Positions 1-56,276 are shown, counted from the first letter of the whole stretch. The stretch is DNA of 56,276 bases, filler included, from Perkinsus olseni (GCA_013115125.1; 4 parts of 4 records of this genome joined end to end with filler, not necessarily neighbours in it), one strand, 5' to 3'. The notes: generated from the letters alone by a model not told the origin. Made by a program: numbers and translations.

Positions 1-99
1 GTTGAAAATGACAGTGCAAGTGGTGCAAAAACAGGTGTTTAGAAAAACTCCGGTGAGGAAAAACGATTTACTCGAGGATTCCGACTCATGAAACGTACT

Positions 100-181
100 T
101 GAGTGCTGTGAGGTTCGAACCCACGCGGACCATGTCCAGTGGATCTTAAGTCCACCCCCTTAACCACTCGGACAAACACTC
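100..181 (-). tRNA. trnL-TAA: tRNA-Leu(TAA), array copy 1
   Basis: Reverse complement folds as a class II cloverleaf: acceptor GAGTGTT/AGCACTC, anticodon arm GTGGA-CT-TAA-GA-TCCAC, variable arm GGAC/GTCC, T-loop TTCGAAC. Confidence 0.9.
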
Positions 182-287
182 TGTAATTTCGCTCAGTCTC
201 TGACTTCTGTCGTCCTAGACGCAAGTATGGGTTGCAAACGAACCCATTCAGGAAGATACTACAGGACTCCGACTCATAAAACGTACT

Positions 288-361
288 TGTGTACTGTGAG
301 GTTCGAACCCACGCGGTCCGTGACCAGTGGATCTTCCGTCCATCCACTCGGACAAACACTC
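288..361 (-). pseudogene. tRNA-Leu pseudogene, array copy 2
   Basis: 8-nt deletion in the D-arm, altered anticodon loop (CG-GAA-GA) and an acceptor mismatch. Confidence 0.85.
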
Positions 362-467
362 TGTTACTCCACTCAGTCTCTGACTTCTCTCGTCCTAGAC
401 GTTAGTATGGGTTGCAAACGGACCCATTCAAGAAGATACTACAGGACTCCGACTCATAAAACGTACT

Positions 468-549
468 TGAGAGCTGTGGGATTCGAACCCACGCAGTCAG
501 TGTCCAGTGGATCTTGAGTCCACCCCCTTAACCACTCAGGCAAACACTC
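468..549 (-). tRNA. trnL-CAA: tRNA-Leu(CAA) variant, array copy 3 (possibly non-functional)
   Basis: Anticodon loop CT-CAA-GA; acceptor T.T mismatch; variable arm poorly paired. Confidence 0.55.
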
Positions 550-655
550 TGTGGTTTCGCTCAGTCTCTGGCTTCTCCCGTCCTAGACGCAAGTATAGGT
601 TGTGAACGAACCCATTCAGGAAGATACTAGAGGATTCCTACTCATAAAACGTACT

Positions 656-737
656 TGAGTGCTGTGGGGTTCGAACCCACGCGAACCGTGTCCAGTGGAT
701 CTTAAGTCCACCCCCTTAACCACTCGGGCAAACACTC
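656..737 (-). tRNA. trnL-TAA: tRNA-Leu(TAA), array copy 4
   Basis: All stems pair, allowing G-U wobbles; anticodon TAA. Confidence 0.9.
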
Positions 738-843
738 TGTGGTTTCGCTCAGTCTCTGGCTTCTCTCGTCCTAGACGCAAGTATAGGTTGTAAACGAACC
801 CATTCAGAAAGATACTAGAGGATTCCGACTCATAAAACGTACT

Positions 844-925
844 TGAGTGCTGTGGGGTTCGAACCCACGCGGACCGTGTCCAGCGGATCTTAAGTCCACC
901 CCCTTAACCACTCGGGCAAACCCTC
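844..925 (-). tRNA. trnL-TAA: tRNA-Leu(TAA), array copy 5
   Basis: Cloverleaf with TAA; one G.A mismatch in the acceptor stem. Confidence 0.7.
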
Positions 926-1031
926 TGTGCTTCCGCTCAGTCTCTGGCTTCTCCCGTCCTAAACGCAGGTATAGGTTGTGAACGAACCCATTCAGGAAGA
1001 TACTAGAGGATTCCGACTCATAAAACGTACT

Positions 1032-1113
1032 TGAGTGCTGTGAGGTTCGAACCCACGCGGACCATGTCCAGTGGATCTTATGTCCACCCCCTTAACCACT
1101 CGGGCAAACACTC
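1032..1113 (-). tRNA. trnL-TAA: tRNA-Leu(TAA), array copy 6 (U33 lost, possibly pseudogene)
   Basis: Stems intact; anticodon loop CA-TAA-GA. Confidence 0.55.
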
Positions 1114-1219
1114 TGTAATTTCGCTCAGTCTCTGACTTCTGTCGTCCTAGACGCAAGTATGGGTTGCAAACGAACCCATTCAGGAAGATACTACAGGACT
1201 CCGACTCATAAAACGTACT

Positions 1220-1301
1220 TGAGTACTGTGGGGTTCGAACCCACGCGGTCCGTGACCAGTGGATCTTACGTCCATCCCCTCAACCACTCGGACAAACACT
1301 C
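1220..1301 (-). pseudogene. tRNA-Leu(TAA) probable pseudogene, array copy 7
   Basis: Anticodon loop CG-TAA-GA (U33 to G) and a 27-43 mismatch; variable arm GGTC/GACC still paired. Confidence 0.6.
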
Positions 1302-1407
1302 TGTTATTCCACTCAGTCTCTGACTTCTCTCGTCCTAGACGTTAGTATGGGTTGCAAACGGACCCATTCAAGAAGATACTACAGGACTCCGACTCATAAA
1401 ACGTACT

Positions 1408-1489
1408 TGAGAGCTGTGAGATTCGAACCCACGCGGTCAGTGTCCAGTGGATCTTGAGTCCACCCCCTTAACCACTCAGGCAAACACTC
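1408..1489 (-). tRNA. trnL-CAA: tRNA-Leu(CAA) variant, array copy 8 (possibly non-functional)
   Basis: Anticodon loop CT-CAA-GA; same acceptor mismatch as copy 3. Confidence 0.55.
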
Positions 1490-1595
1490 AGTGGTTTCGC
1501 TCAGTCTCTGGCTTCTCCCGTCCTAAACGCAAGTATAGGTTGTAAACGAACCCATTCAGAAAGATACTAGAGGATTCCGACTCATAAAACGTACT

Positions 1596-1677
1596 TGAGT
1601 GCTGTAGGGTTCGAACCCACGCGGACGGTGTCCAGTGGATCTTAAGTCCACCCTTTTAACCACTCGGGCAAACACTC
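1596..1677 (-). tRNA. trnL-TAA: tRNA-Leu(TAA), array copy 9 (weakened D-stem)
   Basis: TAA anticodon; two D-stem mismatches. Confidence 0.6.
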
Positions 1678-1783
1678 TGTGGTTTCGCTCAGTCTCTGGC
1701 TTCTCTCGTCCTAGACGCAAGTATAGGTTGTAAACGAACCCATTCAGAAAGATACTAGAGGTTTCCGACTCATAAAACGTACT

Positions 1784-1865
1784 TAAGTGCTGTGGGGTTC
1801 GAACCCACGCGGACCGTGTCCAGTGGATCTTAAGTCCACCCCCTTAACCACTCGGGCAAACACTC
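1784..1865 (-). tRNA. trnL-TAA: tRNA-Leu(TAA), array copy 10
   Basis: Intact cloverleaf with a G1-U72 wobble. Confidence 0.85.
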
Positions 1866-1971
1866 TGTACTTCCGCTCAGTCTCTGGCTTCTCCCGTCCT
1901 AAACGCAAGTATAGGTTGTGAACGAACCCATTCAGGAAGATACTAGAGGATTCCGACTCATAAAACGTACT

Positions 1972-2053
1972 TGAGTGCTGTGAGGTTCGAACCCACGCGG
2001 ACCATGTCCAGTGGATCTTAAGTCCACCCCCTTAACCACTCGGGCAAACACTC
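1972..2053 (-). tRNA. trnL-TAA: tRNA-Leu(TAA), array copy 11
   Basis: Intact cloverleaf followed by TTTT. Confidence 0.9.
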
Positions 2054-2159
2054 TGTGGTTTCGCTCAGTCTCTGGCTTCTCTCGTCCTAGACGCAAGTAT
2101 AGGTTGTGAATGAACCCATTCAGGAAGATACTACAGGATTCCGACTCATAAAACGTACT

Positions 2160-2241
2160 TGAGGGCTGGGGGGTTCGAAGCCACGCGGACCGTGTGTAGC
2201 GGACCTCAAGTCCACTGCCTTAACCACTCGGGTATGACATA
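2160..2241 (-). pseudogene. Degenerate tRNA-Leu-derived copy 12 (anticodon position reads TGA)
   Basis: Aligns to the unit but the acceptor 5' strand is lost and there are many substitutions. Confidence 0.8.
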
Positions 2242-2304
2242 TATACAGAAAACTCTTAGGAGAGAAACTACATTCTGAAACAAAACGTCGATTTGTGTGG
2301 TCTA

Positions 2305-2386
2305 AGGCTTACCAGGATTCGATCCCTCGCCAATCGTGCCTGATGAATTTTCAGACCAACCGCTTAACCGCTCGGGAAAACACTCC
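2305..2386 (-). pseudogene. Highly decayed class II tRNA relic at the array edge
   Basis: Reverse complement GAGTGTTTTCCCGAGCGGTTAAG...GGGATCGAATCC matches the 5' half and T-loop of the array tRNA. Confidence 0.65.
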
Positions 2387-2629
2387 ACAGACCAGCTAGC
2401 TAACAAATATGGGTCGCAGTAGTAAACATGCCTGAAACCTCATCAGGAATTCCATGAAATGATGGCGTTACATGGAACGTACTTGTGCTGTGAATGATCG
2501 CTGGATACCCTGCGTAGCACCAGGTGTCAAATTCGCTACTCTTTCTGATAGGCGGATCGACAGAACAAGTACGTTTGAGTACGTCGCGACATTCCAGTAC
2601 TACTCGCGCAACATCATGTCTAGAGAAAC

Positions 2630-4416
2630 TCAATTAACGTTTTCGCCTCCGTCGACTGGTGGTCCCTGCATCAAGGGTGGAGTGGTGGCCGTGCCGTGAT
2701 GATCTATCTCTGCAGGTCCGCTGCCGTTTTGACGATGCACCATCGCCGTGCCACCAACCGTAGGCCAAGGACTGCGACGAGAGCCACATGCCCGTCCGAG
2801 CGGCCGTGCAGCCAAGAATACTCCGCTCGCATTAGTACCTGCAGTTCAGCAACTTGTTGGTCCAAGGGCCGCGTAGCCATCTGCACGAGGTGCATACACG
2901 TCGTCTCCGGGTCGTCGGAGCGGGGCTCTCTGATAAAACAGCGATGTCACTTTGAGTTCACCCACAGGTTTATTCACCTCAGTCTCACTCTCAACGTGGT
3001 ACAGAGCGATTGTATTGCCTCTGCTCGAGTTAGATATGTATCCTCCGCACGACCCTTGGACCCTCGAACGTACCTTCGAGGCAACTACGTACACTAGGCC
3101 CCAATAACACGAGAGTCGGGCCTCTCCCTCGCGATGATCGGTTATATCGTGCATTTTATACGTTACACACGCTTCTGCCGTGCAAGGGAATACCCCAAAA
3201 TCACTGGTGCTATTGATCGCGCCAAACAACACTCAGGCAGTCTGCCAGTCTTCGCATAAGCGATCCGTTGACTCACACGTATGCTGTGTGATCCTCCGAA
3301 CTAGTCGTCATCGTCATGAGGACTTTCTCACATATGGTCGCCTTCAGCCCGAAGCTCGACACCAAGTCCGATCGGTAGCTCACGTACCTACCGAGTGGCT
3401 CAATGCCAATGATTTAACTTCTCTAGCGAGACCCACACTCGACAGGTTACGGACTGGTTGAATAGGTGCACGAATTGAGCGATGAAATTGGGGGGCATGG
3501 CCAGGTCGAAGGAGTAGATGTGTGTCACCTGCCCAGCGAGGATGAGAGATGGATTCGCCCCTCGGAGGAGCATCGGCAGTCTTACTGGATCGAACTGCGT
3601 CAGATCTGCTCCATTCATCAGTTTAAAGTAGATGTTCAACGGCTGGGTGTTCAACACCAAGGGCGGTGCCGCCTCGGACTGCGTCGGAGTCGACTCCTGA
3701 AAAGGCCGTCCAGAGGGGAACTGAAATGACTGGTGTACATGGCCAGAACCTCTCCCCGTGGCTGTTGCACCGCTGCCCAAACCGTGAACCTCCTGCAGAG
3801 TCTCAAAATGATGTAGGAGCGAGAGGAAGTACCTAGGGCCCGGGGTCAAGGGCAATCCCCGGCCCACACCCTACACATTTTTGTCAAACTCTACTCCCAG
3901 TGAAGCTTTAATTCCGGGGACGATCAGTGCTGCTAAGAGGGATGGTATCCCCCGCCCAGATCCTATGTCCAAAAACACGCTAGAATTATCCAACCCGTAG
4001 TCGGCCTGAGGGTAAGGGGCAAGATTGGAGGCCTGAGCGGTCATCCTACGCGGACGCGGACCTTAAGTATGGCGAAGAGCTTGAGCATCGACCCTCGAGT
4101 GTTCTCCCCATAAGTTGACATTGAGCTGGTGGCTATCGTGTTATACTCTCCCCGCCAAAGATAGTCCAGAAACCTGACCCACTACTCCGGGACATGGCGT
4201 GGAGCCTAGCCCCTCACCCTGTGTTGCTACATACTGACGCGGCACTCTCAGATGGCGAAGGCGATGGGCAGCTCTCCGGCGGACTAGCGCTGAGCTCCTC
4301 CGATGTTGATGGCGGCGATGCACTGCAGGTGGAATCAGGTTGCCGGTCGTCGGCACTCGATTGAAGCATCGTACAATCCCTGGTACCTCAACCACAGTTT
4401 CCATTACCCAAAACAT
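2630..4416 (-). CDS. DOT1: DOT1-like (H3K79-type) class I SAM-dependent methyltransferase, multi-exon
   Basis: Hand-spliced exons give STYGENTRGSMLKLFAILK, ADYGLDNSSVFLDIGSGRGIPSLLAALIVPGIKASLGVEFD and THIYSFDLAMP. The order YGE, DxGSGxG, GVE matches DOT1. Gene ends are approximate. Confidence 0.75.
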
Positions 4417-4522
4417 GGCTGCCCATTACCCTCGCCGAATGACAGCACTATAGACCAACATCACTATAGTAGAGACTATCGTTGAGCTGGTAAGTCAGCA
4501 GCAATGGGGTGAATGGGCCTTA

Positions 4523-5984
4523 TCAATCGTCCAACAAAGACTTCTTAGTAACCGAGATGCCCTCTGCCTCCGGTCTGGGAGCCTTCTTACTCTTCTTTCC
4601 TTTCTTCTTCTTCGGGGCCTCTTCGACGGGCTCCTCCTCGTCCGCAGCGTACTGCCGCTTCACCTTCCTCCCGTGACCCGTTTCGTATGCCTCCGCACGG
4701 TAATGAAATCCAGCCCGCAATCCTGTACACATTACTCGTACACAAAACAGAATGATTGCTCGTGCCCCCCTCCACTACCACTGCCATCATCCGCGTCAAG
4801 CTGCAGGACCCTCCCCTTCAGCTTCCAGGGCTCCTTACGCGCACATATCCGCCGCACCACACCAGTAGCCTCGAACGTGACGTAACAGAAGCCTTAAAAA
4901 ACGTCGTGCGGTCGATCCTTAGCGGCTGGCCATGCATTACCCTTATTGCGACGGTCGGGCCCGGCCGTGACCACTCTGACGTTCTCAACATCCCCCATGG
5001 TGCTGAAGAGTTTGGAGATTTCCACCTCCGAGATGTCATCTGAAATGAACTCCGCTGTAACGTAGTAGTGGGGTAGAAGGTGCTTACAAGGAAGGTTTTT
5101 GACGAAGAGAATCTTGGCCTTTCCGTCGACCTGTTTCGGTGACCAGGCGGTTGAGGAACCTGAATGCTCAGGGTCTCATGCCGACATACGGAGTTCAACT
5201 GTCGCTCTCCACAGCAGCCATTCCGTCAACGAATAATGGGATGGTCACAAATTAATTTCGAAGAGAACCCTCATCGATAGAGAAATGTGAGAGCACTTAC
5301 GTGCACCGTAGTTATGAGACGTTTTCCACCAACGTCCCTTCCCACCGAGTACTACCTGCGCTACCACCAGACTTGGCCTCAGTGACATTGAGCCAGCGCT
5401 GCCGTCCACTGCCTCCGGCCCATGCCTTCGACCCGTCCAGTTTCAGAGCTTCAGAAAAAGCCTTATCATCAGCCAGAGTCACATGGGCGTATCCTCTCTG
5501 TAGGGAATCGGTAAGTCTCCCTTTCGCCCCCTCTCCCCCCCCCATCCCTTACCAAACGTCCGCTGTCCTCCCACTTCGGTGCCCGGACACTTAGAATCTG
5601 ACCGCACTCCTTGAAGTGGTTATATATGTCCTCCTCCGTCCAGCTGAAGGGCAGGCCTGAATGAAGTAGAGTGATCAGGCGAGAAAACTATGTGGATACT
5701 CGTGACCCAGAGCGAACGGGACATGGACGGCAGAAGATCACGCGCACTCGCCGACAAGGCGCCCCAGAATTCATGCACCCCTCGCGAGCTTCCCGAGCAT
5801 TGCGCATAGCATCATCCAGGGGGTCGAAATCAGCGCCAAGATAGGCGTGACTCGGTCCAGATACGAAGCTTCCGACTTCGTTCTGCTCCTAGTGTTTCCC
5901 CACCGGAACCGCCCCTCCCCTCGTACTACCTTCCACGTAGACAGTGTTCTCTGAGACGTTCTTGTACCGTTGCTCGGAAGACAT
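4523..5984 (-). CDS. Two-RRM RNA-binding protein with Lys-rich C-terminal tail (nucleolar NSR1/nucleolin-like)
   Basis: RRM1: MSSEQRYKNVSENTVYVEG|LPFSWTEEDIYNHFKECGQILSVRAPKWEDSGRL|RGYAHVTL. RRM2: ISEVEISKLFSTMGDVENVRVV...GFCYVTFE. Tail PKKKKGKKSKK; stop at 4523. Confidence 0.85.
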
Positions 5985-5988
5985 TATG

Positions 5989-8900
5989 TTAACAACAGCT
6001 GGCCAACGTAATACCGAAGATCACTGAGTTGATTCTCTTGCCGAGATGTCGCGTATTTCCTGATGGTAGAAAAGGTCGCGTTGAGATTCGAACCTCAGCG
6101 GTCTTTGGGACCTCGGGTTACAAGCCTCCCCGGCGTGCCTTGAGGTTGGATCGGGTCTGGTAACCACTGTTCCAGACGACGGATTCGACGGCAACTCCAC
6201 TCTAGTCGAATATAATTGCAGTAGTGTCGGGATATTCGTCAGAGGGCTCAAGGGATGCGGAACATAGCAGCAGTCATCAAAGTCCTTCGCCGAGTATCCA
6301 CGCACGCCCTATGTCCGACGCATCCTTGCCTCCTGTACCAAGGAGCTCCCCCGGCCTATCACATACCAGCAGTGGCGGCTCGGTGATCGATGTGGGTGTC
6401 TCCCTCTGGGCCGGAGTCCATGGTTTGGGTCTTTGTAGGCACAGTCATACGTGAAAAGGCTGAGCAGTACCTGTGACTCTCTGTTGAAAGAGAGGATAAG
6501 GCTGAGGTAGGGTCGCGCTCCACAAGCGCTCGCTGCTGCTGCTGCCGCCGCCGAAGGTCAATAGGCAAGCTGTATATGTCGTGTATTTACCATGGGCGTT
6601 CCCTGAATGGCCGTTGGTATGGGTGGCAGAACAGAGTCTCGCCTAGACCCTGACCCAGCGCCCTGCGTGTGGCAGGCTCCAGCCTCGTGCGAAACTTTCG
6701 CGGCGAAAGCCACGCTACGTATAGGTACGGAGGCAAGAAGCCAGCCCAACGAAGGCAGCCCCACTCAGTATCGTTGCGGTCTCTTGATGGAGATCCTGGT
6801 CGGTGTAAGGAGGATGGGCTACCTCTAGCATGAGTTCACTCTTCACCCTCCTCAGCTGAATCCCGCACTCCTGACGAGGGGGCCATGTCCGTATCCGAGT
6901 TGAGATCTATTACATTCGACAGTTCTACGACCTGTAGAGCTCGTGGCCTGCCCTCCCGCGAGGACCTGCTGAGGAGAGCGAAGCTGTAGGTGGATGAGAA
7001 AGCTAGTACAGTATCCGTGATGGAGGGTATGACGAGGTTGGACGATGTCTCATTACCACCGAGGAGTAGTGACCAGCTCGACTCCTGAATAGAGTCGTCG
7101 CAGACTCGTGCATTTGCTATCGACCTCTGGGGCGAGGGATTTCTTTCGTAGGTGCCTCCAACGGCTTCGTGCTAGCGGGTTAGACAATGGCCCTGATGCC
7201 ATTCACAAGCAAGCCCGTGCTGCACTGGCAATCGCACGCTACATCGCTGACGATCCACGGTCCACCGAACGGGAGCGCGAGATGGCGTCTGCAGTAGGAC
7301 GATCTGAGGCAATTCCTGGGGAGCTCATGGCCCCTTAGGAGTTCATGTGGGCCATAGTCGACGCTGATCTGGCTTTGAAGGAAATAAGAGCTCCAGATTT
7401 GAACTTCGAGGTATTCACCTACGCTCATGGACGCTCCCTTCTGTACCGTGGCATGAAGGCCATTGGGTCGGGGATGCGATTGAACTCGCCTAGGCAGGCC
7501 GTGCTCGCGTGCTGCGCACACCTCAGGCCACCTCCCTTCTTAGAGAAGCGGCGGAGATAGCGGTGTTGGCTAGGTAGCTCTTAGTGCGCTAGACTTGGAA
7601 CTCTACGAGGAGAGCAGATCTCAGAATCGAGTACGCGGATTTCCTGAGCACCGGCTCTGAAGAAGAGTCACTCGAGAGCAGGAAGCTTCGCAAGGATGCC
7701 ATGCTGCTGTGTCGAAGTCTCAAGAGAAACGACGGCCAGCCCGTCCTTGAGCCTGGTGGAGTCAATTGCGTGTTTGACAGTTTTGCTGTTGGCTCTGTAC
7801 AACTCAGGCTCCTTAGCGAGAAGGCTCGCAGAGGAAGCTTACAGCAGCACGTTCTACTCCGCCAACTCCTTCAACTCGCTTACTCTGAGCTCATCGAAGG
7901 CCGGCAGCAGGCCGGCGGCGCCCTCCCGATACAGCTTCCGTCCCCACTCCAAGCACCGGTAGCGTGCCTCCGATACTCCTCCGAGCGCATCGACTCTCCT
8001 CCACAGAGCAGACCTAAGCTCGGCACTTCAGGCCTCGGACTCCGCCGGACGCTAGCCTGATTACTGTCCCTCTGCCCAGCATTCCTAAGCCTACTGCAGG
8101 AGCGCCCAAGCGAGTACTTCGCTCCCGTTGTTGAGGATGGTGCCCTCATAGACACCCTCAGGCTTTACTGACAGCACCCAGAGTGAAACCTCGTAGGTCG
8201 AAGAAGATGAATCCTTTCCTGAACTACGAAGACTTGGGGAAGCTGCAAGCTCAGAAGCGACTATGGCTCTACACTGACGATGATTATGTTGGGAAGGGAG
8301 TCGGGTCTTTCTTCGAGCAATCTTACCTAGATTCGGGCACGGATTCGAGAGTTTAAGGACGATATCGCACAGTTCCACCGTGGGCTCGAGGAATCCGATC
8401 CCAACGCTCTCTATGAGCAAGTGGTGGAGTACTCGTCATTCGGCATGAAAGCTCGAGTGAGTTGGGGTGGCGTTATAGCACCGTCATCGCCCGGCGACCG
8501 ACGCGATCTCCCGTTCCTTATATTAGCTGCATTCGACCTCGTAAGTCATAGTGTAGATGATTGAGTTGGGTGTTAGGTCAAAGCCCAAGCCCGGCACCCG
8601 AAGGTGGAAGCTGATAAAGGTAAGGAGGTGCCCCTGTACTGTACTGGAATGTCGCGGTACTACGCGGACCCTAGGCCGTTCGGACGAGGCCGTGGCTCTA
8701 CCGAAGATTAGAAGCTTCGCAGAGTCTCGCAGAGGATCACGGTAGGCGAGAATATCTGACCGGTCCTCTCCTGCTCGTCAGTCTGTGTATACAGGGCGCA
8801 GTCTTCTTTCGGTGTCAATGCTAAGGCAGAGAGTGATTTTGCTAGAAAGCTGTCTGCCATCGAGAAAGCCAAGGACCTGGGAACCCTAGCGAGGATCATT

Positions 8901-9078
8901 AACGAGAGTACGTACAAGCTGCATCCTTGAAAAGGCGCCGGATTCTGAACTGTGCTTCCTCAGGCACTGCATTGGTAGAGAATCTCCCGACACGCCTCGA
9001 TCTGGAGTCCTCGAGGATCACTATGCCTGCTTTGGTAGGTCTCTCTCTCGGTTTTAAGAAAGCATGATTATTGGTCAT
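5989..9078 (-). CDS. Uncharacterised multi-exon protein-coding gene (possibly two genes)
   Basis: Chain of - strand open segments bounded by GT/AG, starting MTNNHAFLKPRERPTKAG. No domain recognised; 3' end uncertain. Confidence 0.4.
6070..6181 (-). pseudogene. Class II (Leu-like) tRNA relic or structured Pol III-like element
   Basis: - strand carries an A-box-like TGGAACAGTGG, a variable-arm hairpin GGTC-CCAAA-GACC, a B-box GGTTCGAATC and then TTTT. Confidence 0.5.
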
Positions 9079-9247
9079 TGCTCTCTGGGCATGCTTCTAA
9101 TGTATACAACTTGTCTTGTGTTACATAGTGCTGAGATAGCGCGATCACAAGCAACAGCACTGACCGTCAAACCGTCATATCTGAGAGCTCTTGCTTGCTG
9201 ACGCGACCTCGGGCGTCGAGTCGTGCGCATCAAACCCAGTTTACTTT

Positions 9248-11589
9248 ATGAAGGCGGCCACTCCACCGGGGAGCACTGCGGGAGGAGAGGCGAGGAGCGA
9301 GGCATCCAGCGGTGGTGAGCTTGCGACGTCGTTCCTCCTTGGGCTGGGTGGGGTATGTTGCCCTCCTCACAGATGCGTACGAGACACCCCTTTCTAGCAC
9401 GCCAGCGGACTTGGGGATAACCTTCGAGCTCGTATCGCATGCTAATGCCACCGAGGAGAAAATGTTGAAGTTGTTGGTTGTGAAGAACATCTTCTCGAGG
9501 CAGCTCCCTCGGGTACGCGAGATGCTGGTTCTGCCATCGACAAAGCCGTCCATTGGTTGCAGATGCCAAAAGCCTACCTGTCGAGGCTCATGTTCGACAG
9601 CAAGCACGAGACGATGGTCATGATTCGAGGCGAGTAGGTCCTTCAGGGGTTCAGCGGCGCTCACAGCTTGACCGTGCATCATATCGTTACTTGAGTGCTA
9701 TGGTCGTCAGCTCGATACTTGGCGGCTGTTGTTTCCGACAATTCCAAACTCATTTCATCGAGATTGCCTTCTTGGCGGTGCGGTCAGTTCATCAGGTGAG
9801 CAGCCCTGTACGGACGAAATAGCACCCTATGCAATGCTCAGATACAAGGCAATGGGACGAGGTTGATGAACCACATGAAAGAGTACGCGCCTCGGCCCTC
9901 CTCCACAGCGAAGGCGACGCCTTGTGTCCGTCAGGTACGCCAAGTCCATTGGTGTCCACTACTTCCTAACGTACGCTGACAACCACGGTACGGTCACTAG
10001 AGTTCGCACTGCAGCGCTCGATGGCATGGGCTCTCTTCTCAGCTATTGGCTACTTCAAACGTCAGGGCTTCACGAAGCATCTTTCTTTCCCGAAAGCGCA
10101 GTGGAACGGGTAAGAGTCGGTTGTAGGCGCTCACATTCTTGACCAGTACTGCACAGGTTCATCAAAGACTATGACGGCGGAAGTCTCATGGGGTGTAAGC
10201 TTTTCGAGAATGTAAGGTCGATGGGCATAGGATTGAACACGATGCTTAATCGATTACTATGCCGCAGGATTACTACTGCAGATTGATACGGGGCCTGTTG
10301 ATGTTGCTTAGATTAACTATCTGGCCCTCGGAACCTGTCTCGAGGAGCTTGCCCAGAAGGTTTGGGATGACTTGATGTGAGCAATCTTCCAGGACGGGAG
10401 CTTCTCCATATAGCCATTGTGTTCAGGCACTGCAGGCCGCCCGAGGAGGCATATGAAGGCCTGGACTTCAGTGATGGAGTTGCGAAAGGTGCCACCGCAC
10501 AGTCCTCTCGGTGAGAGATCCTTTAGCAGATCCAATGTCGATCCCTGGAGTCATGGAGTGTGGCTGGATACCCGAACTGGACGAAGTGCATCAGAGCAAC
10601 CGGCCAAGTAAACGACACGTTTTCGCTTCTGTTAGGGTTGGTCTTTTCTATCAAGCTCGGCCCTTCTGTTTGTGCTTGGTAGCGGTGCCGTGATAGCTCC
10701 CCCCAGCGCGCTGAATAGCGCAGGTTCAAGTGGAAATGCATGAACGTAGGTACACTGCAAGGTCAGATGTCCAGTATCATCACCTCGGTGTCGAAGAAAC
10801 CTTTCGGTAAAGAGTGGTAGCGTATTCACTAACCCTCACGATTTGTCCCCTGATCAGCGTGGCCTTTCCGAGAGCCCGTTAGCCTCAAGGAAGCGCCGAA
10901 TTACTATGAGGTTATAGCCAACCCGATGGATCTTCAAACCATGAAAAACAAATGTGACAGCGTAGGTCTCCATGGGCTCAGTCCGGTTTCCAGTCGACGA
11001 TATCCTATTGCTCACTTATGATGAACTGCAGCTCGGGGTCTGTCTGTCGTATCACCGATGCTGGATGCTCCCTCGCCCTAGCTCCGACCGATTTGGATCA
11101 TCCTAAGGCAGCTGCCTTACAACGCGGTCGCCGATCTCGGCTGGAGTTCGTCACCTTTATCCCGGTACCCCGCGACTGGCACGATTTCCGTGTGAACTGC
11201 GTTTCTAGCATTCGCGAGAGGCTGCAACTGCCGAGTTCCGGAGGCCGCTGACACGATCGTTCCACACCCTCCATTTCCGATTTCCTCAGGGCCAGTATCA
11301 GACTCGAGAGCAGTTCATTGCGGATATTGACCTCATGCGGGAAAATTGTATAACGTTCAACGGCAGGAACAGCGAATACACTAAGTGGGAGGAACGCGGC
11401 TGTTGTGTGCATGGGCAGCATGGTGGTTTTGTCCTCAGGCGGGCCAATGAGGTTCACGAGTATGTTGTATCACGGGCTAAGAAGCTCGCTTGTTACATCA
11501 GTGAAGCGTCGGTCCGGAGCGCTCGCACATCCCAAGCGACCACCCCGGAGAGTTCCGAGAAGAATAATACGGAAACTAATTTAACGTAG
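9248..11589 (+). CDS. GCN5: GCN5 histone acetyltransferase (GNAT domain plus C-terminal bromodomain), multi-exon
   Basis: [81 protein letters not shown]. Bromodomain [29 protein letters not shown]...ENCITFN. Confidence 0.95.
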
Positions 11590-11798
11590 AAGTAGATTGG
11601 CGTTGCGTTCGAAGCAACCTGGGCCTTGCAGCAGAGCACTCACACACAACAACTACCTGGTCTGGACATCAGACGAATAACACAACTTCATGATCAATGC
11701 TCACACGGCATTTCTCGCTGCCAGATCCGACCTCTCTCCCGAACTTCCCGAGATCTCCAAGCTCTTCGTCTTGTCGTTCTCATCCCGCAAGACGACAC

Positions 11799-13888
11799 TC
11801 ATGTTGCATCGAAGGCTCCACTCTTTGCAGTCACAAATGCCGTCCGGGATAACTCTGGGTTCTTACTGTTCGGCATGGGCGGCGGAAGGGGAGGGGCCCC
11901 TGTCGGAACCACCGGGCCTCTGACGGGAGATTGCCGACTACTCGGAGACCCCAAAAGTATCGGCTCCGAGGTAGCAGCAGTTCTCGTGTACCGCTGCACG
12001 AAGTCGCTGACGTCAACCTGTCCCGATTGGTTCTTCTGTGCGAGCCAGTAGATCCTGGATGCACCGCTGTTGTCCAGGTCAGGGCAGCACTTCTTGAGGA
12101 CTCGCTCGAAGCCTTGCTGGTCGACGATACCACCCATCTTGTGTGCCCCGACTGCTTTGAACCGGTCGAATAAATCCTCAGTCGCAACCTTGCCAAGTCT
12201 CTCTCGGGCCCACTGCTCAAGACCCATCACTTTGCTCTGGGAGATTGACTGGAGCCCCGCTTGAAACCTGTGTAGAGGTATCAGTCCGCCGGTCCCCGCA
12301 CTAGAACTGGCATCTGGACTCCGGGATAGAACAGTGGCCACAACCTCGGCCTCTGTGACGGAGATACTAAGGTTCATCCCAAGTAGAGCCTGCATGAAGT
12401 CATTGGGGTCTAGAGCTCCGTGCCCAGCCTTATCAAATTTTGCGAAGGCTTGCACCCAGTTGAACTTCCGCAATATGAACTCTCGCCGAATTCTCATCAT
12501 GCATATGGTGTAGTACTCGTCGATGTCGGACGTCGTCGACATAGAGAGGGATGCCTTGCGGCGTTGAGGAGACGGTGGAGGCGGAATGGTCCTGCCTCGT
12601 TCAGACCCGCTAGGCCTCCGCGGCGGAGGTGGCGGTGGTATGGAGCTAGCCTTGGTCGGGCTCGATGCTGCGCTATTCGATGGCTTCCCTCTGGCTCCAA
12701 GTGAACCCGTCTTAACAGTGGGGACTTTTGACGCTGAAAGGGATTCTCCTGGCGGTGGCGGACCGTCGATGAAACGGCGAACATACGGATCGCTCAGTAT
12801 ATCCGATGTCGAAGGGCGCTCCTCAGCGGACTTGCATAGAAGCCGTCTGATGAGGTCATTAAGACTTGTCGAGTAAACATCAGGAGGTATCGGCTCGTAG
12901 TTATCACTGACGACTTTGTAGACAAGTCCCCACAGCGAGTCCGCTCGGAATGCGTGTTGAAGCATGCAAAGTTCATAGAGCACACATCCCAGAGCCCACA
13001 CGTCGGACTTGAAGCTGTAAGGCTCGTTACGACAGAGTTCAGGGCTCATGTAATAGGGCGTGCCAACGACAGTGAGGCAAGCTTCCATCGTACCCTCCAG
13101 TACTCGGCTGATTCCAAAATCACCGAGCTTCACTGTGGGGAACTCGTTACCGTCTTGCTGAGTGAGGAAGACGTTACTTGTCTTCAGATCCCTGTGGAGT
13201 ATCTTCCTGCTGTGGATGTATTCGAGGGCTTGAGCGCACTGAGTGAACCAAGTCATCACATGCCTCTCCGAGAAGTGTCCCCCAGCTTTCTGTTTCTGCT
13301 TCACAGCCGTGCGCAAATCTCCCATATCGCAGAAGTCCATAATGATGCCCAGAACTGAGTGAGGCGTCTCCACGACGAAGTGAGTATGGTAGGAAACGAT
13401 GTTTGGGTGTGACAACTTCTGCAGGAGGTCGACTTCTTGTTCGGCGAGTCGTCTGTCGGACTCATTGAGGACATCGAGGTTCACTAGCTTGGCCACCAGG
13501 AGTACTCCAACGTCGTCGTTCGGGTGTACAAGACACGCGCTCGCGTATTGGCCCCTGAAGCACCAATGAAGTGTGAGCAAAAGGCGCGGTTTGCAGTTAG
13601 CACTCCCCTCAAGTAAAACTGAACCCCGAAAGGAACCCCAAGTATGAGTTGAACCCAACTGCGGTCTGACTGACGATTCAGATATTTACTGACAGTTTCA
13701 AATTATTACACTCAGAACGTCTTAGTGGCACCCATTCCTTTCTAGAGAGAAGCTCATCATGTGTGTTACACATTCCCCGCTTACTTTCCAATGTATTTCA
13801 CCGACTCGTAGCCGAAAGGTTTCATGTCGACGGAGAGGCTGAGCTCCTCGCTACTGCTGCCAGCGTTCCGATCGTCCTCTTGAGCCAT
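11799..13888 (-). CDS. NIMA-related (NEK) Ser/Thr kinase with Pro-rich linker and C-terminal EF-hand-like region; exons 13785-13888 and 11799-13554
   Basis: Splicing restores YIGK|GQYASA. Motifs HRDLKTSN, DFG, VGTPYYMSPE and KSDVWALG are present. EF-hand-like segments FDKAGHGALDPNDF and QKNQSGQVDVSDF. Confidence 0.93.
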
Positions 13889-14103
13889 TCACCGGAACCG
13901 TTCAGAAAACGAAACAAGCGTCTCTTCGGCGAGAAAGTGCGCTGAATCTTGCTCAACTTGCCCTTCTTCTCTTTCCTCAGCGCATTCTCACCACGTTCAT
14001 CCAGTTTTCAAATTAGTTTATGTCAATTACATGAACAGCGGATCGAGCGTGCGAGAGTAGCGAGTGTGAAATCGCAGAGAAGGAGGATGCGCACCGTAAA
14101 GAT

Positions 14104-14203
14104 NNNNNNNNNNNNNNNNNNNNNNNNNNNNNNNNNNNNNNNNNNNNTTAATTAATTAANNNNNNNNNNNNNNNNNNNNNNNNNNNNNNNNNNNNNNNNN
14201 NNN
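14104..14203. other. Artificial contig-join linker
   Basis: N44-TTAATTAATTAA-N44, giving stops in all six frames. Confidence 0.98.
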
Positions 14204-14478
14204 TCCGAGCGAGACCAGCAATAGTAGCCGGATACGACGGAATATCATCAATAAAAGGGCTAAATTAATCATAATATTAAATAGGCATCCCACTCATCAT
14301 ACTTATATCATCACTGGGCCTATCTCGGACGCACGTCCGACACAGTACAGCCAACATCGCAAAAACTACTAAGGAAGATCAAACTGCGCTGTACGGTTGA
14401 GGAAATGCAAGTATGAGTGAGAGTGCAAGAATCACTCTCTTCGCGCAGGCTTTGCTCGGTAGTCGTCGATCACACAGG

Positions 14479-15767
14479 ATGTCAACTCGCTCATCTTCGT
14501 ACCCGCTGCTGACTGGGCTGTCATCGATTCATAAGGCTCCTAAGTGGTCTATCAGGGTAGTATCGGGGGAACGTCGGGGTTGAGCTTGGAAGATACAGAA
14601 TGGGTTGGGTTAGGGGTCACCGGCTACACCGATCGGGAGCGGAGTGTTGTCGTAACTCAGGGTCGGGGTCCGTCAAGCCTTGTAAATTCTGAAGCTGGCA
14701 GCATGCCAGGCCCTGGTACGTACGCTAGTGAGAGGGTGTCCGCCGTCGTTAGCAGGTAAGACGGCCAAGGATCAGTACAGAAAAGGTCCCCGGATCGTGA
14801 CTCATCAGGTTCACCTCTTCTCCGCAGTTCGGGTTTGGCACGGCATCTCGCGACCCTTTCGGTGGTCGCAAGAGAGGTCGAGCTGCCGTACCAGGCCCAG
14901 GGGCCTACACGCCTAACAACGCTGACATGCTATCAACTGCCAAGTGATAATGCCACCTACTCAAACGAAGCCTTCATCGGTCGTCTAGATACGCCTTTGG
15001 ACGGTCATGTCGGAGATCCATCGCTGATGGTCGAAGTGGTACCCCCGGACCGGGCGCGTATAGCCCATCGTGCTCCTTGGGAGGGCCCAGGTACCACCTC
15101 TACCTTCTGCTGCCAGCCCTGGTCATTCTAACTGTCAGCTACTCTACTGGATCTAGATGGGATGCTTCGCGGTCTACCCAGTCCATTGTACCAGGGCCAG
15201 GCCAGTAGGGTTGACGACGATGATCGCGCAGGCGTGGCGTATAGCGATCGGTAACAATCAGATATAAGGCCGCGATGGCCAATACTATATCGGGCCACGA
15301 GACTTCACCGAGTTGGGGGTTCGGCAGCTCCCAGAGGTACTGCCGCCAATACTACCTCGACACAACTTACCGGATTCTCTCTACAGGCCTCCTATTGGGT
15401 CTGCCAGCTTTGTGTCTGCTAGCCGACTAGAAGCGGATTCATCGTTGAGCCCTGGTCCGGGCACGTATGAATTGGGGACCTGCATAGGGCCGAGGACGAG
15501 TAACGAAAGCACAGCGTGAGCACGCCTGATCATCCTACTGGAGCGTAGGGTACGGCGCCTCGGCACCCCAGTTCACCATACGACAACGACGTCGGTCAAC
15601 AGGGGGCGGACGAGGTAGTTTCAGTACTTATTGCGAGTGGGGGTCATGATCGTCGTCCCGTTATCAGACCGTAGCCCTGGCCCTGGGGCTCATGGTGGTG
15701 CTTACACCCAATTCGGGTAAGTCGGTTTGCTAGTCTTGTGCAACTACTCGAATCATGTAGATACTGA
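14479..15767 (+). CDS. SHIPPO-1/ODF3-like PG-rich repeat protein (flagellar), multi-exon
   Basis: Repeated PGPG(T/A/Q)Y motifs near 14705, 14890, 15040, 15190, 15450 and 15675. Starts MSTRSSSYP...APKWSIRG and ends GGAYTQFG|Y*. Confidence 0.85.
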
Positions 15768-15900
15768 AAAGCGTCGTCTTACGACGTCATTGGCCCATGA
15801 GAGAAAGTACACTTAGACGCTTGTTGTGATGTCACTTCTATAGTAGTGCCGAGTTGAATAGGATTTGGGAGAGTATAGTACAGTTACAGCTGCCTTGCTC

Positions 15901-18900
15901 ATGCCCTTCCAACCTTCTGCTCAACCCCGGCCCGATATCACCGAGAATGAGGATGGTTACTCCTCCAAGGGCTACATGCGGTGTCTAGTGGAGTATCTTA
16001 GTAGATGTGGGGTCGGACGGTCTGCCCTTGAAGCACAAGTCTCGACGGCTCATGGTGGTAGTAAGGGAAAGGTGGAATTTTGTGGTGCAGTGACGGTATA
16101 GGTGCTGATCGTGTGAAGTTGAAGTGTTATCCGTTGGATGAGTTCTGTGCGGGAGAAGGAGCAAATGAAGAGGAGGCAACGGAGGAGGCTGCCCGGAAGG
16201 TCCTGGATGTTCTAGATGGGAAACAGCTATTGGAGGCCAGGTAGTAGCGGAGAGGTTAACAATGTCGTTTGTCATGCGTGAGGGCTAGGGTTCGATTCAC
16301 GGGTGTTCCTTTTCGCAGGGGCCGTCGTTTAAATTTAATGTTGCGGAAATATGGCGGCAACGACGCAGTGGTGGCCAATGGCGGCAATAATATGAAAGAT
16401 GTAATTTCGTACACGGCTCATCATGGCGGAGCGGAGCTGTTTTTTCATGGCAGTTGGTTGAAAAATCCAAGGATGTGGGGAGCCCCTTCTACACGCTATT
16501 AGAGGATGCAGCAGATGATGAGGGGAAGCTTCAAGGTAGCGAGGCAGTCGTCGTGGTGTTGGATGATGGTGATGCCTTGACAGATGCTAGCTTGTTGGTC
16601 TTACAGTCGTTGATGGCCTCTCCTACCGCTGAGAGCCTCTATGAGGATGCCACTGCCTTCTTGAGGAAGTAATTGGTTTGCTCGCCTAGAACTAGCGGCT
16701 ATTGAATTTCGTTCGGTCGCAGGAGAGTTTTAACTTATCAGCTCACTCACTGGGCGCGGATGGCTGGTGGAATATCGTTACACTCTCGATAGTAGTTGAC
16801 GGCGTCCTCGCTCATCTCCCCCGTTTTGTACTCAGATTGGGAGGGTCCATGCCACCTTGGGTAATGATAGATAAACCACCAGCGTGCCTTCTTGGGGCTG
16901 TTCATTGGTGCCTTCTGGCCGTTATCACTGGCCAGGTGAGTGGGGTGTCACGGAATCTTTCCAAGGGCTCCGTCTTTTGGGATTATCATTCATGAGGCCC
17001 GTTAGTTCATAGTGTCTGACTGCTCCACAGTAGTGATTTAGTGTGCATCCTCGAGATGATTGAGTGTAGTTGTGAGTGTGGTCAGGTCGATGGAGTTGTG
17101 CCACAGAGTCAAGAGGTCATCATGCCATGCTTGTTGGCATTGGAGCATGTGTAAGTTGGCCAGGACTAGAAGCGTTGAGGATTATCAAGATAGTGTGAGG
17201 CCTCAAGATTTGATGCAGGTATCTTTCCTGGGCTGCTGAGTATCCTGGCTTCTCCCAATTCTCATCCGAGCTCGTGAGATACATGCTTGTGACGCGGAAG
17301 GCTCCGATGCTTGCGAAAACGAGGTGGGAACGAACGGAGCCGGCGGAGCGATGCTTGTTTTTGTTATTAATTGTTCCAGGTTGGAGTGCTACGAGTTGCA
17401 AAGTCTGCCTTCGGAAGCTGCTAGGGACATCGCTGTACCCTACAGGCAGATAGCATGTGAGCCAGCGGAATCAGCGGAGCGAAGCGTGAATTGTTTTCGT
17501 GATTTCAGGCACTGATGCGGAGGATGCGGACAATGAGTTAGAGCTATTAGCGGAGGATATGTTTCCTCGTCCGGAGAGGATCGATTGGCTCCATCAGCAG
17601 TTCAACGAGGTCAATGAAATTGTAAGGTGGACAGTCGTCCTGCGTGTTTTACGATTTTCTGTCAGTTGATGGGCTCGCCGCTAGGTGTTGGGGGTAGGGT
17701 ATATGGCAGTCTCGTGAACGGCTTCCCGACAGCGCATAGTGATATTGATGTTGCCGTTGAATTGAGAGAAGAAGTCAAGGAGGAATTACTGTAGTAATGG
17801 AAGGTTGGTCGGAATATCCCTGAGTCTTGGTTTCTTTCTGGATCTCTGCGAGATGAGTCCCAGTAGCAGCCTTCTCGGGAGGTCCCAGGTTGAAGGGTTG
17901 GCAGACGTGTGAATATCTTCCTTAGTACGAAGCAAATTGAAGCAGCCAGGGAGGAGGCTCAAGCAGAGGGTAGTGGCTTGAGTGATAGAGAGGAGGATAA
18001 CGACAAGGAGATGACTACCAAAGCTCGAGATCGGAAGGCTACTATAGCGGCTATCGAGCTACTGGGGGAAGAGTTCGACAAGCGGGGGTGAGGGCAGCTA
18101 CTGCAGATCGTCGTAGCCGCTCCCTGTAGAAGTTCACGTTACATGGTTCTAGGTATGTTGTTAATGAAGTCGTATCAGCTCGAGTACCGATACTGTTGCT
18201 GGTTAAGGAATTCACTGGTAGGGGCTCTCTTGTCGATTGGTCGTGGCAGATTGTGACAATGGCAAGGTCCTGACGGTGAGAGGGAGAAGGTGGAGTTTAA
18301 TCTCTCTTTTGATCACGAGATTACACTTTATAATTCAAGGTTGCTGAGATGCTACGCTATGCTCAGGCCTGAGGTAAGCCTCATCAGCAGACGGAGCAAT
18401 TTCGTGGCGCAGTGACTAATATATTGTTATCAGGTACGGTCGTTGGTGGTCCTGGTCAAGCACTGGGCTAAGACCAGGGATGTCAATGATGCCCTCAACG
18501 GCACTTTTTCCAGTTACAGGTGAGGCCGTACTCCGATGGGGCGTTCAGAGACTTTCTCGACGGCTGCTACGGCGATGGCGGAGTGGAGTTTTGATTTTTT
18601 CTTTCTTAATTTCAGTTATGTCTTGCTGGTCATATTTTTCTTGCAACAGAAGGGTATATTACCTTCCTTACAAGATCCTCGCTGCTTTCGAGATGTCAAG
18701 TCGGAATGGATAGTCGATAGGTAGAGCGCAGCACCGTGTTGCGAAAGGTCCTCGGTTCGATCCACAGTGCTTTCATCTTCAAAGATTTCCAGATACGTCG
18801 ACTCGAATCAGCATCATGTATATTTCTTCGATTGGCTATCCACTGGAGTCACGGACCCGCAGGAAGCCCTCAGTCGATTCTTCCTACCAGAATACGCTCA

Positions 18901-20601
18901 TAAGTGAGAGAAAAATGCGGAGTGATGGGGTCGATCCTGCGGCCTCAGATCCGTACCGAGCCTATCGCGCCTGTTATACGAATTCTTCGATTTCTACACG
19001 GAAGTCTTCCCGAGCTACGAATCCGTCGTCGACGTCCGCTCCATCGGCCCGCCGGTGTCCAAGGAGGACTACTTCAAAACGGAGCTGGTCAAGCTGATCA
19101 AACGTATGGAAAAATGTGGTATTACCCTTATGACGTTGAGATAGCTAGAGGTGTCAGAATCCCGAGAGTGTGCAGGTAGCAGTGGTGGTGATGATGACAG
19201 TGATGAAGGGCCTTGTCCGACTCTTGATACTGTGATGGGGCTGAGACGTCGGCGTGCGTGGCTGTCTATAGCTGATCCATTCGAGGACCTCAGACTGCTC
19301 GGTGTTAGCCCGAGAGGGATGGAGAGGCTGATGCAGGAGATGAAGAGAGCTTTGGCTGTAAGCCGATGATGATGCTCCTGCTGCTGCTGCTGCTGCTGCT
19401 GCTGTCGCTTTATTGCTCCGCCTCGCTGTTATTTCATTTTTTCGTGTTTGTAGCTGCTGGATCATCCGAAGCCGAAGGTTAGTTGGATTGAACGCCTGTT
19501 TTCAACACAGAAGGTGGCCAGAGGGAAGAAGGAGTTCAACCACCCCCGCAAGGCAATCGATAGGGCGGCCCATAATTGGGGGACGTATCATGACAACAGC
19601 GTGGAGGGCATTAGGACGAGGTGAGGTTTGGCCGAGTGGTTGCGGTTGTGGGCTGGTAACCTCGAGGTTGGTGGTTCAAATCCTTATCCAGTTTCATTTA
19701 TTATAATTCAAGCGAGTCCGCCGAGGCCTTCTGCCGGAATCCTGAGCTTGATGATGCTGCCACGTGGATGGCTGTGAATAGGGCGTGGACCTGGGCTACC
19801 CGAGGGGTTCCATCGACCCACGCCATGCTGAGGTGAGTAGAGATCGAGTAGGTGTATTGTGGTATCGGTAGTGGTTGTGTAAGGTTTGATGTATTCTGCT
19901 GCCTTACCATGTTGGAGGGTGTCAACGTCACGTCTATTGAGTGCGTAGAGGCACTGCCGGGCCATAAGCTCATCAATAAGAGCAGCGCTGGAGATGGTGA
20001 TGAAGCTGAGGGCGAGGTGATGAGAGTAGTAGTGATGAACCGCTCTATAAGTTGCGCTTTAGTGTGTCTTGCTGTCATGATCATCGTGGTTTCAGTCGGA
20101 AGAGCTCAGTATGGAGGTTGTCTGCAACATACCGCGGTTCCAGCAAGACTTGGCTAATGCACGAACGATGCGTCGCTCCGCCGCCCAACCACCGACGAGG
20201 CAACGGTCTCACGGCGGCTGGACGGACGATAACAGCAGCCGGACGCAACGCAGAGACTGGGGGAATCGGCGACAACAGCAGGAGCGGCGGGCCGATCCAG
20301 ACTATGATCGACCGGAGACAGAGAACAGAGGCAAGAAGGCGCCGTATCAACCGGGAAAGGCTGAGGCACCTCAGGTTAGTCGATAGTGGCGTTATCGGGG
20401 TTGCATGTGTAAGGGTTAGGTTAATAGCCGTGACCAAGATACGGGGGCGAATCTCAGTAGAAGAGGCTTCCATGTTAAGAGCAAGCACGGCCGATCACGA
20501 GCTAAAGATGACTACAATGGCTACGGAGGAGGTAGGGAGGTTCCTGGTTCGATTCCTGGTAAGGACTATATTCAGCGAATAATTATACCCGAGGTTGGTA
20601 G
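15901..20601 (+). CDS. Cid1/TUT4-7-like terminal nucleotidyltransferase (non-canonical poly(A)/poly(U) polymerase), many exons
   Basis: VYGSLVNGFPTAHSDIDV (GS..DxD), [53 protein letters not shown] and LSIADPF. That 15901-17600 belongs to the same gene is assumed. Alternative stop at 20632. Confidence 0.88.
16238..16310 (+). pseudogene. Decayed tRNA-Asp(GTC)-like relic filling intron 16241-16318
   Basis: T8 at 16245, GTC at 16271 (+26) in loop TT-GTC-AT, and TTCGATTC at 16291 (+20): canonical spacing. Stems are mostly broken. Confidence 0.6.
18704..18775 (+). pseudogene. Decayed tRNA relic straddling the exon/intron boundary at 18720/18721
   Basis: TAG-TCG-ATAGGTA-GAGC D-arm pattern; GCGAA-AGGTC-CTCGG-TTCGATC 3' half; 5 of 7 acceptor pairs. 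Confidence 0.55.
19378..19404 (+). repeat. (CTG)9 microsatellite in an intron
   Basis: Directly visible trinucleotide run. Confidence 0.9.
19622..19694 (+). pseudogene. Decayed tRNA (Asn-like body, anticodon position GGT) filling intron 19621-19712
   Basis: A-box TGGCCGAGTGG, D-stem GCCG/CGGT fully paired, loop CT-GGT-AA, then AGGTT-GGTGG-TTCAAAT-CC, all at canonical offsets. Confidence 0.75.
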
Positions 20602-20798
20602 CGGTGATGATGAAGCCGCCCCTGTATCATGACTGCCCAGTAAACTATTACGGTGACATTGATAAATAAGATTGATCGATACTCCTCACCTGTCTCCTCC
20701 GTATTTTTCCAACTGTACCATTTCATAACCCGTGAAGGCTTCTTGTGTTGGTCAATGACCCTTTGGTCACATCGTGGCAGTCTCAGTCTACAGTAGCT

Positions 20799-23700
20799 AT
20801 GTCCATCCTCTCATCGTTGGGTCCATGGCGGGCCTGCCGAGCTAACTCCTTGCCGCTCCCGTTGGACGCCTCCTTCGACAGCCCATCGTCCACATCATCA
20901 ATCGACCGTATCAATGCACACCTCAACAGTGTTATAGTAGAAGACGTTAGTTTGGAGGTAGGACAGCTACGCTCCGCCGCCGCTTCCACTTTTACGTCAG
21001 GATGTACCGCAGGATCTGGGCCGAGAGATTCGACCGATGATCGAAACGCAAGCTTGTCGTTCTCGGAGAGAAGGAAATGTGTCGCCCGTGGTGAGGTGGA
21101 TGGGAGGAGCTCCCTGAGCAACGGCAAGATGTCAGGCTGCAAAGTCGCCGCTGGGACAGGGGGCAACTCCACCATCGGAGGAACGGCCCCCAAGGAATGT
21201 CAGCAGTGGCAATCGTCTCACGGTGAGCCCATCGGCTTGGCTGTCTCTTCGGTAGGCCCTTTGCTAGGTACCTAGCAGATCTCTGTTCAAGTCGCAGGTC
21301 TTAAGAATTCCGGCCGATAAGAAATCACCTGTCGCGATAACTACGCCGGACACGAGGACGCCGTCGGGTGAGCTACGGCTCGTCTTGCTCCGTCAGTAGC
21401 AGTACGTGCTAGGTGGTCGGATGACGAGTCCGAAGCCACGACCAGCAAGCCTTATCATATCACGGTCTTTGATGGAGGAGGAGGAAGCTCCACCGGAGGC
21501 GCTGTTATCGGTCGCCGGCAAGATGAGTAGAAACGCCTCTTCTTGATTCTGCTTCGCTCCGCCTTTTTTATCAGGTCACATCTCAGTGTCATCATTCACC
21601 CCCAATAATAACGCAACCCCCCTAGCATCGTACCCCTCCTGTCGAGCTAATGAGTGTGTCCTCAACAGCAACAACAACTGGTCTCCAGCGGGCAACCAGT
21701 CCGTCTGCGCACCACCATCCTCGATCGGCTTCGAAACGGGGGAGGGCCTGTCCAACCAAATAAGCGAGAAGTGCTTCACTCAGGACGCTCAATGGAAGCG
21801 TGCAGTAGAGGAGGTCCGACGGGCGGTAAGTCCGTCGCCTTTCGAGGTCATTACCATCGGCGGGCGTGCACAGGTGCAGAAGTCAGTTGCCCGGGGCTGC
21901 GCGGCCTCCCCCTCCGAGTTGGTAGCCGATCTCTTGCGAGAGGGGGCTGCCGAGCTGTACGGCTTCTGGTCCCTCAGCGAGAGGTCTCTCATGCCCATGA
22001 TAGATCTCATAATGGGAAACTCTAAAATAGTGCCCTGTCGTGAGGCTACTATGATGAGGTAACCACTGGAGTACACGGCCCATACCACGGGTTGCTAGGC
22101 TTAGGTCCTCTGATGGGAACACAGTAGTGCCCCTGACTACGTCGGAGGCTGGTCCTCTGCTGTCATGGTCTCCATCGTTTATCACACGGCGGTGGAAACG
22201 AGGGTTGGCATTGTTCGGGATGGGCGAGCCATGGGATGATAAGAAGACTTGCTTCATCATCATGGATCTATTCTTTTTCACCATATCACTCGCCTACGGC
22301 CTCTACGTGAGGTGAGGAGGGTCCAACAGCCATCGTCATCTCAACAGCTTGACAACTCGACAGCTCGTTCGAATTATCATGTCTCTGCGCCGTGCGTTTT
22401 GCAGCGACTATAAAGGAAGACCGCCCCAGTCGTCGTCGCCTAACGCGCCCCGCTCACGGAGACGCCGACTTCTTTGTGCTCAGATACGGTCGTCCAGCAG
22501 GCCAATTATTGGGCTTTCCTCTGGTCCTCGCTCGTGGCGGAGCGATGGGCACGCTCCTGTACAGTATTGCCTTGTTCGCTACTATGAGTCGTCGTTTAAT
22601 CACATCGTTGTATAAGATAACTGAATATAAACCCTTGTTACATTCCCTTTCGATCCACGTACACTCAGCCTGGCTGCTGGCAGTGTATGTTGTGGTGAGT
22701 CGAGCCCCTACTCGGATCATCGCTAGGGTCTGACCGTCAGGTGCACGTCTTTGGCCATTTGGTCGGCACAATACCAGTGTTTATCAAGAGTAAGCCCGGC
22801 ATCATAAATTCAGTACGCCTCCACAGCAGGCTCAACACTGTCCTAGAGAGTCCCTTATAGGTATTAGTCTGTGCCAAGCCGGGTTTCGAGCCAATCCTAC
22901 CGTCATTGGTCCCCATTCGCCCATCGTGCCCCCTTGACTCAACCCCAACGGTGTGGGGCATATTTTCGAGCACTGTTGGTTGGTCGGGTGCCGCCCTCAT
23001 TTTACTACTTGCCTTCATGTATGAGTATTCTACTCTTTCTTGCACGTACCGATCGGCTTTCAGGGGGCGGTATTCTCGTAAGAAGTTTCGATGGTCTCAT
23101 TACAAGACATTTCAATTCATACATACTACATGCATGGTCCTCTACGTTTTACTGCTTTACGTAAGTCTGTGCTGCCTTTAAGCTCGCATACTATGGTGGT
23201 GAACATCGGCTGTGTGGTCTAGTGGTATGATTCTCGCTTAGGGTGCGAGAGGTCCCGAGTTCAATTCTCGGCACAGCCCTTCTTATGGCTACTTAGATAC
23301 ATGGTTCATCACAGCTGCTGGGGCACGGTTTGCCTCTCGTAGTTCCCATCGTCATGCCCATATGTCTGTTGTATGGAGACCCACGGGCGTCGGCCAAGGG
23401 AACTCTCTGGTCTCAGGTACTTATTCTTCCGAATCCGGCGGAGCTTTCATCGACGCGTACGTATAATCCGGGCAGAGAGCGTGAGCTCGGAGCTGCTCAG
23501 GATTGACATTGCCACAGGCGAGAAATTCGTGAGGCGGTGCAGCCCAGGGTGACTCAGTACCGGTCTTGGGATTCGAACCCGAGACCTCGAGGTGTTCCTT
23601 CAGGATGTATGTCCATGTTCTCTGTCCAGAGATCTCATGGTTCGAGTGGCATCCATTCAGCGTTGCCAACTGGCCTGCTCTTGGCACGGGCTTCGTCCGG

Positions 23701-25110
23701 CTGTTGGTCAATACCAAAGGAGATTGGACAAGGCAGCTTCACCGGAGGTGACCAACATCCCAGATTCGAGCTGTTGGGCGTGATGCCGGCCATACTTGCT
23801 ACTATGCTCAGGTGCGAAGAGAAACCGAACGACCTGCCTAAAGTGAAGCTGGACGGACCTTTCTGCGCTCCTGCCCAGAGCATCAAGGCAGATGTCACTA
23901 CGTTGACCAAGGAGACAGCTCCGAAGCGATCACTGACTAAAAAGTTGTGGAATAGACGGAGTGTCAGCGTAGGTTATCGGCGCTTCTCTCACAGTCCGTC
24001 GTTGGTCAATCACACCCATTCAGACCAGAGACTTGGACTACGCTAGCGATAGCGATGAGGAGGCCGAGGACGACATAGAGCAGGGCCAGCTCGGTGTCAC
24101 GGCGTCGCAGCCTGATTGCGGATGCTCGCTGGATGACGTTATCGTATGCATTGGTGCAGGAGTTGGCATCACACCCTTCTTGAGCAGCCTTGATGCCATG
24201 TTGAAAAAGGCCGCGGCACATAAGGCGTCAGGAGAACAGGCCGAGATTGGTAGGAGCAAGAAGGTGAGCGCTGCGGGGCCGATGGATGGGAACTGGTACC
24301 CTTCGAGGTGTGGTTCTACTGGCTCACTCGGAACGCCGGGGATTTCCTCTCTGGCGTGAGCATCCTACGGCAGCTCTCAGCAGCTGCAACGAAGGTGCTG
24401 CTCACCGGGGACACCGGCCTGGCTGGGCTGACAGAGGTCCACCTGAGGCTACACGTTACCGCGGCAGTCGGGGTGAGTGGGCAGCAACACCACCACTGTG
24501 TCGGTGTAAGATCTTCCTGCCTCAGCCCCTGCAGCTACAGAAGCCCTCAACATTCCTCTTTCATGAGAGCCTTAGTAAGGTTATCTGCCTTCAGATGGCC
24601 ACGGCTCGGACGCCGTCCGACGAGGATACCAAGTAGGTAAAAGCTCGATGGTCATCGGTCATTCACAGCTCCTGCAGGCAAGCCTTCATGTGCGACATCC
24701 CCACCGGGTCGTCAGTACTGCACGACTCGTACACAGCGGACTCTGATGACTCCGCCACAGCTCGAGAGGGCCCCAGCAGCAGTATACCCATCCGTTTTGG
24801 CCGCCCTTGCTGGCCTCAAGACTTCGTGAAAATCGCATTCAGTGATCGTTGCCCGCTCCACCAAGGCCACATAGCATCTGCTCCCGCGCCAGTGGAGGCT
24901 CCGACCAAATGGGTGTAGGTTTCCGTTATCCCGCCTCGAGTATCGGTCCCCTGTTTTGAGGTATCTATGCGGTAACACTAGGCTACAGGCAGATGTAGCT
25001 GATGCATGCCGATGGGCGTCCAATGAGACCGGCCATAAATTTGTACTCTCGCGGAACTACTGCTGCCACTACTCCAGTTCTGTCAGGTACTCATGTGTGA
25101 AGAGTTCTGA
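20799..25110 (+). CDS. NADPH oxidase / ferric-reductase-domain flavocytochrome with long low-complexity N-terminus, multi-exon
   Basis: LARGGA; TM3 H-x13-H-x3-H (HVHSAWLLAVYVV|VHVFGH); TM5 HTTCMVLYVLLLY|IH; FEWHPFS (FAD); LDGPFCAP; IGAGVGITPF (NADPH); FGRP; YLCG; C-terminus F|VLMCEEF*. Confidence 0.9.
23208..23279 (+). tRNA. trnP-AGG: tRNA-Pro(AGG), inside NOX intron 23161-23296
   Basis: GGCTGTG/CACAGCC acceptor, CTCGC-TT-AGG-GT-GCGAG anticodon arm, CCGAG-TTCAATT-CTCGG T-arm. Confidence 0.97.
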
Positions 25111-25496
25111 TCTTTTGAATGGCTCTGCAAGATCGCTGTTACATAGTTCTGAATCATCTATTATTCCCTCGGCACATTCGATCCTTCTTCCTCCCTTTCA
25201 TCGCTATCAAGTTCATCCACTCTAAGCCGTCCAGTGTCGGGCGCGCAAGAAGCTCCCATCTGATGTATATACATTCTCGATCAGCATGCCTCTCGACCTC
25301 TCTGCATGGAGCCAGTCTCCTCTTCACGCTTGGTTCGGCACATGAGTTGTCAATCTCGTGGAGTGTAACTATAACATTTTCAGCCATTACTCACCAACAC
25401 TGATGACCCCAGCCAAGCAATGGCCATCGCATCATCGCCAACACGTGAGCCATTCCGCGTCCGGCGATCCTTCGAGGAATCGGGATGTTTCAGGCC

Positions 25497-27210
25497 ATGG
25501 GCGTTTTGCCCCTGATCTTGGTCATCGTCACCACGGTGCCATGCTGTGCCGTGTCGAAGAAGTCCCACACTGCTGATCTCACTGTCTCCGGAGAGAATCT
25601 AGTTGAACGTGCCATGTTGGACCCCATCTATCTGCAACAGGAGAGTGAGCACGACGACCATCCGTCAGTTGCCCATGTCGGACTGCTGCTGCTTAGGACG
25701 CGCGCTGTATTACCAAATTCCCGTCGGCGGCTCAACGCCACTGGCTCAGGGGCCGGGCAGTGATGAAAACTCGAGGAACGTGGCAGAACTGTTGGAGTAT
25801 CTGCAAGCCTTTAGGCGTGACATCGACACTAAGGTAACTATTTCTTGCTATCTTGAGGGACCTTACATCTCCTTTATGCCATATTATGTCAGAAACCAGG
25901 CCATGGGAAGGTGGTGGACGTACCGAACGCTTTGGCGAAGCCCTCCCACACCGCACCTTCCCAGCAGCAGCAGTTGGAGCCATCCGAGGCCGTCGGAGTA
26001 ACACATGGGATAGAGTGGTCCGTCGCTGACAGTTATTTGCATAGGTCAACCACATGCTCGCGGCTCGCGGTAGCTGCCGAGCCTTCGCTGAGCAGGGCTG
26101 TCTGAATCCGGACCTAGATGCCATGCCCGACGCGCAGCGTGAGTATCGTGCTGCTACCGATATTCACACTGGCCTCGGTGCCAGTACTCGGACCATGCAG
26201 GTGTACTCGAACAGGCCTCCGACAGTGGGCTGGCCAGTAGCACACGAAGGATCTCAGTCGAGCAATGCCGCGAAGACGTAAGGGGGTTACATTGCGTATC
26301 CTTCCTCTCATCGAAGTCTCAGACCTGTGACGCCGGAGCATGTTCGGATACGTCTAACGAGCTGATGTGCCGAGGATGTCTCCGTAACTGCTTCCGGTGG
26401 GATAAAGAGACCGACTTGACAGTTGGGAGCTGATGGACTACTTTCAGTTACTGCCTGTTCCAGCACGAGCTGCTCTGTATGAGGCGACTCTGTGCTTCCT
26501 CGATCCTCGCTGCAGTAGACTCTTTTGTGAAGACTGTCGGGAGTGGTCACGGCCCGTGGGCTGGGAAAGGGGAGGCCCTGGCGAAGGTATGTGCGGCAGC
26601 TGTCAGCCTGCGGCTCCACTATTTGGTCGCAGGCGATCGGCGTGCAGTACTCCACCCTGCAAGGGCAGCAGATAGGCGAGACTGCCAGGTTGGTGTGGAG
26701 CATAGAAGTGGTGAGGACAGCGCTTTCATTGGTCTTCAGATGGGTCCACCAGATCATGGATCGGGATGTGACGCATCCCCGATGCACGGAAGAACATACA
26801 GCCGACAGCGACCCGACAGGATACTTGCACAAATTGGTAAGCCAGTTGGGAGGATCGAACCCCCGACCTTCAGTTTACAAGACTGATGCTCTGCCACTGA
26901 GCTAAACTGGCTGTATTTTGTATGTCTGGAGTCCTGTACGCACGACGAGTTCATTCAGGTCACGTGCACTCAGAAGTCGCCTCGAGTATCGCTCAAGAGG
27001 GTAGACGAGGACAACATAGAGCCACAGGTCTTATGCGCCGACATGCCAGAAAGGAGTGTCACTGACGGTGAGTCACTGGTGAAGCCCTTGAGTCGATTGA
27101 TTGGGTTGCCTTCAGGCGGGGCTCCAGTAAACTTCACGGCCGTTGCTGATCGAAGGTCACGCCGACTCTGGATTGACATGACTAAAGATGCCGCGATTGT
27201 GCATGTGTGA
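25497..27210 (+). CDS. Hypothetical secreted Cys-rich protein, multi-exon
   Basis: Signal-peptide-like MGVLPLILVIVTTVPCCAVS; Cys-rich exon CDAGACSDTSNELMCRGCLRNCF; frame is continuous across intron 26837-26958. Confidence 0.6.
26840..26911 (-). tRNA. trnT-TGT: tRNA-Thr(TGT), antisense inside intron 26837-26958
   Basis: Reverse complement: GCCAGTT/AACTGGC acceptor, GCTC/GAGC D-stem, TCAGT-CT-TGT-AA-ACTGA anticodon arm, T-loop TTCGATC. Confidence 0.97.
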
Positions 27211-28075
27211 TGATGCGTGATGCTCTTCGGTGGAGACATTGTCTGTTGCTATTATACTTGGGTAGGAAGTACACTCAAGCCAGACTAATAAGCGCCGTTC
27301 TGCTGTTCGAAGCACAAACCAACTCCATCGGCGAAGCAAGCCAGCGGGTCTCGGTTCCCCGCAGTTCACATTCCTCCTCACGTCAGACAACGCGACGGGA
27401 TTGCAAGGAAGAATCCGCGAATCCACTTTAACTTGTTCGTCATGCTTAACTTGAGCAATCTTCTTCTCACTTGAACAGTGATCAAACAATAATCTCTTTC
27501 TCAAACAGTTGAAGATGTTCTGCATCCACCATCTTTGCATCCTTCCCGGTGAGTTGTGGCCCGCGTAGCGATTGACTAATGTAACAAAATGGCGCATTCA
27601 AATTGTAATACCGTTGAGCTTCATACATATCCGATCACCGGAAGAACATCGTCAAACAACAATCTCATGCGTGAGTCCGAAGACTAGGGCGCCGGAGTTT
27701 CTAGATGATCCTCTCTCTGTTGATATCCTCGAAAATTTTCACATCTGCTGCATTCACCTTTTCATAGACTTCGCAGAGATCCTCATGCATCTCAGTGAGC
27801 TGATAATCCCTCTCAGGGATGTGTAAACCCGCTCCGAAATGCCTCCTCTTTACCATGACAGACCGGAGGTGGCTCAGAACTTTCTTACAATCCTTCTTAC
27901 TCTCGTAAAACCTCAAGCGGGGTAGAGAACCCCGACTTATCTCAGGGAGGGGGTCGAGCTCTCGGTTGATCGCGTAAATCCTGCCACGGACGTGCTGAGG
28001 GTTGGTTGTTGGGGCCGTTATACTTCTGAGGGCTGCCACTCCCTCTCCGGTTACGTCGCTGAGAAGACAGGCCAT
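27157..28075 (-). CDS. Hypothetical protein (ORFs 27701-28075 and 27157-27597; structure unresolved)
   Basis: Two protein-like - strand ORFs; no recognised domain. Confidence 0.3.
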
Positions 28076-28272
28076 CGACCAGCAAGCTCAGCTACAGCGG
28101 TGATACTGCCCCGTTGCATTGCCAACCATAGTAAATCGAGCGTGGGGTGAAAGACGATCCTTACTAATGGAAAATGTGATGCGGGCACATAATCATTGTA
28201 TGACGAACTACACGAAGCCCGCGCAGTGTAGAGTGGTGCAAATACAGAGACGAAGCAAGCGCTCGCCTGCGG

Positions 28273-28372
28273 NNNNNNNNNNNNNNNNNNNNNNNNNNNN
28301 NNNNNNNNNNNNNNNNTTAATTAATTAANNNNNNNNNNNNNNNNNNNNNNNNNNNNNNNNNNNNNNNNNNNN
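28273..28372. other. Artificial contig-join linker
   Basis: N44-TTAATTAATTAA-N44. Confidence 0.98.
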
Positions 28373-28434
28373 GCCGAAATTTCATGAAATTTTCGAAATT
28401 GAAATGTCTGAAACGTGAAATTTCACAGGGCCTA
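28373..28434. mobile_element. Probable DNA-transposon terminus (hAT-like) at the contig edge
   Basis: Cluster of GAAAT subterminal repeats ending in CAGGGCCTA (reverse complement TAGGCCCTG). Confidence 0.45.
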
Positions 28435-31123
28435 CATAACCCTGCATTATAGTATGCCTCAGTTCGGGCAACCTCAGTCTGGAAGCATAGAGTCCAGGTA
28501 CCAGTAGCAGCGTCGTAGTAGCAAACGTATGCGGCTACCTCGTATTGCTAGTATCAGCTGGTCTTCGCGTTTTTGTTCTTTTGAGCTCATTCATGGCCCA
28601 GAGTTTCACTTACCTGTCACTACTATCAGGGGCACAATCCCGCTGATTCTGTTCAGACCTGCTATTCACCGCAGCTTTGGCGACAATGGCGCTGCGACAT
28701 GACGTGAATACATGTGGATTCGTTTTCCCGAGTACTAAGGTCGTGTTCCCGTCCTTATCACTCGCTGTGTAAAGTTCCCACTAGGAACACTGCACAAGGG
28801 GGTATTCTAGGAGGAACTTATCTATCAATATTATAAATAGTAGGGTCACCTGACGCTAGGCTAAGATGCGCGCTACGGCAAGAGGCCAGAGCCGAGGAGG
28901 CAACTCACGCACGGAAACGACGCAGTACTTCACCATTTTTGGGAATGGTGGTCCTCTATTTCTGGGAATGCGGTGGGGAATAACATATTTTAAAAGTATT
29001 GTTTTTGGCTTTGCCGCCATATCGGTCTATCCGATATGAGCTACAATAGCTCAGGTATTGCAGACTTTCGCTGTCTTCACTATTGCCTTCTCAAATTTAC
29101 GCACCACCCGCCTGCAGAAGGAAAACTTTCCTGAAAATAGTGAGCATATCAAGTAGCAGCAGGATCCGTGACTGCAAGAATCCTGGCTCGGGAATTTTAC
29201 ACCAACTGATGTTCTTTGACGCGGCGATTGTGAAATTTGTCCCAAGAAAATCGGGTTTTCTTGGTGAGGTGCGAAATGTGATGTACGTCATGCCTTGATC
29301 ATTCAGCCTATTCCGTGCCTTTTTGCACCAAGACTGCTCCCCCCGGCCGAAATAAGCTCCTTGTAACCTGCAAAGAGTCTCGGCTGCAGATCGCGCTGGT
29401 GTATGAGTTGAGCGCACCGGATTCTTCCGTGAATGTTTGGAATATGCTCTCTACCTCACGGTCCAAATTAGCGTGAGGCATCTGCTGTCGTCTTCTTCTT
29501 GCCCTGTATGAATTATCATATCTGTGAACCATGGCGATTGGTGTCAACAGCGGGAGGATTTGGCTGCCAGAGGCCCGGTAGCTATGTACGTGAGCAGTAT
29601 ACCCCTTACTGACCGACTATCATTCGAAGGTACCATGTTACATGTCATATAACAGGTTATATAATATATGACCTGTTGCCGTCCTTTGTTCTTACGATTG
29701 CCCCCGCTAAGGTACATGCTCTTGCCTCTAGAAGAACGGCAATTAGTACACGCTGTACTAACACGGTCTCGTGTATTGTACACGAGACGTCATGTCATGA
29801 CGTCTCGTCGCGAGACTTTCGTGTACAGTCATGAGTCATGACATGACGGTCATGAGAAGGGACCGATGAGTCGGCTGGAACGTTTGAATCAAGGGTTAGT
29901 GAAATCTGAAGCGCAAATTCTGAGCTCGATTCTGTGCTTGACTAGGATAGGATAGCGAAACTTCCTGTTCAATTAAGGTTAACATCTGTCAGAACTTCGA
30001 TCTGCTGGTAGGTTTCGCCATTCCGCGGCAAGGACGAGGAGGAGAATTGCTGAAGTATCCAGAGGAAACGAATCCCTTGAACGGCATAATGGTGTATCTC
30101 AACCGGCGCTGTTGGACGCATTGATCACGTGTCGCATATATTTGGAATCTACAATTTGTAGAAAAGGCAGTGGACGACTGCAAAGTACGGCATGTGCCCG
30201 ATTTCTGGCCAGTGCATTTGCTCAGCACGAGTTGAGCCTCTGCCTCCTCAATTCGTTAGGAACAACTACTGTACATCTGCTATCTTAAGGAGTTTCACTA
30301 AGCCTATGGCTCTCAGGATGTGACAAAAGTTTTAATGTGGCTGAAGGAACCGAGAAAAATGCATGATCAGAGATGTTGGCAACACCAGCAACATCATGCT
30401 GCTGGTGATTCAATCCATACATGTCAATTTTCTTGAGCTCGGAAGTTTGCACAATGTAACTCCACGGTTCGTGCCTCGCAGTGACTGACAGTCACCTCCC
30501 TCTGTGCGAATACGCCCAGGAGAGACGAATTCATCTTTAGGAGCTCGCAGGAGGCAGAAGATCGAGGCCTTCAGAAAGTCGCTTTCTACTGACAGATTCT
30601 GTCAGACTGAATGCTCAGGAAGACTCTCAGCGAGAAAGAAGCGCGTTGAGACTGCTGGTGAGGGTAAATGTGAGCAGGGTGAGAGGGTGGCCGTTCTTTT
30701 CTTCGTCATTCTTTCCGTCAGAAAGGAAACTTATTGTTCTTGAATGAAAGGATGTCTATTTTTCACAGGAAAATAGGAAAAAGAGCGAAAATATGCAACT
30801 TGGCGGAAAATGGAGAAAAAACTGAGAAAAACGCAAGAAAAACGCGGAAAATGAAGAGAGCGAGATGTGATTAATGGCGGCCATTCAAATGTGCCTCAGT
30901 TTTATTAGTTCTGATAGAAATATGTAGTTCTTGCGGATATTGGCGCCAGGAGAAAAGCTCGCACGTTCTACAGCTTCTCAACAGAACTTTTGGCATTTGC
31001 CAAACATTTGTGCTCTGTTTGCTCGTACCGGTGCGGCATCTGCACTGTCTACATAACACAATGGAGCTGTGCTCATACTAGCTTCGCATTATCACACCAT
31101 TCTCTCAACTATTCCACTTACTA

Positions 31124-31427
31124 AACCCCCTTACAAAGTAATAGAACATTATAAAGACTCAGAAAACATGCACATGACATTTTTTAGCTGACGTTGCTCA
31201 CGTCCAACCGAAAATCATAAGATTTGTGAAATGTTCTATTTGTTGTAAGCGCGGAAAAATTGACCGTCTCAAGAAAGTAAGTGCGGCGAGCGAAACTGAG
31301 CTTGATTTTCATATATTTTGTTTCTCGGTAAGCAATAACCATACACATGAAGTTTCATGGCCTAGATCGTAATAGAAGCCGGGTATTCTAAAAAAATCGC
31401 AATGTTCTATTATTTTGTAAGGGGGTT
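31124..31427. mobile_element. 304-bp MITE with 27-bp TIRs, flanked by TA
   Basis: AACCCCCTTACAAAGTAATAGAACATT ... AATGTTCTATTATTTTGTAAGGGGGTT (1 mismatch); TA at 31122-31123 and 31428-31429. Confidence 0.88.
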
Positions 31428-32159
31428 TATGTGCTCTATCTCGATCACTCATCACTATCTCTATCATTGATCACAGTATGATCTCGATCACTATGAGCCC
31501 AATTACTAATGTTGTGTTCTACAGCTACACCTACTGCAACGAGATAGTGCTCATCAATCCATGAAAATATCTGATATAATATAGGAATAATCCACGAAAT
31601 GTCAGTGATATTTTGTGCAGGCATTGGGCCAATGCAATTGACTATAACAAAGTGCCCTGCTGCAGTCTGCAGAGCACTCTTGCTAACCGGGCAGCATTGC
31701 TCATCGGTGCTGCCAGGCTCTGACAGCCAACCTCTGTCTCTGAGATATGGAGGATCTCGATTCGACAGTCCCAAACTCCGCCTGAGTCGAGGTATGGCCC
31801 ACACTGAGTCTAGGCCCCTGAATCTTGAATAGTACAAAAATAGGCCTGTCAAAGTTGAGGTTTAGTAGTGTCAATCTTGGGCCCGACATACTATGAGGGT
31901 GACATTCTTGAATTCTCATTGACAAACTTGCATCCACAGATATCACATTTGGCATTATTGAATTCCCATTGTCATTCTCTGGATTCAACAATGTCATTCT
32001 TGTCTGCTCATGTGTCAAACTTGCACGGGAAATGTTGTATATCCTCGCAATAAGGTAGAGTGACTGGAGAGTAATTGAAGGAATGCTCCATTGTTCCTGT
32101 GAGAATTTCTCACTGAGAAACTGCCGATCCAATACATCTTCTCGGCCCAGAACTCCGCA

Positions 32160-35100
32160 ATGCCCTTTGCAAACCGTCGGACAAGGTTGGCACCGTGCGA
32201 ACTATGACGTAGTCCCTGATTCTCTCAAGCTGCTGCGCTGGGACGAGGCGGGTCCTGTAGGCGACATATGTGTGTTGGATCGAGATAAACGAATCCAAAC
32301 TTGAGCAAAGACGGCTACGTAATATAATTCAGTTCATCCCGCTTCATTGCGAAACTTTATTACAATGGAGCCATCTTCGGGAGCGCCAGAGCCTGCGGCA
32401 TCAGATGGAATCGTATCACAATCTGCCGCAGGGACCACCGCTGATGATGCAGGAGAGGAAACAAAGGTACACGTCGAGGCAGTTCCTGATAGTATCGGAT
32501 CAAACTCCACTCCTCCAGGTACCTGATGTTATCGTGGAGGAGCAAAGGCTCAACGTACATCACAGGGCAAAATACATCAGCATCAATAAATACAAGTGAG
32601 AAGCTTGTACTTGTGTCTTCAGTGTGTTAGGGAGTACTATCAGGGAGGTTGTTAAGAAGCTCACCGCTTTGAGGCAGAGCCACGCCCAGCTATACGATGA
32701 AAAGCAGTCCCTCGAACAAGGTCAGAGAAGTCCATCTTGCCTTATCAACGATTTTGTACCATTCGTAGATATGGAGGAAAGAATTAACGAGGCAGTGTCA
32801 AGTGAAAGGCACCGAGCGGCGGTGCGCTTGACCGCCGCACTAGCTGAGAGGACTGAAGACTACGATGCGCTTGTCGAGAAGACTCAATCGGACCTGGTGA
32901 GCATCGTCGTGATGTCTCCTATCGTTCTTCAGTCCGTCTAATTTAGACGGTCGAAAACATGTGCTACGAGGTCGCCTCGCCTGAGCCCCACGAAATGTAT
33001 AAGTTCGGGCGTGTTGTTATCAGCGGTTGGCAACACGCAAGCACTCTGAGCAGCTCGAGCGAGCCCGGCACGAGTACTTTGTCCAGACTAAGCATCAAGA
33101 AGAGCAAATTGAGGTATGCTAGCTAAAGAAGGCAACAAATGCAGCCCCATTTGCACAGGCGTTGAAGGCGGCAAACGCCAGGCTAGAGCGGGAGCATCGG
33201 GAGGAGATCAAACATTACAAGGAGGAGAATCAGAGCTTACTCGATGGCTTGGAGGCCGATGTAGGGCGAAAGCGCTATGCTGTCTTCGTGATTTACCAAT
33301 CAGCTTAGACCTGTGAGCGAGAGAAGATTGCTAGACAGGTAGAGGGAGAGATGGAGAGAACCAAACTCTGTAAGATCTTTACAATGCTCGGCTCAGCCGA
33401 GTCGGCTGGTGTGAGGCCGCTGTAGGCTTCGAGGAGAAAGAGCTCCTGAAGGAAACTCTTTTCGAGAAGGAGGCAGAAATAGAGAATTTGAAGCAGCAGA
33501 ACATGGAGCTTAGGGAACAAGTTCAACTCACTGAACAACTGAATGAGTAAAATGCACGAAGTAATGTATCTGTAGAGCTGGAGGGGTCTCTCAGGCATCA
33601 TAATGAGCGCATTGAGGAGTACGAACGAGAGAGCGAGAAGCGACTGGAGCAGGAGCTGCACAGATCCACCAAGGAACGGAAGGAACTTGAAGAACGCCAT
33701 GCTGGGGATATTGAAGTGAAAAATTAAAAACTCGCCCCTCAGGAAAACTCATCCTCCCTTCTAGAGCTGCAACTGTCTTAGGAGCGGGAACGGAAGCTGG
33801 AGGAACTACTGAAGCATAAAGAGGCCGCTCTCGAGGAGGCTAGACTGAAAGCTGAGCTGTTAATTAATAAGGTATGCGTGCGCAGTCAGACCCCTCTTCG
33901 TTATTCGCAACCATCGCTAGGTTCGTCAGCATGAGGAGGCGAATGAGGAGATAAAACGCTTGACAGCGGAAGGGAACGAGAGTAAGAGGAGGAGAGTACA
34001 TCTACATCGCATCGGGCAGCATCAAGTTGCCAATTACACATATGACGGCGATTTTGATTTTGCGATAGTCACTATGGTGAAAACGATAATTGCTGGGCAA
34101 AGACAAAATCACTCGGAATCTGGCCTGTCTTATTCAAGACGTTGTAGCATTTCCCGGTCATCTTAGAAACGCGCCTCCAGAGGGAACTGGACAAGATGCG
34201 AGCAACGTGTGACACCCTTGACAATGATTTACAGGTGAGTTCCTAGTAGAAATTTTCTACTCTCGTAGGACCCGTGTGACGCTTAGCTTCTTTGTTGAGC
34301 CGGACTCCGGCTGCCGGAGTCGGTCGATTCTAGTGCATGCTACAGTGACCACATTAGCTTTCGGGCTCCAAGCATTCCGAAGTATAATGAAGTAACGTGT
34401 AACATTAGAAAATATGGATTACAGTTTTCATACCTGATGATCACGCATGAACTCTACGTAGATTGCTCTCTCAGGCTCGCAAAGTAACAGTAGCAGCCTT
34501 AACCAAGGAGAACAAACGACTTCAATCCGAGGTCGATCGCAGCAGAGAGCAAATCGAAGAGAAGGTGAAAATCTATCAACTATACCTATTGCTTCGTGCA
34601 GTCCGAACACTTCATAATTTCGCCGATGGTTGCCGATCTCGGGCATCACCACCAAAAGACGTGTCGAAATTATGAAATGATAACGCAGAAACGCGTCATT
34701 CTCCGAGTACAAGAACCTGAGGGCTAGGCAGTTCACGATGGTTCGCACTCAGGCTGATGCTCATGAAAAGGCACAGGAGGAGATCAAAATCCTCACCGAG
34801 AAGCTGCAGAAAAGTGCTCCGGCATTCTAGACGCGTGAAATGGTTGTGGCTCGTCGTAGACAAAGCCGAGTGTGGTGCGATGGAGGAGACTCTGCGTGAA
34901 CGAGACTTGAAAATGGAGAGGATGAAGCGGAGAAGTGTCAGTCTGGAAGGCCGACTGAAGGAGGTTGAGGAACTAGAAGAGGTACCCAGGGTACCGTACC
35001 CTCAGGGTACTACCCTGGAAAGTCACTACCAGTCGGACTACTCTTTTTTCTATGTCGTGGAGCACAACGGTGATGACCGTTATGTTGAGATCGAGCGCAT

Positions 35101-38060
35101 GCAGTATACGATGAGGGTTGACTGCTCCCGGTGATCACGCATTAGGCGCTGAGAAAAGAGAAGGAAAAGCGACAGGAGTTGGAGAAGAACTTGGAGGAAG
35201 CAAAAGGGTCCATGAGGATGAAGGAAGCTGAGCTGGCAGACGCTCTGAAGGTAACCACGGTAACCACGGTTTCAAAGACCAATTCTGAAAGTCAGAATCG
35301 ATCCCACGACCGCATTTCACGTGTGAAAATGAGTTATAGAATCGATTCCGAGTTTTACAGTTAGCTTACTGAGCGGGGGAAATGACGTCTCATCTGGAGC
35401 TTTTTATGACAGCCACTCCTTCGGAAGAGCTCCCTCAGCCTGGGGGCCTCAGGACTGGTGTATATGATCCTTTAAAAGCTTCGGCTTTCTCAGGCCCTAG
35501 CAGAGCAAAAGGAATCTCGAGATCGGTTCGAGCGAATGTACTGTGAGGTTCGCGACTCCCTCGAGAGGACGGAGGCTAAACTGCAGGAAACTATCAAAGT
35601 TCTGCCTGTTCTCCCAACACCTTTCGGGCAGGAGCTTGCATTTCTTTACAGGCACATGAGAGCGCCACCGCCAGTCGGGAAGAACTGCGGGAAGCTCTGC
35701 TCGAGAAGGACACGAAGTCTCAACAGTTATGGAGGACCATTAAAATCAAGTTGGAGGCAAGCTTCTCGCATACGCTGCAGTGCAGGAAGAATCTAGCAAA
35801 TTTTCACTGTGACAATGCGTTTCAATCCTAAATCTTAGAGCGTCGCGGCTGTTTCCGATCCTGCCTTGTACGCTTTCCGTGGGCGATTTGCCAATATGTG
35901 TGTCCTTAGCGTCACGATAAAGAATCCTTGGAGAGCCAGCATGCACTTCGTGAGCGATGGGAGGCAGAAAAGGAGCTTAGGATGGATCTTGAGAGGGTAG
36001 GGAAAGCAATGAAGGGGAGAATCGATGAACTGACGGCTGAAACGAAGATGCAGTCTGAGGTAGGCCGACTGAGGGGCTTGTCAAGTCTTGAGAAACGTGT
36101 AACTCAAAGTATAATCTCCGCGGCCGCAGAATGCGGCGTACATAATTTACGGTACATTGGAAACAGTTAGCATGACATTTGCACGCATATTACCAGTGAT
36201 ATGGATCCTCTCGATGCTTCACAGGGCTGTAAGTCGGTGGCTTTCACACCATCAGGCACTTCTGAAGGAAAAGAACCTGCGGGGGTCTCTGGAGACGCGG
36301 CTGAAGACAATGGCGAAATTACTGGATGATAAGGAGGTTGAGTTCAAGAAAGCTGCAGAGGTGGCCGCTCTGTACATATTATATTTGTCTGGTCTTTCTG
36401 ACGGGCGTTGTTGCTAGGAGAAGGAGAAGTTCGAGCGTGAGCTTTCCAAGATTTCAGACGCTCTCAGAAAGAGGGAGGTTGAACTAGAGGAGATCCTCAA
36501 GGTGGACCGACACGCTCGACACGCGCCTTGTTTTTCCAATAAGTGGAACCGAGTTCAGGCTCATGGTGATGCTTCAGCGGCAAACAGGAAGCTCGAAGGA
36601 GCTCTCCGAGAGAAACATACGAATGTTGAACGCCTACGAGACGCCTTCAAGCAGAAATGGGAGGTGAGCGTCAGTAGAAAACTAAGCCAGGTTGGGAGCC
36701 CCGAGATCGATAACAACAGAATCCGATTCTGAGAATCGGTCTTAGACTGCGGAACGGCTCGTTCCGAACGAGCGCCTCTGCGCTTATTAGTACTCATACT
36801 ACCTGCCTACCGGTCTTCTTCGTATCCTCAGCATCGTGAACGTGCGGTTTTGGAGTTACATCGGAATAAGGAAGCCGCTATAGGAGAGAGACAGAGGGCA
36901 ATGGAAGCCCTTAAAAGCCGCATTGAGGCACAAGTGATAGAGAACGTTAAGAGCGGGACTTGCTCGATCTCCTGTGGAGATCAGGCCAAGCTGCTGGAGG
37001 AATCGAGAAAGAGAGAGAAGAAGCTGGAGGGCGAACTCCAGCGAAGTACGAATGATTTCAATCGCTGGGGCCTGTTGATGATGTTCATTCAATTCAGGTG
37101 CTGACGAGCGGTCCGCACTGGAGCGACTTCTGGCCAAGCGAAACAAGACCATCCAGGAGTTGAAGAGGTGCCAACCTGATGCTAGTTCACCCGAACTCAG
37201 AGCCTCAGTGACGTGCTGTTGACTTTCTCTCAGAGTGCAAGCTCGCTCTCCTCGATTGAGGACGGCCCCGACTCAGCCCAGTGTGAAGCATGATAGCCGC
37301 ATCAAGGCCTTGGAGAAGAGTGTGAGAGCGATACCAGAGATTCTGCGCTGTAACACCAGTTGGGTTGTACAGAGTCCCGCAATATGGCCCGCTTAGCCAT
37401 ACACGCCCTCCATGCCAAGCACCGAGATTCCGAAGAACTGAAGCGTGGGCTTGAGGCGGAAAATGAGGACTTGAAATACGTCTTGGAGACTCGATACCCT
37501 CTGCGACGCTCGGAAGAAGTCAGTTGCAATCCATGGACCGGGTCTTGGTAGTGGCGGCTACTATTTCCAGGTCAAAGAGGAGTCTGTTTCTCTGAGCCCC
37601 CGGGAGCAGCCTTCTACGCGGAATCAAACATCAACGACCTCCAGTGTTGCTCTCGGAAGCTCGCGAAGTGGTTCGCCTCCGAGCTCACCAGGCCAGGTGT
37701 GTGAGCTCTTTGTGCGCTAACTCAATATCGCGTGTCTTGTGTCTCCTAATAACGTGAGCCGCTAATCACTATGCTTGAGCTATGAGCTATGTTGAACACC
37801 ACAGTCTAACAGTTAAGTTCAAGTGTACGCTGCCACCTTGGATTAGCCAGTTCAACGCATAGTCAAAGACCACTACGGCGCAGCAGAAATACCCCCGAGA
37901 TACGCGCGAACCTCAGACCCGCAGCGGACCTAGGATTTGACTAATTTCCCTCAGTTTGGCATTCCCTACCGGAGCATTAAAGCAGGAAGAAGCTTCAACC
38001 ATCGCGCAGTCGATTGATGTGCGTCAGACTTTTCGCCGCTGGGCCAACGCCGTTGTCTAA
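32160..38060 (+). CDS. Long coiled-coil protein (E/K/R/L-rich), many short exons
   Basis: Heptad-rich exons such as KLTALRQSHAQLYDEKQSLEQ, ALRERWEAEKELRMDLERVGKAMKGRIDEL and KLLEESRKREKKLEGELQR, bounded by GT/AG. Ends approximate. Confidence 0.75.
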
Positions 38061-38913
38061 TAGCCGCGAAAAGCATGCTTTCTGAAGATTCAAGAAAGAT
38101 GATGTGAGCCGAGACGCGGTTGAGTCCCATCCGTGCCTATACCAATTCAATAAGCTTTAAGCGTTTGTAAAATAGACGCTCGATTCGAGTAGCGAATGTG
38201 TGATTTTCCCGAGGCAACAACCATGTCTCGATATTTGCCCATCCCATTTTCACGATGTTGAGTTCACCGTGAGGAAGCTGCTCCGCGCAATGGTTAGCTC
38301 CGGCACTTTGTTCGTGAACAGATGTCCGCAGATAATATACATCACAATTTTCGCGCTGCTTCACCTCTCCTGGTGCTGAAGGAAGGTTTGAACGGACAGG
38401 CGTATACGACCGGAGACCGCTCTTGTGTTCAGACTGAACAGTTCAGTTGTATGATAGACCAAGCTACTCGCAACTTTGAAGCTCACACCTTCATTTAGGA
38501 ACAGATTTTCCACCCGAGTTCACTGTCAGGCACTCGAGGCCGCCGAGGCAAAAGGGCTGCCGTCGTTACGTCAGCACCCAGGGTGGGCTCAGCACTGCTG
38601 TAGAGGCGAGCTTGTGCTACTAAACTGGAGTCCAGTTGACTGATATTCTCATGACGGTAGTCATCCACCACCACTAAGGCGCTGAGACCTCTGGATCTCC
38701 GGAAAGGATCTGCAGGTGGAAGTGGTTGGCTTTCTAGCGATCAAAATCTGGTAATCGACGGCGATTGAAAGCCTTCCCAAGGGTTTTCCACGGTTGAGCC
38801 ACGAAATGAATCGTGCGAGAGACACTACACTAACGGGCACTCGTACAACCTATAATTGCCTTCTTTGATAGAAGTGTTTGGAAAAGTGGAATAATGACGA
38901 AATAGAGTAAGGA

Positions 38914-40600
38914 TCAAGAACCCTTGAGGTCCGTTAGTACCGGAGCGCTCAACGGCCGTAGAATACGCGCTCCAAAGTAAACGTCAAGCGTATGTCGCTC
39001 GATGATCACGCTACTAGTCTCTAATGAGTGCTGAGTCAATCGCAGCAAAACTTGCATAAGTCCTTGCCGTCCATACATGGTAGGACTCCGGTTGTACAAG
39101 GCCCGGCCGGTAGAAGAAGGCCAACATCACGACAGAACTTGCACCAGCCGCAGTCAGATTTGTGGTTGCCTTCTACGAACCCTGCCCAGACAGATGCCAG
39201 AAGCCACACCATACTGAACCGTGTCATTCCAAAGTTTGGGAATCTTTCACTAGGAATAAAAGCCGAGTCATCAAAGCGTTCACTTGCACGCACGAAGAAC
39301 GAGGAATGGCGATGAATGCACTGATGTTGAGGAGGAATGCACGCGCTCAGACGCACAGGGCCTGTGCCACAGGCTGCGCGGCCGCACAGTGCGCCACAGC
39401 GGTCGAGGGCTCACGCCCTGTGTGTGCATTACAGTGACAACTGCAACTACACCCATTGCTGATACGTACCCACTTTGCTCTTTGTGCGCTTTTGCTCGTT
39501 ATACGTACGTTCGTCCCAAGCTTCGTAAGGGATGCCAGTGAACTGAAGTCGTGAGGTTGCGCTAACACGATACGCGATGATAAGATGCACCATCACTTTG
39601 CTCCAAACATAGACCATGAATACTAGAACCGCGTTCATCCTCTCTTCGCCCACCAATACCAGGTGTAGGAAAAGGTCTATAATACCGAGCATAGTCCAAC
39701 AGTCGGACTCCAACCCAGAAGTAACATGAGGAATATCTACTTGGACAGGAACAGCGGCAGCAACCTCAGTCAAAAGTTTTGACTCAAAACCGACTGAAAC
39801 AAGAACCGAAGCTGTAAACGTTTGTCCAAGTCCTCCCCATAAAGCTTAGCCCCAAGAGCTTCCACTTCTTCAGGTCTCAACAGATGAATGAGTTTGGCAT
39901 CAAGCCCTACCGCTTTAGCAAACTCACTCCGAGCTGAAGAAGTACCGCATTCACCTGAGCCACCTATCGGTCGGTGTTCGTAACCAGTAAAAGCAAGAAA
40001 TCCTGCATCGGGTACCAATATAGTGTTCCCGGCTTGACCAAGCCGTTCACTAGGGACAGCAGGAAGCTCGCCACCCTTAGAACTCGACGGAAACTGTGAC
40101 ATAGGGGAAATGGGTTAAACTCTTGATACTTCTTAAATAAGCCATACATTACAACGTGGGTCTCAATAGTAACTACTAGCCTCACGCTTAGCGTGGCACG
40201 CTAGAGACAATACACAAGGAGCGCTAAGATATCATAGCCCTATACAGGCCATGGGGACAGATCGGCCACAATGATGTATTGGAGTAGGCAATCATTGAAA
40301 AGGCGGTTCACTACACCCCGTTGAGAACCTTCTTCAATGCAGCCTCGGTAGTAGAACTCTGGAGATAGAACACACTGTGAGTTAAAGATTATTCCGGAGG
40401 ACAGCGTCAGCCGATGCAATCAAAGACGGAGCAACAGTCGAGCTGCTGTATGGACTGTCACGTGCTCTCGAGATTTCCAGGGCATAGTAAATAAGCGCCT
40501 CTACCAGATGTGGACCAAGAGCTGACAAAGGAGTCATTATGAATGGCCATGCCGCCTGTGATAGGTTTACAATGAGAGTCAATAGCTTCGCTGACAACCT
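38914..40600 (-). mobile_element. Possible degenerate reverse-transcriptase retroelement relic
   Basis: Intronless, frameshifted - strand fragments with RT-like order: IIDL.FLHL, then QYGVASG, then a broken TYA(D)DV near 38985. Weak. Confidence 0.3.
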
Positions 40601-40645
40601 AACGGTTGAGTCTTAACCCATTCCGCCGCAGGAGTCCCTTCCGGG

Positions 40646-41603
40646 CAGGGTGGCTGGCGGAAGGAAAAATAGATTTTCTTTCCTTCACTTCTTTTCTTTC
40701 AGTAAAATAGGAAAGTAAGGAAACTTACTTGCGAAGGAAAGAATAATCCAATTTTTCTGGGCGGCCTTCGGCGGCCTCCTTCGAAAAAAGCTTTTGTAGG
40801 GCAGTGCTTTCTGACTCAGAAAGCACTCAGACATTCTGAGGCCGTATGCGGATCCTGATGCTTGCAACACTAGTAGTGATTCACTACCCCTGGGTAAAAT
40901 CACCCAATGATCCCGATGCGTGAGTAAAATCGGGCGGTGATGCTGAGTACCCAAGTCGGATTGTATTACTCTGAGTAATATGCAAGATTCAAGATGCTGA
41001 TTCCTGAGCCCTGAGAGAGAGTATTAATTCACGATGTTGAATCAAACCCCCGTGTCATGAACGATCTTAATCCGCGAATCACAGTGTGATTATCACACCA
41101 AATTTACACGTAAAACGCCCAGATCCAGTACCGGGGGGTTCTCGCCGCGACCCTCATGGGGATGCTGATTCAAAACCCTGAGTAAAGTCTCGCAATCTTG
41201 AACTTTCGTAATTTTCCATAGAATTTGAAAGGTTAGGTCAAGTCGGAAAAGTTGGAAAAAAGCTTGCACCAGTATTTGAACCCGAGTCGAATTACTCGGG
41301 TTGTCACGTAACGTGACTCACCTTGATGCGAGTGTGTAAGATGCTTTAAAAAGGCGGTCGCCTAGGATAGAACCGGCGATCCCTCCGTGCATCGGAGTAG
41401 GTCGCTGATTGCGATGAGGCCAGAATCGCAGTTCTCGATCATCCAAATCCAGTCGTTTCCGAGAAAAATGGATTTTTTGGGCTGCGTGCCCTGCGGGCGC
41501 GCGCTATCCACAAACGGAAGGAAAAATAGATTTCTATTTTTCTTTCCCTTCGCAGGAAAAATAGGAAGGAGTGAAAGAAAGAATGGAAATTTCAGCCACC
41601 CTG
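40646..41603. mobile_element. 958-bp non-autonomous hAT element with perfect 11-bp TIRs and 8-bp TSD
   Basis: CAGGGTGGCTG...CAGCCACCCTG; TSD CTTCCGGG at 40638-40645 and 41604-41611; no transposase ORF. Confidence 0.93.
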
Positions 41604-42336
41604 CTTCCGGGGCTATTTTCTCTATAAATTTACCCGTGAATGGGCTACAACGACGGTTCGGGTACCTTTCCTCATACTCATCTCGGGCAAATTGCTTCCA
41701 GCGTTCTAGCTCTTTCGTTCGAGCACGTAGTCTCTCGGCATCTGCTAGGCAATATTTTTGAACAACATGATGAAAATACGATGAAAATATCCTAAGCAGA
41801 TCCTAAGCGAGCCACTTGCGAGAAAGTTGATCGAGTTAATCCACATTTCTGTTGTTTCCGTCCACCATTCACAGCCTCCAGACTATCACCGTCCTTACGG
41901 TGCCGTTGATCTCTTCTCCTCTTGTCCTCCCGCCAGTCAAGATTCTCATCAGCATGAGACAAGCCAATCAGTGGCATTCTGTCATTAAACAACTATCATG
42001 ACTCATGATTCATGAGTGCATAAATCGTCAATCAAATGAGACAATCAATGAGGCAATCAAATTACAATCATAATCGTTACAATCATGTGGAGAAGTTTCT
42101 CTTCATGAACGTCTTCCGGAAAGCCGCTTTTTGAGAGCGATTGAGAAAAGGCTCTCAGTACTCTTGCTGGAAGAGTCTTGCGGCTTGAGGTGCGACAATG
42201 TTACCGCTGTTGCTGCGACAACGAGCGGTAGATGGCGAGTCATTCATAACTCCACCAGCTTTTCTAAACCCTTCCACAAAATTATATCACATCGCGTTTT
42301 TTCCTCATTTCTTCCAATTTATTGCGATTGGGGGTC

Positions 42337-42436
42337 NNNNNNNNNNNNNNNNNNNNNNNNNNNNNNNNNNNNNNNNNNNNTTAATTAATTAANNNNNNNN
42401 NNNNNNNNNNNNNNNNNNNNNNNNNNNNNNNNNNNN
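42337..42436. other. Artificial contig-join linker
   Basis: N44-TTAATTAATTAA-N44. Confidence 0.98.
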
Positions 42437-44014
42437 ACTATCCGCCTTTCGAGGCCGCTTTACCGAACCATAGGAAACGGCAGACCTCGGAGGCCCGCCG
42501 AACGATACTTCTGATCCAGGACTTCTCCCATCACGCGCGGTCACAGCTGAAAAGTTTCCTTCACACACCTCGCCAAAGCTCATCCCATCAGCGGCGTCGG
42601 CCCCCGTTCCATCCGAGTCCGGGGAAGTATCCCACCCTTCGAAGAATGATTCATCCCGCCGCAGTCTCCTCGCTTCCCTCCTTGGCGGGCGTCTGCTCGT
42701 CGTCGCAGAGCTGGCGGGTGACTGCGAGGAAACACTCTGGCTGGATAACATGATACTATCGAATGCGCCGAGAGCACCGCTCCCGCCCTTCTGCGTCACA
42801 TCGGGGTACCGCGGGGACGTTCCCTCCATCTCGCACAGCCCTCCTCTGACCCTCCCCGGCGATGGGCAGCTGCTCACACGGAATTTGAAGGTCTTTTCTC
42901 TTGACTCGTGCGATGGTATAGAGCGTGAGGTCCCTTCTTTGGCGCTGCTGGGGTTGACAAGTGAGCCGAAGCCCGACAAGCTGTCGTCGACTCGGTGCCT
43001 CTTCTGACCTTGACCTCCCCTGGGTCCCATCCCCAGCCAACTGAGGCTGTCCTCTGATAGCCCGGAGTCTGCCATGAAAGCCTGGAGGTTCGCAGCAGGA
43101 GCGCTGGTTTTCGGGATTGAGTCATCGGTCTCGTTCAAGGTATCACTGAGTACGAGACTGCCCTCGGCAAAGCCAGCTGCTCTTCGATTGCTTGGCCGGA
43201 GGGGACCCTCGCTACTGAAATCACCCCCGTCGTCATCGGGAGTGGCCGCCGCAGCACCGGTTGGCTCTGCGTGCTTCGGGTTTCCGGACTGTTCGCGGCC
43301 AATGAGATAAGACCTATCGTCCGTGGTCGTGAGATCTGTGAAACTCCAGGAGTCATCAAAGTCAGTCTCTTGAGGGCCGCCCTTCTTCACAGTGGTACTC
43401 CTGCGAGAACTACCCGAGAATCTTTCTCCTTCCAAGCTCACCGGACCGTCAAAGCTGAACCAGTCCTCTCCACGCTGAAGCGCACCTTCGGACTTGTTTT
43501 CGTCGAGAATACTGCGCGGGAATAAGTCCTCCTCGTCAGTGGTAGAGAAGGTGTCGCCACGCTGACGTTTCCCTAGCCTACCGGAGTTATGGAGAGCGCC
43601 CGAGTTTGATGGAGCTCGGGAAGTAAGGTAAGCATCACCACCACCCAACGGGGTATGGGAGCCTCCAGGCCCACTGGAAATGTCTCGAAGACTAAAGTCA
43701 ACCTCAAAAGGCTCTTCGCCACTCGGACCAGCTTCTCCCTGTCGAGGGCGTCGTTGTGCTGGCGCTGCCACTTGCGGCCCCTCGGTCCCCTCGTCGTCTA
43801 TGGAGTCACCATCCGGATCCTCTTTTCCCTGCATCCACCGTCATTACGGGAACACGAAGGCAGCCGCACTCACTGCCTCTGTTGCCGCCAACTGCTTGAT
43901 GATTCTAACCACTGAGTCGATCACGGAGCCCCTGACAGGGACGGCCACAGGCACGACCTTGTCCATCATGCCGAGTTTCAGAGTCGTCTCTGTCCAACCT
44001 GAGATCGAGCTCAT
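42437..44014 (-). CDS. Ser/Gly/Asp-rich low-complexity coding region, 3'-truncated by the gap; may be the tail of the 44214-47713 gene
   Basis: Open frame of >460 codons running into the gap; plausible intron 43830-43874 links it to upstream exons. Confidence 0.7.
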
Positions 44015-44213
44015 CGTAGAGATTCTCCCTTTACTGCACAATAATTGTCTCCGATTCCAAGTTTTTGTCCCCTGTCCATTCATCTCGTCAATATTTGTGT
44101 ATTATTCAATTTTTCTGTATTTGTCAATAATCACCTATGGCGTTCATAGCGTGATGCTGGGGCATATTACCAAGATTTCATTGTTACACAAGCTCGGGTG
44201 AAACCTGTGACTT

Positions 44214-46587
44214 CTACTGACAACGAGTGTCTTGGCTTCGGTTCAATTCGCTACACATTCCCTTGTTAGTGGAGGGGCCTCTGCTACCTTCCACCGCGAG
44301 TCTGGATCCGTGACCCGGGCCGCAGCCCAGCTCCTCCAAGCACATGCTCATGGCGAGGGAAGCATCGCCCGTTGATGAGACTTTAGATCGACTGGCCACG
44401 AGAGGAACGATAACGTATAGCCTCTTCAAAGACCTCGCCATCCCTCTGATCGATTCGAGGGTGGAGGCTCTCAGCTTAGGGCCATGTGGCTCAAGAACGG
44501 CGACGGACGTCTGGTGCGTCTAAAAGAGGGACTGAGATATCACGGCATTCATCAGCATTGGCTCCCCCCGTACAAGCTCCACAACGGCACTGATACCGGG
44601 TAGCGAGACGGCCCCGGCCAAAGCTGGCTCGCAAGCGATACGGGCCGCCATCAGGGCTTCACCAAGCTCCTTCGACGCCGCTGCCTTAAGGCGTACCTGA
44701 ACTCCATGCGTAGCGCAGCCATACCGAGTAGACGTCAAGCGGCTGCTAGGTCAGCTAGCAGACGGAGTTCCACTCCGATTCGAGCGAGGTAGCCTCTCAC
44801 CGAGAGCTCCTCCGATGACGCGGCGCCTTCCTTGCCGTGACGGATGTGGAACTTGATGAGGTCAAAGGCAACCTGAGGGATGAGGAGCCCAATATCACAG
44901 GGTTGATGCGCCATACTGGATTAGCGTTCTCGAGACCAAGGAGGGCCTCGAAGGCGACAACTGTGGCGCCACTTCTACTCAGCAGCGAGCACAGTCTCGG
45001 GTCTCGAGCATAGCAGTCGGAGGCGTCCTCGGAGATCACTGCATCTGGGAGTATACCCCACTCCGGTATGAAGCATAGAGTCCTACGCCCGCTGCCGCCG
45101 CCACAATCGGCGCCTGCGGAGGCGAACCTCTACGGACCGATTTGGGAGAGCGAGCGCTCACCAGCTTGTGAAGCGTTCACGACGCTGATATCTTCCCCAA
45201 GCATGCCCAGCAGCTTCCGCGATACTCTCTCGTAGTTCTCAGCAAGGGCTGTCGAGGACACCACGACCACCAAGGTGCGAACCTGCGGAGGGGCCCTCGG
45301 TCGGCATGAACACCCGAGGGTTACGGTGACACCTGCCTAGCTCCAGTAAGAAGACTCCTGAGGCTTCGCAATATGGGGCACTGAGTTAGGACGCTCTTGG
45401 ACGACTCAAGTCGCGAAAGGAGCTCCACCAAAGTCCTTCCGAGGGTGTCGGCGTTGCTGCGGTACCTAGTGGACGCACACGCGTGGTGGAACATTCGATC
45501 TTCATCCTCACTCGTTCGGGACAGCCCGTGCGGTCATGAGTAGACCCACGCTGCCATAGCTGGCGAAGGCCTCGAGGAGGGTGCTCAGCACGATACACCT
45601 CAACGCCAGCGAGCCCCTGCCACCGGGCCATCAACGGCAACGCCTCAGGGCGACGAGCTACAACTGCTGAGCGCTCCTCCGTGGCTTTCTTGACAGGGAA
45701 TGCTGCCAGATCTCCTCAGCCTCGGCGAGAGATGCCTGGGCCGTTGGTACGCCCAAGCCGTGCCTGAGAGGTTCTATCCGCTCAATAGCTCACCGTCGTC
45801 AGGTGTACATGCCGCAGAAGCGTCGTAGTCTATCCCAATGCTTGTTGAGGAAAGTCCGCAGCGTGGTGACGGCACTCGGCTCACCTGTGGCCCGGATGAC
45901 CTGACCAAGCATACACCTTCTGAACGCATCACAGCTGTGCATGATTCAGACGACACACGCCGAATGGTCCAGGGAGGCCCGGTAACCCCTCCCAGACATA
46001 CTTTCGCTGTTCGGCATATACTGGCTGACTTCCTTACGCACACGCAGTCGCTTTGGCGCTCCACATCCATTGCGATCGGTACACTAGGGTGGTCGGATTT
46101 ACACGACATCAGCGGCGGAGGCGGCGTGCTCGGACTTCCCGATGCGCCGCTGTCCCTCTCCAGGGCGCCGCCTCCCTCCTCCTCGAAATGAGTCTCGCCC
46201 TGCTCTTGTGTGGGTGTCAGTTCTGTCACTTGCTGCTCATCGGACAGAGGAGCGACTTCCACTGCCGATGTAGTAAGAAGCTCCCAGGACCGGATACACA
46301 AATTCAATCGCGCTCGCCCTGCATCCGGATAGTGCCGTGCCCACCGCCAGAGTAGTTCAGCTTGCGCCGCATCGCAGGGACAATCGACTTCGCGCTCGGC
46401 GAGTACGGGAAGATCCGGAACAATCGAGGTGTCCTTGGGAACGAGCCAATCCACAGGAGGCAACTCAGGGGGCTGGGGTAGACCCAAGGCTGTGCCACTC
46501 CAGGATTTATCCCAGAGGATGGTCTGTTCCCACCCCCCTCGGCGAACAGACGACAGCTCTCGCTTAAAAATCCGCTTCACGGCATCG

Positions 46588-46620
<33 letters not shown>

Positions 46621-47713
46621 CCATCGCCACTGGCGGTAAAATCACCCTTAAGCTCGATCCTTGTCATATCCACTGATACCTCTCTCGGTACCAACAGGTT
46701 CAGCTGACAGTCCATTGTCTCCCAGGACAGGCCGATGGGACCGAACACCGGACGTTCGGGCCGGGTGGACACTGACCGTTGCTGCCTGCTCGGCGCTAGC
46801 GGTGATAACGGCGGTATTTCTCGATAGAAATCGCAGCCTTTTGCGAGGCGGGTGAGCAGATCGTGCATGTCGTCCTCGTCTGAGGTGGACTTTTCTGCCA
46901 GCCAAGAGGTCTGAATGAGTAGGAGGTTCCCCACCAAGAGCAGGTTGTCTTCCTCTTACCAAGAGGGGAGCCTCTGTGACAGGCTCACTGAAGATCCAGT
47001 GGACTTGCTCTCTTTGCAGAGCGAGTGGTATCGGGTCCAGCTCTAACTCCACCGCACTCGCTGCGGCCCACCGCTTCTCGGGAGAGGCTGGAGAGTTCAA
47101 AGCGGCCTTCACCGGCACAGGCGACGGGTCCACCAAGGGTAAAGATTCCAGCGGCGGTACTTCTCGTAGTCTGCCGTATCCTATGAAGTCCATCCAATCG
47201 ACCTCTACTAGATCCGCTAGACCGGGCACCTCCGGAGCCGAGAGGAAACGTACAGGCTCGATATCGTAGTCCACCCGCCTGGATGGCTGAAGGGCTTGAG
47301 GATTCACCGGAGCCACCAACGGGAGCTCGAAGTCAGCAGTGGGGATGATGTCCTCCAAAGGGAGCGCCTGCACTGCTCTCAGTGCATTTTCGAATGACAG
47401 CAAGGTCCCATCTTCAGGCTGTGCCTTAGGCGGTGAGAATGCGGCCGTGATCCCAGTTGAGCGGACCGAGGGCTCCGCTGTAGTGCTACAGGACCGACAC
47501 TCTGTAAGCGTCCTCAAGTGAGTAGCTCTCTCAATCGGTATGAAGTCGACCAAGGCATCTTTCTCTCTCCTTCTCGCAAGCAGAGACCTCACAGACGGCT
47601 CACTGAAAACGAGCGTGATGTCCAGTTTTGCTACCGTTCAGGACTCACACATGTGTGCAGGGCGTCGCGGTGCCCCAGCGTCCTAGATAGGCGACCTTGG
47701 CGTCAAAGGCCAT
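44214..47713 (-). CDS. Large uncharacterised protein, possibly with a degenerate XPF/ERCC4-like domain (SHOC1/Zip2-like)
   Basis: Long ORFs 46648-47592 and 45774-46937 plus downstream exons; starts MAFDAKVAYL. Coding status is well supported but the family call is tentative. Confidence 0.55.
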
Positions 47714-47833
47714 TCTATTGTGATGAGAGGGAGATTCAGCTGCTCAAGTCAGGTCAAGAGGTCGCCCTCCGCCGTCCGTCAGATGCCACCAGAGTGCGCT
47801 CTGCATAAACTAGAACTCAGTTCAGTGTTATTG

Positions 47834-50800
47834 TCAAGAAAACAGTCGCACGATGGGATTGCTGGCCGCTTCCTTGGTATCATCGTCACAGTCCCCGCCT
47901 TCCAAATCCAGTGTAAGTAATTTACTGCACCTAAAGCGGACGGCCTTAGCGGACGGAGTCTCGTCTCTAGGCAGGTCACCTATTCTCGTATACAGATGCC
48001 AAGCCGCGGAGAGGCGCTGTGCTTGTGTGGGTCGACCAGAGGTAGTCACTAGATGGGAGGATCCTGCTGATGACAGGTGGGGCCTTACTGAGGACCTCAC
48101 AGTTCCCCGGACTATACCGTGGCAGCCGAGGCGAGCACTGAGGATAGCATCTTTCTCGCTCAGAAGCCGCCGCACGGACAGCATTGGCCTTGAGGCCTGT
48201 GGGGACACTTACGTCGAGAGAGACTAGACACACAGACATCTGATGGTCGCTATCATCGTCCCCACAAGACCGACTGAACATGTCAATAGAGGGCTTGCTG
48301 GTGTGGGTATGCAGGAGAAGGCTGAGGACCTGAGCAGCTCCTCCCCCTCCTTCCTAACAAAGCCTCCCTCTACCTGTCCATCCCTGTAGACCTTAGGCAG
48401 CAGCCAAGACACCCTAGCGTCCGGTGCCAGGGTGTAGGCGGTGGGTCTCGGGGCGGGCACACGCACACCTGCGAGGCCTCATCAGCACGCTACCTCCTCG
48501 CCATCCCCCTACCGCGGAACTTGAGCTTGTCCGTGAGGCGGCCCTTGTTCTTTCGCCTCGATCTCTTCACTTCAACATAAAACAGATGGGAGTCCGGCTC
48601 GACCGGATCCTCATCCGAGTCAGTCCAACAGACCCTCAAAATCTCACTGACTTTCGACCCTGCCGCCAGCGTATGTCGCTCGCCCTGATGTCTCACATCG
48701 AAGCTCAAGGCAGACAAAGATACGCTCACCCATCGAGCGTCAACAGCTGAGTCTAGAGCGTCCACATTTTGACTGACGATTGTCTTATTATTTTCGTCCA
48801 CTCTCGCGCAAGTGTTCGACCTCGAGAGAACACCGACTTCGAGGAAGACAAGAAGCCTGATGTACCTTCGGCTGATCTCGAGCGTCTGGTCCAGCACGCG
48901 CAGGGACTCGCCGCAGGCAGTTCTCTGGGAGCTCATCAAATCAATCAGTATCGCACCAATATCAGCTGCGCATTTACGCAAGGTCAGCTGCGACCCACCA
49001 CTCGCCCCTGCAGTCTCGCCGAACTGACACGAGGCCAAGGTAAGGGCGACTATACTGAACGATCTTACTAGCCTTATCGTATCTTTGAGATGGTCCAAGT
49101 TCTTGCCGCATCGCCAAGTGGAACTGGTGTACACAGCTTGCACGAATTCAAGAATCTGCGACGGACATCTCGCCGGCGGCTTTCAGTGATCGGGGTCGGA
49201 AAGCACACCTTTTCCTTCTCGTCCAGTTCCACATCATCAACTTCGCTCAGATCTTCGCCCATCCGCTGCCACCGACCAAGTTGAGTTATCAGAGGGAGCG
49301 CCACACCTAACGCCATTCCAGCTGCCTCGAGCTCGTTACACTTCCCGGCTGCGGGGAGCCTAGTACCGCCTCTGGGACATCGTGGGATGACACGTATAGG
49401 GTTCTACCATGAGTACGAATTCTGAGCGCTGCTTTGAGTGATCGCGGGATTTCACTGCGATCAGTAGCAACAATTTCGTGGCGCGTGACACTTCCATAAC
49501 TTACACGCAATAGCAAACGACATCTGTGAGGAGGCTTCATCAAGCAGAGCAGTCAAATGCTCGGCTGCCGTGAGAAGCTGATCAATGGCCCACTCGAGGT
49601 CTCCATTACCGTCACCTGGCACGGCTAAGTCACGACAGCCGAGACGTTGTCGATGGTATCCCACCCAGTATGGCAGTGTACTCTTCCTTGTGGGCCATCA
49701 CTCTAATACTGTGTGCTGATGCCATCAACGAATCCACAGCAGGCTCGAGCTGATGAGCGCAGGCTACGCTGAAGATGTCCAAGGCCTGAAAACTGAGTTT
49801 TCCGAGAACTCATGTTGAAGACGTTCGCCAGCCGCGGTGTAATTCCGCCAGATTCAAACCGATCTCGAGTCCCCCAAGGAAGTGGCGAGAGCTGCTCTCG
49901 GCTGTAGTGCGTCCACTGCCTACTTCAGTAAGCTCCTTCTGTAGCTTCTGTAATGCTTGTGTCTGATAGGCCGGAGATTCCAGGGCCTTAGAGAGGGCTT
50001 GACTGGGCACCCCCAGTCCGTGGAAGCAGTGGATGAGTTCCTCCGTAATACTACGTAAATCGTCGTCATCCCCCTGAACAGACGACGGCTATGCTGCCAA
50101 ACGCAAGTTAAAGGGTGGCATGAACGACGAAGTTGGAAGACTCAACCGACGCGGTCGTCATGTAGACCCGGCACTCCAAGACATGCGGGAGGACTGGGAG
50201 TGACGACGAGGACTCATGCGCGCTCATGCTGGTCGTCACCTCCTCCCTTTCTTTCTCCATCTCCGCTTTCAGCGGTGCCACTAGCTTCTTCATGGCCCCC
50301 GCGGCGCTCTTCAGCGGCCCGTGGAGAAGGATATTGATTCCATCGACAATATACCGCTGCAGTTGTTGTAGCCTTAAAACCAATCCAGAGTACTCTGCCT
50401 GATCAAAATAGCGAGCACGGGGATATTCACCGAATCAGTCGCGACAAACTGAATACGAAGAGGGGAAGGGCGACCCACCAGTCCACGAGAGCCCAAAACC
50501 TGGCTCGTGTCGATAAAGACGAGCTCTTGCTCGTTGCTTTCAGAATAGGTCCGCAGCACTGCTATAGTATTCAAGTCTGACGATACCCTGCACAGTGGAC
50601 CGTAGTAGCACCCGCCTCCATCGAGGAGCGACGGCGATGGTCTGACATACCGAGTGGGCTGGTTGGCATCTATTATCAGTGCAGAGGCTGCTCACATCGT
50701 CCAGCTGAGTACAGGGGCGAGGGCCTCCGCGTGAATGCTCAGATGACCATCCTCAGAGAGCGATATCAAATACCCAACTTCTGATGGCCACTTCCCAGAT

Positions 50801-52353
50801 AATCCGAACGACTGGAGTTGGAACGCTGGGGAGAACTTGAAGACCAGGAAATCTTCGGGAAGCTTCGGTAGCAACCATTCTAATTGCCGCCGATTGGTTA
50901 TGCAAATCTCAAGATTCGCGATCAGACTCGCACTAGTAGACTCGCGCTGACACTGGCGCCGCCGAACCGAGTTCAGGTCAATAAATTGCATACCGTCCCC
51001 TCCTGCCTCGACCTACAGTGGTATCGGCCTTGTCTGAAGCTCTACTGTTGGCATCCCGTACATCATCAATACTACGGATATGAGCCCAGCTACCGATAGG
51101 ACAGCCTCCTCTGTCGACCCCAGCGGTGTGATTATCAACCGTGAAAGGTGTCAGCACCTAAACTAGGGCAATACTGCTCGGGCGGCCAGCGAGCGCTAGC
51201 AAACTCATGGATCGGAGAGGGAATGAGGCGATGGACCGAATCTAGCGGCATCCCTGCTTATCAACGCCAACGGCTAGATCCTTCTCACCCACTCCATAGC
51301 CGCGACCTTCGCACTGTGAGCTCGCCTCAATACGGCCATGGTCGTGTCGGTTCTAGTGTGCTTCTGCTCAACGTAAACCAAGGCAATATCGCCCTTCTCG
51401 TCGCCGACGGCCAGGAGCTGTTCTGGATGCGATAAAGACCTGACCACTTTAAGGTCTTCATGGTTCCGCCGTACCTCGGGGAGAAAGGATATCCCCGATA
51501 CACCCAGCCCTACCGTGGCGACCACGCCACTGCTGTCGGATACCAGTCGGCGCTGTGACCCTTATAGCTGAAGAGGCAGGATGGCGTCTTCTCATCGCTC
51601 AACAATCTCCATACCTTCACCGACCGACCTGATCTCATGGACGCCCGCCAGTCAATTGCCCCTAGTTGAAGGACCGTGAACGCTACGACGCCATGAGCGC
51701 CACAGGCATCGATGACCCTCACCTTCTTCGGGCGTGACGTGCATCGTCGCCAACAAGTCCATGTGGTCGCACCAAACCAGAGGCCCCCCTAGGCCTTCCG
51801 CTGGTCTCTCAGAGAATATCGACAAGGGCTCATCAGCGACCTCCGTACAATCTTGTCCCGCCGTTGGCAGCAGTGGACCACCGGCAGGGTCATTCCAAAC
51901 CGACATACCAACAATCACCGACGATAACGACTAACAACGCGCGACTAGCCGGACTGAAACCCCCAAGGGATGAGAGGACGCGCCAAGCATCTGTCTTTGA
52001 TCTCGGCCTAGCTCTCCTTCCGGAGACCAGACAGGCCTTGGCATGATCTAGGGAGTTCGGCGACGAGGCGCAGTTCGAGCGCAATTACTGCCTTCACCGA
52101 ATCTTAGACGGCCGGAGAGAATTAACAACGAAGACACTGAGCCCCACACTGACAGAACTTAGAAACTAGGATATCCGAGCCATCACACCTTGACATCACA
52201 TCAGCCGCTCTGTGTAACTTCTCCTGAAACTCTTCACTAATCACTCATCACTAATCACTCATCACTAATGAAGGTTAACTTGTTAAACTAGGTTAAATAC
52301 CGATACGGATGGTTGCGTCGCTCCGCCATCGTAGTAGTTGGTGGCGTAGGCAT
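47834..52353 (-). CDS. ANAPC4: Anaphase-promoting complex subunit 4, multi-exon
   Basis: N-terminal WD40 with VWCDHMDLLA (cf. WCPxMDLxA), VKVWRL, AVAWSPR, LLAVGDEKGDIALVYVE and MEW; then LLPKLP, a helical middle domain, and an acidic C-terminus LDLEGGDCDDD. Confidence 0.8.
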
Positions 52354-53036
52354 GAAACCGTGAGGCGAGCGAGCTCCGACCACGTCCCACCTGCCGTGAC
52401 CCAGTTAAGGCTAGACGGCGATGATTGATTTTCTCGAACGAGGCGGTTCGGGATCGCGCACCGCAGTGTAGCATACGGGATAGATTGAGTGGATCACTCG
52501 CAGCGAAACGTCAAGATTAGACAATATTTGCGTGCGAGATTTGGACCAAGTCGCTCGATGATTTGGACCCTGCGGTTGGACCCACCTAGTTCAAGAACTA
52601 GCGTCGGGGATCTCGGGATGCGATGGCTAGCCTGCCCGTATCTCACGGCCGGTAATCTGAGTCAAATAATTTCATACTCATGGTCACAGGCACGCCTGAG
52701 TCAGACAATATGAACTTGCGGCCCAGTGGCAGGACCTGGACATCGGTAAGGTACTATGTTTCCCGGGTCCGACCCGCCGGGTCGCGGCTGCTTTCTGGGC
52801 CCAGGTATCTGGTGCTGTTCGGTTTTCGCACCAACTTAGTGAGAGAGCTAGCAGTTTATTGAGCGCTAGCTCAGCATCCCCTACACGTTCGGTATGTAGC
52901 GCGAGACTGTTGCATGTCAACGAGCACGCGTGGAAGACGCAGATCCAGGTCTAGACCTTCAGGCCCACTAGAGCCTTGGGGGCTCCAAATTCGAGCTGAG
53001 TAGCTGCGCGGACTTCAGTCAGGGAGAACTCGCCTG

Positions 53037-54160
53037 TTGCTTGTCGGGTCTGGTAATGGGAGCAAGTACCGAAGAGGGTGTAGACACGCACTGTCGGCAG
53101 ACTCAGGCTCTGGGTCGCCGAATGTGTCTTGCCCTCGTCGGTGCTTCACGGGCCGGTTCGTACCGAACCGACCTACCAGACCCACGCGACCAGGAGTGGG
53201 ATATTTAATCAAGATCAATGACAAGCTTATAAGCTTCGGAAGCAGTACGCAAAATCAGCCTTCGAGTAGACACTGTCCACCAGACAGAGGGGACACGCGA
53301 AACAACAATGCTCATGGTAATAATTTCAGCGGTATATTTCTTCGTGACGTCGTGCAAATTGCCGATACTCACTACAGGTGGTTGTGCTTAAAGAGAGACG
53401 CACGAGACTCGCTTCCCAACTGTGGCAATGACTTCACGCTCATAGGAGCGAAGGGAAGAAGCGGCTTGAGCATGCTGATGCACTCTCGTCTGGCACTCTT
53501 GACACCGTCACTGCGGCAAGACGCTTATAGGAAGGTGAATCCTTCCCGAGTAACATCCGACTCTGACGATTGGCTACCGATACGGAAGCCGGCGTATCCT
53601 AGGGAGCGAGCTCGGGGTCGTACGAAGCTTGTGCAGGGCACGGGATCGCCTTGATGGAGATTGTGTAGTCTTGGTGGTTATCACGGGAGACTTGTCGATT
53701 TGGGCCGCTGTCACGGCAACGTCACCGGGGCAGCCTCCTATCATAGTGCGAATACTACTGGAGCGGGTCAGCTACCTAATAGGCATTTGCATTGCAGGGG
53801 TATTGCACCAACTTCACTTTGTGTTTCCGCGCGTCGCGGGACTGAGAGCCCATCCGCGACGTTTCACGGACGGTTGCTCCAGGTGAAGGGTCCAGAGAGG
53901 CGTCACTCTATGAAGATTATTGGAGATGTTTCTGAAGGGCCTGCATGAGAAGGATCGTACTGGCTTCGGCGCGTATGAGCTACGCTGTCTGGTTTTATTT
54001 ACCGCAATTGAGCCAAGTGCCGTCAGCTTGGCGACACAGAATCTTGCCCAAACTTAGCAACCAAAGGAAATTGTTGAAAATGGATTACGCATTATACGAT
54101 TACCAATGCGAGCCTGAGTTATGTGACCGTGTCTACCGAAGAAGGGCCATCATTCACTAA
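53037..54160 (+). pseudogene. Possible degenerate A1-family aspartic protease
   Basis: ALSADSGSG..C (cf. DTGS), FSGIFLRDVVQIAD (cf. G.L..D.V.IG) and GAKGRSGL. Frameshifted, and no second catalytic Asp motif found. Confidence 0.3.
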
Positions 54161-54960
54161 TGCACGTTTCTTGCCTGAAGTCGCGCAGAAACGAAAAATT
54201 TCCACGAAGAAGTCCGGCCCGTTCATGGCACAACGGTCCCTTGCGTTGTACTGAGACTCGTTAGTGGCACAGGGCGAGCTTGCCAGCTGGTGTGCTTGAC
54301 TGCTGCCAGCGCCAAAAATTGCTTGACTGCGCTTGACTGCTCCCGTGAAAACCAAACCATGGAGGTGGAACCCGGATTTTTTGCCGGCGACTTGGAACCC
54401 GGAATGGCTTAGCACTTTAATTGGCTCCAGGATCGATTCTGAGTTTCAGAATTCGGTCGCCTGTTCAGTTAATCGATCACGTACCTGAAGATGTGTTGTA
54501 GGATGGTGTTTTTACAAATTGAGAGGGCCCACCGGATCAATCCTGAACACCTGTCAGGAATTCTAACGCCTCGAACCCGTTCCAAGGCTGTACTGTAATT
54601 TCAAGACAGCCGAACGTATAGACCATTCCCATGATGACACGACTCACCAAAGCTATACGACAGGTCGACTAACCACGTAAGGCAACTACGCCAGATGACA
54701 AACCTACAAGTACGTGCTCGACCTGGCGCAGCTTAGCCGGAAGCAATACACGCTCCATTGTGCCCCGCTCTCCCGATTCTGGTCGATACCACACCTCACA
54801 CAGACAGACTCATCACATCGGCGTGCGCGGCCCGTATTGCATGAAACTTGCAAGGATGGTATCATTCCTCGTGGCCGTGGGAATTCCAGCTCAACGAGTG
54901 AATGGAGTAACTTGTCACGCAGAATATCACTCTAGCCGTTCCTTTTCAACGACTTTCGGC

Positions 54961-56124
54961 ATGGAAATTGTCAACATGCTGCTATTCGCCACCATGGCTG
55001 TACTTCCTCTCACTACAGATGGTGCGGCCGGTAGAAAGGCATCGATGAATATTCAACCCGTCCTGGAGTCGCAAATGCCTTCGGGTTTCTACCAAGCTCA
55101 AGTCAACAGGGATGGTCATGTGTGCGACACTCTACATCATCTCAATGACTTCGATCTGACCGTCCTCAACTGTTATGGAGGCCAAAAGGCAATGGTCACG
55201 GCGAAGGGCCAGGACTGGGTGGAGACTATGTCTAAGGCTGATCTACTCGCGCCGTATGGGTCTCGTGTACTGTTCCCTAAAGGCAAGAAGTTCCTGATTG
55301 TAGAGAAATGTTATAGTCTCGTTCAGACCTCTGAGAGCGAATCTTATGGATTCCTTGAGAGGCTACGCTCTAGGCTGGGGCCGGTTCCCAAGAAGTCTTT
55401 TCCGGATCTCGTTTTGTGTGAGGACCGTCAGGGTAGTGAAGTGACGGCATGTTTGTGGCCCATGGGAGACCGTGATCGGGTTATGATCTGCACTCATGCT
55501 TTTACTCTGGGGAAAGGCAGTTCTGAGCCGCGCGTCGAGGCTCTAGCCATACCGGGACTACCGAAAAGGGCCGATCAATGCGAAGAGCGTCCATCGAGCC
55601 TGAAGAGAAAGACCATCGCCAAGGTGCCTGGCAAAAACAGCTCCGCTAAGCGCTTAAAAGTGGCGCACGAAAGCTCCAAGCCAGCTGCGGCCGCCCAATC
55701 ATCCAACTCCATTGCTGACGGATTGTATGTTGTTAGAGGGTCAGCTGCCTTCTGTCACGTCAACATCGTAACTGATACGCAGAGCGGTAACAGACATGGC
55801 TTCGTCCGGCTCAACAACGGAACCAGTAAAGATGTAATCGTATCTGGATTCGAGTGGGTGGAAGATCACAGAGTTCAGGAGGTGGGTTGCCTGCGCCCCA
55901 TGCTCCTTGACTTTAAACAGCCAAGCCTCCCATCAGAAATAAGATTCCATGATCGAGTTCTGTCTATCTCGTTCGACTCAATTCAGATCTGCCCAAAAGG
56001 ACCCAAGAAATTGAAGCTGATCTTCCTGGATGAGAATGGCCACTATAAATACCATTCCACCCTGCGATACTATCACAGTGATACTCGGCTTTCGTCTAAA
56101 CCTGCTGGGCGGGACCTCCCCTGA
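54961..56124 (+). CDS. Intronless hypothetical secreted protein with bipartite-NLS-like basic patch
   Basis: Lies within a 454-codon ORF; likely start MEIVNMLLFATMAVLPLTTDG; basic patch LKRKTIAKVPGKNSSAKRLKV. Confidence 0.8.
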   Translation: MEIVNMLLFATMAVLPLTTDGAAGRKASMNIQPVLESQMPSGFYQAQVNRDGHVCDTLHHLNDFDLTVLNCYGGQKAMVTAKGQDWVETMSKADLLAPYGSRVLFPKGKKFLIVEKCYSLVQTSESESYGFLERLRSRLGPVPKKSFPDLVLCEDRQGSEVTACLWPMGDRDRVMICTHAFTLGKGSSEPRVEALAIPGLPKRADQCEERPSSLKRKTIAKVPGKNSSAKRLKVAHESSKPAAAAQSSNSIADGLYVVRGSAAFCHVNIVTDTQSGNRHGFVRLNNGTSKDVIVSGFEWVEDHRVQEVGCLRPMLLDFKQPSLPSEIRFHDRVLSISFDSIQICPKGPKKLKLIFLDENGHYKYHSTLRYYHSDTRLSSKPAGRDLP

Positions 56125-56206
56125 CCATCCTTCAGCAGGGTCTTATGAAGTGGGCGATTCTTTCCTAATATTTATTTCACTTGTGATGCGTTGACTAATC
56201 GTGTGC

Positions 56207-56276
<70 letters not shown>
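56207..56276 (+). repeat. (TGT)n/(GTT)n microsatellite at the window end
   Basis: About 23 perfect trinucleotide copies. Confidence 0.97.

Follow-up and report, generated by a model that had tools for sequence, protein, structure and literature searches.

Seven of the 62 introns of three adjacent genes in a Perkinsus olseni-like genomic region were found to contain elements that are derived from tRNA genes. All of these introns are predicted GT-AG introns, and the median intron length at the locus is 51 nt (62 introns). Two of the introns hold live tRNA genes, and in five further mini-introns the tRNA origin is still readable. The elements are clustered and form a graded length series; their sequences are clearly different, both orientations occur, and their decay is graded. 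Perkinsus is a perkinsozoan protist that parasitizes oysters and clams. The analyzed stretch of DNA, called the window below, comprises 56,276 nt and consists of four P. olseni-like contigs and artificial linkers, and the tRNA-bearing introns are all located in a single contig of 14 kb.

All three host genes are located on the plus strand. The first gene (15692..20632) encodes a Cid1/PAP-type nucleotidyltransferase with the Pfam domains MTPAP-like_central, PAP_assoc, and NTP_transf_2. It contains 24 or 25 introns and is the host of four relics, named R1, R2, R3, and R4; the protein P0121 (1033 aa) maps to it exactly over 24 GT-AG junctions. The second gene (20799..25110) encodes an NADPH-oxidase/ferric-reductase-like protein with the domains Ferric_reduct, FAD_binding_8, and NAD_binding_6, and P0283 (1059 aa) maps exactly over its 19 introns, which all have GT-AG junctions. 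It is the host of an intact tRNA-Pro gene and of the relic R5. The third gene (25382..27207) is partial and corresponds to the downstream portion of P0284, a fused model whose exons also map exactly; a Pfam search of this part of P0284 yielded no family. It is the host of an intact tRNA-Thr gene. The junctions were taken from the database P. olseni protein models P0121, P0286, P0276, P0283, and P0284, which are computed models and not reads. Exact translation of these models needs the removal of the GT-AG introns 16241-16318 (R1), 18721-18792 (R2), 19621-19691 (R3), 23161-23296 (tRNA-Pro), 23549-23603 (R5), and 26837-26958 (tRNA-Thr). The preliminary description of this region had placed the tRNA-like elements in introns, and all seven indeed lie in GT-AG introns of exactly mapping models, but the intron of R4 is spliced in only some of them.

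The span of the three genes (12,505 nt) is composed of 8,063 nt of exons, 4,002 nt of introns, and only 440 nt of intergenic DNA, so that introns make up about 90% of the non-coding DNA and an intronic location alone is uninformative. The tRNA-bearing introns have lengths of 136, 122, 78, 72, 71, 55, and 44 nt and tend to be longer (one-sided Mann-Whitney p = 0.02) than the other 55 introns, whose median length is 50 nt. Their splice-site scores are inside the range of the other 55 introns. Direct repeats at the boundaries of the 62 introns did not differ from the null obtained with re-paired donors and acceptors, and in the seven tRNA-bearing introns they have lengths of 0–4 nt.

The two intact genes reported in the preliminary description were confirmed by ARAGORN and by Rfam RF00005. 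The tRNA-Pro(AGG) gene (23208-23279, plus strand) is oriented sense to its host and scored 56.9 bits with RF00005, whereas the tRNA-Thr(TGT) gene (26840-26911, minus strand) is oriented antisense and scored 69.1 bits. With a covariance model of our own, built from 18 phage T5 tRNAs and the two Perkinsus tRNAs and not tuned to eukaryotes, the scores were 58 and 69.8 bits. The RF00005 gathering score of 29 bits was passed by these two genes and by none of the relics R1–R5. According to the computed models, both genes lie wholly between the donor and the acceptor of a protein-coding gene and are nested intronic tRNA genes. The tRNA-Pro gene starts 47 nt past the donor of its 136-nt predicted intron (P0283) and ends 17 nt short of the acceptor. 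In the 122-nt predicted intron of the tRNA-Thr gene (P0284), 3 nt precede the tRNA on the host strand and the remaining 47 nt are the tRNA's own upstream region, and the host donor hexamer (26837-26842) shares 3 nt with the 3' end of the tRNA. When the 72-nt tRNAs are subtracted, 50 nt and 64 nt remain of these two introns. This is the ordinary intron size at this locus and fits an insertion into pre-existing introns.

The upstream region of the tRNA-Thr gene within the intron includes a 12-nt motif, TGCGTNNAGGAC (26931..26942, minus strand). When one mismatch was allowed, 10 matches to TGCGTNNAGGAC were found, all of them exact, versus 3.3 expected. Nine are located upstream of units of a tRNA-Leu array and one upstream of tRNA-Thr. 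Because this motif otherwise occurs only before genes of the Leu array, the tRNA-Thr gene looks autonomous. No T4 terminator is present within 50 nt downstream of either tRNA-Pro or tRNA-Thr, and this is the sole feature that might hint at a splicing-coupled expression of the tRNAs. Of the tRNA-Leu array, 10 units were examined; 7 nt downstream, all of them have three or more Ts, and 9 of the 10 have four.

The five relics were recognized as a set by a signature pattern, AGGTYNNNGGTTCRANYC, which represents the variable loop plus the T arm. Both strands of the 56,276-nt window were searched with at most one mismatch, and 7 matches to AGGTYNNNGGTTCRANYC were found versus 0.14 expected, a number that was reached in none of 100 shuffles. 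The matches are tRNA-Pro, tRNA-Thr, and R1–R5; there is no other in the 56 kb, and the three remaining contigs thus have none. With the B box alone (GGTTCRANYC), 29 matches were found versus 2.06 expected, and 20 of the 29 stem from the tRNA-Leu array. A bipartite pattern with an A box (TRGCNNAGNGG) 44 nt before the B box and up to two mismatches gave 3 matches versus 0.08 expected: R1 (16245-16298) and R3 (19629-19682), both without mismatches, and a third at 12327 with two mismatches. With a spacing of 43 nt, tRNA-Thr (no mismatch), tRNA-Pro, and R2 (two mismatches each) were found versus 0.05 expected. For both spacings, none of 100 shuffles reached 3 matches. The claim that five relics are present is thus borne out for the set by the signature counts, and the canonical offsets that had been noted for R1, R2, and R3 were recovered as an A box 43–44 nt before the B box with 0, 2, and 0 mismatches, respectively.

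Most of the relics escaped the covariance models. The search with the RF00005 covariance model that the preliminary description had suggested retrieved tRNA-Pro and tRNA-Thr, but reported no relic at E≤10 in 15 kb, and neither R1 nor R2 was reported in searches of 100 nt. Our own model, applied to the window, found R3 in full length and only the T arm of R4 and R5. R1 and R2 were missed by this model as well as by Rfam, which indicates that their stems are gone. ARAGORN picked up R3, R2, and R1 only when its threshold was lowered to 87%, 85%, and 83%, respectively, settings at which shuffles of the 14-kb contig gave 0.8, 2.1, and 4.4 matches. None of the relics folds into a cloverleaf, and the fold z-scores are ordinary with the exception of R1 (-2.4). 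Pairwise local alignments among the relics yielded scores of 12–32 at +2 per match, and apart from the A and B boxes the relics have little in common. The preliminary description had spoken of several isotypes; the sequences are clearly different and occur in both orientations, but isotypes cannot be reliably assigned to the relics.

Judged by its A box (16245-16255) and B box (16289-16298), R1 (16238..16310, plus strand) is of full length. It matches the 18-nt signature with one mismatch and the A/B-box pattern with none. The donor of its 78-nt predicted intron (P0121) corresponds to tRNA position 4, and a T4 run (16310-16313) leads straight into the acceptor. The same junction is present in P0125, a divergent allele or paralogue with 90% identity, and therefore the R1 intron is not very recent. 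R2 (18704..18775, plus strand) has an A-box-like stretch (18711-18721) and a B box (18754-18763); it matches the signature without mismatch and the bipartite pattern at 43-nt spacing with two mismatches, equal to the intact tRNA-Pro. The donor GT of its 72-nt predicted intron, at 18721, is at the D-loop position (tRNA position 18–19), so that the 5' 17 nt of R2, including the A-box-like stretch, are exonic. The protein segment encoded there varies in length among 35 aligned homologues. The tRNA-derived DNA may thus be coding at this site, which fits an insertion into coding sequence or a shift of the donor. The A box of R2 taken alone is weakly supported (about p 0.04 by a rough estimate of our own), and a chance resemblance of the 5' half of this relic is possible.

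R3 (19622..19697, plus strand) is a tRNA pseudogene of full length; its D arm is type-II-like. It scored 23.9 bits with our model (model positions 1–74; E 2.9e-5 over the window and 3.5e-6 over 7 kb), and its acceptor stem is paired in the alignment to the model. Among the tRNAs of the window, the best local alignment is to tRNA-Leu (score 44). The predicted donor corresponds to tRNA position 0 and the annotated intron has a length of 71 nt; an alternative acceptor at 19712, which would yield a 92-nt intron, is also in frame. It had been proposed that the full-length relics occupy most of introns of 72–92 nt, and this agrees with the R1 and R2 introns of 78 and 72 nt, but for R3 the annotated acceptor is 19691 rather than 19712, which gives 71 nt. 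The other two relics retain only the variable loop plus T arm. R4 (20538..20559, plus strand) matches the signature without mismatch and scored 10.6 bits with our model (E 0.5, positions 45–66). It is located in a 44-nt alternative intron (20532-20575) that is spliced in P0286 and P0276 and is coding read-through in P0121; its donor is also used by P0284. R5 (23566..23587, minus strand) is antisense to its host, matches the signature without mismatch, scored 13 bits (E 0.09), and is located in a 55-nt predicted intron (P0283, P0287). In summary, the four GT donors that had been described as lying at or inside a tRNA have, in the gene models, the predicted positions relative to the tRNA that had been stated.

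We favor, with somewhat better than even confidence, the reading that tRNA genes nest in introns because intergenic DNA is scarce at this locus, and that after their death they are cut down to minimal intron length, with some of their sequence taken over for splice signals; the trimming and the order of events are what we infer. Copies of tRNA genes would arise by duplication or insertion at the DNA level in a genome with hundreds of tRNA genes, and they would survive only in introns, because the non-coding DNA at the locus is nearly all intron. An insertion would lengthen an intron of about 50 nt by about 72 nt, as in both live cases. After the death of the copy, a strong pressure for introns of 44–57 nt would delete the flanks first and portions of the tRNA afterwards, and the products would be at first an intron of tRNA size (71–78 nt) and later one with the 3' half alone (44–55 nt). 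The trimming would reuse pieces of the tRNA, with the donor coming from the 5' end or the D-loop and the pyrimidine tract from the T-rich trailer. The lack of an insertion footprint at the intron boundaries is a point in favor of this reading. Three observations stand against it. R3 has retained its full length (76 nt) in an intron of 71 nt (or 92 nt), and therefore trimming would have taken about the whole original intron and spared the tRNA. In addition, the tRNA end is at most 3 nt away from the donor G in R1, R3, and the live tRNA-Thr, which is a tight fit for random insertion and deletion. Finally, the A-box-like 5' part of R2 is exonic, as would fit an insertion into coding sequence or a donor shift.

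Alternatively, tRNA copies with a T-rich trailer may have been inserted into coding sequence, become new introns, survived by being spliced out, and then decayed, a course of events that we regard as unlikely. Either the tRNA's 5' end or the D-loop GGTA would supply the donor, the Pol III terminator region would supply the pyrimidine tract and the AG, and at least R1, R2, and R3 would be tRNA-born introns. The lengths of these three introns (78, 72, and 71 nt) are indeed about one tRNA unit, their predicted donors are at tRNA positions 4, 18–19, and 0, and in R1 the A box, the B box, and a T4 run lead directly to the acceptor. Furthermore, the 5' 17 nt of R2 are exonic in a length-variable protein segment, the live tRNA-Thr intron is, apart from 3 nt, made up entirely of the tRNA and 47 nt of the tRNA's upstream region with the shared motif, and the introns are highly uniform and very closely spaced (62 in 12.5 kb), which resembles lineages that gained introns on a massive scale. 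Such an origin is, however, not accompanied by a target-site duplication above the null expectation, the live cases have non-tRNA remainders of normal intron size (50 and 64 nt), and the junction shared with P0125 shows that the R1 intron is not very recent. A scan of metagenomes for orthologous DNA retrieved no relative.

It seems improbable to us that the relics would have been kept as still working elements, be it as TFIIIC/Pol III sites (extra-TFIIIC-like), as short Pol III units, or as splicing aids for very short introns. R1 and R3 have A and B boxes free of mismatches despite the decay of the stems, 4 of the 5 relics have a perfect variable loop and B box, and the T4 run is kept in R1; this apparent conservation is, however, largely ascertainment, because the relics were recognized by their boxes. 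No structure has been retained, and no such element is present in the remaining 42 kb of the window. Descent from a single SINE or introner family is likewise unlikely, and we assign a very low probability to a common mobile family that spreads through introns and of which the relics would be copies. SINE heads typically carry tRNA-like promoter boxes, which counts for a mobile family. The relics, however, share little beyond these boxes (pairwise scores 12–32), are at most 76 nt long without body or tail, occur in both orientations, lack a TSD or TIR signal, and have no copies in the other three contigs, in line with the earlier argument against a single SINE family. An introner or introner-like element was rejected, as the window contains no near-identical family and the boundary repeats equal the null. 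A tRNA-derived SINE was rejected as well: there is no head-body-tail layout and the sequences are unrelated, and since elements of up to 76 nt fill introns of 44–78 nt, neither a body nor a tail would fit. From the literature, introners are described as common in related dinoflagellates (PMC7789003, PMC9860276), which would speak for a mobile family, and an effect of human intronic tRNA-like sequences on splicing is described in PMC7722341, which would speak for function. A chance resemblance of ordinary intron sequence to tRNA boxes, finally, appears close to negligible. It would be in accord with the failure of Rfam and ARAGORN to detect any relic at normal thresholds and with low-threshold ARAGORN calls at the level of shuffle noise, but for the relic set as a whole it is refuted by the signature count (7 versus 0.14), the bipartite counts (3 versus 0.08 and 3 versus 0.05; 0 of 100 shuffles in each case), and the E-value of R3 (3e-5).

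How new spliceosomal introns arise has long been an open question, and most of the sources documented so far are transposons (introners). The locus shows that an intron can coincide with a complete Pol III unit of A box, B box, and T-run. If the introns were lineage-specific in a comparison with sister species, tRNA genes would be a new and unrecognized intron source in an intron-dense alveolate. If they are old, the locus would show a strict policing of intron length, with inserted DNA being trimmed and made into splice signals. Intact intronic tRNAs without ordinary terminators, one of which extends over the donor, also raise the question of their expression beside host splicing. Our literature search found no report of mini-introns that are occupied by tRNA genes and their relics. 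Organelle-derived introns are among the examples of intron gain from filler DNA, and to our knowledge there is no report of tRNA gene capture as intron-forming filler.

Several known systems are similar in part. In the account of intron gain mechanisms in PMC3443670, filler DNA in double-strand-break repair is a way in which captured, unrelated cellular DNA becomes an intron, as could be the case here, but the boundaries of the predicted introns at this locus have no insertion footprint. Introners, as described in PMC9860276, PMC3609843, and bioRxiv 10.1101/2020.10.14.339549, are likewise inserted DNA that becomes a spliceosomal intron and then degenerates to ordinary size. In contrast to them, the elements described here form no multi-copy family in the window, have no TSD or TIR, and are mutually unrelated in sequence, and they would stem from a cellular Pol III gene rather than from a transposon; in the main text of PMC9860276, the terms tRNA and SINE occur zero times. 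The nested tRNA genes of animals, e.g., of C. elegans as presented in PMC4999229, are, like tRNA-Pro and tRNA-Thr here, intact Pol III tRNA genes that lie in one orientation or the other within introns of Pol II genes. The difference is that the host introns at this locus have lengths of only 122–136 nt, so that over half of each intron is tRNA, the tRNA-Thr overlaps the donor hexamer, dead copies fill introns of 44–78 nt, and the host is a perkinsozoan protist. The nimtRNAs discussed in PMC7722341 are intronic tRNA-like sequences with a possible influence on splicing; they are mitochondrial-derived and located in large human introns, whereas nuclear-type tRNA genes and relics were found here in mini-introns. 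A member of the same genus, P. marinus, is treated in PMC3706591, which reports that it has over 500 tRNA gene copies, belonging to five types, and transposons (Dada) that target them. Tandem tRNA-Leu genes are present as in the array at 100-2053 of the window, but in the arrangement described there transposons reside within tRNA genes, whereas here tRNA genes reside within spliceosomal introns.

The analyzed DNA of Perkinsus olseni, a perkinsozoan alveolate, consists of four pieces, joined in order of descending length (14,103, 14,069, 13,964 and 13,840 nt) and not necessarily adjacent in the genome. They are separated by artificial linkers at 14104-14203, 28273-28372 and 42337-42436, each a 12-nt spacer with stop codons in all frames between two runs of 44 N, and adjacency across them is not biological. 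In the first piece, a long kinase exon shares 98% identity with P. olseni proteins and 90% with a P. chesapeaki protein. The second piece (14204-28272), to which all elements of the tRNA introns are confined, gives the exact translation of several P. olseni database proteins.

Three adjacent genes on the plus strand host these elements. Gene 1 (15692-20632) encodes a Cid1/PAP-type nucleotidyltransferase according to Pfam, and the database protein model P0121 matches it exactly across 24 GT-AG introns. Gene 2 (20799-25110) encodes an NADPH-oxidase/ferric-reductase-like protein and is matched exactly by P0283 across 19 introns, and gene 3, from about 25382 onwards, corresponds to the downstream part of the fused model P0284. 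Together with an upstream PG-rich repeat gene, they contain 62 predicted GT-AG introns at 14703-27207; all junctions were taken from computed database protein models. The predicted intron length was extremely uniform (median 51 nt; 44-53 nt in 38 of the 62 introns). Exons took up 8,063 nt of the span and introns 4,002 nt, which left only 440 nt of intergenic DNA.

Several further features of these introns were noted. The exon after the acceptor mostly begins with GT or NT (second base T in 43 of 62 cases, first base G in 37), which, together with the uniformity of the introns, may represent a lineage-specific 3′ splice-site feature. The motif GCGGAG is present in 6 of the 24 introns of gene 1 (e.g., 16401-16453, 17324-17379, 17457-17508, 18520-18615 and 18904-18948), often within GGCGGAGCG and 22-45 nt 5′ of the acceptor; over the whole window, it occurs 18 times on one strand and 23 times on the other, only slightly more than expected, which is a weak signal. 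Five more introns have lengths of 135-172 nt, about three times the usual, and no recognised content (22312-22483, which includes a GTTCGAAT string, 15717-15883, 16669-16835, 16936-17085 and 17791-17925). They could be hosts of older insertions. The models disagree on two short introns that are in frame or alternative, 16536-16583 (48 nt), which is translated as 16 codons in the model P0125, and 20532-20575 (44 nt); intron retention or annotation noise are possible reasons.

Two intact intronic tRNA genes had been recognised in the preliminary description, and both were found by ARAGORN as well as by Rfam. The tRNA-Pro(AGG) gene (23208-23279, plus strand; Rfam 56.9 bits) is located in a 136-nt intron of gene 2 (23161-23296), in which it is predicted to begin 47 nt past the donor and to end 17 nt short of the acceptor. 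Removal of this intron brings two histidines 13 residues apart into one transmembrane segment of the gene 2 protein model. The junction is favoured because the haem-ligating histidine pair of the NADPH-oxidase/ferric-reductase family has this spacing. The tRNA-Thr(TGT) gene (26840-26911, minus strand; Rfam 69.1 bits) is antisense to gene 3 in a 122-nt intron (26837-26958). The predicted donor hexamer of the host covers the last three tRNA bases, in agreement with the earlier claim that the 3′ end of this tRNA overlaps the GT donor region.

The window also contains tRNA-Leu genes with TAA and CAA anticodons, which form a tandem array at 100-2400 on the minus strand, with a period of 188 nt and 10-11 intact units, as well as a degenerate tRNA-Leu unit (288-361) and further decayed Leu-like units (about 2100-2400) on the same strand. 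A T-run was present 7 nt downstream of all 10 array units examined (four Ts in nine units, three in one), and a T4 run was absent within 50 nt downstream of the tRNA-Pro and tRNA-Thr genes. Ten exact matches to the 12-nt motif TGCGTYTAGGAC were found, nine upstream of Leu-array units and one in the tRNA-Thr intron. Because this intron holds a motif that is otherwise present only upstream of Leu-array genes, its sequence suggests that the tRNA-Thr gene may have an upstream promoter element of its own. The tRNA-Pro gene is sense-oriented and has neither a terminator nor the TGCGTYTAGGAC motif.

In addition, five decayed tRNA relics (R1-R5) reside in introns, R1-R4 in gene 1 and R5 in gene 2. A pattern for the 18-nt variable loop and T arm, AGGTYNNNGGTTCRANYC, matched seven times in the whole window with at most one mismatch, compared to an expectation of 0.14. 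The seven matches are exactly the two intact genes and R1-R5, which upholds the earlier view that the relics are derived from tRNAs. That the five relics as a set are far beyond chance is statistically solid. The canonical offsets described for the full-length relics R1-R3 were also recovered. An A box lies 44 nt 5′ of the B box, the second internal Pol III promoter box of tRNA genes, in R1 and R3 without any mismatch (the pattern with this spacing had three matches with at most two mismatches versus 0.08 expected). The pattern with a 43-nt spacing matched the tRNA-Thr gene (no mismatch), the tRNA-Pro gene and R2 (two mismatches each), with 0.05 matches expected.

Three extra relic candidates, at 6085 (minus), 13646 (minus) and 44240 (plus), were B-box matches only. 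The B box at 6085 is about 90 nt 5′ of a possible start codon, and its spacing is not canonical. Within 6040-6154 (minus strand), CTTGTAA, which resembles an anticodon loop, stands before this B box, and a T4 run, a pyrimidine tract and CAG come after it; this region could be a tRNA relic beside a (trans-)splice acceptor.

Donors at or inside the tRNA had been reported for R1-R3, and the gene models agree. According to the mapping of P0121, the donor of the 78-nt R1 intron (16241-16318, plus strand) is tRNA position 4, and the 3′ end of the tRNA has a T4 run that continues into the CAG acceptor. This junction is common to P0125, which represents a 90%-identical allele or paralogue. The predicted donor of the 72-nt R2 intron (18721-18792, plus strand) is at a D-loop position, and therefore, 17 A-box-like nucleotides are exonic. 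In an alignment of P0121 with 34 homologues, the segment beside R2 was variable; these 17 nt may derive from a tRNA. For R3 (intron 19621-19691, plus strand), the predicted donor G directly precedes tRNA position 1, and the annotated acceptor falls 6 nt short of the tRNA end; an alternative in-frame acceptor at 19712 would take in the complete relic. A 4-nt CGAG repeat around this longer R3 intron would break the reading frame and was therefore taken as chance. The 3′-half relic R4 (20538-20559, plus strand) occupies the 44-nt intron at 20532-20575, which is spliced in the models P0286 and P0276 and read through in P0121; its donor is used by a fourth model, too. The other 3′ half, R5 (23566-23587, minus strand), takes up the greater part of a 55-nt intron. 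For donors as well as acceptors, the seven tRNA introns scored within the range of the other 55.

Structure-aware methods did not yield uniform results. A custom covariance model built on 18 phage T5 tRNAs and two Perkinsus tRNAs detected R3 over its entire length, with base pairing in the acceptor stem (23.9 bits, E 2.9e-5). Of R4 and R5, it recognised only the T arm (10.6 and 13 bits, respectively), and it had no match to R1 or R2. The Rfam tRNA model RF00005 gave no match for any of R1-R5, including 100-nt searches around R1 and R2. ARAGORN at lowered thresholds showed R1-R3 only where shuffled sequence also scored; because shuffles match at equal thresholds, it was rejected as stand-alone evidence, and isotypes of R1-R3 based on its anticodons were discarded as unreliable. 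A cloverleaf was absent from the minimum-free-energy folds of all relic stretches, with z-scores of -2.4 for R1 and of -0.9, -0.7, +0.4 and -1.1 / +0.1 for the others (seven control introns: -1.7 to +1.2). R3 is the sole relic that is still a tRNA by these methods, R1 and R2 are tRNA genes with surviving promoter boxes and lost stems, and R4 and R5 are tRNA 3′ halves. The R2 intron also contains an imperfect inverted repeat (18729-18771, about 15 nt per arm) that flanks the T-loop region; on the minus strand, it weakly matches a hairpin of a miRNA family (14.8 bits, E 2.1), with a score that falls far short of the gathering score of this family.

The intronic location itself says little, because about 90% of all non-coding nucleotides at this locus belong to introns. 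The tRNA-bearing introns (44-136 nt) were longer than the rest (median 50 nt, p = 0.02). Without their tRNAs, the introns with intact genes retain 50 and 64 nt, i.e., one normal intron, as predicted by insertion into an existing intron. The explanation that we favour, with slightly better than even chances, is nesting of tRNA genes in introns followed by trimming. A tRNA gene would insert into a pre-existing intron, with the tRNA-Pro and tRNA-Thr genes as live cases; the copy would then die, and deletions would trim the intron toward its tightly held minimal size. The series from live genes (122-136 nt) via full-length relics (71-78 nt) to half relics (44-55 nt) fits such death and deletional trimming, and the earlier proposal of tRNA genes landing and then decaying in mini-introns is supported.

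Alternatively, at least some introns might have been seeded by tRNAs. R3 has kept its full length and accounts for almost its whole intron, and three elements are within 3 nt of the donor, as expected of a tRNA-born intron; however, the remainder of one normal intron in both live cases argues against this origin, and we regard it as unlikely. Target-site duplications did not exceed the null, and boundary direct repeats were no longer than the splice consensus predicts, so that neither reading is backed by an insertion footprint. Still less probable is a retention of the boxes for function, to which the perfect boxes of R1 and R3 might point. A single repeat family has very little probability and was rejected, as the relics had little in common apart from the boxes in pairwise alignments, in line with the earlier view against a single SINE family. 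The excess of AGGTYNNNGGTTCRANYC matches leaves equally little room for chance resemblance. A comparison of P0121 with metagenomes matched 54 stretches, none from a relative.

Taken together, the presence of tRNA genes and relics in mini-introns is real and statistically solid. Full-text searches found no paper which describes tRNA genes or relics as what spliceosomal introns contain or arise from, be it in Perkinsus or in other organisms. The main text of an introner paper (PMC9860276) contains the term "tRNA" 0 times; PMC7789003 draws no link between tRNAs and introns. P. marinus is described as carrying five types of tRNA genes in more than 500 copies, which are targeted by Dada transposons (PMC3706591), and cis-splicing as occurring in 69.2% of 104 Perkinsus genes (PMC3101222). 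For C. elegans, intronic tRNA genes are described (PMC4999229), and for humans, tRNAs of the mitochondrial type in introns (PMC7722341). The Perkinsus locus is a variant of the known nested intronic tRNA genes.
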